A DNA stretch of 40,113 nucleotides. Origin: Anaerolineae bacterium. Lineage in GTDB: Bacteria > Chloroflexota > Anaerolineae > B4-G1. The notes below the pieces were generated by a model. It did no database searches. It was not told the DNA's origin and was given only the letters and a program-made list of their open reading frames with translations. Made by a program: the position numbers and the translations under genes. The stretch covers positions 1-40,113 of the forward strand of contig JAOAAG010000168.1 in assembly GCA_026418995.1 (NCBI GenBank), in the 5' to 3' direction. How positions within the stretch are numbered: position 1 is the first letter of the stretch; each line of letters opens with the position of its first letter. Below, one piece after another: positions 1 to 40,113 of this stretch.

Positions 1-33
1 TCGTCGGCAGCGTCAGATGTGTATAAGAGACAG
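1..33. other. Illumina Nextera/Tn5 read-1 adapter (TCGTCGGCAGCGTC plus the 19-nt mosaic end AGATGTGTATAAGAGACAG). Technical sequence, not biological.
   Basis: Exact string match to the Nextera transposase adapter. The reverse complement of the mosaic end closes the window at 40095..40113. Confidence 0.95.
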
Positions 34-118
34 CCACAAAAACCACTACCAGTGACACTGATACCAGCGTTCTTCTAAAGGCAAAGGTCCGGCGCACCAA
101 CTTTCTTCCCTTCGACAT
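34..118 (-). CDS. Partial CDS: N-terminus of a secreted or membrane protein, truncated by the contig end.
   Basis: Minus-strand ATG at 118 is preceded by AGGAGG (128..133 on plus) at 9 nt spacing. It translates to MSKGRKLVRRTFAFRRTLVSVSLVVVFV, a basic n-region followed by a hydrophobic stretch, and runs into the adapter. It is too short for the ORF track. Confidence 0.35.
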
Positions 119-317
119 TGATCTGCTCCTCCTCTTGCTACACCTTTCGCAAATGCTGTTAACTTTGGGGTATTATCTAAAGTAATAGTACTCAACCCTG
201 TCCTACATCCCATCCATAAGGATCACTCCTTCCCCAGACGAAATAGGTCTCCTCAGTGAGGCTAGCAAAGGGGAATTCTCGGAACGTGGCGAAAGACCTA
301 ACTTTGTTGCGTCCTGC

Positions 318-1235
318 TTAACCCTTGAGCCCAGTCATCACAACGCCCTGGACGAAGTAGCGCTGGGCCAAGAAGAAGACGACGAGCACAGGCACCGTCA
401 TCGCCGTCGCAAAGGCCATCAGCAGGTCCCAGCGTGAGCGTCCTCCTGCCCCTGTAGATACCAGCCCGGAGCCAAAAGAGGCACGGAAATTGGCCAGGCC
501 GATGGCGAGGGTGAATCGCTCCGGGGAGTTAAGGTACAATAGCGGCCCCATAAAGTCGTTCCACGCGTTGAGGAAAGTGAAGATCGCTACAGTGATCAAC
601 GCTGGCTTGGCCAGCGGCATAATGATACGGGCATAGATGGTGAATTCATTACAGCCATCTATCCGCGCCGCATCGGCTAGTTCCTCCGGTATGGTGCGGA
701 AAAACTGGCGCAGCAGGAAGATGTTGAAGCCTCCACCCCCGAAAAAGTAAGGCACGGTCAGTGGCAGAAATGTGTCAATCCAGTTCAGCCGCTTGAACAT
801 CACGAACTGGGGCACCATCATCACCACGTAGGGCACCATCATGGTGAACAGTACGGTGCTGAACCAAAAGTCGCGGCCCGGAAACCGGATGCGTGCAAAG
901 CCATACGCACAGAATGAGGCGGCCAGGACAATCGCTAACTCGTTCATTACCACGATGAAGACGGTATTCCTGAGGTAAACGGGGAAAGGCTTGTAGGTCA
1001 GGGCCTCCACGTAGTTCTGGAAACGGACTGGATTGGGGATCAATTGAGGCGGAAACATGAACACCCGCTGTTCCAATTTGAGAGAACTGCTCACCATCCA
1101 GATGAGTGGAAACAGCATGATCACCGATCCCACGAGCAGGATCGTCCAAACCACGACACGGGAGAACCACCCGCGCGTAAACTTAACGCGGCGTCTGACA
1201 ACACTTGGTTTAGCGCTGACACTCACTGTTGTCAC
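318..1235 (-). CDS. Carbohydrate ABC transporter permease (MalG/AraQ-like, BPD_transp_1).
   Basis: 305-aa polytopic membrane protein with the EAA-type loop [28 protein letters not shown] start has AGGAGG 6 nt upstream. It sits 10 nt downstream of the partner permease. Confidence 0.9.
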
Positions 1236-1245
1236 AACTCACCTC

Positions 1246-2154
1246 CTAACCGGCTTGCTCGTAGTACACACGCCCCCCCAGGCCTCTGAATATGAAGGCC
1301 GTCAGCCCCATGATAATAAGGGCAAGCACCCATGCCAGAGCGGCCGCGTAACCCATCCTTAGGTACTGGAATGCATTGCGGTAGAGATACAACACGTAGA
1401 AGAGGGTAGCGTTCTGGGGGCCACCATTCGTGATAAGGTAGCCGGCGGTAAAGACCTGGAAGGTGCCGATAATGCCCATCACAAAGTTGAAGAAAATGAC
1501 CGGCGACATCAGAGGAATGGTCACGTGCCACAGTTTGGCCCATGAGCCCGCACCGTCAATCTCTGCCGCTTCATAAAACTCGTTAGGGATACCCTGCAAG
1601 CCGGCCAGGTAGATGACCATACTGCCACCCAGTCCCCATAAGCTCATCAGGATCATGGCCGGCAATGCCCATTTTGGCTCCTGAAGCCACAGGATTTTGG
1701 GCAGACCGATGGCATGTAGAAACGCATTAAGCAGGCCGAACTCCGAGTTCAAGATCCAGGCCCATAGCACCGCGTTGGCTACAGCCGGCACAATGCTGGG
1801 CATGTAGTATATGGTGCGGAACACCTCGATGCCGCGCACCTTAGTGTTCATCAGGAGAGCTATGATAAAGGCGAGCGTCAAACTCAGCGGCACCGAGATG
1901 GCTGTGTAGGTGGTGGTCACCTTCAATGACTGCCAGAAGAGCTTGTCCTTGAATAAATTCTTAAAGTTGTCCAGAGCAATGAACTTGGGAGGGACAATCA
2001 TATTCCATTCCTGAAAAGCCATCCAGAGGGAAGTCAAGGCAGGGATCAGAAACCATATGATGAATCCTAGGATGAAGGGGCCAATAAAGATGTACCCCAC
2101 GATCGTCCGTCTCCCTGCCGGTTTCTTCAACCAACGGATTAATCTTTTCATCAT
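1246..2154 (-). CDS. Carbohydrate ABC transporter permease (MalF/UgpA-like).
   Basis: Contains [25 protein letters not shown], the EAA loop, and about 6 TM helices. The likely start is one of the tandem ATGs at 2154/2151 just after AGGAGG (2156..2161 on plus). The ORF-track start at 2187 is probably too long. Confidence 0.9.
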
Positions 2155-2263
2155 TCCTCCTAACGAGAATAAGGCTACCACAAGCAAGCTGAAAAGCCTG
2201 CTCTACACTATGTGACATTAGCCAGAGCGCCAGGTTGGACGGGGTAAATATGGCCTTAACTAG

Positions 2264-3124
2264 TCAATCCCCGGCGCAACGGAATCCCACATACCCATAG
2301 GAGAGGCTAGGCAGGTCTTCGTTACGGTACCAGCGGGGGTTGTTGGTCGGGTGATAGTAAGCGAACCACGACCCTCCACGCATCACCTTGTATATACCTG
2401 AGGACGGTCCTGTGGGATTCTGGGCCGGCGACTTGGCATAGTAGTCCGGATCGTACCAATCCGCTACCCATTCCCATACATTTCCCAACATGTCAAGCGC
2501 CCCGCACCAACTGGCTCCGTCGGGGAAAGTCCCTACCGGCGACGTTTGGGCATATCCGTCGCAGCCGTCGCCCCAGGAGTTACAAAGCTTGCAGTCGAAC
2601 TCGTTTCCCCAGGGGAAAGCCCGTCCCTCAGGCCCCCGGGCGGCATATTCCCACTCGGCTTCTGTCGGCAAGCGTGCCCCTGCCCATTCACAGTAAGCTG
2701 CTGCCCCATACCAGGTCACTTGCACGACCGGATGATCGGCATACCCGCTCTTGGGCCGATATTCGTTCCCCACCTGCTCGATCAGGCAGTCCTCACCTTT
2801 GAGGTTCAGCCATGTCGTTCCACCCTCTTCCTGGTTTCCCTTTTCGTTCAAGAAAGCCGCGAACTGAGCGTTGGTTACCTCTGTTCGGTCAATCCAAAAG
2901 CTATCTACCTGGACAGTATGCACCGGTTGCTCGTCTTTGAATCCGTCGGTCGTGCCCATCGGGAATTCTCCTGCTGGTACATAAACCATGACCATACCGT
3001 CTTTCGCGCGGGTCATAGTAGCGCCCAGCGCGGGAGTGGGCTCCTGGGTAGGAGGAGCAACCGCCTGCGAGCAACCCGCACATAGCGCAAGCACGAGTAA
3101 AAACAGGGTCATTAACCTTCTCAT
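2264..3124 (-). CDS. Formylglycine-generating-enzyme (FGE/SUMF1, DUF323) domain lipoprotein.
   Basis: Family hallmarks are present: VTNAQFAAFL, HPVVQVTWYGAAAYCEWAGARLPTEAEWEYAARG, GNVWEWVADWY, RGGSW, GFRC. Start is reassigned to ATG 3124 (MRRLMTLFLLVLALCAGC, lipobox LCAGC) with GGAGG upstream. The 36 codons upstream in the track ORF look non-coding. Confidence 0.85.
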   Translation of the reverse strand: MRRLMTLFLLVLALCAGCSQAVAPPTQEPTPALGATMTRAKDGMVMVYVPAGEFPMGTTDGFKDEQPVHTVQVDSFWIDRTEVTNAQFAAFLNEKGNQEEGGTTWLNLKGEDCLIEQVGNEYRPKSGYADHPVVQVTWYGAAAYCEWAGARLPTEAEWEYAARGPEGRAFPWGNEFDCKLCNSWGDGCDGYAQTSPVGTFPDGASWCGALDMLGNVWEWVADWYDPDYYAKSPAQNPTGPSSGIYKVMRGGSWFAYYHPTNNPRWYRNEDLPSLSYGYVGFRCAGD

Positions 3125-3185
3125 CTCTACCTCCTGGCTTTTGGTTGACCTACTTCCGCTCATAGACCATCTAAAATCGGTTTTA

Positions 3186-3227
3186 GCGGCCGCGCCTCCC
3201 GGCCTGAACCGTGGAGAACGCGGCCGC
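3186..3227 (-). repeat. GC-rich inverted repeat (9-bp arms GCGGCCGCG / CGCGGCCGC) in the intercistronic gap between the binding-protein gene and the FGE-like gene.
   Basis: Arms at 3186..3194 and 3219..3227 are perfectly complementary. The repeat lies in the 158-nt gap of a co-directional operon. Confidence 0.5.
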
Positions 3228-3282
3228 CTCAACTGTCCCTGCCAGCTACCCGGGAAAGCGGTAGCCTACCATTTCGGCTAGT

Positions 3283-4743
3283 TTAGTCGGGCTCCGCTTC
3301 CAGGATCGCGTTGGCCTCCGGCACAGCCTCGGCCATGGCCTCCGCCGCAGTCTTGTCACCGATCCAGATGGCATCCATGGCCGGGGTGATGACCGCGTCT
3401 GTCTTCGGGTAGCCGGGCGGCATGTAGAGCACATGACCGTACTTGGGCACGTACTCGGTCACAATCAGCTCGTAGCCCTCTGGATGGACACCCTGTCCAG
3501 GAGCCGTGCGCAGGGTCATCCACTTCTTCAGCCCCTCCTCGGTCATCAGCGCGGTCTGGCTGGGCAGCCACAGGCCTATCCTCAGGAACAGCAACTGATA
3601 GTACTCGGTGGCCAGGAAGCGCAGCCAGCGCCAGGATGCCTCAGGGTGCTTGGTGGCCGCGAAGGCAGAGTGGAGGTGGGCCTGCATATCGGTAGCCGGG
3701 ACCTTCATCTTGGGGAGAACGGCGGTGCCCAGCTTAGCCTGGATTTTGGTTATCCAGGCCAGCGCCCAGGAGCCATCCACGGCCATCGCCAGCTTGCGGT
3801 TCTCCAGCATCTGGGTATTGCTCATTCCCAGTGCCTCAAAGGCTACGTTTTGAGGCATCACCTGGTGCACTAACATCAGATCGGCAATACGTTGCAGGGC
3901 CTCAGTGGCTTCCGGCTTGTCCAGGGCCAGCAGGCCAGTATTCGGATCAATCCAGTACCCCCCGTTGGATGCGATCGCTGCATGGAGTGGGATGGACCAG
4001 GTTGGCCAGTGGATAGCCCAGCGCTCCATATTGTCAGGATCGAAGCCACTATCCCCAGGATGTTTGCCGTTGACATCCACCGTCAACTGGCGGCATACTT
4101 CGAGGAAGTGATCCCAGTCCCAGGCCTCGTCGGGGTCATTGCTCGGCGGCTCGATGCCCTCTTCCTCAAAGATCTCGGCATTGTAATAGATGTGCGGGGC
4201 TACCCAGCAGGAACCGATGCCGTACCATCTCCCCTTGTAGGTGCAGCGTTCCGTCTCCTGAGGCTCGATGAAGTAACCTGGCGCTCCGATGACGGGGTCG
4301 GCCTTGAGCATATCGGTGATGTCGAGCAACAGCCCGTCGCGGCAATAGGTTCTGTAGTTACCGAAGTCTATGAAGGCGGTATCGGGTGGTGTGCCGGCAG
4401 CGACCATAGCCAGCATCTTCTGCTGATAGTTCTCCGGTGTGTGCAGCCAGGTCACCTTGATGTTAGGCTCTGCACCCTGAAAGACCGTGATCGCCGAACG
4501 CACGCCCTCGTCTTCCTCGGTAGCGCCCCATCCCATAAAGGTGATCTCCACCACTTCCTCCGGTGCAGGGGTAGCCTGGACGACGACTGTCTTCTCCACC
4601 TCCACAGTCTTCTCAACGGCTACCTCTACCGTTTCCCGGATCACCTGGGGCGTCGGGGCCTGGCACCCCACCAGTGCTGCACCCGCTGCTGTTAAAGCAC
4701 CCAAACGTAGAAAATCGCGCCGACTGAGATGCTGCTGATTCAT
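3283..4743 (-). CDS. ABC transporter extracellular solute-binding protein (family 1, sugar type), Tat-signal lipoprotein.
   Basis: N-terminus [27 protein letters not shown] carries a twin-arginine motif plus a lipobox. Overall it resembles MalE/family-1 binding proteins, and it is the first gene of the operon with the two permeases. Confidence 0.9.
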
Positions 4744-4815
4744 ACCTATCCTCCTTATTTGACTTTGCCAAAAAGTGGGATAAACTACTACTAGGGGCTA
4801 ACCCCACAAGCTCAG

Positions 4816-4857
4816 GGTACAGGCCACATCCCTGGTCAAGGACAAGTGGCCTGTACC
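4816..4857. repeat. Perfect 12-bp inverted repeat GGTACAGGCCAC-N18-GTGGCCTGTACC in a divergent intergenic region.
   Basis: Arms at 4816..4827 and 4846..4857 are exact reverse complements. It lies about 70 nt upstream of the binding-protein start (4743). Confidence 0.6.
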
Positions 4858-4954
4858 GCTCTATCGAATACCATACCACTACTCAAAACCCTTTCACCAC
4901 CTCCTCTCCACGAGTCACTGGTTAATACAGCTAGAGGCGCAGGGTTACCTTATC

Positions 4955-4983
4955 TTGACGTTCTGCTCCCTGTATGATATGAT
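4955..4983 (+). promoter_or_regulatory. Putative sigma-70 promoter (TTGACG, 17 nt spacer, TATGAT) for the response-regulator-like gene.
   Basis: -35 at 4955..4960 and -10 at 4978..4983, about 100 nt upstream of ATG 5085. Confidence 0.35.
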
Positions 4984-5084
4984 GAGATTTGAGGTTAGTA
5001 AGTTGTGTCGTTGTTAATATATCATACCGGATCCCGTATGTCCATACCGCAATTGTTTCAGTTTTGTTTCATCACCTGGCGAGT

Positions 5085-6338
5085 ATGATTACTTGTGAGG
5101 AGTTTGAGCGACAGCTTCAAGAGGCGCTGAACCATCTGTACGACCCTGATTATCAGCCCTCCGACGCCCTGTGCGCAGCGCTGGGTTGCAGTATCCAGGA
5201 TGGAGCGCTCGCTGTGCAGGCCATCATTCTCCGCGCGATCAAAGACTTGGAGCCACCCTCTGACACTCCCCTCACAGCTCATACCCGGCAGGCCTATGAT
5301 TTGCTGCATAACCGGTTCGTGCTCAGGCTCACCCAGGAGGAAACAGCCGATCGTATGCACATCAGCCGCACCAGCGTACACCGCGCGCAACGCACGGCCG
5401 TGCATGTCCTGGCGAGGAAGCTGTGGGAGAAATGCCTGGCACAACAGATGGGAGAAAGCGAGGAAACAGCCGAGGACCTGAACGCTCAGGCCTCAGACTG
5501 GCATACGCAGATGGAGCGCGAGCTGGCAGCGCTACAGGCAAGCGCTCCCCATGCTGTCTCCTACGTGGAGGAGACGATTAACAGTGTGCTGAAGCTCAGG
5601 GAGGCGCTGGCTTCTCCACCCGAAGCCCACGTAGAGGTCGAATCCGTACAGCCTGGGCTGGTGGCAGCAATTCATCCTTCGGTGCTCCGTCAAATCCTGA
5701 TCGCGGCCATCAGGCGCATGGCCCACTATACCTCTACCGGCCCTATCGCGATCTTTGCCCGGCTTGAGGATGGGAACGTGAAGATCACTCTAACGAGCAC
5801 CGTCGCCACAGGAGACAAGCGGCCTACCGAGAGCGATCTTGTCCGTGACCTGCTGGTACCGCCGGGTGTACAGGTCGAGGCCCATGTTAACGGTGACCGC
5901 GCTTTCCTGTGGGTAGGGTTGCCTTCTACAGGTAAGGTCACGGTGCTGGTTGTGGACGACAATCCCGATATGGCACGCTTCTACCGGCGTTCCGCGGAAA
6001 AGACCAGCTATCACATCGTCCACACCGGCGAAGGGCAAAACCTGTTCGAGACCATCGCGGCCACTGCACCCGATATTATCGTGCTGGACGTGATGCTCCC
6101 GGATATTGATGGCTGGGAACTATTAACGCGCCTCCACCAGGACCCCGCGACGCGCTCCATACCCGTCGTGGTCTGTACTGTCGTTAGAGAAGAAGAGCTG
6201 GCATTATCCCTCGGCGCTGCCTGCTACCTGCCCAAACCTGTGCGGAGCCGCGAGTTCATCGAGGCGTTAGATCGAGTCCTCGCTCAGGCGCCAGCAAGAG
6301 CGTCGAGACTTCCAGCGAACAACGCAGCAACTTGCTGA
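5085..6338 (+). CDS. Response-regulator-like protein: N-terminal sigma-70 region-4-like HTH, central degenerate HATPase-like region, C-terminal receiver domain.
   Basis: HTH: LTQEETADRMHISRTSVHRAQRTAVHVLARKL. Middle: LRQILIAAIRRMAHYT..GPIAIFARLEDGNVKITL. Receiver: VLVVDDNPDMARFY...DIIVLDVMLPDIDGWELL...PVVVCT...YLPKPV. Start is taken at ATG 5085 (MITCEEFERQL), because the upstream TTG-initiated extension looks non-coding. Confidence 0.8.
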   Translation: MITCEEFERQLQEALNHLYDPDYQPSDALCAALGCSIQDGALAVQAIILRAIKDLEPPSDTPLTAHTRQAYDLLHNRFVLRLTQEETADRMHISRTSVHRAQRTAVHVLARKLWEKCLAQQMGESEETAEDLNAQASDWHTQMERELAALQASAPHAVSYVEETINSVLKLREALASPPEAHVEVESVQPGLVAAIHPSVLRQILIAAIRRMAHYTSTGPIAIFARLEDGNVKITLTSTVATGDKRPTESDLVRDLLVPPGVQVEAHVNGDRAFLWVGLPSTGKVTVLVVDDNPDMARFYRRSAEKTSYHIVHTGEGQNLFETIAATAPDIIVLDVMLPDIDGWELLTRLHQDPATRSIPVVVCTVVREEELALSLGAACYLPKPVRSREFIEALDRVLAQAPARASRLPANNAATC

Positions 6339-8466
6339 GCGATAGTCCCCCGTCTATCGTCACCAGCAGGTAGTCGCTTGCCGGTGGCTGCTCCGCCGGG
6401 TCCTGGGCCGACACAAAGAAGGTGAGGACATCCTTCAATCTCCCCTCTTGCCGCATCGTCTCCAGCACCTGCCAGCCGTTCATACCGGGCATCACGATGT
6501 CGAGCAGTAGCAAATCAGGTGGGGCGCTGCGCAGTTCAGCCAACGCCTCCTTACCGCTCGCAGCCGTCACAACCTCGAGAGTACTGTCGCACGTACGCAA
6601 CATTCGGCTGAGAAGCTCCAGGAACTCCAGGTCGTCATCCACCACCAGGACGCGCTTCACGGGCTTGCCGACCGCTTTCAGCACACGTTCCAGGTCAGCG
6701 CGAGTGATGGGCTTGATGAGATACCCCGCTGCTCCGGCATGGATGGCTCGCTCCGTCAAGCGCGGCACGGAACAGCCGATGACCGGTGTCCCTGGCGCTC
6801 GCTTCCGAACCATCTCCACCAGTGCCCAGGGGTCATCGGCGTCCACCACGTTAAGCATCACAGCGCTTGCCGGGCATTCCCGCAGACTGCGTTCGGCCTG
6901 GCTCGGGTCCTCGACGTTCACAAACTCCACTCTGTCCAGATAGCGCGTGAACCTGGGATAGAGCATGCCGGTCTCGTCACAAACGATGATGCGAGGTCTG
7001 ACGAGTTGCTCTGCGGAGCTGGGTTGCCCGGCCCGAAATGCTTGTTCCCGCCAGATCCATTCCTCTCTCAGTTGATGGCCTGGCCTTACGATATGTTCCA
7101 CGGGTAGGGAGATGGGCAGGGTAAAGTAGAAGGAACTTCCCACCCCCGGCTTACTCTCAAACCACATGCGTCCACCGTGGAGTTCAACAAACCGCTTGCT
7201 GATGCTTAACCCCAGGCCACTCCCTCCTTTGTCACGCCAGAGTTGCCGCGTACCCTGCCAGAAAGGCTCGAAGACACGCACGGCATCCTCCGGGGCAATA
7301 CCCGGCCCGGTGTCCGTCACACTGACCATCACCTGCTGATCCTGGCAGGCGAGCGCAATGGTGATCCCGCCCACTTCGGTGAAGCGGGCCGCATTGCTCA
7401 GCAGATTAAGAATGACCTGGCGGATGCGCGTGCGATCGCAGTAGACCTGTGGCAGGTCATCGGGAATCACCACCTGCAGGGCCAGGTGTTTCTTTTCCAG
7501 CAGCGGACGCACGGCTTCCACGCTACTCTCGACGATCTGTCTCAGATCAACCTGTTCTCTGTGAAGCGACAGCCGCCCTGCCTCCGTCTGAGTGAGATCC
7601 AGCACATCGTTAATCATATTGGAAAGGTGCTCACAGTTACGGCGGACTACCTCGAGGTCCTCGCGCATCTTGGGGGACAACACCATGTCGTAGATCTCCG
7701 GGCTTTCAAACATCAGATCAACCAGCCCGATGATCATGTTCAGAGGCGTGCGGAACTCGTGGCTTACGCTGGCCACGAAGGCTGTCTTTGCTCTCTGTGC
7801 CTCCTCGGCGATAGCCCGTAGTGAGGCCATTCTCTCGTTGGCAAGCGCCAGTTGCCGATTCGCATTGGCGAGGTTGTCCAGCGTTTGCTTCAGATCGCCT
7901 TTGAGGCCGCGGGCTTCCTCAAGCCGGCGCTGAGCAAGCTCAAAATACTCCCTTAGCCATGTGCTGTATTGATAGATCGGATAGCGCGTGGTATACATAG
8001 CACTCAACACGCCCCAGATAGCCACCAAGGCCACAGCAGCCTCAGAAGTATCCAGTTCTCCGCCCGACAGGCTTGTCAGAAGCACGATGGACACAGTCTC
8101 CCCTGCAGCGACCATAGTTGCCGCTGCCAGTCCAACAAGGGGAACGGCCATTGCAGTAGGAATGACCGCCCAGGCCAGATGACCAGGCACTTCCAACCAT
8201 GACCCAGCAAGGTGAACCGCTGCTACCAGCGCCAGGACGGCAAACCAGCGGCCTGCCACGGCGTTCCAGTCCACCAGGAGCAGGCCGGAGAGTGCCAGGC
8301 CTGAGAACAGCAGGGAAAGCGAGATCACCCTTTCCACTACCTCCCATGGGTAGGAAAGGGCCTCCACCACCAGAAAGAGCAGACATCCCACGGCCAGCAG
8401 CACAACGAACACTGGCTTAGGGGAGATCTGTAGCTCAGGTTCAGAAGCAAACAGTGACTTGTTCAT
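6256..8466 (-). CDS. Hybrid sensor histidine kinase: multi-TM N-terminus, HisKA, HATPase_c, a pseudo-receiver and a receiver.
   Basis: H-box is FVASVSHEFRTPLN. N, G1 and G2 boxes are LLSNAARFT, DTGPGI and GGSGLGLSI. C-terminal receiver is VLVVDDDLEFLELL...LLLLDIVMPGMNGWQVL, preceded by a receiver-like segment lacking the acidic pocket (RIIVCDETG...YLIKPI). Confidence 0.9.
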   Translation of the reverse strand: MNKSLFASEPELQISPKPVFVVLLAVGCLLFLVVEALSYPWEVVERVISLSLLFSGLALSGLLLVDWNAVAGRWFAVLALVAAVHLAGSWLEVPGHLAWAVIPTAMAVPLVGLAAATMVAAGETVSIVLLTSLSGGELDTSEAAVALVAIWGVLSAMYTTRYPIYQYSTWLREYFELAQRRLEEARGLKGDLKQTLDNLANANRQLALANERMASLRAIAEEAQRAKTAFVASVSHEFRTPLNMIIGLVDLMFESPEIYDMVLSPKMREDLEVVRRNCEHLSNMINDVLDLTQTEAGRLSLHREQVDLRQIVESSVEAVRPLLEKKHLALQVVIPDDLPQVYCDRTRIRQVILNLLSNAARFTEVGGITIALACQDQQVMVSVTDTGPGIAPEDAVRVFEPFWQGTRQLWRDKGGSGLGLSISKRFVELHGGRMWFESKPGVGSSFYFTLPISLPVEHIVRPGHQLREEWIWREQAFRAGQPSSAEQLVRPRIIVCDETGMLYPRFTRYLDRVEFVNVEDPSQAERSLRECPASAVMLNVVDADDPWALVEMVRKRAPGTPVIGCSVPRLTERAIHAGAAGYLIKPITRADLERVLKAVGKPVKRVLVVDDDLEFLELLSRMLRTCDSTLEVVTAASGKEALAELRSAPPDLLLLDIVMPGMNGWQVLETMRQEGRLKDVLTFFVSAQDPAEQPPASDYLLVTIDGGLSLSKLLRCSLEVSTLLLAPERGLDLTPR

Positions 8467-8861
8467 TTTACCCCACTGTCACAAGGTTTGAGTCTGACTG
8501 AATGGATAGGAGTAGCAAGCCGATCCAGGTAACCTTGAGTGAGGGCCTGTGTAACGATTGTGAGAGGTGTGCCCCCCGCCTGCTGGATAATCCGCCGCCG
8601 GGAATCGGGACACCCCATCTGGGTTGCTTGTGTCTGAAGTAATCCACTGTCCGTGTTACCCCACCGTTCCATCTGCCCGCTCGCTATTAGACGATGGTGC
8701 AGTGGTGGAATGACAATGTGTGCACTGCAGCGGGCTCCCCTCATCACACCCGCCATTAGCCCGCGAGCCTGGGCCCGCGCGGGTGGCAAGATGATGGCAC
8801 GTTGCGCGAATGGCCGGGTGCGATGGCCTGTTAAGTCGGCCTCATTGGCCTCTCCAAGCAC
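8463..8861 (-). CDS. Hypothetical protein (132 aa), possibly a degenerate domain remnant.
   Basis: GTG-initiated ORF fills the gap between the ABC exporter and the kinase. Its TGA overlaps the kinase ATG (ATGA). I recognise no family. Its composition is Arg/Ala/Gly-rich, as for many spurious high-GC ORFs. Confidence 0.3.
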   Translation of the reverse strand: MLGEANEADLTGHRTRPFAQRAIILPPARAQARGLMAGVMRGARCSAHIVIPPLHHRLIASGQMERWGNTDSGLLQTQATQMGCPDSRRRIIQQAGGTPLTIVTQALTQGYLDRLATPIHSVRLKPCDSGVK

Positions 8862-8885
8862 TGCGACGGAAATGGGGGGCTGAAA

Positions 8886-11150
8886 TCAGGTTGGCGCTGT
8901 GACGACTTTCAACTGCGAGAGCGCGATCTCCCGATAAATCTCACACGTCGCCATCAGTTCCTCATGAGTGCCCTGGCCGACGATATGGCCCTCGTCCAGC
9001 ACCAGGATCCGGTCAGCATATTTGATGGTCGCCACCCGCTGGGAAACGATAATGACGGTGCTCCCACCAACGTAATCCCGCAGTGCCTGTCGCAGCCGCA
9101 CATCGGTCCGATAGTCCAGCGAGGAGAAGCAGTCATCGAAGATGTAGAGCGCTGGACGTTTGACCAGGGCGCGAGCAACCGTAAGTCGCTGTTTTTGCCC
9201 GCCTGAGAAATTGGCTCCATGCTGGGCCACCTCCGCCTCCAGCGGTGAGCGACCGTCGTCGCCGGTGCGGGAAAGCATGATGTCGTGGGCCTGAGCGACT
9301 TCCAGCGCCTTCAGCAGCCGCTCTTCGGGCGCGTCCTCATCGGCGAAGCGCAGGTTGCTGGCAATCGTGCCGCTGAAGAGATTACTCTGCTGCGGGACGT
9401 AGCCGATGCGATCCCGCAGGTCCTTCAGCCGCACCCGGCGAATGTCCACCCCTCCGATGCGAATTTCCCCCTCCGTTACGTCATAGAAACGCGGAATCAG
9501 GTTGATAAGGGTGGATTTGCCGGAACCGGTGGTGCCGATGATGCCCACCGTCTCCCCGGCCCGGATGGTAAAGGTGATGTCGCTAAGGACGTTCTCCTCT
9601 GCGCCCGGATAGCGGAAGGAGACATGGCGGAACTCGATCGTGGGGTGGAAGGGCTCCGGGAAGGCGGCGGGCTCTTCAGGATCACTGATGCTCACCCTGG
9701 TTTCCAGAACGTCTGCGATGCGGTTGGCTGCGACATTCACCCGGGGTAGCATGGTGGCGAGCATAGAGAGCATCATAAAGGAGAAGAAAACCTGCATTGC
9801 ATACTGGAGGAAGGCCATCATATCGCCAACGCGCATGGTCGCCTGGGCTACCTGGTGGGCACCGATCCAGATGATAAGCACGTTGAGCCCGTTCATCAGC
9901 AGCATGGTCGCGGGCATCATCACCACGGCGACGCGGCTGACAAACAGGAAGGTTCGGGTGAGCTCCTGATTGGCCTGATCAAAGCGCTGTTTCTCGCGCT
10001 CCTGGCGGTTAAAGGCCCGCACGACCATCATACCGGTGAGGTTCTCCCGCGCAACCTGATTGAGACGGTCAACCAGGGACTGGATAAGCTTGAATCTGGG
10101 GAGTGTGATGACGAAGGTGCCCATAGTCAGGCCGACCAGAGCCAGAACGCCCAACGCGATGCTCCATAGCATAGAGGGACTCTTTGCAGCAGCGCGGAGC
10201 ATAGCCCCAATGCCCATCAGCGGTGCAAAGAAAACCATACGCAGGATGAACATCATCACCATCTGAATCTGGGTGATGTCATTAGTGGAGCGGGTGATGA
10301 GCGAGGCGGTGGAGAAGCGATCCAGTTCGGCCCCGGAAAAAGCCATGACCTTCTCAAAGAAACGGTGTCGCAGATCGCGGGCCAGCCCGGCCGCAATGCG
10401 CGCGGCCAGGAGGCCAACCGTTAAAGAAGCGATCACAGCAACCAGGGCGACAAGGAGCATCAGTCCACCGACACGCAGGATATAGGCGTTCTGGATTTTG
10501 AGCATATCCATGCCGAGGGCCTCGTACTCAGCGCGGATGGCACGGGCCGCGGCCTGGAACAGGGCCTTCTCCCCACCTAGTGCCTCGAACCGCCGCTCCA
10601 CAGCCTCGACCATATGGGCTCGCTGCCCGGCGGGCATACGGGCTAACAGACTGAACAGGTCTGTCCCTGGGGGGAGTTTGGAGAGGTCAAAACCGCTTAT
10701 CCCTGGCATCAGCGCTCCGGCCTGCTCTGGATGGGCCTGAACCCGTTCTATGCCGGAGACAATGATGAGTGCGCGGGCTAATGGGATCTGGTGTTGCCCT
10801 ATGGATACCCCGTCGGTAGGGCGGAGAACATAGACGGGTTCCTGAGCCAGCGCCGGATACCGCTCTACCAGCGGCTCATAGTCCGGTGATGAGGCATTCA
10901 CCAGAGCGTACTGGGCCATCATCCAGCTCTGTTCCTCCTGGGTCAGGAACAGGCGCAGACGGTCCAGTGTAGTCTGGCGCATGGCCTGGGGCAACACCTC
11001 TTCTACGCCTCCCTGCTGGATACCCACGTTGACGATGCGGGACATATAGTCGGGCAGGGAGAGGTCGGCGTTAGCCTGAATGAAGAGCAGCACCATGATA
11101 GCCAGGATCAGCGGGGTGAACGGTTGGATGTAGGGAAAGAGCCGTCTCAT
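8886..11150 (-). CDS. ABC exporter, fused permease and ATPase (type IV multidrug/lipid exporter-like half transporter) with a large insertion after TM1.
   Basis: Walker A GTTGSGKST, signature FSGGQKQRLTVARAL and Walker B LYIFDDCFSSLD are present, with 6 TM segments. About 190 residues lie between TM1 and TM2. Confidence 0.9.
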   Translation of the reverse strand: MRRLFPYIQPFTPLILAIMVLLFIQANADLSLPDYMSRIVNVGIQQGGVEEVLPQAMRQTTLDRLRLFLTQEEQSWMMAQYALVNASSPDYEPLVERYPALAQEPVYVLRPTDGVSIGQHQIPLARALIIVSGIERVQAHPEQAGALMPGISGFDLSKLPPGTDLFSLLARMPAGQRAHMVEAVERRFEALGGEKALFQAAARAIRAEYEALGMDMLKIQNAYILRVGGLMLLVALVAVIASLTVGLLAARIAAGLARDLRHRFFEKVMAFSGAELDRFSTASLITRSTNDITQIQMVMMFILRMVFFAPLMGIGAMLRAAAKSPSMLWSIALGVLALVGLTMGTFVITLPRFKLIQSLVDRLNQVARENLTGMMVVRAFNRQEREKQRFDQANQELTRTFLFVSRVAVVMMPATMLLMNGLNVLIIWIGAHQVAQATMRVGDMMAFLQYAMQVFFSFMMLSMLATMLPRVNVAANRIADVLETRVSISDPEEPAAFPEPFHPTIEFRHVSFRYPGAEENVLSDITFTIRAGETVGIIGTTGSGKSTLINLIPRFYDVTEGEIRIGGVDIRRVRLKDLRDRIGYVPQQSNLFSGTIASNLRFADEDAPEERLLKALEVAQAHDIMLSRTGDDGRSPLEAEVAQHGANFSGGQKQRLTVARALVKRPALYIFDDCFSSLDYRTDVRLRQALRDYVGGSTVIIVSQRVATIKYADRILVLDEGHIVGQGTHEELMATCEIYREIALSQLKVVTAPT

Positions 11151-11168
11151 AGGAGTCTCCTGTGGGGG

Positions 11169-11633
11169 CTATACCCATTCCTTAACGGCCGGTTGCGCCT
11201 CCCCGGATTCCAGTGCTTCGATGATGCGGTCTACAGCGGCGTGCAGGTGGGTACGTTCCTCAGCGGAGAGTGTGCTCAGCACCTGCTCCAGTTTTCGGTG
11301 ACGTTCGGCTTTGATCTGGTGCAGGAGTTGCACCCCGGTCTCCGTCAGCGAGACCACGACGGAGCGGCGATCGTGGAGATCACGGCGGCGCTCCACCAGC
11401 CCGCGTTCTACTAAGCGATCCACGATCCCCGTCATCGAAGGCAGGCTCTGCAGAGTGGCTGCGGCCAGGGGCCCCATACGGCATGGCCCTTCTGCCTTCT
11501 CCAGGGAAAGGAGGGCCATAAATTGGGGGAAGGTCAAGCCGTGGCGGGCCAGGTCGCGTGCGAAGTGTTGCCGCAACGCCCTCATCAGGCGGAAAAAACG
11601 CATGGCCAGTGCTTCCAGTTCATCGTCGGCCAT
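11169..11633 (-). CDS. MarR family transcriptional regulator.
   Basis: Winged-HTH region: LTFPQFMALLSLEKAEGPCRMGPLAAATLQSLPSMTGIVDRLVERGLVERRRDLHDRRSVVVSLTETG. ATG 11633 (MADDELE) has GGGAG upstream. An alternative GTG start is at 11666. It sits 18 nt upstream of the ABC exporter. Confidence 0.85.
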   Translation of the reverse strand: MADDELEALAMRFFRLMRALRQHFARDLARHGLTFPQFMALLSLEKAEGPCRMGPLAAATLQSLPSMTGIVDRLVERGLVERRRDLHDRRSVVVSLTETGVQLLHQIKAERHRKLEQVLSTLSAEERTHLHAAVDRIIEALESGEAQPAVKEWV

Positions 11634-11724
11634 CTCATCTCCCTGGTCACAGGTATGGCGACTCACACAGCTTCAGAGGCGGTCCCGTCAGGAAATTTTC
11701 TGGTCAAAATATTTAACGTTGCAA

Positions 11725-11752
11725 AGTATACCACATGGCAGGGGAGTGTCAA
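11725..11752 (-). promoter_or_regulatory. Putative sigma-70 promoter for the marR/ABC-exporter operon (TTGACA, 16 nt spacer, TGgTATACT extended -10).
   Basis: On the minus strand: TTGACA (plus coordinates 11747..11752) and TATACT (11725..11730), preceded by TGG. Confidence 0.4.
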
Positions 11753-11815
11753 TCGGGCCCTGAGCGCCCTGGAGCTGCGCGGCATGTCACCGGGTATGGG
11801 CCAACTGGCACCTGT

Positions 11816-13123
11816 CTACCCCACCAGCGCAAGCAGCAAATCGTTCACATTGGTGCCGGTGGGGCCAGTACGGATGAGGGCGCCGAGCTGGTCAAAGAAG
11901 CTGTAGCTGTCGTTGGCCTCCAACGCTGCCAGGGGATCCAGCCCCAGCGCCCGGGCGCGGGAGACGGTCTCGCCGGTGACGAGGGCACCGGCGGCATCGG
12001 TGGGGCCGTCACTGCCGTCGGTGGCCAGAGCCACCAGCAGGACGCCTGGCCATCCCTCAAGCGCGAGTGCCGCTGCTAGAGCGAGCTCTGTGTTACGTCC
12101 CCCCTTGCCTGGCCCGCGGACCGTCACTGTCGTTTCCCCGCCCCACACCAGACAGGCCGGCGGTGACAGGGGGTCGCCGCAGGCGCGCACGCCCTTCACC
12201 AGCGCCGCCGCGACCTTGGCTACCTCGCGAGCCTCTCCCTCTACGAAGGTGCTCAACAACAGGGCGTTGAATCCCAGCCGGGCAGCCTGATCTACTGCTG
12301 CAAGCGCCGCCATCCGGTTGGAGCCGACGATGACATACTGAGCGCGGGCAAAAACTGAATCGCCTGGCTTGGGTGTCTCCAGGAGAAATGGGCCATAGCG
12401 GTAACTACTCTCACGGCCCAGTCGCCTTGCAAGCACAGCCTGTGCATCGCTCACCGTAGTGGGGTCCGGCACGGTGGGGCCGGAGCCGATGACCTCTGGG
12501 GGGTCGCCTACTACGTCTGAGAGAGCAAGGGTCACGAGCGCAGCCGGAGTGATCAGACGGGCCAGATTGCCTCCCGCGAGCACTGAGCAGTGCTTGCGGA
12601 CGGTATTAAGCTCGTTGATCGTGGCTCCAGCACGCAGCAGAACTCCGGTAAGCGACTGGAGCTCGGCCAGGGAAAGGCCGGGCGCCGGCAGGGTAAGCAG
12701 TGCTGAGGCACCGCCGGAGAGGAGACACAGCACCAGGTCGCGCTCCGTAGCCCGACGCGCCATCTCTGCAACGGCCTGTGCCCCGCGTATTGAGTTCTCG
12801 TCGGGTATGGGATGGCCTGCTTCAAGGATGGTGAGGTGAGGCGGGTGGACAGTCGCATGGCCGTATTTGGTCACCAGTACGCCAGCAGTCAGGTAATCGC
12901 CCAGAATGTCGGCAACAGCCTGGCCCATCGCGGCGGCTGCCTTGCCACCCCCGAGGACGTAGACGTGGGCGTACTGATCCAGGTTATAGGTGTGTCCGGC
13001 CACGGTCAGCAGATTACCAGCACGGACAACATGGCACCGCACTGCCGCTGCGGGCTCGACCGCTGCCAGCGCAGACTGGATCAATTGGGTAGCCATACGC
13101 GCAAGGGCATCTTCTGAGAGCAT
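11816..13123 (-). CDS. Glycerate 2-kinase / hydroxypyruvate-reductase-like protein (DUF4147 plus MOFRL family).
   Basis: 435 aa with typical family segments: GGGKAAAAMG, LLSGGASALL, CLVWGGETTVTVRGPGKGGRNTELALAAAL, ATDGSDGPTDAAGA, TGPTGTNVNDL. Confidence 0.85.
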   Translation of the reverse strand: MLSEDALARMATQLIQSALAAVEPAAAVRCHVVRAGNLLTVAGHTYNLDQYAHVYVLGGGKAAAAMGQAVADILGDYLTAGVLVTKYGHATVHPPHLTILEAGHPIPDENSIRGAQAVAEMARRATERDLVLCLLSGGASALLTLPAPGLSLAELQSLTGVLLRAGATINELNTVRKHCSVLAGGNLARLITPAALVTLALSDVVGDPPEVIGSGPTVPDPTTVSDAQAVLARRLGRESSYRYGPFLLETPKPGDSVFARAQYVIVGSNRMAALAAVDQAARLGFNALLLSTFVEGEAREVAKVAAALVKGVRACGDPLSPPACLVWGGETTVTVRGPGKGGRNTELALAAALALEGWPGVLLVALATDGSDGPTDAAGALVTGETVSRARALGLDPLAALEANDSYSFFDQLGALIRTGPTGTNVNDLLLALVG

Positions 13124-13124
13124 G

Positions 13125-14555
13125 TTACTTCAGCCTCTGGACTGCTCTGGCGGCCGCTTCTTCGGGCGAGGCCTGTCCGAGCAACACTTCTTCTACTGCC
13201 TCCTGGAGCACTGGCCCCACGGTTGCGACAATCGCATCAGGCGGTGGCGGAACGGCGGCTTCCATAATTCTGCGCAACGCTGACCGGTCCCTGTCGGAGA
13301 TACGCCACTCCCGCAGTGCACTATGGGTGGCCGGCAGGTAACCAGCAACGCGGCTCCATCGGCCGTTATGCTCAGGGGCGATCAACCAGTTAAGTAGCAG
13401 CAGGGCCAGCTTCTGCCTGGCAGGATCATCGTGGGACACCATCGCCATGGCCCATCCCCGGCGGACGATCGTGAAGGGCCTTCCGTAACGGGTGGGAATA
13501 GGTGCAGCACCCATATCCCCGCGACCCTCGCTCCAGAAGCGGCCTGCCCGCACCACGGCTATGTCACCCACCCCATGCTTAAACATTTCCCAGGCCTGAT
13601 CCGCGTCCTGTATGCTCAGCACGAGCGTGGGCGAGAGCACAATGGAGACCGGGGGAGGGATGGTGACCATCACCGTCACCGGTTGAGCAGATGAAATGAC
13701 TTCTGTGCCAGAGGTTAACGTGGCCGTTACGGTGGCCGTTACCGGTGGAGGTGTGATGACCATGGGCACGGTCTGGGGTCCGGCCGCGGCTGTCACACAG
13801 TCTTGATAGAACTGGAGCACACTCAGCAACGCCTCCTGGTCCAACGATGGCCGGTTGGCCGCATCGGTGAGTCTGCCACCAGCGGCCAGATACTGGATTA
13901 GCGTCGCGTCGTTGACCTGGTGGTCCTTTCCCCCGGCAGGAAAGATGAAATGCACAGGCGGAGAGATAGGCTGCGTCCAGGAAATCGGTGGCGCGTCGAG
14001 CAGTTGAGTCCGGTAGGCCAGGTGCTCCAGGTCCACGCCGAGAATCAAGCCATAAGTACTGTCACCGACCTCACCCATCTCGGAGGCAAACGGGAAACGC
14101 TCGCTCATCCCGGTCGGCGCGAGAGGATCGAGCGGCTGAAGCAAACCCAGTCTGGCGGCGGTCTCTAGCTCGCCCGCGTCCAGAACAATCAGATCGGGCA
14201 GTACCGACGGTGCCGCATCTCTGGCCGTGCGTAGAAAATCGAGCAGCCCTCCCCTCCCGTGAGCTTTTTTAACCACCACTTCCACCTGGAGATCGGGATA
14301 GGTTCTGCTGAATTCCGCCAACTGTAGAGCCAGCAATTGGGCCCCTGGGGCTCCGTCATAGGGATCCAGTTCTTCAGGCAGCCATAAACGCAGCGTGACG
14401 ATAAGCGGTTGCGCAGAGAATGGCTCGGGGGTCGGAGTAGGGGGAGGGAGAGTCGGCTCTGGAGTCGGCAGCTCCGAGAAAGGGGTAGCCACTGCCTGAG
14501 CACAGCCGGTCAGGACAAGGAGCAGGATGCCGCAGAGGAGACGCGCTTTCATCAA
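13125..14555 (-). CDS. Solute-binding-protein-like lipoprotein (family 1 fold) with a Thr/Val/Pro-rich insertion. No cognate permease genes are adjacent.
   Basis: Lipoprotein signal MMKARLLCGILLLVLTGCAQ followed by a Pro/Thr linker. It resembles MalE-type binding proteins. Its stop is 1 nt from the glycerate kinase start. Confidence 0.7.
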   Translation of the reverse strand: MMKARLLCGILLLVLTGCAQAVATPFSELPTPEPTLPPPTPTPEPFSAQPLIVTLRLWLPEELDPYDGAPGAQLLALQLAEFSRTYPDLQVEVVVKKAHGRGGLLDFLRTARDAAPSVLPDLIVLDAGELETAARLGLLQPLDPLAPTGMSERFPFASEMGEVGDSTYGLILGVDLEHLAYRTQLLDAPPISWTQPISPPVHFIFPAGGKDHQVNDATLIQYLAAGGRLTDAANRPSLDQEALLSVLQFYQDCVTAAAGPQTVPMVITPPPVTATVTATLTSGTEVISSAQPVTVMVTIPPPVSIVLSPTLVLSIQDADQAWEMFKHGVGDIAVVRAGRFWSEGRGDMGAAPIPTRYGRPFTIVRRGWAMAMVSHDDPARQKLALLLLNWLIAPEHNGRWSRVAGYLPATHSALREWRISDRDRSALRRIMEAAVPPPPDAIVATVGPVLQEAVEEVLLGQASPEEAAARAVQRLK

Positions 14556-14644
14556 TATAGATTATAACACAAAGCTACCGAAATCCCATGGCCCCCCAGG
14601 CGACCGTCACGGGTGGAGGTAACCTTACCCGGCCATACCCGCAC

Positions 14645-14672
14645 TTGCGAAATCTCCATTTCCGGCTACAAT
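14645..14672 (+). promoter_or_regulatory. Putative sigma-70 promoter for alaS (TTGCGA, 16 nt spacer, TACAAT).
   Basis: -35 at 14645..14650 and -10 at 14667..14672, about 30 nt upstream of ATG 14702. Confidence 0.4.
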
Positions 14673-14701
14673 ACCCTTTACCTTAATGAGGGGATGAGGG
14701 C

Positions 14702-17452
<2,751 letters not shown>

Positions 17453-17459
17453 CAGTACC

Positions 17460-19025
17460 ATGAGCCTGGGACCATCCCCAGCTATAGACCTGGAATTGCA
17501 TGACGACCTCGCCTCAGTCCGCTACCGCCTCGACCAGGTCGCTCGCGGACGTGTGATCCTGGTCCTGCCCTGGGACCTGCGCTTCCTCTCCCGGCCACTG
17601 GACTTCACGCTGCTGCGACGCGAGGCCGAGCGCCGCCAGCTCGAGGTTGCTATCGTTTCTCCCGACCCGGAGCGGCGTGCACTGGCACACGATTGTGGCT
17701 TCCCCTCGTTCGCTACCGTCCAGGAAGCTCAGGAGAGCGTGGTGTGGCGCTCGCGTGCTCCGGAGCGGGTATTGCCCCCTCCCCGGCATTGGTGGGATGA
17801 GGACATCAGCCTCAGGCCCCGGCCGGTCCGTCCGCATCCACGCTGGCTGGCCTGGCTCGGCCTGGGCCTACGGTTCATGATCTTCCTTCTGGTGCTAGCG
17901 GTCCTGGCGGGAAGCGCCTATGCCGTCGTGCCCAGCGCGGCGGTGACGCTGGTCCCGGCCGGGCGGGAGTTTACCATCATCGTGCCGGTCTCCGTCAGCC
18001 CGGACATCGAGGCCATTGACCATACGAAGCGCCTCATCCCGGCGCGTCGCCTGGGGGTATATGTCTCCGGCTACGCTGAGACCGAGACGACCGGTACAAT
18101 GAGCGTCATCAGAGGCCGCGCCACCGGCACCGTGCTGTTCACCAACCTGCTGAGCCAGGACTACCTGGTGCCAGCCGGCACTGTGGTACGCACCTCGTCG
18201 TCAAGCTATCCCCTGCGCTTCCGTACCACCGCCGATGTCCTGGTTCCCGCTATGGGGCAGGCGACCGCTCCCATTGAGAGCCTGACGGAGGGAAGTGGAG
18301 GCGTCGCCGCGTTTGAGATCAACCGCGTCGAAGGGGTGGCCGCCTCCGCTGTGCGGGTGATCAACCCGGAGCCGACTGGTGGAGCGGAGGAGGCGGAGGT
18401 GCGCGTGGTGACCCAGGCCGACTACGACCGCGTGCGGAAGGCGCTGATACGCCAGTTATTTGACCAGGCTGCCGCTGACATGCATAGCCTGATGGCGCCG
18501 ACCGAGATGCTCCTCCGCCAGTCGCTGCGTATCGAGGCGGTGCCCAAGGAATCCTACACTCGCTTCCTGACCGAGCAGGCCGATAGCGTGGGGCTGGACA
18601 TGCAATTGCTGGTCAGTGGGCTGGCCGTGGACATCGCCAATGCCAAATCCGTCGCCTACGTCAGCCTTTCCCGTCGCCTGCCCCCCGGCTACAACCTGGT
18701 GAGCGTGGAGTATGAGGTGGGAGAAATGGCCGAGGAGGACATCGGGCCGGGCCAGTTCACTCTCTTTGTGACTGCCAGAGGCTACGCGGCCGTCGGGCTG
18801 GACACCGATGTGGCGCTTGATCTTATCCGTGGGCAGCCTCCTGATGTGGCCACGCAGAGCTTGCGAGCACAGCTACCTCTCGCCGAGGAACCGCAGATCG
18901 TGCTCTGGCCCGAATGGCCAGAACGGCTCAAGTGGCTGGAGCGCGTGCCTTACCTCCCGCTGCGCATCAGGGTACAGGTGATTCCCAGAGGTGACAGTTC
19001 AGGTGACAGTCACTTCAGAAAGTGA
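17460..19025 (+). CDS. Conserved-looking hypothetical single-pass membrane protein (521 aa), family not recognised with confidence.
   Basis: Cytoplasmic N-domain of about 120 aa, then one TM (WLAWLGLGLRFMIFLLVLAVLAGSAYAVV), then an extracytoplasmic beta-rich domain of about 370 aa. It starts 7 nt after the alaS stop. Codon usage is like its neighbours. There is a faint resemblance to baseplate-J-like folds, which I could not verify. Confidence 0.7.
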   Translation: MSLGPSPAIDLELHDDLASVRYRLDQVARGRVILVLPWDLRFLSRPLDFTLLRREAERRQLEVAIVSPDPERRALAHDCGFPSFATVQEAQESVVWRSRAPERVLPPPRHWWDEDISLRPRPVRPHPRWLAWLGLGLRFMIFLLVLAVLAGSAYAVVPSAAVTLVPAGREFTIIVPVSVSPDIEAIDHTKRLIPARRLGVYVSGYAETETTGTMSVIRGRATGTVLFTNLLSQDYLVPAGTVVRTSSSSYPLRFRTTADVLVPAMGQATAPIESLTEGSGGVAAFEINRVEGVAASAVRVINPEPTGGAEEAEVRVVTQADYDRVRKALIRQLFDQAAADMHSLMAPTEMLLRQSLRIEAVPKESYTRFLTEQADSVGLDMQLLVSGLAVDIANAKSVAYVSLSRRLPPGYNLVSVEYEVGEMAEEDIGPGQFTLFVTARGYAAVGLDTDVALDLIRGQPPDVATQSLRAQLPLAEEPQIVLWPEWPERLKWLERVPYLPLRIRVQVIPRGDSSGDSHFRK

Positions 19026-19034
19026 CTGTCACCT
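18989..19034. repeat. REP-like palindromic element, copy 1: AGGTGACAGTCACTT-CAGA-AAGTGACTGTCACCT, preceded by a 10-nt direct duplication of AGGTGACAGT.
   Basis: Perfect 15-bp stem at 19001..19015 / 19020..19034. Half-copy at 18989..18998. A near-identical hairpin occurs at 39514..39546. Confidence 0.8.
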
Positions 19035-19048
19035 CAAAGCGGTGGTGT

Positions 19049-19507
19049 ATGCGAGTAATGGGGCTGGATGTCGGGGACAAGCGCATCGGCATTGCCATCA
19101 GTGACCCCAGCGGCACGGTGGCCCGCCCGCTCTGTGCGCTGGAGCGGCGCTCCCAGCAGAGGGATTTCGACGCCATAGCCGCACTCGTGGCTGAACATGG
19201 GGTGGAGCTGGTCGTGGTTGGGCATCCGCTCAGCCTGAACGGGACAGAGGGTGCGCAGGCACGCTCCATCTCCGGGTATGCTCTCGCGCTCAGAGAGCGC
19301 CTGTCCGTGCCCGTTCTCCTGTGGGACGAGCGGTTCAGCACGACGGAAGCACAGGAAGTGTTGCTCCAGACCCGCAGCCGAAGCCAGCGTTTCACAGCGA
19401 GAAAATCGGGCGAGCTGGATGCGGTCGCGGCTGCTGTGATCTTACAGCATTACCTGGACTCAAGCAGGACGATCCAGAGTCGTCCTATTACAGAAGGAGG
19501 GGCATGA
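19049..19507 (+). CDS. ruvX: Holliday junction resolvase-like / pre-16S rRNA nuclease RuvX (YqgF).
   Basis: MRVMGLDVGDKRIGIAISDP is the canonical YqgF N-terminus, and DERFSTTEA is present. Start is taken at ATG 19049 (alternative at 19058). The track start GTG 19022 lies inside the palindrome. Confidence 0.9.
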   Translation: MRVMGLDVGDKRIGIAISDPSGTVARPLCALERRSQQRDFDAIAALVAEHGVELVVVGHPLSLNGTEGAQARSISGYALALRERLSVPVLLWDERFSTTEAQEVLLQTRSRSQRFTARKSGELDAVAAAVILQHYLDSSRTIQSRPITEGGA

Positions 19508-20589
19508 GAAATACCGTCACATTCCTCATCCTCTGCGGAGTCATTTTAGCGCTGGCCCACATAGCGTGTGGGGTGGGGTCTCCGGAGGAGCTGGTGATTG
19601 CTGCCTATCTCGAGGCCAACGCCGACCGGTTGGCGCAGCCGGCCGGCGCCGATGATACACCGGTCACCTTCGTCGTTGAACCTGGCGAGACGGCTGGCGA
19701 GATCGCTGCCCGTTTGAAGGAGCTGGGGCTGATCTCCGACGCCGAGCTGTTCCGCCGCTATGTTCAGTACCATAAGCTGGACGCCGGCATCGAGGCCGGC
19801 GAGTTCACCCTGCGCCAGACGATGACCATCCCGGAAATTGCTATGGCGCTGCAAAAGGGCCATCGGCCTGAGCAGGAGATAACCATTCGCGAAGGGCTGC
19901 GGCTGGAAGAGGTGGCCCTTGCTGTGGCTTCCCAGACCACGATTCCTCAGGACGAGTTCCTGGCACTGGTGACGACCGGTTGGCACAACGCGGGCCTGGC
20001 CTTCGATTTCCTCACTACTCTGCCTCCCACCGCAACGCTGGAGGGCTTCCTCTTCCCGGACACATACCGCTTGCCTGAGGACGCCACCGCCCGTGACCTG
20101 GTGGAGCGCATGCTGAGCACCTTTGACGCCAGGGTCACGCTGGACATGCGCACCGCCGCAGCAAACCACGGCCTGGATGTTTACAAGCTGGTGACGCTGG
20201 CCTCCATTGTTGAACGGGAGGCGGTGCTGGACGAGGAACGCCCGCTCATCGCGGGGGTCTATCATAACCGCCTGACCAGCGGCTGGTTTCTGGGCGCATG
20301 TCCCACCGTCCAGTACGCACTGGGCACGCCGGAGGACTGGTGGCCTCAGTTCACGCTGGAGGCCACGCAGATAGACTCACCCTACAACACGTACCGCCAC
20401 CTGGGCCTGCCGCCCGGACCGATCTGCAGTCCGGGACTAGCCTCGATCCGTGCTTCAGCTTACCCTGCCGAGACGGACTATTATTTCTTTATGGTAGACT
20501 GTACGAAGGATGACGGAAGCCACCTGTTCGCCGTCACGCAAGAGGAGCACAACCGCAACTACGAAAGGTGCGGTGGCCAGAGCCCTTAG
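19504..20589 (+). CDS. mltG: Endolytic murein transglycosylase MltG (YceG-like).
   Basis: N-terminal TM anchor MRNTVTFLILCGVILALA. YceG motifs are present: LASIVEREA, GVYHNRL, DSPYNTYRHLGLPPGPICSPGLASIRA. ATG 19504 overlaps the ruvX stop (ATGA). The longer track ORF from 19321 overlaps ruvX and is rejected. Confidence 0.9.
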   Translation: MRNTVTFLILCGVILALAHIACGVGSPEELVIAAYLEANADRLAQPAGADDTPVTFVVEPGETAGEIAARLKELGLISDAELFRRYVQYHKLDAGIEAGEFTLRQTMTIPEIAMALQKGHRPEQEITIREGLRLEEVALAVASQTTIPQDEFLALVTTGWHNAGLAFDFLTTLPPTATLEGFLFPDTYRLPEDATARDLVERMLSTFDARVTLDMRTAAANHGLDVYKLVTLASIVEREAVLDEERPLIAGVYHNRLTSGWFLGACPTVQYALGTPEDWWPQFTLEATQIDSPYNTYRHLGLPPGPICSPGLASIRASAYPAETDYYFFMVDCTKDDGSHLFAVTQEEHNRNYERCGGQSP

Positions 20590-20593
20590 GGGA

Positions 20594-21694
20594 ATGGTCG
20601 GCGCGCCGCGTAGCCCCGTCCTGCCCCTGTTAGCCCTCGCGCTGATCCTCACTGTACTATGTACAGGGCCCGCCTGCTATGTCCCAGGCCGGATAAAGCC
20701 GACCGTTAAGATCGGACTGGTGGCCCCCTTTGAGGGACGTTACCGCGCTGTGGGATACGATGTGATCTACGCGGTACGGCTGGCACTGCGCGAGGCGAAT
20801 GGGCGTGGAGGCGTAGCAGGGTACGGTGTGGAACTGATTGCCTACGACGACGGCGCCGACCCGGAAATGGCGGTCGAGCAGGCCCGCAAATTGGCGCTCG
20901 ATCCCGGGGTCCTGGCCGTCATTGGCCACTTTCGTGAGGAAACTACCGTCGCCGCGATACGCACGTACACCCAGGCCTCCCTGCCACTCGTCGCTCCGGT
21001 CTTGCTCGCTCCGTCTCCCAGCTCTCCCTTGCTCTTCCGCATGGGGCCCGATGCCCAGGCTATAGCCGGGGCTATGCTCTCATATGTTGAGGAAATCCGG
21101 CCGCCGGTGCAGCGGGCAGTCCTGGTCACCGAAGGAGGGCCTTTAGGGGTGGCGTTGCAGGAGTTGGCGCACACACGCGGGTTATCCCTGCACCTGATCA
21201 CCTGGCCGGCGGATGGGGACTGGACAGCGCAGGTGCTTGAGGTGGACGTGGCTGTCGTCCTGTTTGATACCACCCCAGTAGAAGCAGGGGAGATCGCGGC
21301 TGCGCTGCGTGCGGCTGGTTGGGAGGGCGCTTTTGTGGGGGGGCCGGAGCTGGCCGCCGCCGATTTTGCCGCCATAGCAGAGCGGGCAGCAGAGGGAGCG
21401 GTGTTTGTTACCCCCTGGCCGCTATCGGTGTCGGATACTGAGTTTGTCCAGGGGTACGGCCTGGTTTCCGGTGGTATGATGCCTGGGCCGCTGGCCGTGC
21501 CCGCTTACGAGGCTACGTGGGTGGTGCTGGAGGCGCTGGAACGGGAAATAACCGCGTCTGGCAAGCCTGGCCGCGCAGAGATGGCGGTGGCGCTAGCCGC
21601 AACCAGACGGACCGGGCTGCTGGGAGAGGTCACGTTTGGACCCACCAGACGCTGGGACGGCGCGCCGCTATACCGACACCGCAAAACAGGGTAG
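20594..21694 (+). CDS. Periplasmic binding protein, type 1 (LivK / branched-chain amino-acid binding-protein-like). Orphan, with no transporter genes adjacent.
   Basis: Signal/anchor MVGAPRSPVLPLLALALILTVLCTGPAC, then KIGLVAPFEGRYRAVGYDVIYAVRLALREAN...VELIAYDDGADPEMAVEQARKL..DPGVLAVIGHF, which is typical of the family. Confidence 0.8.
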   Translation: MVGAPRSPVLPLLALALILTVLCTGPACYVPGRIKPTVKIGLVAPFEGRYRAVGYDVIYAVRLALREANGRGGVAGYGVELIAYDDGADPEMAVEQARKLALDPGVLAVIGHFREETTVAAIRTYTQASLPLVAPVLLAPSPSSPLLFRMGPDAQAIAGAMLSYVEEIRPPVQRAVLVTEGGPLGVALQELAHTRGLSLHLITWPADGDWTAQVLEVDVAVVLFDTTPVEAGEIAAALRAAGWEGAFVGGPELAAADFAAIAERAAEGAVFVTPWPLSVSDTEFVQGYGLVSGGMMPGPLAVPAYEATWVVLEALEREITASGKPGRAEMAVALAATRRTGLLGEVTFGPTRRWDGAPLYRHRKTG

Positions 21695-21716
21695 CCAGCG
21701 ATGCCCGCGGCTACCC
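21689..21716 (+). terminator. Possible terminator hairpin GGGTAGCC-N12-GGCTACCC overlapping the stop codon.
   Basis: 8-bp perfect stem, followed only by a weak T tract (TGATTT). Confidence 0.3.
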
Positions 21717-21993
21717 TGATTTCCCCTGGGCTATCTGATCTCCTCCCCGGTTACCTTGAGCCTCACCACTTGCCGTGGTCGGAAACATAAATGACCCGGC
21801 TTGCTGATATCCCACAGCAAGCGCAGCCCTGGAATGTGTGCCAGGTGACGTTGCCCTGGCTTCGGCTGTGAAGGATGCGGAGGCGTGATCAATCCTGCTG
21901 GAGGTCTGCTAAATACCGTGCCACGGTGGAGATGCTGGTACGGGGGAACGAACCCCCGTTTCGGTGATATTTTACGTGAAGGAATACGAACCC

Positions 21994-22021
21994 TTGACAT
22001 TCTTCGCGAATGTGGTATCAT
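21994..22021 (+). promoter_or_regulatory. Strong sigma-70-like promoter (TTGACA, 16 nt spacer, TGgTATCAT extended -10).
   Basis: -35 at 21994..21999 and -10 at 22016..22021 with TGG at 22013..22015. It is about 120 nt upstream of the SAM riboswitch aptamer. Confidence 0.5.
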
Positions 22022-22144
22022 CCGCGCGCGACGACTTCTCCCGCAGGTTCACAAGCGGCTGCACGACGGACCGTATGATGTCCTTGCGACGTGTGCTCCG
22101 GTAACCCCGACCTGTGGGGGCAGTCTGGCACGTTGAAAATGCGG

Positions 22145-22263
22145 TTCTTATCAAGAGAGGTGGAGGGACCGGCCCTGTGAAACCTCGGCAACCGGGCGCA
22201 GGAACTTGCCCTGGCTACGGTGCCAATTCCGGCAGACCCTTTTGGGATCTGGAAGATGAGAAG
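22145..22263 (+). promoter_or_regulatory. SAM-I riboswitch (S-box leader) aptamer.
   Basis: TTCTTATCAAGAGAGGTGGAGGGACCGGCCCTGTGAAACCTCGGCAACC...GGTGCCAATTCCGGCAG...GGAAGATGAGAAG matches the conserved S-box core almost base for base: CTTATCAAGAGAGGTGGAGGGAC.GGCCC..TGAAACC.GGCAACC...GGTGCCAATTCC.GCAG...AAGATGAG. P1 is TTCTTATC / GATGAGAA. Confidence 0.92.
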
Positions 22264-22285
22264 CAGCATGATAGATTATGACCTG

Positions 22286-22330
22286 CCTCTTCAACCGGTA
22301 TATCCTGGGTGCCGGGCGAAGAGGTTTTTT
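22286..22330 (+). terminator. Intrinsic terminator of the S-box expression platform.
   Basis: CCTCTTCAACCGG-N13-CCGGGCGAAGAGG forms a 7+4 bp stem with a 2-nt internal mismatch and is followed directly by TTTTTT (22325..22330). Confidence 0.75.
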
Positions 22331-22399
22331 GTTCCTCTTCCCCCTCCTTCCCTCAGATAAGGCCCTGACAACACCGAAAATCTCCCAGGAGGAATGTTG

Positions 22400-23581
22400 A
22401 TGACTAATCACTTCTCGACCCAGGCTGTCCACGCTGGTGAGGACAAGCGCAAGCCCTATGGTGCTCTGACGAACCCGATCTTCCAAACCTCGACCTATAC
22501 CTTCGAGAACACCGATGAAATTCTGGACTTTATGCGCAAAAAGGCGGCCAAGTCGCCGCAACTGCGGGATGAGTACGGCCGCTACAGCAACCCGACGCAA
22601 AGCGTCGTCGAGCGCAAACTGGCCGTCCTCGATCGAGGCGAGCGGGCGCTTCTGTTCGCCAGCGGCATGTGCGCCATCACTACCACGCTGCTGGCTCTGC
22701 TTACCCCTGGCGACCATCTGGTGATGACCCGGGGGTGTTACCGTCGTACTCAGGAATTCGCCCTCTCCTTCCTTAGCCGCTGGGGCGTGGAGACAACCCT
22801 GGTCTCCATCGGGGAGCCGGATGGGCTGAGTGAGGCTATCCGTCCCAATACGCGCGTGATCTTCGCCGAGACGCCGACCAACCCCTACCTGCGCGTGCCT
22901 GACCTCCCCCATATGGTAGCGCTCGCCAAACAGCAGGGCATCATAACGGTCGTGGACAGCACCTTCGCTACGCCCATCAACCTGCGCCCTATTGAGTACG
23001 GGGTTGATCTGGTAATCCACAGCGCGACCAAATATCTGGCCGGCCATAACGACCTGCTGGCGGGCGTGGTGATCGGTAGCCGGGAGCTGCTGACCCGCAT
23101 CGAGGAGCTGCGCGGCCTCCTCGGCGGGGTCGCCGGCCCCCATGATGCGTATCTGCTTCTGCGCGGCCTTAAAACGCTGGAATTACGCGTCAACCGCCAG
23201 AACGAAAACGGCATGCGTGTCGCCAGCTTCCTGGAGCAACACCCGGCCGTGAGCCGCGTCTACTACCCCGGCCTGCCCAGCCATCCCGACCACGAGGTCG
23301 CGCGACGGCTGATGTCTGGATTCGGGGGGGTGGTCAGCTTTGAGATAAACGGCGACCTGGAAAAGACCGGGCGCTTCATAGACCGTCTGCGCCTGCCCTA
23401 CATCGGCCCCACCCTCGGAGGCGTGGAGAGCATCGTTCAGCAACAGGCCATTTTCATCTCCCTTGACCCCAGGGAGCGCCGGGAAGCGGGCATCGCAGAC
23501 AACCTGGTACGGTACGCACTCGGAATCGAGAACGCCGAGGATCTGATTGCCGACCTGGAGCAGGCACTGGCGGGGATATAG
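22400..23581 (+). CDS. Cys/Met-metabolism PLP-dependent enzyme (cystathionine gamma-synthase / beta-lyase / gamma-lyase family).
   Basis: Family motifs and the PLP-lysine context are present: VDLVIHSATKYLAGHNDLLAGVV, and NPTQSVVERKLAVLDRGERALLFASGM. AGGAGG at 22387..22392 favours ATG 22400 over ATG 22394. Confidence 0.9.
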   Translation: MTNHFSTQAVHAGEDKRKPYGALTNPIFQTSTYTFENTDEILDFMRKKAAKSPQLRDEYGRYSNPTQSVVERKLAVLDRGERALLFASGMCAITTTLLALLTPGDHLVMTRGCYRRTQEFALSFLSRWGVETTLVSIGEPDGLSEAIRPNTRVIFAETPTNPYLRVPDLPHMVALAKQQGIITVVDSTFATPINLRPIEYGVDLVIHSATKYLAGHNDLLAGVVIGSRELLTRIEELRGLLGGVAGPHDAYLLLRGLKTLELRVNRQNENGMRVASFLEQHPAVSRVYYPGLPSHPDHEVARRLMSGFGGVVSFEINGDLEKTGRFIDRLRLPYIGPTLGGVESIVQQQAIFISLDPRERREAGIADNLVRYALGIENAEDLIADLEQALAGI

Positions 23582-23585
23582 CGGG

Positions 23586-24986
23586 ATGATAGTACACAAA
23601 TTCGGGGGCACCTCCGTCGGAAACGCCCAGCGCTTCTCAAGCGTGGTGGACATTCTCCTCGACCAGCGTCGCCGGAGTGGCGGCGATGCCGGGCAGGTAG
23701 TGGTCGTTTCGGCGATGAGCGGCGTGACCGACGCGCTCATCGCCGGAGCACGCGCTGCCGCCGAGGGGCGGGACACCGTCTACCGGGAGATCAAAGCTCG
23801 CCTGCTCGAAAAGCACCTCACCGTTGTGGAGACGTTGCTGAACCACAGCAGAGAGCGGGTCGAGATAGGCGGCCTGGTTGAGGACAGGTTGCACGAGCTG
23901 GAGCGGCTCTATCGCAGCATCGCCATCCTGGGCGAGCTGACCATGCGGGGCTGTGATGCAGTGGCCTCGTTTGGCGAACAGCTCTCCGCCCTCATTCTGG
24001 CCGCCGCGCTCAGGGAGCGCGACTGCCGCGCCCAGGCCATCAGCGCGACCGAGCTCATCGTCACCGATGGGCGGTTCGGGGCGGCGACGCCCCTGATGGA
24101 GCCGACACGCCAGCGGCTGCGGGAACGGATTGCGCCGCTCGTCGAGCGGGGCGTGACGCCTGTCATCACCGGATATATCGCCGCCACTGAAAAGGGCGTC
24201 ACGACCACGCTGGGACGCGGCGGGAGTGACTACTCCGCCGCCATCATCGGCGCCGGCCTGGGCGCCGACGAGGTATGGATCTGGAGCGACGTGAACGGCA
24301 TCCTCACTGCCGATCCCAATATTGTGCCCGAGGCCCGCACGCTGCGGGAACTCTCTTACGCCGAAGCCGCCAACCTGGCCTACTACGGCGCGGACGTGCT
24401 CCACCCCAGGACGATACGCCCGCTCGCCGCAAGCTCTATCCCGTTGCGTATATTGAACAGCTTCAACCCCGCCGATCCCGGCACCTTGATCGTGGCACAC
24501 CCCAGTGCCGACCGCGAGCTGATGCCAGCGCTGCTCTCAAGCACCGGGCTGAGCCTGATCGCCATCGGCAGCCAGGACGACTCCTGGACGCTCCACATGT
24601 CGGCCCGTGCCCTGCACTGCCTCAGTGAGGCCGGTGTGGATGTGCTGATGTTCTCCCAGTCCTTCTCGGAGCACAATCTGAACCTGGTGGTGCGGGAACA
24701 GGACCGGCAGCATTGCCTGAATGTGCTGCGCTCCGAGCTGAACTCCACCGGCTCGTTGCACCACGTAGAGGTTAAGGAGAATGTCGCGACGGTCTCTGTC
24801 GTGGGCGTGCCAGGGTGGAATGAGGCTGGCATCGTCCCCCACGCGTTTGCTGCGCTGGGGAGGCTGGGAACGCGGGTGATTGCCGTGGCTCAGGCCGCCA
24901 CAGAGCACAGCGTCTCGTTCTGCATCCCTGAGGAGCAGGTAGTGGACACGGTGCGCTTTCTGCACCGCGAGCTGAGGCTGGGATAA
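23586..24986 (+). CDS. Aspartate kinase with C-terminal ACT domains.
   Basis: MIVHKFGGTSVG is the canonical start. VVVSAMSGVTDAL, TTLGRGGSDYSAA, IWSDVNGILTADP and EAANLAYYGADVLHPRT are present. It starts 4 nt after the preceding gene. Confidence 0.92.
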   Translation: MIVHKFGGTSVGNAQRFSSVVDILLDQRRRSGGDAGQVVVVSAMSGVTDALIAGARAAAEGRDTVYREIKARLLEKHLTVVETLLNHSRERVEIGGLVEDRLHELERLYRSIAILGELTMRGCDAVASFGEQLSALILAAALRERDCRAQAISATELIVTDGRFGAATPLMEPTRQRLRERIAPLVERGVTPVITGYIAATEKGVTTTLGRGGSDYSAAIIGAGLGADEVWIWSDVNGILTADPNIVPEARTLRELSYAEAANLAYYGADVLHPRTIRPLAASSIPLRILNSFNPADPGTLIVAHPSADRELMPALLSSTGLSLIAIGSQDDSWTLHMSARALHCLSEAGVDVLMFSQSFSEHNLNLVVREQDRQHCLNVLRSELNSTGSLHHVEVKENVATVSVVGVPGWNEAGIVPHAFAALGRLGTRVIAVAQAATEHSVSFCIPEEQVVDTVRFLHRELRLG

Positions 24987-25031
24987 CACCAGGCATACCC
25001 TCCGCTGGTTCAGCCCTGCAGGAGGGTGAGT

Positions 25032-26747
25032 TCACTCTACGAACAGGGGCACGAAGTCGAACTTTTCCACATCCACCAGCCCCCGGTCGGTTAATTTCAA
25101 CCGGGGGATCACCTCCAGCGCCAGGAAACTGAGCGTCATAAAGGGATCGTGCAGGGCGGAACCCAGCCCGCGCACGGTCTCGACGAGCGTGTCCATTTGA
25201 CCGCGCACCGTCTCCAGAGGCTGGTCGGACATCAGGCCCGCTATCGGGAGCGGTACGGAGGCCAGCACGTTTTCCCCTACCGTGGCTACCAGGCCGCCGC
25301 CCATTGCGCAGACGGCGCGCACGGCGGTCATCATCGAGTCGTCATCGCATCCGGCGACGATCAGATTGTGGGCGTCGTGGCCCACGCTGCCGCCGATGGC
25401 ACCACGCCTTAGCCCCAGACCACGCACAAAACCCAGCCCTACGTTGCCACTTCCCTTATGACGTTCCACCACCGCGAGCTTAAGCAAATCCCGCTCCGGC
25501 GCCGCTACAGCCATCCCTCCCATCTTTTTGACCGGCTCGATTCGTTGATGGGTGACGATTTGATCGGGTACGATTTCGATCACCCGTATCTGCTCTTTGA
25601 AGGCTGGTATATTGAAATTTAACCGGTTCGGGTGTACCCGCATCGTGTTGCGCACGCCGGTATCGTCTACAGGCGGTATCTCCCAGTCGCCGACCGGCTG
25701 GCCCTCCTGTGCCACCAACTGCCCAGCAGCAAACACCATCTCCGCGTGGAAATCCTTCAGGTTGGAGAACACGACCAGGTCGGCGCGCTTGCCGGGGGCG
25801 ATGGCCCCCCGGTCGCGCAGACGGAACCACTCCGCCGCGTTCAGTGTGGCCATTTGTATGGCGGTAATTGGCTCCAATCCCTCAGCAATGGCCAGACGGA
25901 GGAGATGGTCTATGTGGCCTTCGTCAATGAGGTCGGCAGGATGACGGTCGTCGCTGCAGAAGGCACAGCGGCGGCTATTATGCAGCGTGATGGCCTGGAC
26001 AAGGGTGCGCAAATTCTTCGCCGCGGTGGACTCGCGGATAAAGATGACCATCCCCAGGCGCAGTTTTTCCAGCATCTCCTCGACGGTGGTACATTCATGG
26101 TCGGAGCCCGGGCCGGCCCCGATATAGGCCTGTAGCCACTTGCCGGTGACGCCCGGGGCATGGCCGTCAATCACACGGCCCCGGAAAGCCAGGAGTTTGT
26201 CTATTGCTCCGGGCAACCCCAGCACCGCGCCAGGCACGTTCATAAACTCGGCCAGCCCGATGACCCGCTCCAGACCGGAGATGGCCAGCAAATCGTCGGC
26301 GCTTAGTTCCGCCCCAGCGGTGCCGAGAGGAGTGGCCGGAACGCAGGAAGGCAGGTTAACATAGACGCTCAGTGGCAATCCTGCGGAGGAATCCAGCATA
26401 TAGCGAATCCCGGCGGCGCCCAGCACATTGGCGATCTCATGCGGGTCGGAGACGACGGTGGTGGTGCCGCGTGGCACAACGGCGCGGGCAAATTGCGCAG
26501 GGGTGACCATAGACGATTCGATATGCACATGGGCGTCAATCAGGCCAGGACAGACGTAGCGGCCACCCAGGTCAATCTCTGTGGCTGCTCCATAGCCCGA
26601 CCCTACCCCGACGATGGTATCCCCGGCGATGGCAACATCGGCCATCATGATTTCGCCGGTAAAGACGTTGATCACCCGCCCGTTGCGCAGCAAGAGATCG
26701 GCTGGGGCATCGCCCCGAGCAATGGGTAGAAAGCGTGCCAGGTCCAT
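25032..26747 (-). CDS. ade: Adenine deaminase.
   Basis: 571 aa. Amidohydrolase metal site GLIDAHVHIESSMV, then GTTTVVSDPHEIANV and HECTT. The C-terminal adenine deaminase region is HDAHNLIVAG. Confidence 0.9.
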   Translation of the reverse strand: MDLARFLPIARGDAPADLLLRNGRVINVFTGEIMMADVAIAGDTIVGVGSGYGAATEIDLGGRYVCPGLIDAHVHIESSMVTPAQFARAVVPRGTTTVVSDPHEIANVLGAAGIRYMLDSSAGLPLSVYVNLPSCVPATPLGTAGAELSADDLLAISGLERVIGLAEFMNVPGAVLGLPGAIDKLLAFRGRVIDGHAPGVTGKWLQAYIGAGPGSDHECTTVEEMLEKLRLGMVIFIRESTAAKNLRTLVQAITLHNSRRCAFCSDDRHPADLIDEGHIDHLLRLAIAEGLEPITAIQMATLNAAEWFRLRDRGAIAPGKRADLVVFSNLKDFHAEMVFAAGQLVAQEGQPVGDWEIPPVDDTGVRNTMRVHPNRLNFNIPAFKEQIRVIEIVPDQIVTHQRIEPVKKMGGMAVAAPERDLLKLAVVERHKGSGNVGLGFVRGLGLRRGAIGGSVGHDAHNLIVAGCDDDSMMTAVRAVCAMGGGLVATVGENVLASVPLPIAGLMSDQPLETVRGQMDTLVETVRGLGSALHDPFMTLSFLALEVIPRLKLTDRGLVDVEKFDFVPLFVE

Positions 26748-26788
26748 GGTTCCTCCAGGTTTGTCGCTGATAGGCTGCTACCTGGACA

Positions 26789-28327
26789 TTATAACTCTGC
26801 CCGGTTGGTGGGGCAAGTGGCAAAGGAACGTGTCAGCCAGGTCAGCAGGCCCAGCAACACGCCAATGTGCAGATGGACGTTGTTAACATAGAGGTTGTCG
26901 AGAAAATTGTGTACGCTCAGGTGTGTCCACGCGCCGAGCAGGCCAATGGCCAGGCCACGAGGCCATCCCTGAGCGCGTCGCGTCATCTGCCAGGTGTACC
27001 AGAAGGTCACTCCCCACAGCAACAGGTAAGCGACCAATCCGATCAGGCCGCTCTCTGCGGCAAGGTTGAGGTAATAGTTGTGGGCGTGCCCCAGTGCAAT
27101 AGGCCAGTTGATGAGAGCAAAATCCCTATAGGCCGGCTCGTAGCAACCGAAACCCACGCCGGTCCAGAAGTGATGTCGCCACATCTCCAGTGCCGCCTGC
27201 CAGTGGGCCAGGCGCTCGATGACCGCGTAATTGGCATCGTTAATGCCCACCCCGCGCACGTCCTCGAAGCGGATATCCTCGACAAAGCTGGTGAAGCGTG
27301 CTACGACAGCGGCTGGCAGCAGTCCCGCCGTGTAGAGACCTGTTCCCACAAGTATGACAACAGCGACCAGCAGAAGCCCCCACCTGGCCCGGTGCGGCAG
27401 TGCCAGTGCCATCGTTACTGCTGCTGCCGTAAAGCCGAGCCATCCTCCCCGGCTCCAGGACATCACCAGCGCGATACCCATCGAGGCGACAGTGACCGCT
27501 ACGGAGGCGCTCAGGAGTCCCCTGGCCATAGTGATGCGCCTTCGCCGCCGTATCTGTTCCTCAAGTATCCCTGCGAGTACCCCAACCGCCAGCGCCAGTG
27601 TGATGCCGAGATAGCCCGCGTAGGGATTGGGTTGCTCAAAAGTGCCGTAGGCGCGGTAGAAGCGGCCGCCGAGGATGGCGAAATGGTGGGGCCCCTCGCC
27701 GCGTAACCAGAACTGATACACTCCTACCAGTGCCTGAAAGAGTCCGGTGAGGAGCAATACTCCCACCAGCCAGGCTGCGCGTCTGGGGCCTGCGCTGGTT
27801 GCCAGAACATCGCCCACGATGAGACACAGGATCAGCACCTGCACCCATTTGATAAACTCTGGCACTCCGTACACCGGCAGTTCGACCGCGTCCCACAGTG
27901 AGAGCCATGTAGCTCCCAGAAAGAGAGCGAAGGGAAGGAGCAAGAAAGACGACGGCAGGCGCAGATCACGACGGGCCAGGCCGCGTGCCAGCCAGACCGC
28001 TACGGTCAACGCGAAGAAAAGCTGGGCTATCTGGGCGGGCACCTGCGGCACCTCTGCCCGCAGGTAGGCCCACAGCGGCCCCAGGAAGAGCATTGCGCTT
28101 ACTCCCACCAGCGGCTCGATCAGCGTTGCCCCGCTCAGGATGGACAGCCCGGCAAAGAGCACGCTCCCCAGCAGCGAGAGCCTGGAGAGCAGCAGGCCGG
28201 CCAGCACACCCACCCCCAGCCCGAGGGAAGAGACCAGTGGGCCGTTCCACCTCAACAGATGCTCAAGGGGATGGCATCTCATTGCTGTTGAAATTTTCGA
28301 CCAGTTGACAGTCATCCTGCCCATCAA
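26789..28327 (-). CDS. O-antigen ligase / Wzy_C-family polytopic membrane protein.
   Basis: About 12 TM segments with the typical central loop SWSRGGWLGFTAAAV and downstream AHNYYLNLAAESGLIG. The exact start is uncertain. Confidence 0.75.
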   Translation of the reverse strand: MMGRMTVNWSKISTAMRCHPLEHLLRWNGPLVSSLGLGVGVLAGLLLSRLSLLGSVLFAGLSILSGATLIEPLVGVSAMLFLGPLWAYLRAEVPQVPAQIAQLFFALTVAVWLARGLARRDLRLPSSFLLLPFALFLGATWLSLWDAVELPVYGVPEFIKWVQVLILCLIVGDVLATSAGPRRAAWLVGVLLLTGLFQALVGVYQFWLRGEGPHHFAILGGRFYRAYGTFEQPNPYAGYLGITLALAVGVLAGILEEQIRRRRRITMARGLLSASVAVTVASMGIALVMSWSRGGWLGFTAAAVTMALALPHRARWGLLLVAVVILVGTGLYTAGLLPAAVVARFTSFVEDIRFEDVRGVGINDANYAVIERLAHWQAALEMWRHHFWTGVGFGCYEPAYRDFALINWPIALGHAHNYYLNLAAESGLIGLVAYLLLWGVTFWYTWQMTRRAQGWPRGLAIGLLGAWTHLSVHNFLDNLYVNNVHLHIGVLLGLLTWLTRSFATCPTNRAEL

Positions 28328-28360
28328 AACTAAGCCACACAGGTTGCAGTGAGACGTTAC

Positions 28361-29299
28361 TTACCACAGCTCACAGCGGTAGGCGCTGGACTGGTGGTAG
28401 AGGGCCTCCACCTCCTCCCGCGAGCCGAACGCCACCCCTTCGCTTGCCGCTGCGGCAGCACCGCAGGCTACTCCCCAACGGGCTATCTCCTCCGGCGTTA
28501 ACCCTCGCAGCATCGCCCAGGCCACTCCGGCCAGCAGCGCGTCCCCCGCGCCGACGGGATTGCGAGCCTCTACCTGGGGAGGTCTAGCCCGTACAGCCCA
28601 TCCCCGGGAGGCCAGCACTAATCCCCCCGCTCCGAGCGACAGAGCGACCACCTGCACCCCCTGCTCAAGGAAGAAACGTGCCGCCGCGAGCGCATCATCA
28701 TCGTCATCTATCTCCTGCCCCGTGACTTCCTGGGCCTCGACGGCATTGGGCTTGACCAGATAGGGTCCCGCCTGACACCCCAGGAGGAGGGGTTCGCCGC
28801 TGGTATCCAGGAAGGCCTGTGCTCCTGCCTGTTGCACGGTGACAACCAGGTCGGCATAGAAAGCTGGCGGTACTCCCAGAGGCAGGCTCCCGGAGAGCAC
28901 CCATAGCTCGCCCGGACGTACCCGTCGGCGCACAAGCGCAAGTAACGCGGCCTGCTCCTCCGCACTGACTACGGGGCCGGCCTCGTTGACCTTGAGATAG
29001 CGCCCCGTGTCCTGCTCGGCGATAACGACGTTAGTGCGTGTCTCGCCTGCGATGCGCACAAAGTCGGTGGCGATGCCCAGCTCGCGCAGCCCTCGCTCCA
29101 GGAGCTCTCCCGTCGCTCCGCCAATGAAGCCCACCGCTACGCTGTCCATACCCAGCGCTTTCAGCGCCCTGGAGACGTTGAATCCCTTGCCGCCCCAATC
29201 GAGCCGCGTGGTCGTTGCCCGTATCACCTCGTGCCACACGATCCGAGGTACGATGAGTGTGCGGTCCAGCACTGGATTGGGCGTCACAGTGACAATCAT
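28361..29299 (-). CDS. PfkB-family sugar-phosphate kinase (1-phosphofructokinase / tagatose-6-phosphate kinase-like).
   Basis: MIVTVTPNPVLDRT start, GGKGFNVSRAL, and the C-terminal PfkB signature NPVGAGDALLAG. The alternative GTG start at 29311 would collide with the divergent promoter. Confidence 0.88.
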   Translation of the reverse strand: MIVTVTPNPVLDRTLIVPRIVWHEVIRATTTRLDWGGKGFNVSRALKALGMDSVAVGFIGGATGELLERGLRELGIATDFVRIAGETRTNVVIAEQDTGRYLKVNEAGPVVSAEEQAALLALVRRRVRPGELWVLSGSLPLGVPPAFYADLVVTVQQAGAQAFLDTSGEPLLLGCQAGPYLVKPNAVEAQEVTGQEIDDDDDALAAARFFLEQGVQVVALSLGAGGLVLASRGWAVRARPPQVEARNPVGAGDALLAGVAWAMLRGLTPEEIARWGVACGAAAAASEGVAFGSREEVEALYHQSSAYRCELW

Positions 29300-29316
29300 C
29301 TCACTGACCACACCGC

Positions 29317-29345
29317 TTGTTAGATATACGAAATAGGTTTATAAT
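29317..29345 (+). promoter_or_regulatory. Putative sigma-70 promoter (TTGTTA, 17 nt spacer, TATAAT) for the zinc-ribbon / Cys-Ala-tail / radical SAM operon.
   Basis: -35 at 29317..29322 and a consensus -10 at 29340..29345, in an AT-rich 125-nt divergent gap. Confidence 0.45.
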
Positions 29346-29436
29346 CCTCCAGCACACGTATTTTAGCACAAACTGGTCATAGCACTACCTTCATCGGGTC
29401 CTCGCGCACATATGCAAATTTTGAAAGGCAGCTAAT

Positions 29437-29796
29437 ATGTCCACAGGAAAAATCATAGGCTACATAATCGCGGCGATTCTTATCTTTTTCGGTGTCCTCT
29501 TTATCTGGGCGGCCTTCAGCCCGGAAGGGAAGGTGGGCTGGATATGCGTCGGGGTAATCAGTGTGGGCATTGGACTGGGCATCATCGCGCTGGTCAAGTT
29601 CCGCGAGCCGAAACCAGCCCAGCAGATTGTGCAGAAAATTGACCTCAGCGGCGATATCCAGTTGGAGACGCTGAAGTGTCAGAAGTGTGGCGGCGAACTC
29701 CAGAAGGATAGCATTACCATCAAAGAAGGGGCTGTCTTTATCTCTTGTCCCTACTGTGGCTCCTATTACCAGATGGTCGAGGAGCCGAAGTGGTAG
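29437..29796 (+). CDS. Small membrane protein with two TM helices and a C-terminal zinc ribbon (CxxC-N21-CxxC).
   Basis: TM1 is IIGYIIAAILIFFGVLFIWAAF and TM2 is WICVGVISVGIGLGIIALV. These are followed by KCQKCGGELQKDSITIKEGAVFISCPYCGSYY. The gene is visibly more AT-rich than its neighbours. Confidence 0.75.
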   Translation: MSTGKIIGYIIAAILIFFGVLFIWAAFSPEGKVGWICVGVISVGIGLGIIALVKFREPKPAQQIVQKIDLSGDIQLETLKCQKCGGELQKDSITIKEGAVFISCPYCGSYYQMVEEPKW

Positions 29797-29819
29797 CGGG
29801 CGGCTTACGGAGGCATGAG

Positions 29820-31496
29820 ATGCGCATCAAAACATGGCTGATCTGGCCACTACTTGCCCTCGCCCTGTTGGGCTTGCCGCTCTCTCTGTACGCTCAGGAC
29901 TATTCTTTCTCGCTCGACCGGGAAACAGTAGAGGTGTGGGTCCACCAGGACGGCTCCATCAGGCTGGAGTACTGGTTCACCTTTACCTGTGATCCGGGCG
30001 CGCATAGCATAGATGTGGTGGACCTGGGCCTGCCCAACGGAAATTACAACCTCTCAGACATCTATGCAGACGTGGATGGTAAGCCCATCAGCCGGGTGGA
30101 CTCCGACTATCAGGGTAAAGGAGAGTACGGAGTGGCCTTATGGCTGGGCGCTAACGAAATCCGCCCCGGCAGGTCGGGTACGGTGCATGTGGTCGTGGAA
30201 CGGGTGGGCGGGATGGTCTATGAGGACAGCCGTGATCCGGAGTATGCCAGCATCGAGTTCTCGCCTACCTGGTTTGGAAGCGAGTATGTCCACGGCACCA
30301 CCGACATGACAGTACGTTTCCACCTGCCAGCCGGTGTGCAGCCGGAGGAGCCCCGCTGGCACTCCGCGCCCTCTGGTTGGCCCGAACAGCCACAAACAGC
30401 CCTGGATGATACAGGGAGAGTGTTGTACACCTGGCATAACCCCTCCGCCAGAGCAGACCGGCAATACACCTTTGGCGCGTCGTTTCCTCGCCGTTACCTG
30501 GCCGCCGGCGCGGTGCAGACGCCGCCATCACTGCTGGAGCGGGCTGTTACTACACTTATAGGAATAATCTGCAACCCTGTCTGCTGCTTTTTTGCTGCGG
30601 TAGTGGGCATCATAGCACTATCCGCATGGGCGGGCCAGCGGCGTAAGATGCAGTACCTGCCCCCTTCGGTGAAAGTCGAGGGCGTGGGGGTCAAGAGAGG
30701 ACTTACGGCGGTGGAGGCAGCCATCCTGCTGGAAACGCCTCTCAACAAAGTGCTGACGATGATCCTCTTCGGCCTCCTGAAGAAGGGAGCGGTGGCCGTG
30801 CTCGACGACGCCCCGCTTCGGATCAGGGTGAATACGCCCATTCCCGAGGGGCTGCGGGAGTACGAAAAGGACTTCCTCGGGGCGGTGCAACCGGACGGCA
30901 CCCTCGATGAAAGCAGGCTGCGCGATATGATGACCGCCCTTATCAAATCGGTGAGCAGCAAAATCAAGGGGTTCAGCCGCCAGGAGACGGTGGCTTACTA
31001 CAGGGACATCGTCCGGCGGGCGTGGGAGCAGGTTGAGGGAGCCGAGGTACCGGAGGTGCGTGGCCGTCTCTTTGATGAGGGGCTGGAGTGGACGATGCTG
31101 GATGACCAGTTTGAAGAGCGCACTAACCGGGTATTCAGCACGGGGCCGGTCTATGTGCCGTTGTGGTGGGGTTATTACCGCCCCTGGGCAGGCGCCACTG
31201 CGACCGCGGGCGGTGGCACTGCTGTTGGTGACAGTCCCACCTTCGGCGTAACTGCCGCGCGTCCCTCGCTGCCGACGCTGCCGGGGGCTACCTTCGCCGC
31301 GACTATTGTGAAGGGGATCGAGTCCACCTCCAGCCGTATCGTCCGCAGCCTGACCGGTTTCACCGGCGCAGTCACCGCAGTGACCAATCCCCCGCCTCCG
31401 CCATCTTCCGGTGGAAGGCGCTACGGAGGCGGCGGCTGTGCCTGTGCCTGCGCCTGTGCCGGGTGCGCCTGCGCCTGCGCTGGGGGAGGAAGGTGA
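29820..31496 (+). CDS. Single-pass membrane protein, DUF2207/TIGR04222-like, with a signal peptide and a C-terminal Gly/(Cys-Ala)n tail.
   Basis: ATG 29820 has GGAGG upstream. Signal peptide is MRIKTWLIWPLLALALLGLPLSLYAQ. The ectodomain is about 240 aa (YSFSLDRETVEVWVHQDGSIRLEYWFTF...). The TM is LIGIICNPVCCFFAAVVGIIALSAWAG, followed by QRRK. The cytoplasmic segment GLTAVEAAILLETPLNKVLTMILFGLLKKGAVAVLDD recalls DUF2207/TIGR04222 proteins. The protein ends RRYGGGGCACACACAGCACACAGGGR. Confidence 0.85.
   Translation: MRIKTWLIWPLLALALLGLPLSLYAQDYSFSLDRETVEVWVHQDGSIRLEYWFTFTCDPGAHSIDVVDLGLPNGNYNLSDIYADVDGKPISRVDSDYQGKGEYGVALWLGANEIRPGRSGTVHVVVERVGGMVYEDSRDPEYASIEFSPTWFGSEYVHGTTDMTVRFHLPAGVQPEEPRWHSAPSGWPEQPQTALDDTGRVLYTWHNPSARADRQYTFGASFPRRYLAAGAVQTPPSLLERAVTTLIGIICNPVCCFFAAVVGIIALSAWAGQRRKMQYLPPSVKVEGVGVKRGLTAVEAAILLETPLNKVLTMILFGLLKKGAVAVLDDAPLRIRVNTPIPEGLREYEKDFLGAVQPDGTLDESRLRDMMTALIKSVSSKIKGFSRQETVAYYRDIVRRAWEQVEGAEVPEVRGRLFDEGLEWTMLDDQFEERTNRVFSTGPVYVPLWWGYYRPWAGATATAGGGTAVGDSPTFGVTAARPSLPTLPGATFAATIVKGIESTSSRIVRSLTGFTGAVTAVTNPPPPPSSGGRRYGGGGCACACACAGCACACAGGGR
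31437..31481 (+). repeat. In-frame TGYGCC hexanucleotide tandem repeat encoding CACACACA-G-CACACA.
   Basis: The sequence reads tgtgcc tgtgcc tgcgcc tgtgcc ggg tgcgcc tgcgcc tgcgct. Confidence 0.9.
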
Positions 31497-31500
31497 GCGG

Positions 31501-31572
31501 ATGTCGGTAGCAGCTATGGGGGGCCGCGCTTTAAAACGGGCTTCCGTTGCGGCGCGTGTTGATGCATGGTGA
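31501..31572 (+). CDS. Candidate micro-ORF (23 aa, MSVAAMGGRALKRASVAARVDAW) bridging the Cys-Ala-tail gene and the radical SAM gene.
   Basis: ATG 31501 lies 5 nt after AGGTGA (31490..31495) and 4 nt after the upstream stop. Its TGA (31570..31572) overlaps the radical SAM start (ATGGTGA). The radical SAM ATG has no Shine-Dalgarno sequence of its own. Confidence 0.25.
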   Translation: MSVAAMGGRALKRASVAARVDAW

Positions 31573-32897
31573 AACAGACCTGTTCCCAGCTTCTCTCTCC
31601 CGGTCTCCACGCCTATGAGCGGCGCGATGGGCAAGGGGGGCGTGTTCGCCTCCATCTGCGTATAGAGCCGGACGGGCGGGGTCTGCTCGTGATCAACGCC
31701 GCTCAGGTGCTCCATCTGAACCAGACCGCGGCCGTCTACACTCGCCTGGCGCTGGAAGGGTACTCCGAGGACGCAGCAGTGCGGGAGATCAGGCGCTTCT
31801 ACCGGATAGATGCCCAAACGGCCCGCGCCGATTACCGTCGCATCCGCGAGCAGATCGAAGCATGCCTCGGCCACGAGGACGGCGTCTGCCCTTTCCAGGA
31901 ATTGGAGCGGATCGAACCGTTTGCGGTGCAGCTCTCTGCCCCTTACCGGATGGACCTGGCACTGACCTACCGCTGCGACAACCATTGTCCCCACTGCTAC
32001 GTTGCCCGGCCGGGTAATTACCCGGAGATGGACACGGGTACCTGGAAGGCGGTCCTGGAACGGGTATGGGCAGCAGGTATCCCCCACGTCTGTTTCACCG
32101 GTGGCGAGGCCACGCTGCGCGATGACCTGCCAGCGCTGGTCGCGTATGCTGAAGGGCTGGGCCTGGTGACCGGGCTGTTAACCAACGGCCGCCGCCTGGC
32201 CGACATGGGCTATGTACAGGAGCTGGCCAGGGCGGGGCTGGACCACGTACAGATCACCCTGGAATCGCACGATGAGCGCGTGCACGACACGATGGTGGCG
32301 GCAGCCGGCGCCTGGCGGGAGACAGTAGAGGGCATCCGCAACGCACTCGCAGCCGGTCTTTACACCACCACCAACACTACACTGACCCGGATAAACGTGG
32401 ACACCATCGCCGGGACGGTGGCCTTCGTTGCCTCGCTGGGGGTGCCCACCTTTGCCTGCAACAGCCTGATCTATGCCGGCAGAGGGGCTGCTGTCGGCAC
32501 CGGCTTCCAGGAGGGAGAGCTGGTCCCCATTCTGGAGCAGGTGCGGGAGGCCTGCGACCGCTACTCCCTGCGCCTGATATGGTACACCCCGACCCAGTAC
32601 TGCGCGCTTTCGCCGCTGCAACTGGAGCTGGGTGTGAAGGCCTGTACCGCCGCGCTCTACAATATGTGCATTGAGCCTGACGGGGCGGTTATCCCCTGCC
32701 AGAGCTACTATGAGCCGCTAGGTCACATCCTGCACGACCCCTGGGAGAAGATATGGAACCACGAGCTGGCCCGTGCGCTGCGCGAGCGGCGCTACGTGCC
32801 GGATAAGTGCCGTACATGCGCGGAGCTGCCTCTGTGTGGGGGCGGATGTCCGCTCTATCTGACACATCTCGCAATAGCGGAAATCAAAGGAGCATAG
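31566..32897 (+). CDS. Radical SAM/SPASM-domain protein with an N-terminal PqqD-like RiPP recognition element (peptide/protein maturase).
   Basis: CDNHCPHC (CxxxCxxC) at 31974..31997, and FTGGEATL. SPASM cysteines are CTAALYNMCIEPDGAVIPC and CRTCAELPLCGGGC (C-x2-C-x5-C-x3-C, 32808..32849). The N-terminal segment is GLLVINAAQVLHLNQTAAVYTRLALEGYSEDAAVREIRRFYRIDAQTARADYRRIREQI. An in-frame TGA sits immediately upstream of ATG 31566. Confidence 0.92.
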   Translation: MVKQTCSQLLSPGLHAYERRDGQGGRVRLHLRIEPDGRGLLVINAAQVLHLNQTAAVYTRLALEGYSEDAAVREIRRFYRIDAQTARADYRRIREQIEACLGHEDGVCPFQELERIEPFAVQLSAPYRMDLALTYRCDNHCPHCYVARPGNYPEMDTGTWKAVLERVWAAGIPHVCFTGGEATLRDDLPALVAYAEGLGLVTGLLTNGRRLADMGYVQELARAGLDHVQITLESHDERVHDTMVAAAGAWRETVEGIRNALAAGLYTTTNTTLTRINVDTIAGTVAFVASLGVPTFACNSLIYAGRGAAVGTGFQEGELVPILEQVREACDRYSLRLIWYTPTQYCALSPLQLELGVKACTAALYNMCIEPDGAVIPCQSYYEPLGHILHDPWEKIWNHELARALRERRYVPDKCRTCAELPLCGGGCPLYLTHLAIAEIKGA

Positions 32898-32899
32898 CC

Positions 32900-33685
32900 G
32901 TGGGATGGGATAGCCGTACTCGCATCGTGCGTGTGGAGATAGAGGGCAGCTCCAGGTGGGGGCTGGTTGAAGGGGACATGGTTTACGAGCTGCACGGTGA
33001 GGTATTCGGTGGATACAGGCGTGGGGGGGAGCTGGGGCCTCTGGAAGCCATGCGTCTACTGCCACCAAGCATACCTACCAAGATTATCTGTGTGGGCCTG
33101 AATTACCGCGCCCACGCCGAGGAAAGCCATATGCCCATACCTCCAGAGCCGCTGCTCTTTTTCAAGCCGCCCAGCAGCCTGATTGGGGCAGGCGAGTACA
33201 TACTTTTGCCTCCCCAGTCGGAGCGGGTGGATTATGAGGCGGAGCTGGCGGTGGTGATGGGCCGGCGCTGCCGCAACGTATCTCCGCAGGAGGCATGGCA
33301 TTACGTGCTGGGTGTGACCTGCGGCAACGATGTCACCGCCCGTGACCTCCAGCGGCGCGACAACCAGTGGACCCGTGCCAAGGGGTTCGACACCTTTTGC
33401 CCACTCGGCCCATGGCTGGTCTGTGGAGTAGACGAGACAGACGTAGCCGACCTGGAAGTGATATGCAGAGTCAACGGTCAGGTGCGCCAGCGCGGACGCA
33501 CCACCGATATGGTCTTCTCCCCGGCCCAGTTGATTGCCTATGTGGCAAGCATTATGACTCTTGAGCCAGGGGATGTCATTATGACAGGGACACCTGCCGG
33601 TGTAGGGCCCCTGGCACCGGGCGACCTGGTCGAGGTGGGGGTGGAAACCATCGGGGTGCTACGCAACCCGGTGAGGGCTGCGTAG
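32900..33685 (+). CDS. Fumarylacetoacetate hydrolase (FAH) family protein.
   Basis: GTG 32900 with AAAGGAG upstream, 2 nt after the radical SAM stop. Family motifs are KIICVGLNYRAHAEE, DYEAELAVVMG, GVTCGNDVTARDLQ, KGFDTFCPLGPW and PGDVIMTGTPAGVGPL. Confidence 0.88.
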   Translation: MGWDSRTRIVRVEIEGSSRWGLVEGDMVYELHGEVFGGYRRGGELGPLEAMRLLPPSIPTKIICVGLNYRAHAEESHMPIPPEPLLFFKPPSSLIGAGEYILLPPQSERVDYEAELAVVMGRRCRNVSPQEAWHYVLGVTCGNDVTARDLQRRDNQWTRAKGFDTFCPLGPWLVCGVDETDVADLEVICRVNGQVRQRGRTTDMVFSPAQLIAYVASIMTLEPGDVIMTGTPAGVGPLAPGDLVEVGVETIGVLRNPVRAA

Positions 33686-33689
33686 CATC

Positions 33690-34937
33690 CTAATGCTTAA
33701 AGCTGCGCTGGCCGGTAAAGACCATCGTCGCGCCCGCTTCGTTACAGGCCTGGATCACCTGGTAGTCATTGAGTGAGCCTCCAGGCTGGATGACGGCCGT
33801 GACCCCCTCGCGCAGCCCGACGTCCACCCCGTCCCGGAAGGGGAAGAACCCGTCCGAGACCATCACCGCGCCGATCAGCCCGCCGTGTTGGGCCTCGACC
33901 TCTTCACGTATCTCCCGCCGCCGCCCCTCGTCCTCTAACGCCGAGTAGATGACCCCGTACCGCTCGTAGGCCAGACGGTCGGCCATCTTGCGGTAGGCCT
34001 TATCCCTGGCGATCTCGGCCACCCCGACGCGGTCCTGCTCGCCAGTGCCGATGCCGACCGTGACCAGGTCCTTGACATAGATGACCGAGTTGGAAGTCAC
34101 CCCGGCCTCGACCATCCAGCCAAACAGCATGTCCTCGTATTCCCTGTCGGTCGGCTCGCGTGCGATCCGGTACACGACGCCGTTGTGGACGGCCTCGGCT
34201 AGCATCAGATCGGCCTTGGTGCGCGTCTGTGGCACGTAGGACAGTTGGGCGATAATCGAGCCGTCAATGAGGCTTTTGAAGTCCACGAAGCGTTCCGTGG
34301 CGAACTCGGCGAGGCGTTTGATGTTGTCAATGCGCATGATACGCAGGTTCTTGCGTCTACCAAGGATACTGAGCGTGCCCTCCTCAAACTCGGGCGCCAC
34401 CACGACCTCAGCGTAACGTTCTGAGATGGCCTCCGCCGTGGGAACATCCACCGGCCGGTTGAGGGCGATACAGCCGCCGAAGGCCGCCACATGGTCGGCC
34501 AGGTCGGCTTTGAGATACGCCTCCAGGATGGTATCGGCAACGGCTACACCGGAGGGGTTGTTGTGCTTCATGATCGCCGCCGCCGGCCGCTCGGTCAGAT
34601 AGCGCAGAATGTTGAGCGCATTGTCCGCGTCGGTCAGGTTGATCTTGCCGGGGTGCTTGCCGAACTGGAGCAGCTCCGCATCGGAGACCAGGTAACGCCC
34701 CGGCGCGATGGTCTTGACCTCGCCTAAGACCAGGTTGCCGTTAATCAGGCGATACAGCGCAGCCTCTTGGCCGGGATTTTCGCCGTAGCGCAGCCCCTTG
34801 CGCACACCGTCAATGACCCAGGAGACTTTCTCGTAGACAAGCGTGGTACGCCCCTCGTCGGAGATGAAGGATATTTCCATCCGTTCCGGGAAGTGGTCGT
34901 CCATAATGGTGTGATAGGCTCGTTTGAGGTCCGACAT
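33690..34937 (-). CDS. purH: AICAR formyltransferase (C-terminal PurH domain) encoded as a separate polypeptide.
   Basis: LRYGENPGQEAALY, MKHNNPSGVAV and VIQPGGSLNDYQVIQACNEAGATMVFTGQRSFKH are AICARFT hallmarks. ATG 34937 is preceded by TAAGGAG. Confidence 0.88.
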   Translation of the reverse strand: MSDLKRAYHTIMDDHFPERMEISFISDEGRTTLVYEKVSWVIDGVRKGLRYGENPGQEAALYRLINGNLVLGEVKTIAPGRYLVSDAELLQFGKHPGKINLTDADNALNILRYLTERPAAAIMKHNNPSGVAVADTILEAYLKADLADHVAAFGGCIALNRPVDVPTAEAISERYAEVVVAPEFEEGTLSILGRRKNLRIMRIDNIKRLAEFATERFVDFKSLIDGSIIAQLSYVPQTRTKADLMLAEAVHNGVVYRIAREPTDREYEDMLFGWMVEAGVTSNSVIYVKDLVTVGIGTGEQDRVGVAEIARDKAYRKMADRLAYERYGVIYSALEDEGRRREIREEVEAQHGGLIGAVMVSDGFFPFRDGVDVGLREGVTAVIQPGGSLNDYQVIQACNEAGATMVFTGQRSFKH

Positions 34938-34949
34938 AGCCCTGACTCC

Positions 34950-35654
34950 TTATCCTTGGGATACATTACCGGCATCCATGAAGGTGTAGATACTCGCCAG
35001 CTCGGCCCGATGGCGGGTGGCCAGGAACGAACTGATCGCCGCATCGTATCGGGCGGTGAGCGCGAAAGCTTTGCATGCCAGCTCAAAACGCTTTTCCAGG
35101 CTGAGCTTCCCCTCGTGAGCGCGGGGGAAGGCCAGCAGCTCAGGATAATCGGCCGGGTCCACGACCGGGGCCACGCGCAGGTAGTTCTTCGCTGCGGCGC
35201 GGATCATACTCGGCCCCCCGATGTCTATATTCGCCCGCGCCTCCTCGACCGTTGTCCCGGCACGGGCCACGGTGGCCTCGAACGGGTAGAGATTGCACAC
35301 CACCATGTCAAATGGCACGGCCCCGGTGCGGGCTAGATCCGCCCGGTGGGCCTCGTTGTAGGTTTCGCTCAGCAGGCCAAGGTAAATCTTGAAATCCAGC
35401 GTCTTGACCAGTCCCCCCTGCATTTCCGGCTGTCCGGTATACTCCGAGACCTGAGTCAAATAGCGGGGGGTCTTTTCCGGTCCCAGGATGGCGGTAATGG
35501 CGTTGTAACTGCCGCCCGTAGAGTAAAAATGTACCTCAGGGTTGATCTCAATAAGTCCCGCGATCAGCCCCTCCAGCCCGGCCTTATCCGATACGCTGAC
35601 CAGGACCCTTTGCACCTTCACCCAATTATCTATCTGGCGCACGATATTGACCAC
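34950..35654 (-). CDS. purH: IMP cyclohydrolase (N-terminal MGS-like PurH domain) encoded as a separate polypeptide.
   Basis: RVLVSVSDKAGLEGL, STGGS, PEMQGGLVKTLDFKIYLGLL, FDMVVCNLYPFE, IDIGGPSMIRAAAKN. GTG start has GAAGGAGGG upstream. Confidence 0.88.
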   Translation of the reverse strand: MVNIVRQIDNWVKVQRVLVSVSDKAGLEGLIAGLIEINPEVHFYSTGGSYNAITAILGPEKTPRYLTQVSEYTGQPEMQGGLVKTLDFKIYLGLLSETYNEAHRADLARTGAVPFDMVVCNLYPFEATVARAGTTVEEARANIDIGGPSMIRAAAKNYLRVAPVVDPADYPELLAFPRAHEGKLSLEKRFELACKAFALTARYDAAISSFLATRHRAELASIYTFMDAGNVSQG

Positions 35655-35762
35655 AGGTCACCCTCCTTCTTTCCCAGTTTCTCGTACAAAATGCAGGATG
35701 CAGATGCAGCAAGCAGAATCTGAGCATTCTGTTACCCCTGCCCTATCCGCGGTGGGCTATGA

Positions 35763-35791
35763 ATTATACCATGAATCCGCATTTACGCTTA
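35763..35791 (-). promoter_or_regulatory. Putative promoter for purH (weak -35 TAAGCG, 17 nt spacer, TGgTATAAT extended -10).
   Basis: Minus-strand TGGTATAAT corresponds to plus coordinates 35763..35771, about 100 nt upstream of GTG 35654. Confidence 0.3.
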
Positions 35792-35946
35792 TCGCTGTAA
35801 GCGACCGTCGCGAGTTGGGGACATCAGCCACCTCCAGAAGCCACATCATATCCAGGCCAGCGTAGAGGGCAACCGACTAAAGCCACTTGTGCCACCTCTG
35901 TACGAGGCCTGGCCCTCTATGTCGCCTGCCTCGATATGCCGTTGTC

Positions 35947-35975
35947 TTGCTACACATCTGGAGTCGTGGTATGAT
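35947..35975 (+). promoter_or_regulatory. Putative promoter for the MBL hydrolase gene (TTGCTA, 17 nt spacer, TGgTATGAT).
   Basis: -35 at 35947..35952 and -10 at 35970..35975 with TGG at 35967..35969. Confidence 0.4.
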
Positions 35976-36013
35976 TGCATATCGCACGGTTTAATAAGTC
36001 AGGGGCAAAAGCT

Positions 36014-36913
36014 GTGAAACCGGTGGAGCTGGCAGCAGGTGTTTTCCATCTGCAGAGCGGGACGAACATCGGTCTGGCTGTACAGGACGGCCAGGGCCTG
36101 CTGATTGACGCAGGGCTTGATAAAGATGCGGCCCGGCGGGCCCAGCGCGTCGCCGACGAGCTGGGCGTGCCACTCACGGCCGTTTTCCTCACCCATGCTC
36201 ACGCTGATCACTTCGGCGGTGCCGGTTTTCTCCAGCGTAGAGCTCCAGTGCGGACCTACGCGCCTGGCCTGGAAGCCGCGATGATGGAACATCCTATTAT
36301 CGAGCCTCTGTACTTGTTTGGCGGAGCAGCTCCTATCGAGGAACTGCGCTCCAGGTTCACCTTAGCAGAGCCATGCCGGGTAGATTGCGTTGTTGCAGCA
36401 CCGGGACGACTGGAGATAGGGCCGTTCACCGTGGACGTGCTTGCTCTGCCAGGCCATGCGCCCAACCAGATGGGTCTGGCCATAGGGGGAGTTCTGTTCT
36501 GTGCCGATGCTCTGTTCCCGGACGAGACCCTGGAAAAGCACAAAGTCACCTTCTGTGTGGATATGGACGCGACGTTGGCGACATTGGCACGGCTCCCGGA
36601 GCTGAACTACGACTACTTTGCACCCGGCCATGGTCCGGCCTACCGGGCCGGTACAGAGATTGTCACGGCCTGCGCTGCCAACGCGGCACGATTGGGGGAG
36701 ATAAGGGAGCTGGTGTACGAAGGAGCAGCGGAGGCCCGGGACACGGAAACGCTGCTCCGCTACGTCGCTGACCACTACGGGCTGCATCTGACCACAGCCA
36801 CCTCCTTCTTCCTGGCCCGCGCCACAGTGCTGGCTGCGCTCAGCTCGCTGGAGAAAGCTGGTGCGGTTGCCCTCGTGGTGGAAAACAATCGCTTGCTCTG
36901 GCAGGCACGATAG
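36014..36913 (+). CDS. MBL-fold metallo-hydrolase.
   Basis: LLIDAGLD...VFLTHAHADHFGG (HxHxDH motif), then ALPGHAPNQMG and APGHGP. Start is taken at GTG 36014, downstream of the predicted promoter. The track start at 35975 overlaps the -10 element. Confidence 0.85.
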   Translation: MKPVELAAGVFHLQSGTNIGLAVQDGQGLLIDAGLDKDAARRAQRVADELGVPLTAVFLTHAHADHFGGAGFLQRRAPVRTYAPGLEAAMMEHPIIEPLYLFGGAAPIEELRSRFTLAEPCRVDCVVAAPGRLEIGPFTVDVLALPGHAPNQMGLAIGGVLFCADALFPDETLEKHKVTFCVDMDATLATLARLPELNYDYFAPGHGPAYRAGTEIVTACAANAARLGEIRELVYEGAAEARDTETLLRYVADHYGLHLTTATSFFLARATVLAALSSLEKAGAVALVVENNRLLWQAR

Positions 36914-36972
36914 TGCACAACAAGGGCTTGGCTACAGACCGGAAGTCGCTTCTGCTCCATTCCGTTCGCCTC

Positions 36973-37001
36973 TTGACTTAAGGCTGGTTTTGAGGTATAT
37001 T
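36973..37001 (+). promoter_or_regulatory. Putative promoter (TTGACT, 17 nt spacer, TATATT) for the LacI-family regulator, followed by the 8-bp palindrome CGTTAACG.
   Basis: -35 at 36973..36978 and -10 at 36996..37001. The palindrome is at about 37006..37013. Confidence 0.4.
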
Positions 37002-37026
37002 GTTATCGTTAACGGGATACCAACAG

Positions 37027-38091
37027 ATGAACAGACCCATCAGACGAGTCACGATAAAGCAGGTGGCAGAGGAAGCGGGGGTCTCAACCCAGACGGTCTC
37101 CCGCGTCATCAACGAGCGCCCGGATGTCGCCCCGGAGACGCGCCAGCGGGTCAAAGAGGTCATTGCCAGGCTCGGCTATCAGCCCAGCAGTGTAGCACGC
37201 AGCCTGATCCAGGGGCGCACGCGCACGCTGGGCGTGGTAGGGTACGGGGTGGAATACTTCGGCCCCTCTCGCAACCTCTCAGGTATTGAACAACAGGCCA
37301 GCGAAATGGGCTATGCTCTGATTCTGGACCTGGTGCGCCGGCCTGAACAAAGCAATGTCGAGCACATCTTACGCGAGATGCTCGCCAGGCATGTGGATGG
37401 CATCATCTGGGCCGTTCCCGAGATCGGGGGAAACCGGGAATGGGTGACGCAAGCTCCTCAGCTCCCCGTACCGCTGATTTTTCTCAGCACCCAACCACGA
37501 CCGGGCATCGCTATCGCTAACGTGGATAACCGGAGCGGAGGCCGGATGGCTACCCGTCATCTGATCGAGCAGGGCCGCCGCAATATAGGTATCATCACCG
37601 GTCCCCTGAGCTGGTGGGAGGCACGTCAGCGCCAGTGTGGCTGGCAGGATGCCCTTGAGAACGCCGGCCTGCCTGTTTCCGAAGAGTTTGTTGTGGAAGG
37701 GGATTGGTCAGCCGCCAGCGGAGAGCAGGGTCTGAGAATGTTGCTGGAACGGTGCTCGCGTCTGGATGCCGTCTTTGCCAGCAACGACCAGATGGCCCTG
37801 GGCGCGTTACAGGCGGCGCGCCGCGCAGGACTGCGCGTGCCTGAAGACCTGGCTATCGTCGGTTTTGATGATATACCCGAAGCAGCTTACTTTTGTCCTC
37901 CACTCACCACCATTAGACAGGATATGGTCGAGCTGGGGCGCCTTGCCGTGAGGGAACTGAGCCGCATGATTGAGGCAAGCCTGGAGGGACAGACAACAAT
38001 CGAGCCCCGGGCTATCCTGCTGCGGCCGCAGTTAATTGTGAGAGAAAGCACTGTCCCACAGGGGAATAGAACATATCTGTTCAGGAGATGA
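37027..38091 (+). CDS. LacI family transcriptional regulator.
   Basis: VTIKQVAEEAGVSTQTVSRVINERPDVAPETRQRVKEVIARLGYQPSSVARSL is the canonical LacI HTH. A periplasmic-binding-fold core follows, with VGFDDIPEAAYFCPPLTT. Confidence 0.93.
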   Translation: MNRPIRRVTIKQVAEEAGVSTQTVSRVINERPDVAPETRQRVKEVIARLGYQPSSVARSLIQGRTRTLGVVGYGVEYFGPSRNLSGIEQQASEMGYALILDLVRRPEQSNVEHILREMLARHVDGIIWAVPEIGGNREWVTQAPQLPVPLIFLSTQPRPGIAIANVDNRSGGRMATRHLIEQGRRNIGIITGPLSWWEARQRQCGWQDALENAGLPVSEEFVVEGDWSAASGEQGLRMLLERCSRLDAVFASNDQMALGALQAARRAGLRVPEDLAIVGFDDIPEAAYFCPPLTTIRQDMVELGRLAVRELSRMIEASLEGQTTIEPRAILLRPQLIVRESTVPQGNRTYLFRR

Positions 38092-38095
38092 GAGA

Positions 38096-39505
38096 ATGGC
38101 AAACACAACGCTAGGAGTCATAGTCGGAAACCGGGGCTTCTTCCCCAAGCATCTCTGCGACAGTGGCCGCAAGGAGATCCTGCGGGTGCTGGCAGAGGAA
38201 GGTATTAACGCGGTCGTCCTGGGCCCGGACGACACTCCCTACGGCTCAGTGGAGACCAGGGAGCATGCCGAAAAGTGCGCTGCGCTCTTCAAGCAACACG
38301 CCGATGCAATTGATGGTATCCTGGTCACGCTGCCCAATTTCGGCGATGAGCGCGGTGTGGCCGACGCGATCCGTCTCTCCGGGTTGAACGTACCGGTGCT
38401 GGTGCATGCCTTCCCGGATGAAGCGGGCAAGATGACGGTAGCAGACCGTCGTGATAGTTTCTGTGGCAAGATGTCCGTTTGCAACAACCTGAAGCAGTAC
38501 GGCATCAAGTTCACCCTGACCACGCTACACACCGTATGGCCAGACTCCCCCAGCTTCCGCACAGACCTGCGCGATTTCGCGGCTACCTGCCGGGTCGTGC
38601 GTGGCTTGCGCGGCGCTAGGGTCGGAGTCCTTGGCGCCAGGCCGGCCGCCTTCATCACCGTGCGTTATAGCGAGAAACTGCTGGAGAAGTACGGTATCAG
38701 CGTGGAAAGCCTGGACCTCTCCGAGGCTTTTGGCCGTGCCAACCGTCTGAAGGATGATGATGCACGGGTACGCGGGAAACTGGATGAGATCAAGTCCTAC
38801 GTACCGACTGCGGGCATCCCGTCCGACGCGCTGCTCAAAATGGCCAAGTTTGCCGTGGTGATGCAGGACTGGATTGATGAGCACAGGCTGGTCGCTACCG
38901 CCGTACAGTGCTGGACCTCGATGGAGGAATTCTTCGGTGTCGTGCCCTGCACGGTGATGAGCATGTTGAGCAACACCCTCAGTCCCAGCGCCTGCGAGAC
39001 GGACATCACTGGAGCGGTCGGCATGTATGCTATGGCGTTGGCCTCCGGTCAGCCCAGTGCGCTGCTGGACTGGAACAACAATTACGGCGATGATCCTGAT
39101 AAGGGGGTGGTTTTCCACTGCAGCAACCTCCCCAAAGCATTCTTCCAGGATATGAGGATGGATTATCAGGAGATCATCGCCGGCTCAGTGGGTAAGGATA
39201 ATACTTACGGCACCGTCGTGGGGCGCATCAAGACCGGACCGTTCACCTACTGCCGCGTGTCCACCGACGATGAGCGGGGCGTCATCCGCGCTTATCTGGG
39301 CGAGGGCGAGATCACGGATGATCCTCTGGACACCTTCGGCGGTTACGGTGTGGTGCATATCCCCAATTTCCAGAAGCTGCTCCACCACATCTGCGAGAAC
39401 GGTTACGAGCACCACGTCGCAGCCAATCTCTCGCAGTGCGCAGCGGCCGTCTGCGAGGCGCTGAGCAAGTACCTGGGTTGGGAAGTGTACTATCATTGTG
39501 GATAA
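38096..39505 (+). CDS. L-fucose/L-arabinose isomerase family protein (FucI-like sugar isomerase).
   Basis: 469 aa. The N-terminus LGVIVGNRGFFPKHLCDSGRKEI...PNFGDERGVADA is typical of the FucI-like family as I recall it. It starts 4 nt after lacI with an AGGAG ribosome binding site. Confidence 0.75.
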   Translation: MANTTLGVIVGNRGFFPKHLCDSGRKEILRVLAEEGINAVVLGPDDTPYGSVETREHAEKCAALFKQHADAIDGILVTLPNFGDERGVADAIRLSGLNVPVLVHAFPDEAGKMTVADRRDSFCGKMSVCNNLKQYGIKFTLTTLHTVWPDSPSFRTDLRDFAATCRVVRGLRGARVGVLGARPAAFITVRYSEKLLEKYGISVESLDLSEAFGRANRLKDDDARVRGKLDEIKSYVPTAGIPSDALLKMAKFAVVMQDWIDEHRLVATAVQCWTSMEEFFGVVPCTVMSMLSNTLSPSACETDITGAVGMYAMALASGQPSALLDWNNNYGDDPDKGVVFHCSNLPKAFFQDMRMDYQEIIAGSVGKDNTYGTVVGRIKTGPFTYCRVSTDDERGVIRAYLGEGEITDDPLDTFGGYGVVHIPNFQKLLHHICENGYEHHVAANLSQCAAAVCEALSKYLGWEVYYHCG

Positions 39506-39513
39506 TCGAGGTT

Positions 39514-39556
39514 AGGTGACGGTCACTTCAGCAGTGACCGTCACCTTGCTTTTTGC
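39514..39556 (+). terminator. REP-like palindromic element, copy 2, acting as an intrinsic terminator: AGGTGACGGTCACT-TCAGC-AGTGACCGTCACCT followed by TGCTTTTTGC.
   Basis: Perfect 14-bp stem at 39514..39527 / 39533..39546, then a T tract. It is 8 nt after the isomerase stop and is homologous to the hairpin at 19001..19034. Confidence 0.75.
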
Positions 39557-39571
39557 TTTGGGTTCACGTTT

Positions 39572-40094
39572 ATGATCAGGATTGCATTTATCGGAGCGGG
39601 CAGCGTTGTTTTCACCCGCAATTTGTGCAGCGATATCCTCCTGACGCCGGCATTGCAGGAGAGCACCATCGCACTGATGGATATAGATGCCAACCGGCTC
39701 AAACAGGCCCACGATATCGTTCAGGCCATGGTGGAGCACCGGGGGCTGAGCCATAAGACCCGTGTGGAGGCCACCCTCGACCGGCGCGAGGCAGTGAAGG
39801 GGGCAGATTACGTTATCACCACCTTTCAGCAGGGAGGACTGGAGGCATACCGGCTGGACATCGAGATCCCCAGGAAGTACGGTGTGGAACAGTGCGTGGG
39901 CGATACGCTTGGTCCAGGTGGTGTGTTCCGCGCCCTGCGCACGATCCCGGTGCTCCTCGATCTGTGTGATGAGCTGGACGAGTTAGCACCGGATGCGCTG
40001 CTGATCAATTATGTCAACCCGATGGCGGCCAATTCCTGGGCCGTGTTCGAGGGCTCAGGCCACCCCTACGTGGGTTTCTGTCACAGTGTACAGG
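39572..40094 (+). CDS. Glycoside hydrolase family 4 (alpha-glucosidase / alpha-galactosidase). 5-prime partial, truncated by the contig end.
   Basis: Manual translation from ATG 39572 gives MIRIAFIGAGSVVFTRNLCSDILL...IALMDIDANRL...GADYVITTFQQGGLEAYRLDIEIPRKYGVEQCVGDTLGPGGVFRALRTIPVLLD...LINYVNPMAANSW...VGFCHSVQ. This includes the NAD-binding GAGS motif and the GH4 CHSVQ motif. It is absent from the ORF track because there is no stop before the adapter. Confidence 0.88.
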
Positions 40095-40113
40095 CTGTCT
40101 CTTATACACATCT
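40095..40113. other. Nextera/Tn5 mosaic end (CTGTCTCTTATACACATCT). Technical sequence.
   Basis: Exact match to the reverse complement of the 19-nt mosaic end seen at 15..33. Confidence 0.95.

Follow-up and report, generated by a model that had tools for sequence, protein, structure and literature searches.

Organization of the locus

The window analyzed here, meaning the whole stretch of 40,113 nucleotides, carries five ORFs that are all on the plus strand (29437-29796, 29820-31496, 31501-31572, 31566-32897, and 32900-33685) and follow each other with gaps of 23, 4, -7, and 2 nt, as the original prediction had placed them. The first four encode products of 119, 558, 23, and 443 aa, and the fifth has a GTG start. 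Together, they had been described as a discrete five-gene unit. Minus-strand genes do flank them on both sides, a PfkB kinase (28361-29311) and a part of purH (33690-34937), but the functional unit is not made of five genes, as the conserved set comprises three (see below). The promoter proposed for the unit, TTGTTA-17-TATAAT (29317..29345, plus strand), is present as a sigma-70-like candidate that agrees with the consensus at 10 of 12 positions, and the first gene starts 92 nt downstream; as evidence, however, it is weak, because 3 promoter-like sites were found by scanning the region versus 1.4 expected by chance.

The first gene (29437..29796, plus strand) encodes a membrane protein with weak zinc-ribbon matches, in which hydropathy indicates two N-terminal transmembrane helices, followed by a predicted cytoplasmic CxxC...CPYC zinc ribbon. 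The protein ends with Q-x-x-EEPKW (EEPKW at 29779-29793, plus strand), a C-terminus that is nearly invariant among its relatives.

The second gene (29820..31496, plus strand) encodes the protein that we call here the tail protein. Its AlphaFold2 model (mean pLDDT 85) and its hydropathy agree on the topology already suggested for it, with a signal peptide (aa 1-25), an extracytoplasmic beta-sandwich (aa 30-223), and one transmembrane segment (aa 241-273; 30540-30638, plus strand) followed by QRRK. On the inner side, a winged-helix plus helical domain (aa 282-455), a disordered linker, and two helices (aa 489-522) lead to a Gly/Ser stretch and to the Cys-Ala tail. The protein end is indeed GGGGCACACACAGCACACAGGGR. 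The tail protein is therefore predicted to be single-pass, with the C-terminal half and its tail in the cytoplasm, and because of this predicted topology, the tail would be reachable by the enzyme encoded downstream.

We also asked how the tail protein relates to the DUF2207/TIGR04222 superfamily, where membership would require both a matching architecture and a hit to one of the models PF09972, PF20990, and TIGR04222. The architecture (ectodomain, transmembrane segment, cytoplasmic domain, and low-complexity C-terminal tail) agrees, but the window protein had no Pfam or NCBIfam match at E up to 0.01. Among 55 homologues, TIGR04222 was found in 8 (best 1.3e-8), DUF2207_C in 5, and DUF2207 in 3, as judged by E-value and not against curated cut-offs, and one archaeal member is named DUF2207 domain-containing protein by NCBI. 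The label "DUF2207-like" thus holds as a remote relationship: judged from these homologues, the tail protein appears to be a distant relative of the superfamily and not a member by score. Foldseek matched it to the N-terminal domains of ribophorin I/Ost1 and M1 aminopeptidase, at the level of fold only. A subset of homologues aligned only to residues ~250-558 (the transmembrane and cytoplasmic part) and still carried the tail, which suggests that their ectodomain is different.

The downstream gene encodes a radical SAM/SPASM enzyme with a PqqD-like domain

The fourth ORF (31566..32897, plus strand) was assigned as an RRE-radical SAM-SPASM enzyme by profile matches, motifs, and a fold model. 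The radical SAM superfamily is characterized by a CxxxCxxC cluster motif and a GGE SAM-binding motif on a partial TIM barrel. In agreement with this, the enzyme matches the Radical_SAM profile (PF04055) at 2.8e-24 in Pfam, and both CxxxCxxC (C137, C141, and C144; aa 137-144, 31974-31997, plus strand) and FTGGEATLR are invariant across 24 homologues. SPASM domains carry a C-terminal seven-cysteine signature holding two auxiliary 4Fe-4S clusters; the corresponding cysteines lie at aa 346-428 (32601-32849, plus strand) in a region matching PF13186 at 1.7e-10, and eight are invariant (C346, C360, C368, C378, C415, C418, C424, and C428). All the catalytic and SPASM motifs first read from the sequence, GGEATL included, are thus in place.

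PqqD-type RREs are N-terminal winged helices of about 90 aa with three strands and three helices. The AlphaFold model shows four strands and then three helices at aa ~13-101 (31602-31868, plus strand). In the window enzyme, the PqqD profile (PF05402) matched weakly (18.1 bits, E 0.0035, under the 23.4-bit cut-off), so the PqqD-like domain claimed for it is sub-threshold when this protein is taken by itself, but 23 of 24 homologues reached E < 0.01 (best 4e-8). The domain is very likely homologous to PqqD and may bind a peptide.

We compared the enzyme with the curated equivalogs PqqE, SkfB, StsB, MftC, ACGX, GeoRSP, ScmE/F, HxsC, WgkB, SbtM, NirJ, and AhbC/D. No NCBIfam equivalog cut-off was passed, the best 25 of 57 matches being all far below, and a distant rSAM1-type homologue from locus L058 likewise came near none. 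By these scores, the enzyme lies outside the characterized clades, as had been anticipated. The best family scores were those of PqqE (120.7 bits versus a cut-off of 381), NirJ2, and AhbD, and since all are far under their cut-offs, they do not distinguish a peptide from a tetrapyrrole substrate. The nearest solved structures were SkfB and PqqE by sequence (1.1e-20 each) and SkfB, PqqE, SuiB, and CteB by fold, using a low-confidence model (pLDDT 61.6). These four are all peptide-modifying enzymes.

If the substrate were not a peptide but, for instance, a membrane lipid or a tetrapyrrole, the two membrane proteins would have the sole role of organizing the enzyme at the membrane. Tetraether synthases act on membrane lipid, the GDGT-MAS structure is among the PDB matches of the enzyme, and its weak matches include NirJ2, AhbD, and AhbC; the module also occurs in both Chloroflexota and Thermoprotei/Aigarchaeota archaea. 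However, those scores are far under the family cut-offs and confined to the common radical SAM core, and the PqqD-type domain, conserved both in the enzyme and in a pseudo-enzyme paralogue found in other genomes, points to a peptide ligand. We therefore consider a non-peptide substrate highly improbable.

Enzyme, tail protein, and zinc-ribbon protein form a conserved unit

Relatives of the enzyme are encoded in at least 591 GTDB species genomes, and the module is found in hundreds of Chloroflexota and in some Archaea (Thermoprotei/Aigarchaeota). We looked at the linkage in both directions. Among 80 genome loci selected by the enzyme, 76 were evaluable for the tail, and the tail motif was on the same strand in 71 of these; 5 loci (L008, L018, L020, L064, and L080) had no nearby tail protein despite adequate flank. 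Conversely, 80 metagenome loci were chosen solely by the degenerate DNA pattern of the tail, and 52 of them extended 1.5 kb or more downstream of the tail. The enzyme was encoded in 51 of these 52, 42 times on the same strand and no more than 400 nt downstream. The exception, L126, has no enzyme within 5 kb. The linkage persists where the tail protein is only ~30% identical to that of the window, as in the archaeal-type locus L084 (zinc-ribbon, tail, enzyme) and in L085 (zinc-ribbon, enzyme, tail, second tail, methyltransferase). Of the 80 enzyme-selected genome loci, 61 have the zinc-ribbon gene 5' of the tail gene, and among the tail-selected metagenome loci, 37 of the 38 that could be evaluated have it. 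Whether the search started from the enzyme or from the Cys-Ala-tail protein, the other was thus almost always found with it, throughout the phylum and in Archaea. The conserved unit consists of three genes, encoding the zinc-ribbon membrane protein, the tail protein, and the RRE-radical SAM/SPASM enzyme. The association of the enzyme's orthologues with Cys-rich-tail proteins in other genomes, on which the original prediction depended, is thus borne out.

The only neighbour families widely conserved across the 80 genome loci and the window were the radical SAM enzyme, its pseudo-paralogue, a methyltransferase, and the zinc-ribbon protein, no DUF692 (MNIO) gene being among them. The remaining flanking genes varied among enzyme-selected loci; the tail-selected loci were scanned only for the partners already known. 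The micro-ORF and the FAH gene, both originally counted as parts of the system, were rejected, as neither is conserved beside the module. A tblastn search with the 23-aa peptide found no counterpart of the micro-ORF in relatives, where it would also have no space, since the enzyme begins 5-25 nt after the stop codon of the tail protein. The fifth ORF (32900-33685, plus strand) is a genuine FAH-family gene, as it matches PF01557 at 260 bits and also has an N-terminal domain of the Rv2993c-like type, but it is next to the enzyme only at enzyme identities of at least 82% (L081-L083 and L135), is already gone at 77% (L128), and is found in 0 of 80 genome loci and 1 of 80 metagenome loci. Close spacing on one strand, and the position of FAH 3' of the enzyme also in the closest relatives, would suit a single maturation system made of all five ORFs with the micro-ORF as a possible precursor; given the distribution of these two genes, we give this explanation hardly any credit. 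The FAH gene possibly has a role specific to its own lineage.

Most other genomes add instead two genes to the module, a pseudo-radical-SAM paralogue devoid of the radical SAM cysteines and of all the SPASM cysteines, and a class I methyltransferase. Both are missing from the 40-kb window, which is why they had escaped the original prediction, and therefore this copy may work differently or incompletely.

The presence in most genomes of two RRE-bearing proteins, the enzyme and the pseudo-enzyme, raises the question of whether they could pair with two C-terminal peptides. EEPKW-type endings were found in 63 of 66 aligned zinc-ribbon ORFs, including the distant bacterial and archaeal-type loci L085 and L084, and this end is predicted to be cytoplasmic, hence as accessible as the tail. 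It might be the substrate or a second substrate, for example for a Lys-Trp cross-link, the tail protein acting as scaffold or partner. Lys-Trp cross-linking is an established radical SAM/SPASM chemistry (streptide/SuiB), and WgkB is among the weak NCBIfam matches of the enzyme. On the contrary, the WgkB model scored 73 bits against a cut-off of 650, a five-residue motif straight after a folded zinc ribbon would be an unusual core peptide, and the Cys-rich tail is both a more typical SPASM substrate and more strongly conserved, making the EEPKW end rather unlikely as the target.

The Cys-Ala tail is invariant

The C-terminal motif CACACACAGCACACAGGGR (aa 540-558, 7 Cys; 31437..31493, plus strand), which we propose as substrate or functional site, is the most conserved part of the tail protein down to ~30% identity and into Archaea. 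In an alignment of 55 sequences, reaching down to 28% identity, its Cys, Ala, and Gly residues are among the few invariant columns (9 of 19). Of the 120 closest homologues, 119 keep the tail, as do 121 of the 150 proteins representing clusters at 50% identity, and tandem paralogues each keep it (L042, L052, L062, L160, and L085). At 76 loci, the identical 17 tail residues are encoded by 76 distinct DNA sequences in which every synonymous codon is used; synonymous sites are saturated and the peptide is the same. This pattern indicates residue-exact purifying selection on the tail.

Such a tail could also be an unmodified metal or iron-sulfur site, metallothionein-like, with the thiols on one face of a hairpin and the enzyme's substrate elsewhere in the complex. 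C-x-C is the densest metal-binding spacing in metallothioneins, and tails of this kind can bind metals unmodified. Predicted disorder of the tail would suit an apo metal site, and the related bufferin and proposed TIGR04222 systems are metal-related (PMC12452194). The invariance, however, extends to the Ala and Gly residues and to the terminal GGGR, exceeding the usual demands of metal binding, and it would not be explained why a peptide maturase with an RRE is almost always encoded next to it. We regard an unmodified metal site as unlikely.

Upstream of the tail, a second conserved segment (aa 484-528; 31269..31403, plus strand), LPTLPGATFAA...FTGAVTAVTNPPPPP, follows across bacterial members the consensus PGxxFAxxxVxxxExxSxxxVxxxxxFTxxVTxxTNPxP. 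We consider this segment a candidate leader-like recognition element for the RRE of the enzyme. The succession of conserved segment, Gly/Ser spacer, and core resembles a leader-core organization, and borosins provide a precedent for a core peptide at the C-terminus of a large carrier protein, so that the tail might be the core of a released RiPP, cleaved and exported after modification, with the 540-residue remainder as a giant leader or scaffold. This appears quite improbable, as no protease or exporter is conserved across ~160 loci, the predicted topology keeps the tail inside the cell on a protein anchored in the membrane, and an enzyme identity of 70-87% over many genera with an invariant core is unlike fast-evolving antibiotic RiPPs. 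Neither a conserved small precursor ORF nor a conserved protease or transporter family was found in the enzyme-selected loci, and the module is thus not a classical RiPP cluster (short precursor with leader protease and/or exporter).

Comparison with known systems

QhpD, acting on the QhpC subunit, and the anaerobic sulfatase-maturating enzyme are SPASM-type and act on protein cysteines, the modification being kept for function. Here also the enzyme is SPASM-type and protein cysteines are the proposed target, but the candidate target is a membrane protein, the sulfatase motif C-x-(P/A)-x-R is absent from the tail, and neither model is among the best 25 of 57 NCBIfam matches. The sactipeptide and ranthipeptide maturases SkfB, CteB/SCIFF, and StsB share with our enzyme the N-terminal recognition domain, the radical SAM core, the SPASM domain, and Cys-rich substrates (here the proposed one); SkfB is the top solved structure by sequence and fold, and CteB is among the fold matches. 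Scores are nonetheless far from the cut-offs (86.9 versus 300 for SkfB and 70.6 versus 625 for StsB), modification would occur at the C-terminus of a membrane protein of 558 aa instead of on a peptide of 40-60 aa, and no protease or exporter accompanies the module. To our knowledge, the alternating Cys-Ala spacing has not been described for these classes.

PqqE, with the top NCBIfam score and a PqqD-type domain in common, differs in that our module has no PqqA-like peptide, pqqB, or pqqC and carries its recognition domain within the enzyme itself, the score being far under the PqqE cut-off. The paralogue without radical SAM cysteines found in most genomes recalls the haloarchaeal pseudo-SAM/SPASM family TIGR04347, which is among the top weak matches (62-127 bits versus 525), but our pseudo-enzyme also has no SPASM cysteines and lies outside the window.

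The closest analogue is a recent proposal that MNIO (DUF692) enzymes modify Cys-containing Ser/Gly-rich C-terminal tails of TIGR04222 membrane proteins (PMC12452194, Microb Genom 2025). Both involve large membrane proteins, remotely related to one superfamily, in which a low-complexity Gly/Ser C-terminal region ends in cysteines; in both, the gene adjoins that of a RiPP-type cysteine-modifying enzyme, and a real protein, not a small peptide, is the proposed substrate. Here, however, the partner is a radical SAM/SPASM enzyme with no MNIO among the conserved neighbours, the tail is a residue-exact (Cys-Ala)n and not a region of scattered cysteines, and it is predicted to be cytoplasmic instead of periplasmic. 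Moreover, the linkage is near-obligate, whereas about one third of TIGR04222 genomes have no MNIO gene (PMC12452194), and the hosts are Chloroflexota and Archaea instead of mainly Actinomycetota. Our literature search found no paper that describes the present system, in line with the original prediction, although the general idea has this 2025 precedent.

Proposed function

Considering gene linkage, conservation, domain content, and predicted topology together, we favor a three-gene module in which the enzyme would modify the Cys-Ala tail, most likely by forming thioether cross-links, and to which we assign a probability of roughly 55%. The tail protein would insert with the beta-sandwich outside the cell and the C-terminal half in the cytoplasm, and the enzyme would dock through its PqqD-like element on the FTxxVTxxTNPxP segment upstream of the tail. 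It would then use a 5'-deoxyadenosyl radical and the auxiliary SPASM clusters on the alternating Cys and Ala residues. The likeliest product would be a set of sactionine- or ranthionine-type thioethers cross-linking the molecule internally, and another cysteine transformation is conceivable. Presumably, no small peptide would be released, and the membrane protein would keep the product as its cap, cross-linked or metal-binding. The zinc-ribbon protein would be the membrane partner in the complex, which in most other genomes the pseudo-radical-SAM paralogue and the class I methyltransferase would join, these two not being adjacent in the lineage of the window.

A bolder reading, which we hold only tentatively and find rather doubtful, is that the module is ancient and common to Bacteria and Archaea, and that its enzyme, aided in most lineages by the catalytically dead paralogue and the methyltransferase, turns the tail through so far undescribed chemistry into a protein-borne structure, such as a ladder of cross-links or a cofactor of a new kind that binds a metal or cluster. 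If true, the cytoplasmic face of the membrane would carry a protein-derived cofactor, or a post-translational modification, of a new class, and the large DUF2207/TIGR04222 superfamily, with its enigmatic C-terminal tails, would gain a first functional handle.

A residue-exact Cys-Ala tail next to a radical SAM/SPASM gene

Five plus-strand ORFs lie between two minus-strand genes of the window, a PfkB-family kinase gene on the left (28361-29311) and the AICAR-transformylase part of purH on the right (33690-34937). They encode, in order, a 119-aa zinc-ribbon membrane protein (ZnR, 29437-29796), which has two hydrophobic helices and whose zinc ribbon reads CxxC...CPYC, a 558-aa membrane protein with a C-terminal Cys-Ala tail (the tail protein, 29820-31496), a micro-ORF of 23 codons (31501-31572), a 443-aa radical SAM enzyme (31566-32897) and a FAH-family protein with a GTG start (32900-33685). 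The gaps of 23, 4, -7 and 2 nt between them were as first described. The promoter-like TTGTTA-17-TATAAT at 29317-29345 carries little weight, because a scan of the region gave 3 such sites against 1.4 expected from shuffles, and an Rfam E-value scan of the 5' leader (29250-29500) found no riboswitch or RNA element.

Elsewhere in the window, a SAM riboswitch (RF00162, 91 bits, E 1e-20) is located at 22145-22262 on the plus strand, upstream of an ORF (22394-23581), after which comes an aspartokinase gene (23547-24986). The minus-strand purH is divided in frame by a TAA stop at 34937-34952, giving a separate ORF for the MGS/IMP-cyclohydrolase part (34950-35654, minus). The sequence of the junction, …CAAGGATAAGGAGTCAGGGCTATG…, provides a Shine-Dalgarno-like AAGGAG and an ATG. 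The split looks like a true two-gene arrangement and not a sequencing error.

The tail protein of the window ends GGGGCACACACAGCACACAGGGR. Of the 120 homologues closest to it (55-100% identity), 119 had the ending CACACA(CA)GCACACAGG(G/S)R and one was a partial sequence; the tail was kept in 121/150 representatives of 50%-identity clusters, down to ~30% identity, the rest being mostly fragments or frameshifted. In a 55-sequence alignment of the whole protein, 9 of the 19 invariant columns were Cys, Ala and Gly of the tail. Moreover, the identical 17 residues CACACAGCACACAGGGR were encoded in 76 loci by 76 differing DNA sequences, with every synonymous codon and all three stop codons used. Since the DNA is different in every case and the peptide is identical, selection therefore acts on the tail peptide, residue by residue; the saturated synonymous codons and unchanged peptide also rule out a DNA-level microsatellite or low-complexity drift. 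Invariant cysteines of this kind might belong to an unmodified metal-binding site, a rival to the reading in which the adjoining enzyme modifies them.

Variants of the tail comprised CACACAGCACACACAGGGR and an archaeal form built of three blocks, C(A/V)CAC(A/V)S-CAC(A/V)CACVS-CACACA(S/G)GGAG. The latter was found in the homologues P0355, P0377, P0340, P0387 and their relatives and in locus L084 (L numbers designate the homologous loci compared), and in three of four clusters the members with readable source names came from Thermoprotei, Aigarchaeota and Thermofilum MAGs. Tandem duplicate genes for the tail protein occur in L042, L052, L062, L113, L160 and L085; the second copy is also Cys-Ala tailed wherever its end is on the contig, and a single enzyme gene was seen in each of the five loci whose contigs cover its position.

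We also considered that the tail could be released as a RiPP. No short peptide bearing the tail was found, the sole candidate being a 73-codon stop-to-stop stretch with no start codon on the 1.1-kb contig L156, which looks like an assembly fragment, and the loci compared contained no conserved small precursor, protease or exporter.

A three-gene module conserved across the phylum and into Archaea

Neighbourhoods were taken from the 80 best loci of an enzyme search in one genome per GTDB species. Relatives of the enzyme occurred in at least 591 GTDB species genomes, and the 80 best were nearly all labelled Chloroflexota (Anaerolineae, Caldilineae, Thermoflexia, Bellilinea, Brevefilum, Ca. Aquidulcis). 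The tail motif was encoded on the same strand as the enzyme in 71 of these 80 loci, and the ZnR gene was present in 61. Four of the nine loci devoid of the tail were at contig edges, leaving five real exceptions (L008, L018, L020, L064, L080). When the ORFs were clustered and antisense artefacts set aside, just three families were widely conserved, and one of them proved to hold three different proteins.

For the reverse test, 80 metagenome contigs were chosen with a degenerate DNA pattern for the tail as the sole criterion. A downstream flank of 1.5 kb or more was available in 52 of them, and 51 of these 52 encode the enzyme; in 42 of the 51 it started within 400 nt downstream and on the same strand, and ZnR was encoded in 37 of 38 evaluable contigs. 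The initial observation is real and well beyond chance. All three genes were also kept in distant loci with other gene orders and unrelated flanks, namely L084 (ZnR-tail-enzyme, with the tail form seen in archaea) and L085 (ZnR-enzyme-tail-tail2-methyltransferase). ZnR, tail protein and enzyme form a three-gene module, which is conserved across the phylum and into Archaea and grows to five genes in most genomes.

In the two distant loci, the cassette adjoins genes for an SPFH/Band_7 protein, which has zinc ribbons at its C-terminus, and for a homologous partner of 173-178 aa (L084:11109-12635, L085:4532-6258). A search of the window and of the Chloroflexota loci for this pair was negative.

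The enzyme is of the peptide-maturase type

The enzyme matched Radical_SAM (2.8e-24) and SPASM (1.7e-10), and the motifs expected of it were found in place, that is the cluster motif C137-x3-C141-x2-C144 with FTGGEATLR and a SPASM signature, with eight cysteines within residues 346-428. Its first 125 residues matched PqqD at an E of 0.0035, under the Pfam threshold, and an E below 0.01 was obtained for the N-terminal domain in 23 of 24 aligned homologues. In an AlphaFold2 model of moderate confidence (pLDDT 61.6), this domain consists of four strands and then three helices; SkfB and CteB were among the closest structures, and the Foldseek ranking of this model is taken as support only. The enzyme is of the peptide-maturase type; a non-peptide substrate is a rival possibility.

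Comparison with NCBIfam profiles placed the enzyme under every curated cut-off (the best was PqqE, 120.7 bits vs 381), and it therefore belongs to no described maturase family. The original prediction could have failed computationally if the enzyme had fallen in a characterised clade or had lacked linkage to Cys-rich tails; both were examined, and it lies outside such clades and is linked to such tails.

In one subclade the enzyme is extended at its C-terminus by a sequence of the type …LC(V/I/L)(E/D)SxS(N/T) (L015, L016, L018, L020, L021, L022, L024, L028, L058, L064, L080, L084, L085), and in several of these loci a methyltransferase gene directly follows that of the enzyme.

Genes outside the module

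Two of the five ORFs originally proposed to form the system do not belong to it. The micro-ORF, suggested to be a member or precursor, is a chance ORF: only 5-25 nt separate the stop of the tail protein from the enzyme start in L081, L002, L005 and L010, and tblastn with the micro-peptide returned chance matches only. The FAH gene follows the enzyme in the closest relatives only (L081-L083, 82% enzyme identity; L135, 83%) and is gone at 77% identity (L128) and in 80/80 genome loci.

Two genes of most loci had been missed. The first encodes a 385-410-aa paralogue of the enzyme that keeps the PqqD-like domain and FTGGEPTLR and has lost all radical SAM and SPASM cysteines, and is thus a pseudo-enzyme, and the second a class I SAM methyltransferase of ~255 aa (for example L003:3197-4516 and L003:4774-5628, or L031:9352-10506 and L031:10517-11281, respectively). 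Neither was found by tblastn in the 40-kb window. Across 81 loci (the 80 genome loci and the window), both genes were present in 34, the pseudo-enzyme without the methyltransferase in 15 and the methyltransferase without the pseudo-enzyme in 11; where no enzyme ORF was classified, one locus had both and one the pseudo-enzyme alone. Since no pseudo-enzyme was found in any of the 13 loci with the enzyme extension, there are hints that the two may replace each other.

The C-terminus of ZnR, Q-x-x-EEPKW, is near-invariant in 63/66 aligned ORFs, among them those of distant loci of bacterial and archaeal type; the ZnR C-terminal peptide is …YQMVEEPKW, and EEPKW is encoded at 29779-29793 in the window. 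This end could serve for docking or be another candidate substrate. EEPKW as the substrate, or a second one, is a rival to the tail, and its conservation even in distant loci speaks for it.

Topology of the tail protein and proposed mechanism

The AlphaFold2 model of the tail protein, built on 55 homologues (mean pLDDT 85), shows a signal helix, a beta-sandwich (aa 30-223), a well-folded winged-helix and helical domain, assigned to the cytoplasm, up to about aa 455, a disordered stretch followed by two helices (aa 489-522), and finally a disordered Gly/Ser stretch with the tail. Hydropathy indicates a single membrane-spanning region (aa 241-273), followed by QRRK. From model and hydropathy, the C-terminal half including the tail should therefore face the cytoplasm.

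No solved-structure homologue was found by sequence search. Foldseek gave fold-level likeness alone, with TM-scores of ~0.24; the proteins concerned were ribophorin I/Ost1 and, for their N-terminal domain, M1 aminopeptidases. The best matches, the ribophorin I/Ost1 subunits of the oligosaccharyltransferase of eukaryotes, had an E of 1e-8 and as many as 470 aligned columns. Alignments of this length suggest a similar arrangement in both, with a beta-sandwich ectodomain first, then a transmembrane helix and then a helical domain in the cytosol. The description of the protein as DUF2207-like holds only as a remote relationship, because the window protein gave no hit to Pfam or NCBIfam at an E-value of 0.01 or less, and among 55 homologues 8 matched TIGR04222 (best 1.3e-8), 5 DUF2207_C and 3 DUF2207. 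One archaeal member is named DUF2207 domain-containing protein at NCBI. A functional study of DUF2207 described a stress-tolerance phenotype in S. mutans.

A residue-exact Cys-Ala motif is found at the predicted cytoplasmic end of a membrane protein adjoining the enzyme. We consider that the tail is the substrate of the enzyme, with a probability of roughly 0.55. The recognition domain would bind the conserved FTxxVTxxTNPxP segment upstream of the tail, the candidate peptide ligand of the N-terminal domain (aa 1-110) being FTGAVTAVTNPPP; the enzyme would then modify the alternating cysteines, and the modified product would remain on the tail protein. Thioether cross-linking is what enzymes of this architecture most often carry out on Cys-rich substrates, even if the chemistry cannot be read from sequence.

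Relation to known systems

Recognition-element radical SAM/SPASM maturases acting on Cys-rich targets are already known as a kind, the putative target here being a conserved membrane protein. To our knowledge, nearly all products described for RRE-bearing radical SAM/SPASM enzymes (RRE, RiPP recognition element) are small peptides. We found no description of the tail motif or of the gene combination in the literature. A recent study (PMC12452194, 2025) reported that ~40% of the Cys-containing, signal-peptide-less proteins upstream of MNIO (DUF692) genes are TIGR04222 membrane proteins, with Ser/Gly-rich C-terminal tails and interspersed Cys, and put forward subsets of them as substrates of MNIO enzymes, a proposal made without experiment. 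The system described here runs parallel to that one, in a distant branch of the superfamily. It differs in its enzyme class (radical SAM/SPASM), in having a strict instead of a loose motif and a tighter linkage, and in a tail that is predicted to be cytoplasmic. The core of the original interpretation, the tail as substrate, survives every computational test applied, with a corrected gene set and a recent conceptual precedent.

As the candidate substrate is short (19 residues), invariant and easily synthesised, the hypothesis is directly testable; this, the putative targeting of a conserved membrane protein, the extraordinary motif and the spread over Bacteria and Archaea make the case notable. 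Together with the MNIO-TIGR04222 proposal, it suggests, as a general rule, that the puzzling Gly/Ser/Cys-rich tails of DUF2207/TIGR04222 proteins may be maturation sites, which unrelated enzyme families may serve in different phyla. If the tail of a large conserved membrane protein is the target, the chemistry of RRE radical SAM/SPASM enzymes would be extended to real proteins, and a testable function would be given to a family that at least about 590 genomes of different species contain (those examined being labelled Chloroflexota almost throughout) and that is found separately in Thermoprotei and Aigarchaeota archaea.

What the first reader, a model, noticed from the sequence alone, without database searches (positions are those of the whole stretch)
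31425..31493. C-terminal GGGGCACACACAGCACACAGGGR tail encoded by a hexanucleotide microsatellite
Seven cysteines alternate strictly with alanine over 15 residues, flanked by Gly runs and preceded by a PPPPPSSGGRRY linker. The DNA is a TGYGCC tandem repeat (4 units, GGG, then 3 units). Slipped-strand gain or loss of 6-nt units would change the number of Cys-Ala pairs without breaking the frame. Gly- or Gly/Cys-rich tails occur in DUF2207 and TIGR04222-type proteins as far as I recall. A strict (CA)n dipeptide repeat placed next to a radical SAM/SPASM gene is distinctive. The tail may be a modification substrate, a metal or Fe-S binding tail, or both.
Basis: partly seen in the sequence, partly recalled or inferred. 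Interest (0 to 1): 0.75.

Follow-up and report, generated by a model that had tools for sequence, protein, structure and literature searches.

The report
Conserved Cys-Ala tail with radical-SAM partner
The odd ...CACACACAGCACACAGGGR end of this membrane protein is an almost invariant motif, kept from Chloroflexi to Asgard archaea and nearly always beside a dedicated radical SAM enzyme; this points to an undescribed protein-modification system whose chemistry is still unknown, not to an unstable DNA repeat.

Summary
Window 31425..31493 encodes GGGGCACACACAGCACACAGGGR-COOH at the end of a 558-aa membrane protein, 69 nt upstream of a radical SAM/SPASM gene.

The microsatellite reading is largely wrong.
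- The peptide is under strong purifying selection. 81 copies of the last ten residues are encoded by 79 different DNA versions.
- The CA copy number is fixed within 9 of 10 clusters of ≥90% identical proteins.

The tail is the best-conserved feature of an unannotated family (409 clusters at E≤1e-30) that is only remotely like TIGR04222/DUF2207. The family occurs in Chloroflexota, Planctomycetota, Acidobacteriota, Methanomassiliicoccales and Heimdall-/Hodarchaeota, among others.

It sits in a conserved cassette:
- a small membrane protein with two transmembrane helices and a zinc ribbon;
- the tail protein;
- an rSAM/SPASM enzyme with an N-terminal PqqD-like peptide-recognition domain (RRE);
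- often a cluster-less pseudo-rSAM paralogue and a class I methyltransferase (both absent from this window).

Three of three loci reached from the enzyme alone carried the tail protein.

Best explanation: the tail is a protein-embedded, RiPP-like substrate whose cysteines the rSAM enzyme modifies, by thioether cross-links or by oxidation to thiooxazole. The chemistry is inferred, not shown.

No Pfam or NCBIfam model matched and I found no paper describing it. I class it as a new variant of a known kind, with high interest.

The parts
29437..29796 (+). Small membrane protein (119 aa): two N-terminal transmembrane helices and a C-terminal CxxC...CxxC zinc-ribbon. First gene of the cassette.
   Evidence: Hydropathy gives two TM segments at residues 1-32 and 31-57. 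Only weak zinc-ribbon hits were found. By tblastn a homologue lies directly upstream of the tail gene, or at the head of the cassette, in most of the 74 related loci.
29820..31496 (+). Tail protein (558 aa). It has a signal peptide, a beta-sandwich ectodomain, one TM helix, a cytoplasmic helical/winged-helix-like domain, a disordered C-terminal region and the (CA)n tail.
   Evidence: ORF. The start is set by the alignment with homologues. No Pfam or NCBIfam hit at E<=0.01. AF2 gives pLDDT above 90 for residues ~30-230, a TM at 239-279, a domain at 298-408 and pLDDT below 50 for the rest. Foldseek top hits for the model are ribophorin I/Ost1 and the N-terminal domain of M1 aminopeptidases.
30531..30653 (+). 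Single transmembrane helix, followed by QRRKMQYLPP (positive inside). This places the C-terminal ~280 residues and the tail in the cytoplasm.
   Evidence: Hydropathy peak at residues 242-275. AF2 helices at 239-251 and 254-279. The topology is inferred from the positive-inside rule.
30708..31040 (+). Cytoplasmic domain containing the highly conserved GVGIKRGLTAVEAAILLETPLNKVLTMILFGLLKKGA segment. Remotely similar to TIGR04222.
   Evidence: Many invariant columns. The TIGR04222 profile (positions 1-120) aligns to residues 259-385 of relative P0013 at 30.7 bits, below the cut-off of 43. 5 of 26 relatives hit TIGR04222.
31359..31397 (+). Conserved pre-tail motif F-T-x-x-V-T-x-V-T-N-P-x-P. Candidate docking segment for the enzyme's RRE (inferred).
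   Evidence: F515, T516, V519, T520, T523, N524, P525 and P527 are invariant in 26 sequences. The motif is recognisable in Acidobacteriota, Methanomassiliicoccales and Hod-/Heimdallarchaeota members and is weaker in the Planctomycetota/delta group.
31398..31436 (+). Pro/Ser/Gly-rich flexible linker (PPSSGGRRYGGGG). Variable in length and sequence.
   Evidence: the linker varies even within >=90%-identity clusters, while the CA blocks do not.
31437..31493 (+). The tail itself: (CA)4-G-(CA)3-GGGR-COOH. Proposed modification site.
   Evidence: Present in 119 of 120 closest homologues (the exception is annotated as partial) and in 124 of 148 best representatives from the all-protein HMMER search; most of the other 24 are shorter than typical members or end inside conserved regions. 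79 DNA versions encode 81 copies of CACACAGGGR.
31566..32897 (+). Radical SAM/SPASM enzyme (443 aa) with an N-terminal PqqD-like RRE. Proposed maturase of the tail.
   Evidence: PF04055 86.6 bits and PF13186 41.5 bits. All NCBIfam equivalogs score far below their cut-offs. Orthologues (42-77% identity) lie next to the tail gene in about 60 of 74 loci. Closest solved structures are SkfB and PqqE.
31566..31871 (+). N-terminal PqqD-like peptide-recognition (RRE) domain of the rSAM enzyme.
   Evidence: PqqD PF05402 scores 18.1 bits (cut-off 23.4) at residues 46-96. PF05402 is precomputed for many orthologues. AF2 gives four strands then three helices over residues 13-102, pLDDT ~70-90.
31974..31997 (+). 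CxxxCxxC (CDNHCPHC) radical SAM cluster motif.
   Evidence: present in 62 of the 66 ORFs classed as enzyme A; the other four include the Cys-poor paralogues of the window's closest relatives.
32601..32849 (+). SPASM domain with about 8 Cys, enough for two auxiliary [4Fe-4S] clusters.
   Evidence: PF13186 at residues 360-418. There are 8-11 Cys in the last 130 residues of almost all A-type orthologues.

Best explanation
**What it is.** The (CA)4-G-(CA)3-GGGR tail is the conserved C-terminal 'core peptide' of a membrane-anchored substrate protein. It belongs to an undescribed radical-SAM post-translational modification cassette.

**Proposed working**
1. The protein inserts with its beta-sandwich domain outside and one TM helix. 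This leaves about 280 residues, ending in the tail, in the cytoplasm (inferred from sequence and the AF2 model).
2. The rSAM/SPASM enzyme encoded 69 nt downstream docks through its PqqD-like RRE on the conserved FTxxVTxVTNPxP segment (inferred).
3. The flexible Pro/Gly/Ser linker delivers the tail to the active site (inferred).
4. The enzyme modifies the cysteines one after another. A Cys thiolate binds an auxiliary SPASM cluster and 5'-deoxyadenosyl abstracts an H atom (inferred).

**Likely chemistry, my rough weights**
- (a) Thioether bridges, Cys-S to the C-alpha of a neighbouring Ala (sactionine type): about 40%.
- (b) Oxidation of Cys C-beta to give thiooxazole-type heterocycles, as SbtM does: about 30%.
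- (c) Something else: the remainder.

**Accessory genes.** In most genomes a cluster-less pseudo-rSAM paralogue that keeps its RRE (a probable scaffold or chaperone) and a class I SAM methyltransferase add to the process. The small zinc-ribbon membrane protein is a further constant partner.

**End product.** A covalently rigidified and/or metal-binding sulfur-rich tail that stays on the membrane protein. No protease or exporter is part of the cassette.

**Shown:** the motif, its selection, the cassette and the domain content. **Inferred:** that the tail is the substrate, the docking site, the chemistry and the physiological role.
For: **Selection on the peptide**
- The tail is invariant or nearly so in 119 of 120 closest homologues at 57-84% identity.
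- It is present in 124 of 148 best representatives.
- It persists in archaeal members that are only 27-34% identical overall.
- 79 distinct DNA versions encode 81 copies of CACACAGGGR, with 60% third-position differences.

**Linkage**
- A CxxxCxxC + SPASM orthologue (42-77% identity) lies beside the tail gene in about 60 of 74 loci. These loci were found by the tail pattern, with no reference to the enzyme.
- In the reverse direction, 3 of 3 contigs chosen from the enzyme's own homologue list carry the tail protein directly upstream.
- At least 29 of the top 120 enzyme homologues share a longest-contig length with a top tail-protein homologue (manual comparison).

**Enzyme type**
- Radical_SAM + SPASM.
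- PqqD-like N-terminus.
- Closest solved relatives are the peptide maturases SkfB (thioether) and PqqE; Foldseek also returns SuiB and CteB.

**RiPP-like layout within the protein**
- Conserved motif, then a variable Gly/Ser linker, then an invariant Cys core at the extreme C-terminus.
- The tail is disordered in AF2 and so would be accessible.

**Co-variation.** Unsplit (CA)5-6 tails (archaea) never have the pseudo-rSAM paralogue (0 of 8), whereas split tails usually do.

**Precedents**
- SbtM is an rSAM/SPASM enzyme that converts X-Cys to thio(seleno)oxazole (PMC9204691).
- Cys-containing tails of TIGR04222 membrane proteins are proposed MNIO substrates (PMC12452194).
Against: - There is no biochemical evidence, and gene adjacency does not prove an enzyme-substrate relation.
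- About 10 of 74 loci have no A-type enzyme within the available flank, for example L001, L040, L063 and L077. The enzyme would then have to be encoded elsewhere, or the tail can function unmodified.
- The PqqD hit of the window's own enzyme is below Pfam's threshold: 18.1 against 23.4 bits.
- The rSAM AF2 model is of low overall confidence, mean pLDDT 60.8.
- The enzyme matches no characterised equivalog. SkfB scores 86.9 bits against a cut-off of 300, and SbtM 60.9 against 350. The chemistry therefore cannot be read from homology.
- An alternating Cys motif could bind metal or Fe-S without any covalent change.
- The window lacks the pseudo-rSAM and methyltransferase genes that most loci have.
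Confidence: 0.65

Rival explanations
1. The tail is an unmodified metal- or Fe-S-binding site, used like a metallothionein (alternating Cys presenting thiolates on one face). The neighbouring rSAM enzyme acts on another substrate, or merely receives or donates clusters or electrons.
For: C-x-C spacing is typical of metallothioneins and of CopY-type tails (PMC12648655 and PMC7216689, listed). The tail is predicted to be cytoplasmic, and hence reduced. About 10 loci show no adjacent A-type enzyme.
Against: Metal binding alone does not explain three features: the near-absolute conservation of Ala (or Val) between the cysteines, the invariant GGGR end, and the dedicated RRE-bearing rSAM/SPASM enzyme that travels with the gene across bacteria and archaea. 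The two readings are also not exclusive: modification may create the metal site.
Confidence: 0.17
2. The tail is chiefly a DNA-level phenomenon: a hexanucleotide microsatellite or contingency locus whose slippage changes the number of CA pairs at high frequency.
For: TRF finds a period-6 array. The number of CA units differs between lineages by whole units. One >=90%-identity cluster contains both 5+3 and 4+3 forms.
Against: The repeat is imperfect, with 76% matches. Codons differ freely between lineages while the peptide is fixed. The copy number is fixed in 9 of 10 clusters of near-identical proteins, although the adjacent Gly/Ser linker varies. The second block and the GGGR end are practically invariant over hundreds of clusters.
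Confidence: 0.03
3. The hydrophobic (CA)n stretch plus the terminal Arg is a C-terminal anchoring or sorting signal, or a lipidation site. The rSAM enzyme attaches the cysteines to a lipid or to another partner rather than cross-linking within the tail.
For: The 15-residue Cys/Ala stretch is strongly hydrophobic, is flanked by Gly runs and ends in a basic residue. This loosely resembles tripartite C-terminal sorting signals (my own knowledge, not tested). The lipid-coupling rSAM enzyme GDGT-MAS is among the structural and sequence hits.
Against: No sortase-, rhombosortase- or archaeosortase-like gene is among the conserved neighbours (Pfam lists). The stretch is too short and too Gly-interrupted for a TM helix. 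The GDGT-MAS similarity is restricted to the generic rSAM core (query residues 130-240).
Confidence: 0.05

Closest known systems
TIGR04222-domain membrane proteins with Cys-containing Gly/Ser tails, proposed substrates of MNIO enzymes (Leprevost et al. 2025, PMC12452194)
   Same: Both are membrane proteins carrying an unstructured, Gly/Ser-rich C-terminal region with cysteines, genetically tied to a RiPP-type modifying enzyme. In both cases a bona fide protein rather than a short peptide is the presumed substrate. There is remote sequence similarity: sub-threshold TIGR04222 hits in 5 of 26 relatives.
   Different: - Here the partner is an oxygen-sensitive rSAM/SPASM enzyme, not an O2-dependent MNIO.
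- Here the tail is a strict, nearly invariant (CA)n motif ending in GGGR, not scattered cysteines.
- Here the tail is predicted to be cytoplasmic; TIGR04222 tails were predicted to be periplasmic.
- The window protein itself does not reach the TIGR04222 cut-off.
- The extra partners here (zinc-ribbon protein, pseudo-rSAM, methyltransferase) are not described for TIGR04222 loci.
DUF2207 (PF09972 / PF20990) membrane proteins
   Same: The overall plan matches: a signal peptide or N-terminal beta-rich ectodomain, a TM region and a Gly-rich C-terminal tail. PGAP names some family members 'DUF2207 domain-containing protein'. Weak Pfam hits occur in 1 of 26 members for each half.
   Different: The window protein gives no DUF2207 hit even at E<=10. 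As far as I know, no rSAM linkage or (CA)n motif has been described for DUF2207. The one functional paper found concerns stress tolerance in Streptococcus mutans (PMC10457818).
Sactipeptide / ranthipeptide (SCIFF, SkfA/SkfB, CteA/CteB, RumC) thioether systems
   Same: They use an rSAM/SPASM (or twitch) maturase with an N-terminal RRE acting on a Cys-rich C-terminal core. SkfB is the closest solved relative by sequence and by fold. The two Cys blocks around a central Gly recall the hairpin topology of sactipeptides (my own knowledge).
   Different: - The substrate here is the end of a 558-aa membrane protein, not a 40-60-aa peptide.
- There is no protease or exporter in the cassette.
- The enzyme fails every equivalog cut-off.
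- Thioether formation has not been shown.
SbtM, the thio(seleno)oxazole-forming rSAM/SPASM maturase (PMC9204691)
   Same: It is an rSAM/SPASM enzyme that oxidises Cys in an X-Cys motif with a small preceding residue, producing a heterocycle that retains a thiol. Every Cys in the tail is preceded by G, S, A or V.
   Different: TIGR04082 scores only 60.9 bits against a cut-off of 350. SbtM substrates are short peptides with one or two Cys/Sec, not a repeat of 5-10 Cys.
ACGX-repeat peptide / ACGX-system rSAM/SPASM (TIGR04340; NCBIfam hypothetical equivalog)
   Same: It pairs an rSAM/SPASM enzyme with a substrate made of short Cys-containing repeats. Its chemistry is also uncharacterised.
   Different: TIGR04340 scores 53.8 bits against a cut-off of 400. 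The repeat unit differs (ACGX versus CA), and the substrate is a free peptide rather than a protein tail. The description of the substrate is from my own knowledge.

Membership tests
TIGR04222 domain-containing membrane protein (NCBIfam) | Score at or above the curated cut-off (43 bits) for the TIGR04222 HMM | tested here: not met
   The window protein has no hit at E<=10. The relative P0013 reaches 30.7 bits against a cut-off of 43. 5 of 26 relatives hit, best E 1.8e-8. The relationship is remote and does not amount to membership.
TIGR04222 domain-containing membrane protein (NCBIfam) | Low-complexity Gly/Ser C-terminal region interspersed with Cys | tested here: met
   A Gly/Ser/Pro linker followed by a Cys-rich tail. 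The feature is described for TIGR04222 proteins in PMC12452194.
TIGR04222 / MNIO system | Genetic association with an MNIO (DUF692, MbnB_TglH_ChrH) enzyme | tested here: not met
   The conserved neighbours are rSAM, pseudo-rSAM, methyltransferase and the zinc-ribbon protein. No DUF692 appears in the Pfam lists of the neighbours.
DUF2207 (PF09972, PF20990) | Pfam gathering-threshold hit to the N- or C-terminal DUF2207 model | tested here: not met
   No hit for the window protein at E<=10. 1 of 26 relatives hits each model weakly, at E 0.0086 and 0.0044. PGAP nevertheless names some members DUF2207.
Radical SAM/SPASM peptide maturase (for the neighbouring gene 31566..32897) | CxxxCxxC radical SAM motif and Radical_SAM domain | tested here: met
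   CDNHCPHC is present. PF04055 scores 86.6 bits against a cut-off of 29.5.
Radical SAM/SPASM peptide maturase (for the neighbouring gene 31566..32897) | SPASM domain with the cysteines for auxiliary clusters | tested here: met
   PF13186 scores 41.5 bits against a cut-off of 21.5. There are 9 Cys in the last 130 residues.
Radical SAM/SPASM peptide maturase (for the neighbouring gene 31566..32897) | N-terminal PqqD-like RiPP recognition element | tested here: inconclusive
   The window enzyme scores 18.1 bits against a cut-off of 23.4. PF05402 is recorded for many orthologues, and the pseudo-rSAM paralogue scores 29.1 bits. The AF2 N-terminus has four strands and three helices.
Sactipeptide / ranthipeptide systems | Membership of a characterised maturase equivalog (for example SkfB TIGR04403, StsB NF045574) | tested here: not met
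   SkfB scores 86.9 bits against a cut-off of 300, and StsB 70.6 against 625.
Sactipeptide / ranthipeptide systems | Cys-S to C-alpha/beta/gamma thioether bridges in the product | not testable with these tools
   Requires mass spectrometry or NMR of the modified tail.
SbtM thio(seleno)oxazole system | TIGR04082 equivalog score | tested here: not met
   60.9 bits against a cut-off of 350.
Contingency locus / coding microsatellite | Near-perfect tandem DNA repeat with length polymorphism among near-identical strains | tested here: not met
   TRF gives 76% matches and score 43. Copy number is fixed in 9 of 10 clusters at >=90% identity. Synonymous sites are saturated between lineages. Read-level data were not available.
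Metallothionein-like Cys-X-Cys metal-binding peptide | Clustered C-x-C motifs | tested here: met
   Seven Cys at alternate positions.
Metallothionein-like Cys-X-Cys metal-binding peptide | Demonstrated metal-thiolate cluster binding | not testable with these tools
   Needs metal titration or ICP-MS on the peptide or protein.

The most novel reading that the evidence does not exclude
The cassette is an oxygen-independent, radical-SAM counterpart of the MNIO/bufferin and MNIO/TIGR04222 systems. It would iteratively convert every Cys of the (CA)n tail into a new sulfur-containing structure, either a run of thiooxazoles or a ladder of Cys-Ala thioethers. The result would be a membrane-tethered metallophore or redox module on the cytoplasmic face. 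This would be a previously unknown protein post-translational modification, shared by anaerobic bacteria and archaea including Asgard lineages, and it would use a cluster-less pseudo-rSAM as a dedicated partner.
Probability: 0.3. Interest if true: 0.85.

Novelty: new variant of a known kind. Interest (0 to 1): 0.72.

Why it matters
**For radical SAM enzymology.** rSAM/SPASM maturases are a rich source of new peptide chemistry, and nearly all studied substrates are short, exported peptides. This finding offers something different:
- a sharply defined, extremely conserved substrate motif of only two residue types;
- located on a full-size membrane protein;
- with a dedicated enzyme, a catalytically dead paralogue, a methyltransferase and a zinc-ribbon membrane partner;
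- spread across at least six bacterial phyla and several archaeal lineages.

**An immediately testable system.** The core is 19 residues. A cultured carrier exists (Ornatilinea apprima). The expected mass shifts distinguish the candidate chemistries.

**Annotation.** The result would give a function-linked handle on a family that carries no Pfam or NCBIfam annotation and is remotely tied to the very large, functionally obscure DUF2207/TIGR04222 group.

**A possible anaerobic parallel.** If the product binds metal, it would extend the recently recognised theme of Cys-derived metallophores (methanobactins, bufferins) to anaerobes, through a different enzyme class.

Tried and rejected
**Family libraries.** Pfam and NCBIfam scans of the tail protein found nothing at E<=0.01. 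At E<=10 only stray or sub-threshold hits appeared.

**Literature.** The searches returned only DNA primers, silk, zinc-finger or metallothionein papers, and nothing on this system. The searches were:
- 'CACACA' + radical SAM/SPASM;
- Cys-Ala repeat / CACACACA / alternating cysteine;
- the exact strings CACACAGGGR, ACACAGGGR and CACACACAGCACACA;
- CXCXCXC motifs.

The library lacks most subscription-journal papers, so absence is not proof.

**Structure of the tail.** AF2 leaves residues 401-559 below pLDDT 50, so no hairpin or helix could be supported. The idea that C-A-G-C forms a two-residue beta-turn pairing the two blocks remains my speculation. The archaeal (CA)5-6 tails, which have no central Gly, argue against it.

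**Second rSAM paralogue or methyltransferase in the window.** tblastn found none in the 40 kb.

**Reading the chemistry from the enzyme's homology.** All characterised equivalogs score far below their cut-offs and are not discriminating. Foldseek on the medium/low-confidence rSAM model returned generic rSAM folds plus SkfB, SuiB, PqqE and CteB.

**Microsatellite hypothesis.** Rejected on codon and cluster evidence.

**Assembly artefact.** Rejected, because the tail recurs in independent assemblies.

**Bias to note.** The genome-contig scan was seeded on the peptide patterns CACACACA and GCACACAG, so it cannot measure how many family members lack the tail. For that question I relied on the word-based and full HMMER protein searches.


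Full report
**1. The observation**

Window 31425..31493 (+) encodes GGGG-CACACACA-G-CACACA-GGGR, followed by TGA at 31494. It ends an ORF that the ORF list starts at TTG 29745. The alignment with homologues puts the real start at ATG 29820, giving 558 aa, the same length as database entry P0001.

- Tandem Repeats Finder reports a period-6 array at 31432..31480 with 7.7 copies, only 76% matches and score 43.
- No other run of four or more C-x units exists in any frame of the window.
- The next gene, 31566..32897 (+), 69 nt downstream on the same strand, has Radical_SAM (86.6 bits) and SPASM (41.5 bits) domains.

**2. The tail is a selected peptide motif, not a DNA repeat**

*How widely it is kept.* A homologue search gave 2681 hits. 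Of the 120 best (57-84% identity), 119 end in (CA)3-5-G-CACACA-GGGR, and the exception is annotated as partial. In a 26-sequence alignment every column from the first shared Cys to the terminal Arg is invariant, which makes the tail the best-conserved stretch of the protein.

An index-free HMMER search of 1.84 billion cluster representatives found 409 clusters at E<=1e-30 and 1097 at E<=1e-3. Of the 148 best new representatives, 124 carry the tail. Most of the other 24 are shorter than typical members or end inside conserved regions, which looks like truncation; one seems to read the tail region in another frame.

*Variants.*
- Val can replace Ala.
- Ser can replace the central Gly.
- Three-block forms exist (CVCACVSCACVCACVSCACACASGGAG).
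- Archaeal forms are unsplit, (CA)5-6GGGR.

*DNA level.* The codons are free. 81 copies of the decapeptide CACACAGGGR are written in 79 different DNA versions, and on average 60% of third positions differ between any two copies.

*Copy number.* Within ten clusters of ≥90% identical proteins, the number of CA units is fixed in nine. One cluster holds both 5+3 and 4+3. The Gly/Ser linker just upstream does vary within these clusters.

Slippage by whole CA units therefore happens over evolutionary time, but the locus is not hypervariable. The sequence is maintained by selection on the peptide.

**3. The protein**

No Pfam or NCBIfam model matches the window protein at E<=0.01.

*Remote relationships.* Five of 26 relatives give sub-threshold hits to TIGR04222, best E 1.8e-8. 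P0013 scores 30.7 bits against a cut-off of 43; the match covers the TM helix and the following domain. One relative hits each of the two DUF2207 models weakly. PGAP labels some members 'DUF2207 domain-containing protein'.

*AF2 model* (26-sequence alignment, mean pLDDT 66.6):
- a confident beta-sandwich at residues ~30-230 (pLDDT above 90);
- a TM helix at 239-279;
- a helical/winged-helix-like domain at 298-408;
- disorder from 401 to the end, including the tail.

*Fold search.* Foldseek against the PDB ranks ribophorin I/Ost1 of oligosaccharyltransferase and the N-terminal domain of M1 aminopeptidases first. E is about 1e-9 to 1e-7, with low whole-chain TM-scores because only the N-terminal domain matches well.

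*Topology.* Hydropathy gives a signal peptide and one TM segment, followed by QRRKMQY. By the positive-inside rule the C-terminal ~280 residues and the tail are cytoplasmic. This is an inference.

*Pre-tail motif.* Just before the linker lies the conserved motif F-T-x-x-V-T-x-V-T-N-P-x-P. It is invariant in the 26-sequence alignment and recognisable in Acidobacteriota, Methanomassiliicoccales and Hod-/Heimdallarchaeota members.

**4. The cassette**

A scan of one genome per species returned 74 loci. The scan was seeded on the tail peptide, so it is biased towards tail-bearers but not towards any particular neighbour.

*Taxa.* Most loci are Chloroflexota. Others are Acidobacteriota, Aminicenantes, Hydrogenedentes, Planctomycetota, delta-/Myxococcota, Sabulitectum, and archaea: Methanomassiliicoccales, Thermoplasmatota, Nanoarchaeia, Hodarchaeota and Heimdallarchaeota.

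*Neighbours.* tblastn and all-against-all clustering of the neighbouring ORFs show four recurrent partners:
- **Enzyme A**, an orthologue of the window's rSAM/SPASM enzyme. It is 42-77% identical, always has CxxxCxxC and about 8 C-terminal Cys, and lies next to the tail gene in about 60 loci.
- **Paralogue B**, about 33-46% identical to enzyme A. It has no CxxxCxxC and only 1-3 Cys in total (5 C-terminal Cys in the Planctomycetota-type loci), but keeps a PqqD-like N-terminus. It is a cluster-less pseudo-rSAM.
- **A class I SAM methyltransferase** (Methyltransf_11/25), in 47 loci including archaeal ones.
- **The small two-TM zinc-ribbon protein** encoded at window 29437..29796.

No protease or transporter is conserved with them (Pfam lists).

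*Gene order.* In most loci the order is Zn-ribbon, tail protein, A, B, methyltransferase. In Planctomycetota/delta loci it is Zn-ribbon, A, B, tail protein. In the window's closest relatives, B and the methyltransferase lie upstream (L003).

*This window.* It holds only Zn-ribbon, tail protein and A. B and the methyltransferase are not in the 40 kb.

*Reverse test.* Three enzyme-A homologues were picked from the enzyme's own hit list on long contigs, without regard to the tail protein. All three have the small protein and a 552-568-aa protein ending in (CA)4-5G(CA)3GGGR directly upstream.

*Co-variation.* Unsplit archaeal tails never have paralogue B (0 of 8), while split tails usually do.

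*Exceptions.* About ten loci lack enzyme A in the available flank.

**5. The enzyme**

- Every NCBIfam equivalog scores far below its cut-off: PqqE 120.7 against 381, SkfB 86.9 against 300, SbtM 60.9 against 350, ACGX 53.8 against 400. It is therefore an unassigned rSAM/SPASM family.
- The closest solved structures by sequence are SkfB and PqqE, at E about 1e-20.
- Its N-terminus gives a sub-threshold PqqD hit of 18.1 bits against 23.4. PF05402 is recorded for many orthologues.
- AF2 shows four strands followed by three helices at residues 13-102, as in RiPP recognition elements (overall pLDDT only 60.8).
- Foldseek returns SkfB, BlsE, SuiB, PqqE, GDGT-MAS and CteB.

**6. How it most likely works**

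*Shown.* An invariant Cys/Ala core sits at the extreme C-terminus. It is separated by a variable flexible linker from a conserved motif, on a protein that travels with an RRE-bearing rSAM/SPASM enzyme.

*Inferred.*
1. The RRE binds the pre-tail motif.
2. The linker feeds the tail into the active site.
3. The enzyme modifies the cysteines iteratively.
4. The product stays on the membrane protein, because no protease or exporter is present.

*Candidate chemistries.*
- **Thioether bridges.** rSAM/SPASM enzymes acting on Cys-rich cores most often make these (sacti-/ranthipeptides; my knowledge of the field, with SkfB as the nearest relative here). A strict 1:1 alternation of donor Cys and acceptor Ala would fit this.
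- **Oxidation to thiooxazole.** The alternative is oxidation of Cys C-beta, as done by SbtM, which makes thio(seleno)oxazole from Gly-Cys (PMC9204691). Every Cys in the tail follows a small residue (G, S, A or V). This would parallel the proposal that Cys-bearing tails of TIGR04222 proteins are substrates of O2-dependent MNIO enzymes (PMC12452194).

The lineages that carry the cassette are, judging from the record titles, largely from anoxic habitats (inference). That would suit an oxygen-independent analogue.

I put about 0.65 on 'the tail is the rSAM substrate'. Within that I weight thioether about 40%, thiooxazole-type oxidation about 30%, and other chemistry the remainder.

**7. Rivals**

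- **Unmodified metal/Fe-S-binding tail, about 0.17.** It is compatible with the C-x-C spacing. It does not explain the invariant Ala and GGGR or the dedicated enzyme, and it is not exclusive of modification.
- **Contingency microsatellite, about 0.03.** Contradicted by the codon and cluster data.
- **Sorting, anchor or lipidation signal, about 0.05.** No sortase-type partner is conserved, and the stretch is too short for a TM helix.

**8. Comparison with what is known, and novelty**

The system works like an rSAM/SPASM RiPP maturation system and resembles the proposed TIGR04222-MNIO pairing. It fails the membership tests for TIGR04222, DUF2207, SkfB/StsB-type sactisynthases, SbtM and the ACGX system.

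No paper in the searchable library mentions the motif. That library omits most subscription-journal papers, so prior description cannot be excluded.

I class it as a new variant of a known kind: rSAM/SPASM maturation with an RRE, but with three differences.
- The substrate is a membrane-protein tail made of a dipeptide repeat.
- The partner set is unusual (pseudo-rSAM, methyltransferase, zinc-ribbon membrane protein).
- The distribution spans bacteria and archaea.

**9. Verdict**

Interest 0.72. The motif is striking, the cassette is conserved and unannotated, and the question is directly testable. The chemistry and the biological role remain inferred.

Noticed in passing
L027 11138..12298; L003 3555..4796; many other loci (not in the window): A paralogue of the rSAM/SPASM enzyme has lost the CxxxCxxC motif and nearly all cysteines (1-3 in total) but keeps a PqqD-like N-terminus: a cluster-less 'pseudo-rSAM'. 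It accompanies split (CA)n-G-(CA)m tails but is never found with the unsplit archaeal (CA)5-6 tails (0 of 8). No reading I considered explains this link.
   Followed up: partly
L027 12285..13055; 47 related loci including archaeal ones (not in the window): A class I SAM methyltransferase (Methyltransf_11/25, UbiE-like) is co-conserved with the cassette. Its target is unknown; candidates are a thiol, the C-terminus or the Arg.
   Followed up: partly
window 29437..29796 (+): A small protein with two TM helices and a C-terminal CxxC...CxxC zinc ribbon is a constant first gene of the cassette, in bacteria and archaea alike. No curated family matches it.
   Followed up: partly
window 29820..30530 (ectodomain of the tail protein): The confidently modelled N-terminal beta-sandwich has ribophorin I/Ost1 (an oligosaccharyltransferase subunit) as its best PDB fold match. 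Ribophorin I shares the plan of ectodomain, single TM and cytosolic part. M1 aminopeptidase N-domains come next. Homology versus convergence was not examined.
   Followed up: no
P0004, P0005, P0006, P0065, P0121, P0122, P0127 (765-774 aa relatives): Some family members carry a tandem duplication of the whole N-terminal ectodomain (about 200 extra residues) while keeping the same tail.
   Followed up: no
L050 6025..7806 and 7878..9806: One Chloroflexia genome has two tail-protein genes in tandem, both ending CACACAGCACACACAGGGR, downstream of a single enzyme A / paralogue B pair.
   Followed up: no
L001 8892..13011: On the contig of P0120 the tail gene has no adjacent A-type enzyme. The same contig carries a SynChlorMet-like set (ScmC Pfam, two rSAM genes, two PqqD genes, and a HEPN/nucleotidyltransferase pair) 1-5 kb downstream on the opposite strand, and a 334-aa rSAM gene divergently upstream.
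   Followed up: no
window 33690..34937 (-) and 34950..35654 (-): Two adjacent ORFs look like the two halves of PurH. The 234-aa ORF has the IDIGGPSMIRAAAKNY motif of the IMP cyclohydrolase half. The 415-aa ORF ends in the ...TGQRSFKH sequence typical of the AICAR transformylase half. PurH therefore seems to be encoded as separate genes. This rests on motifs I recognised; no family search was run.
   Followed up: no
window 31497..31565: The 69-nt spacer between the tail gene's stop codon and the rSAM start codon was not examined for a terminator, an RBS or structure. Whether the two genes are co-transcribed is assumed from strand and spacing only.
   Followed up: no
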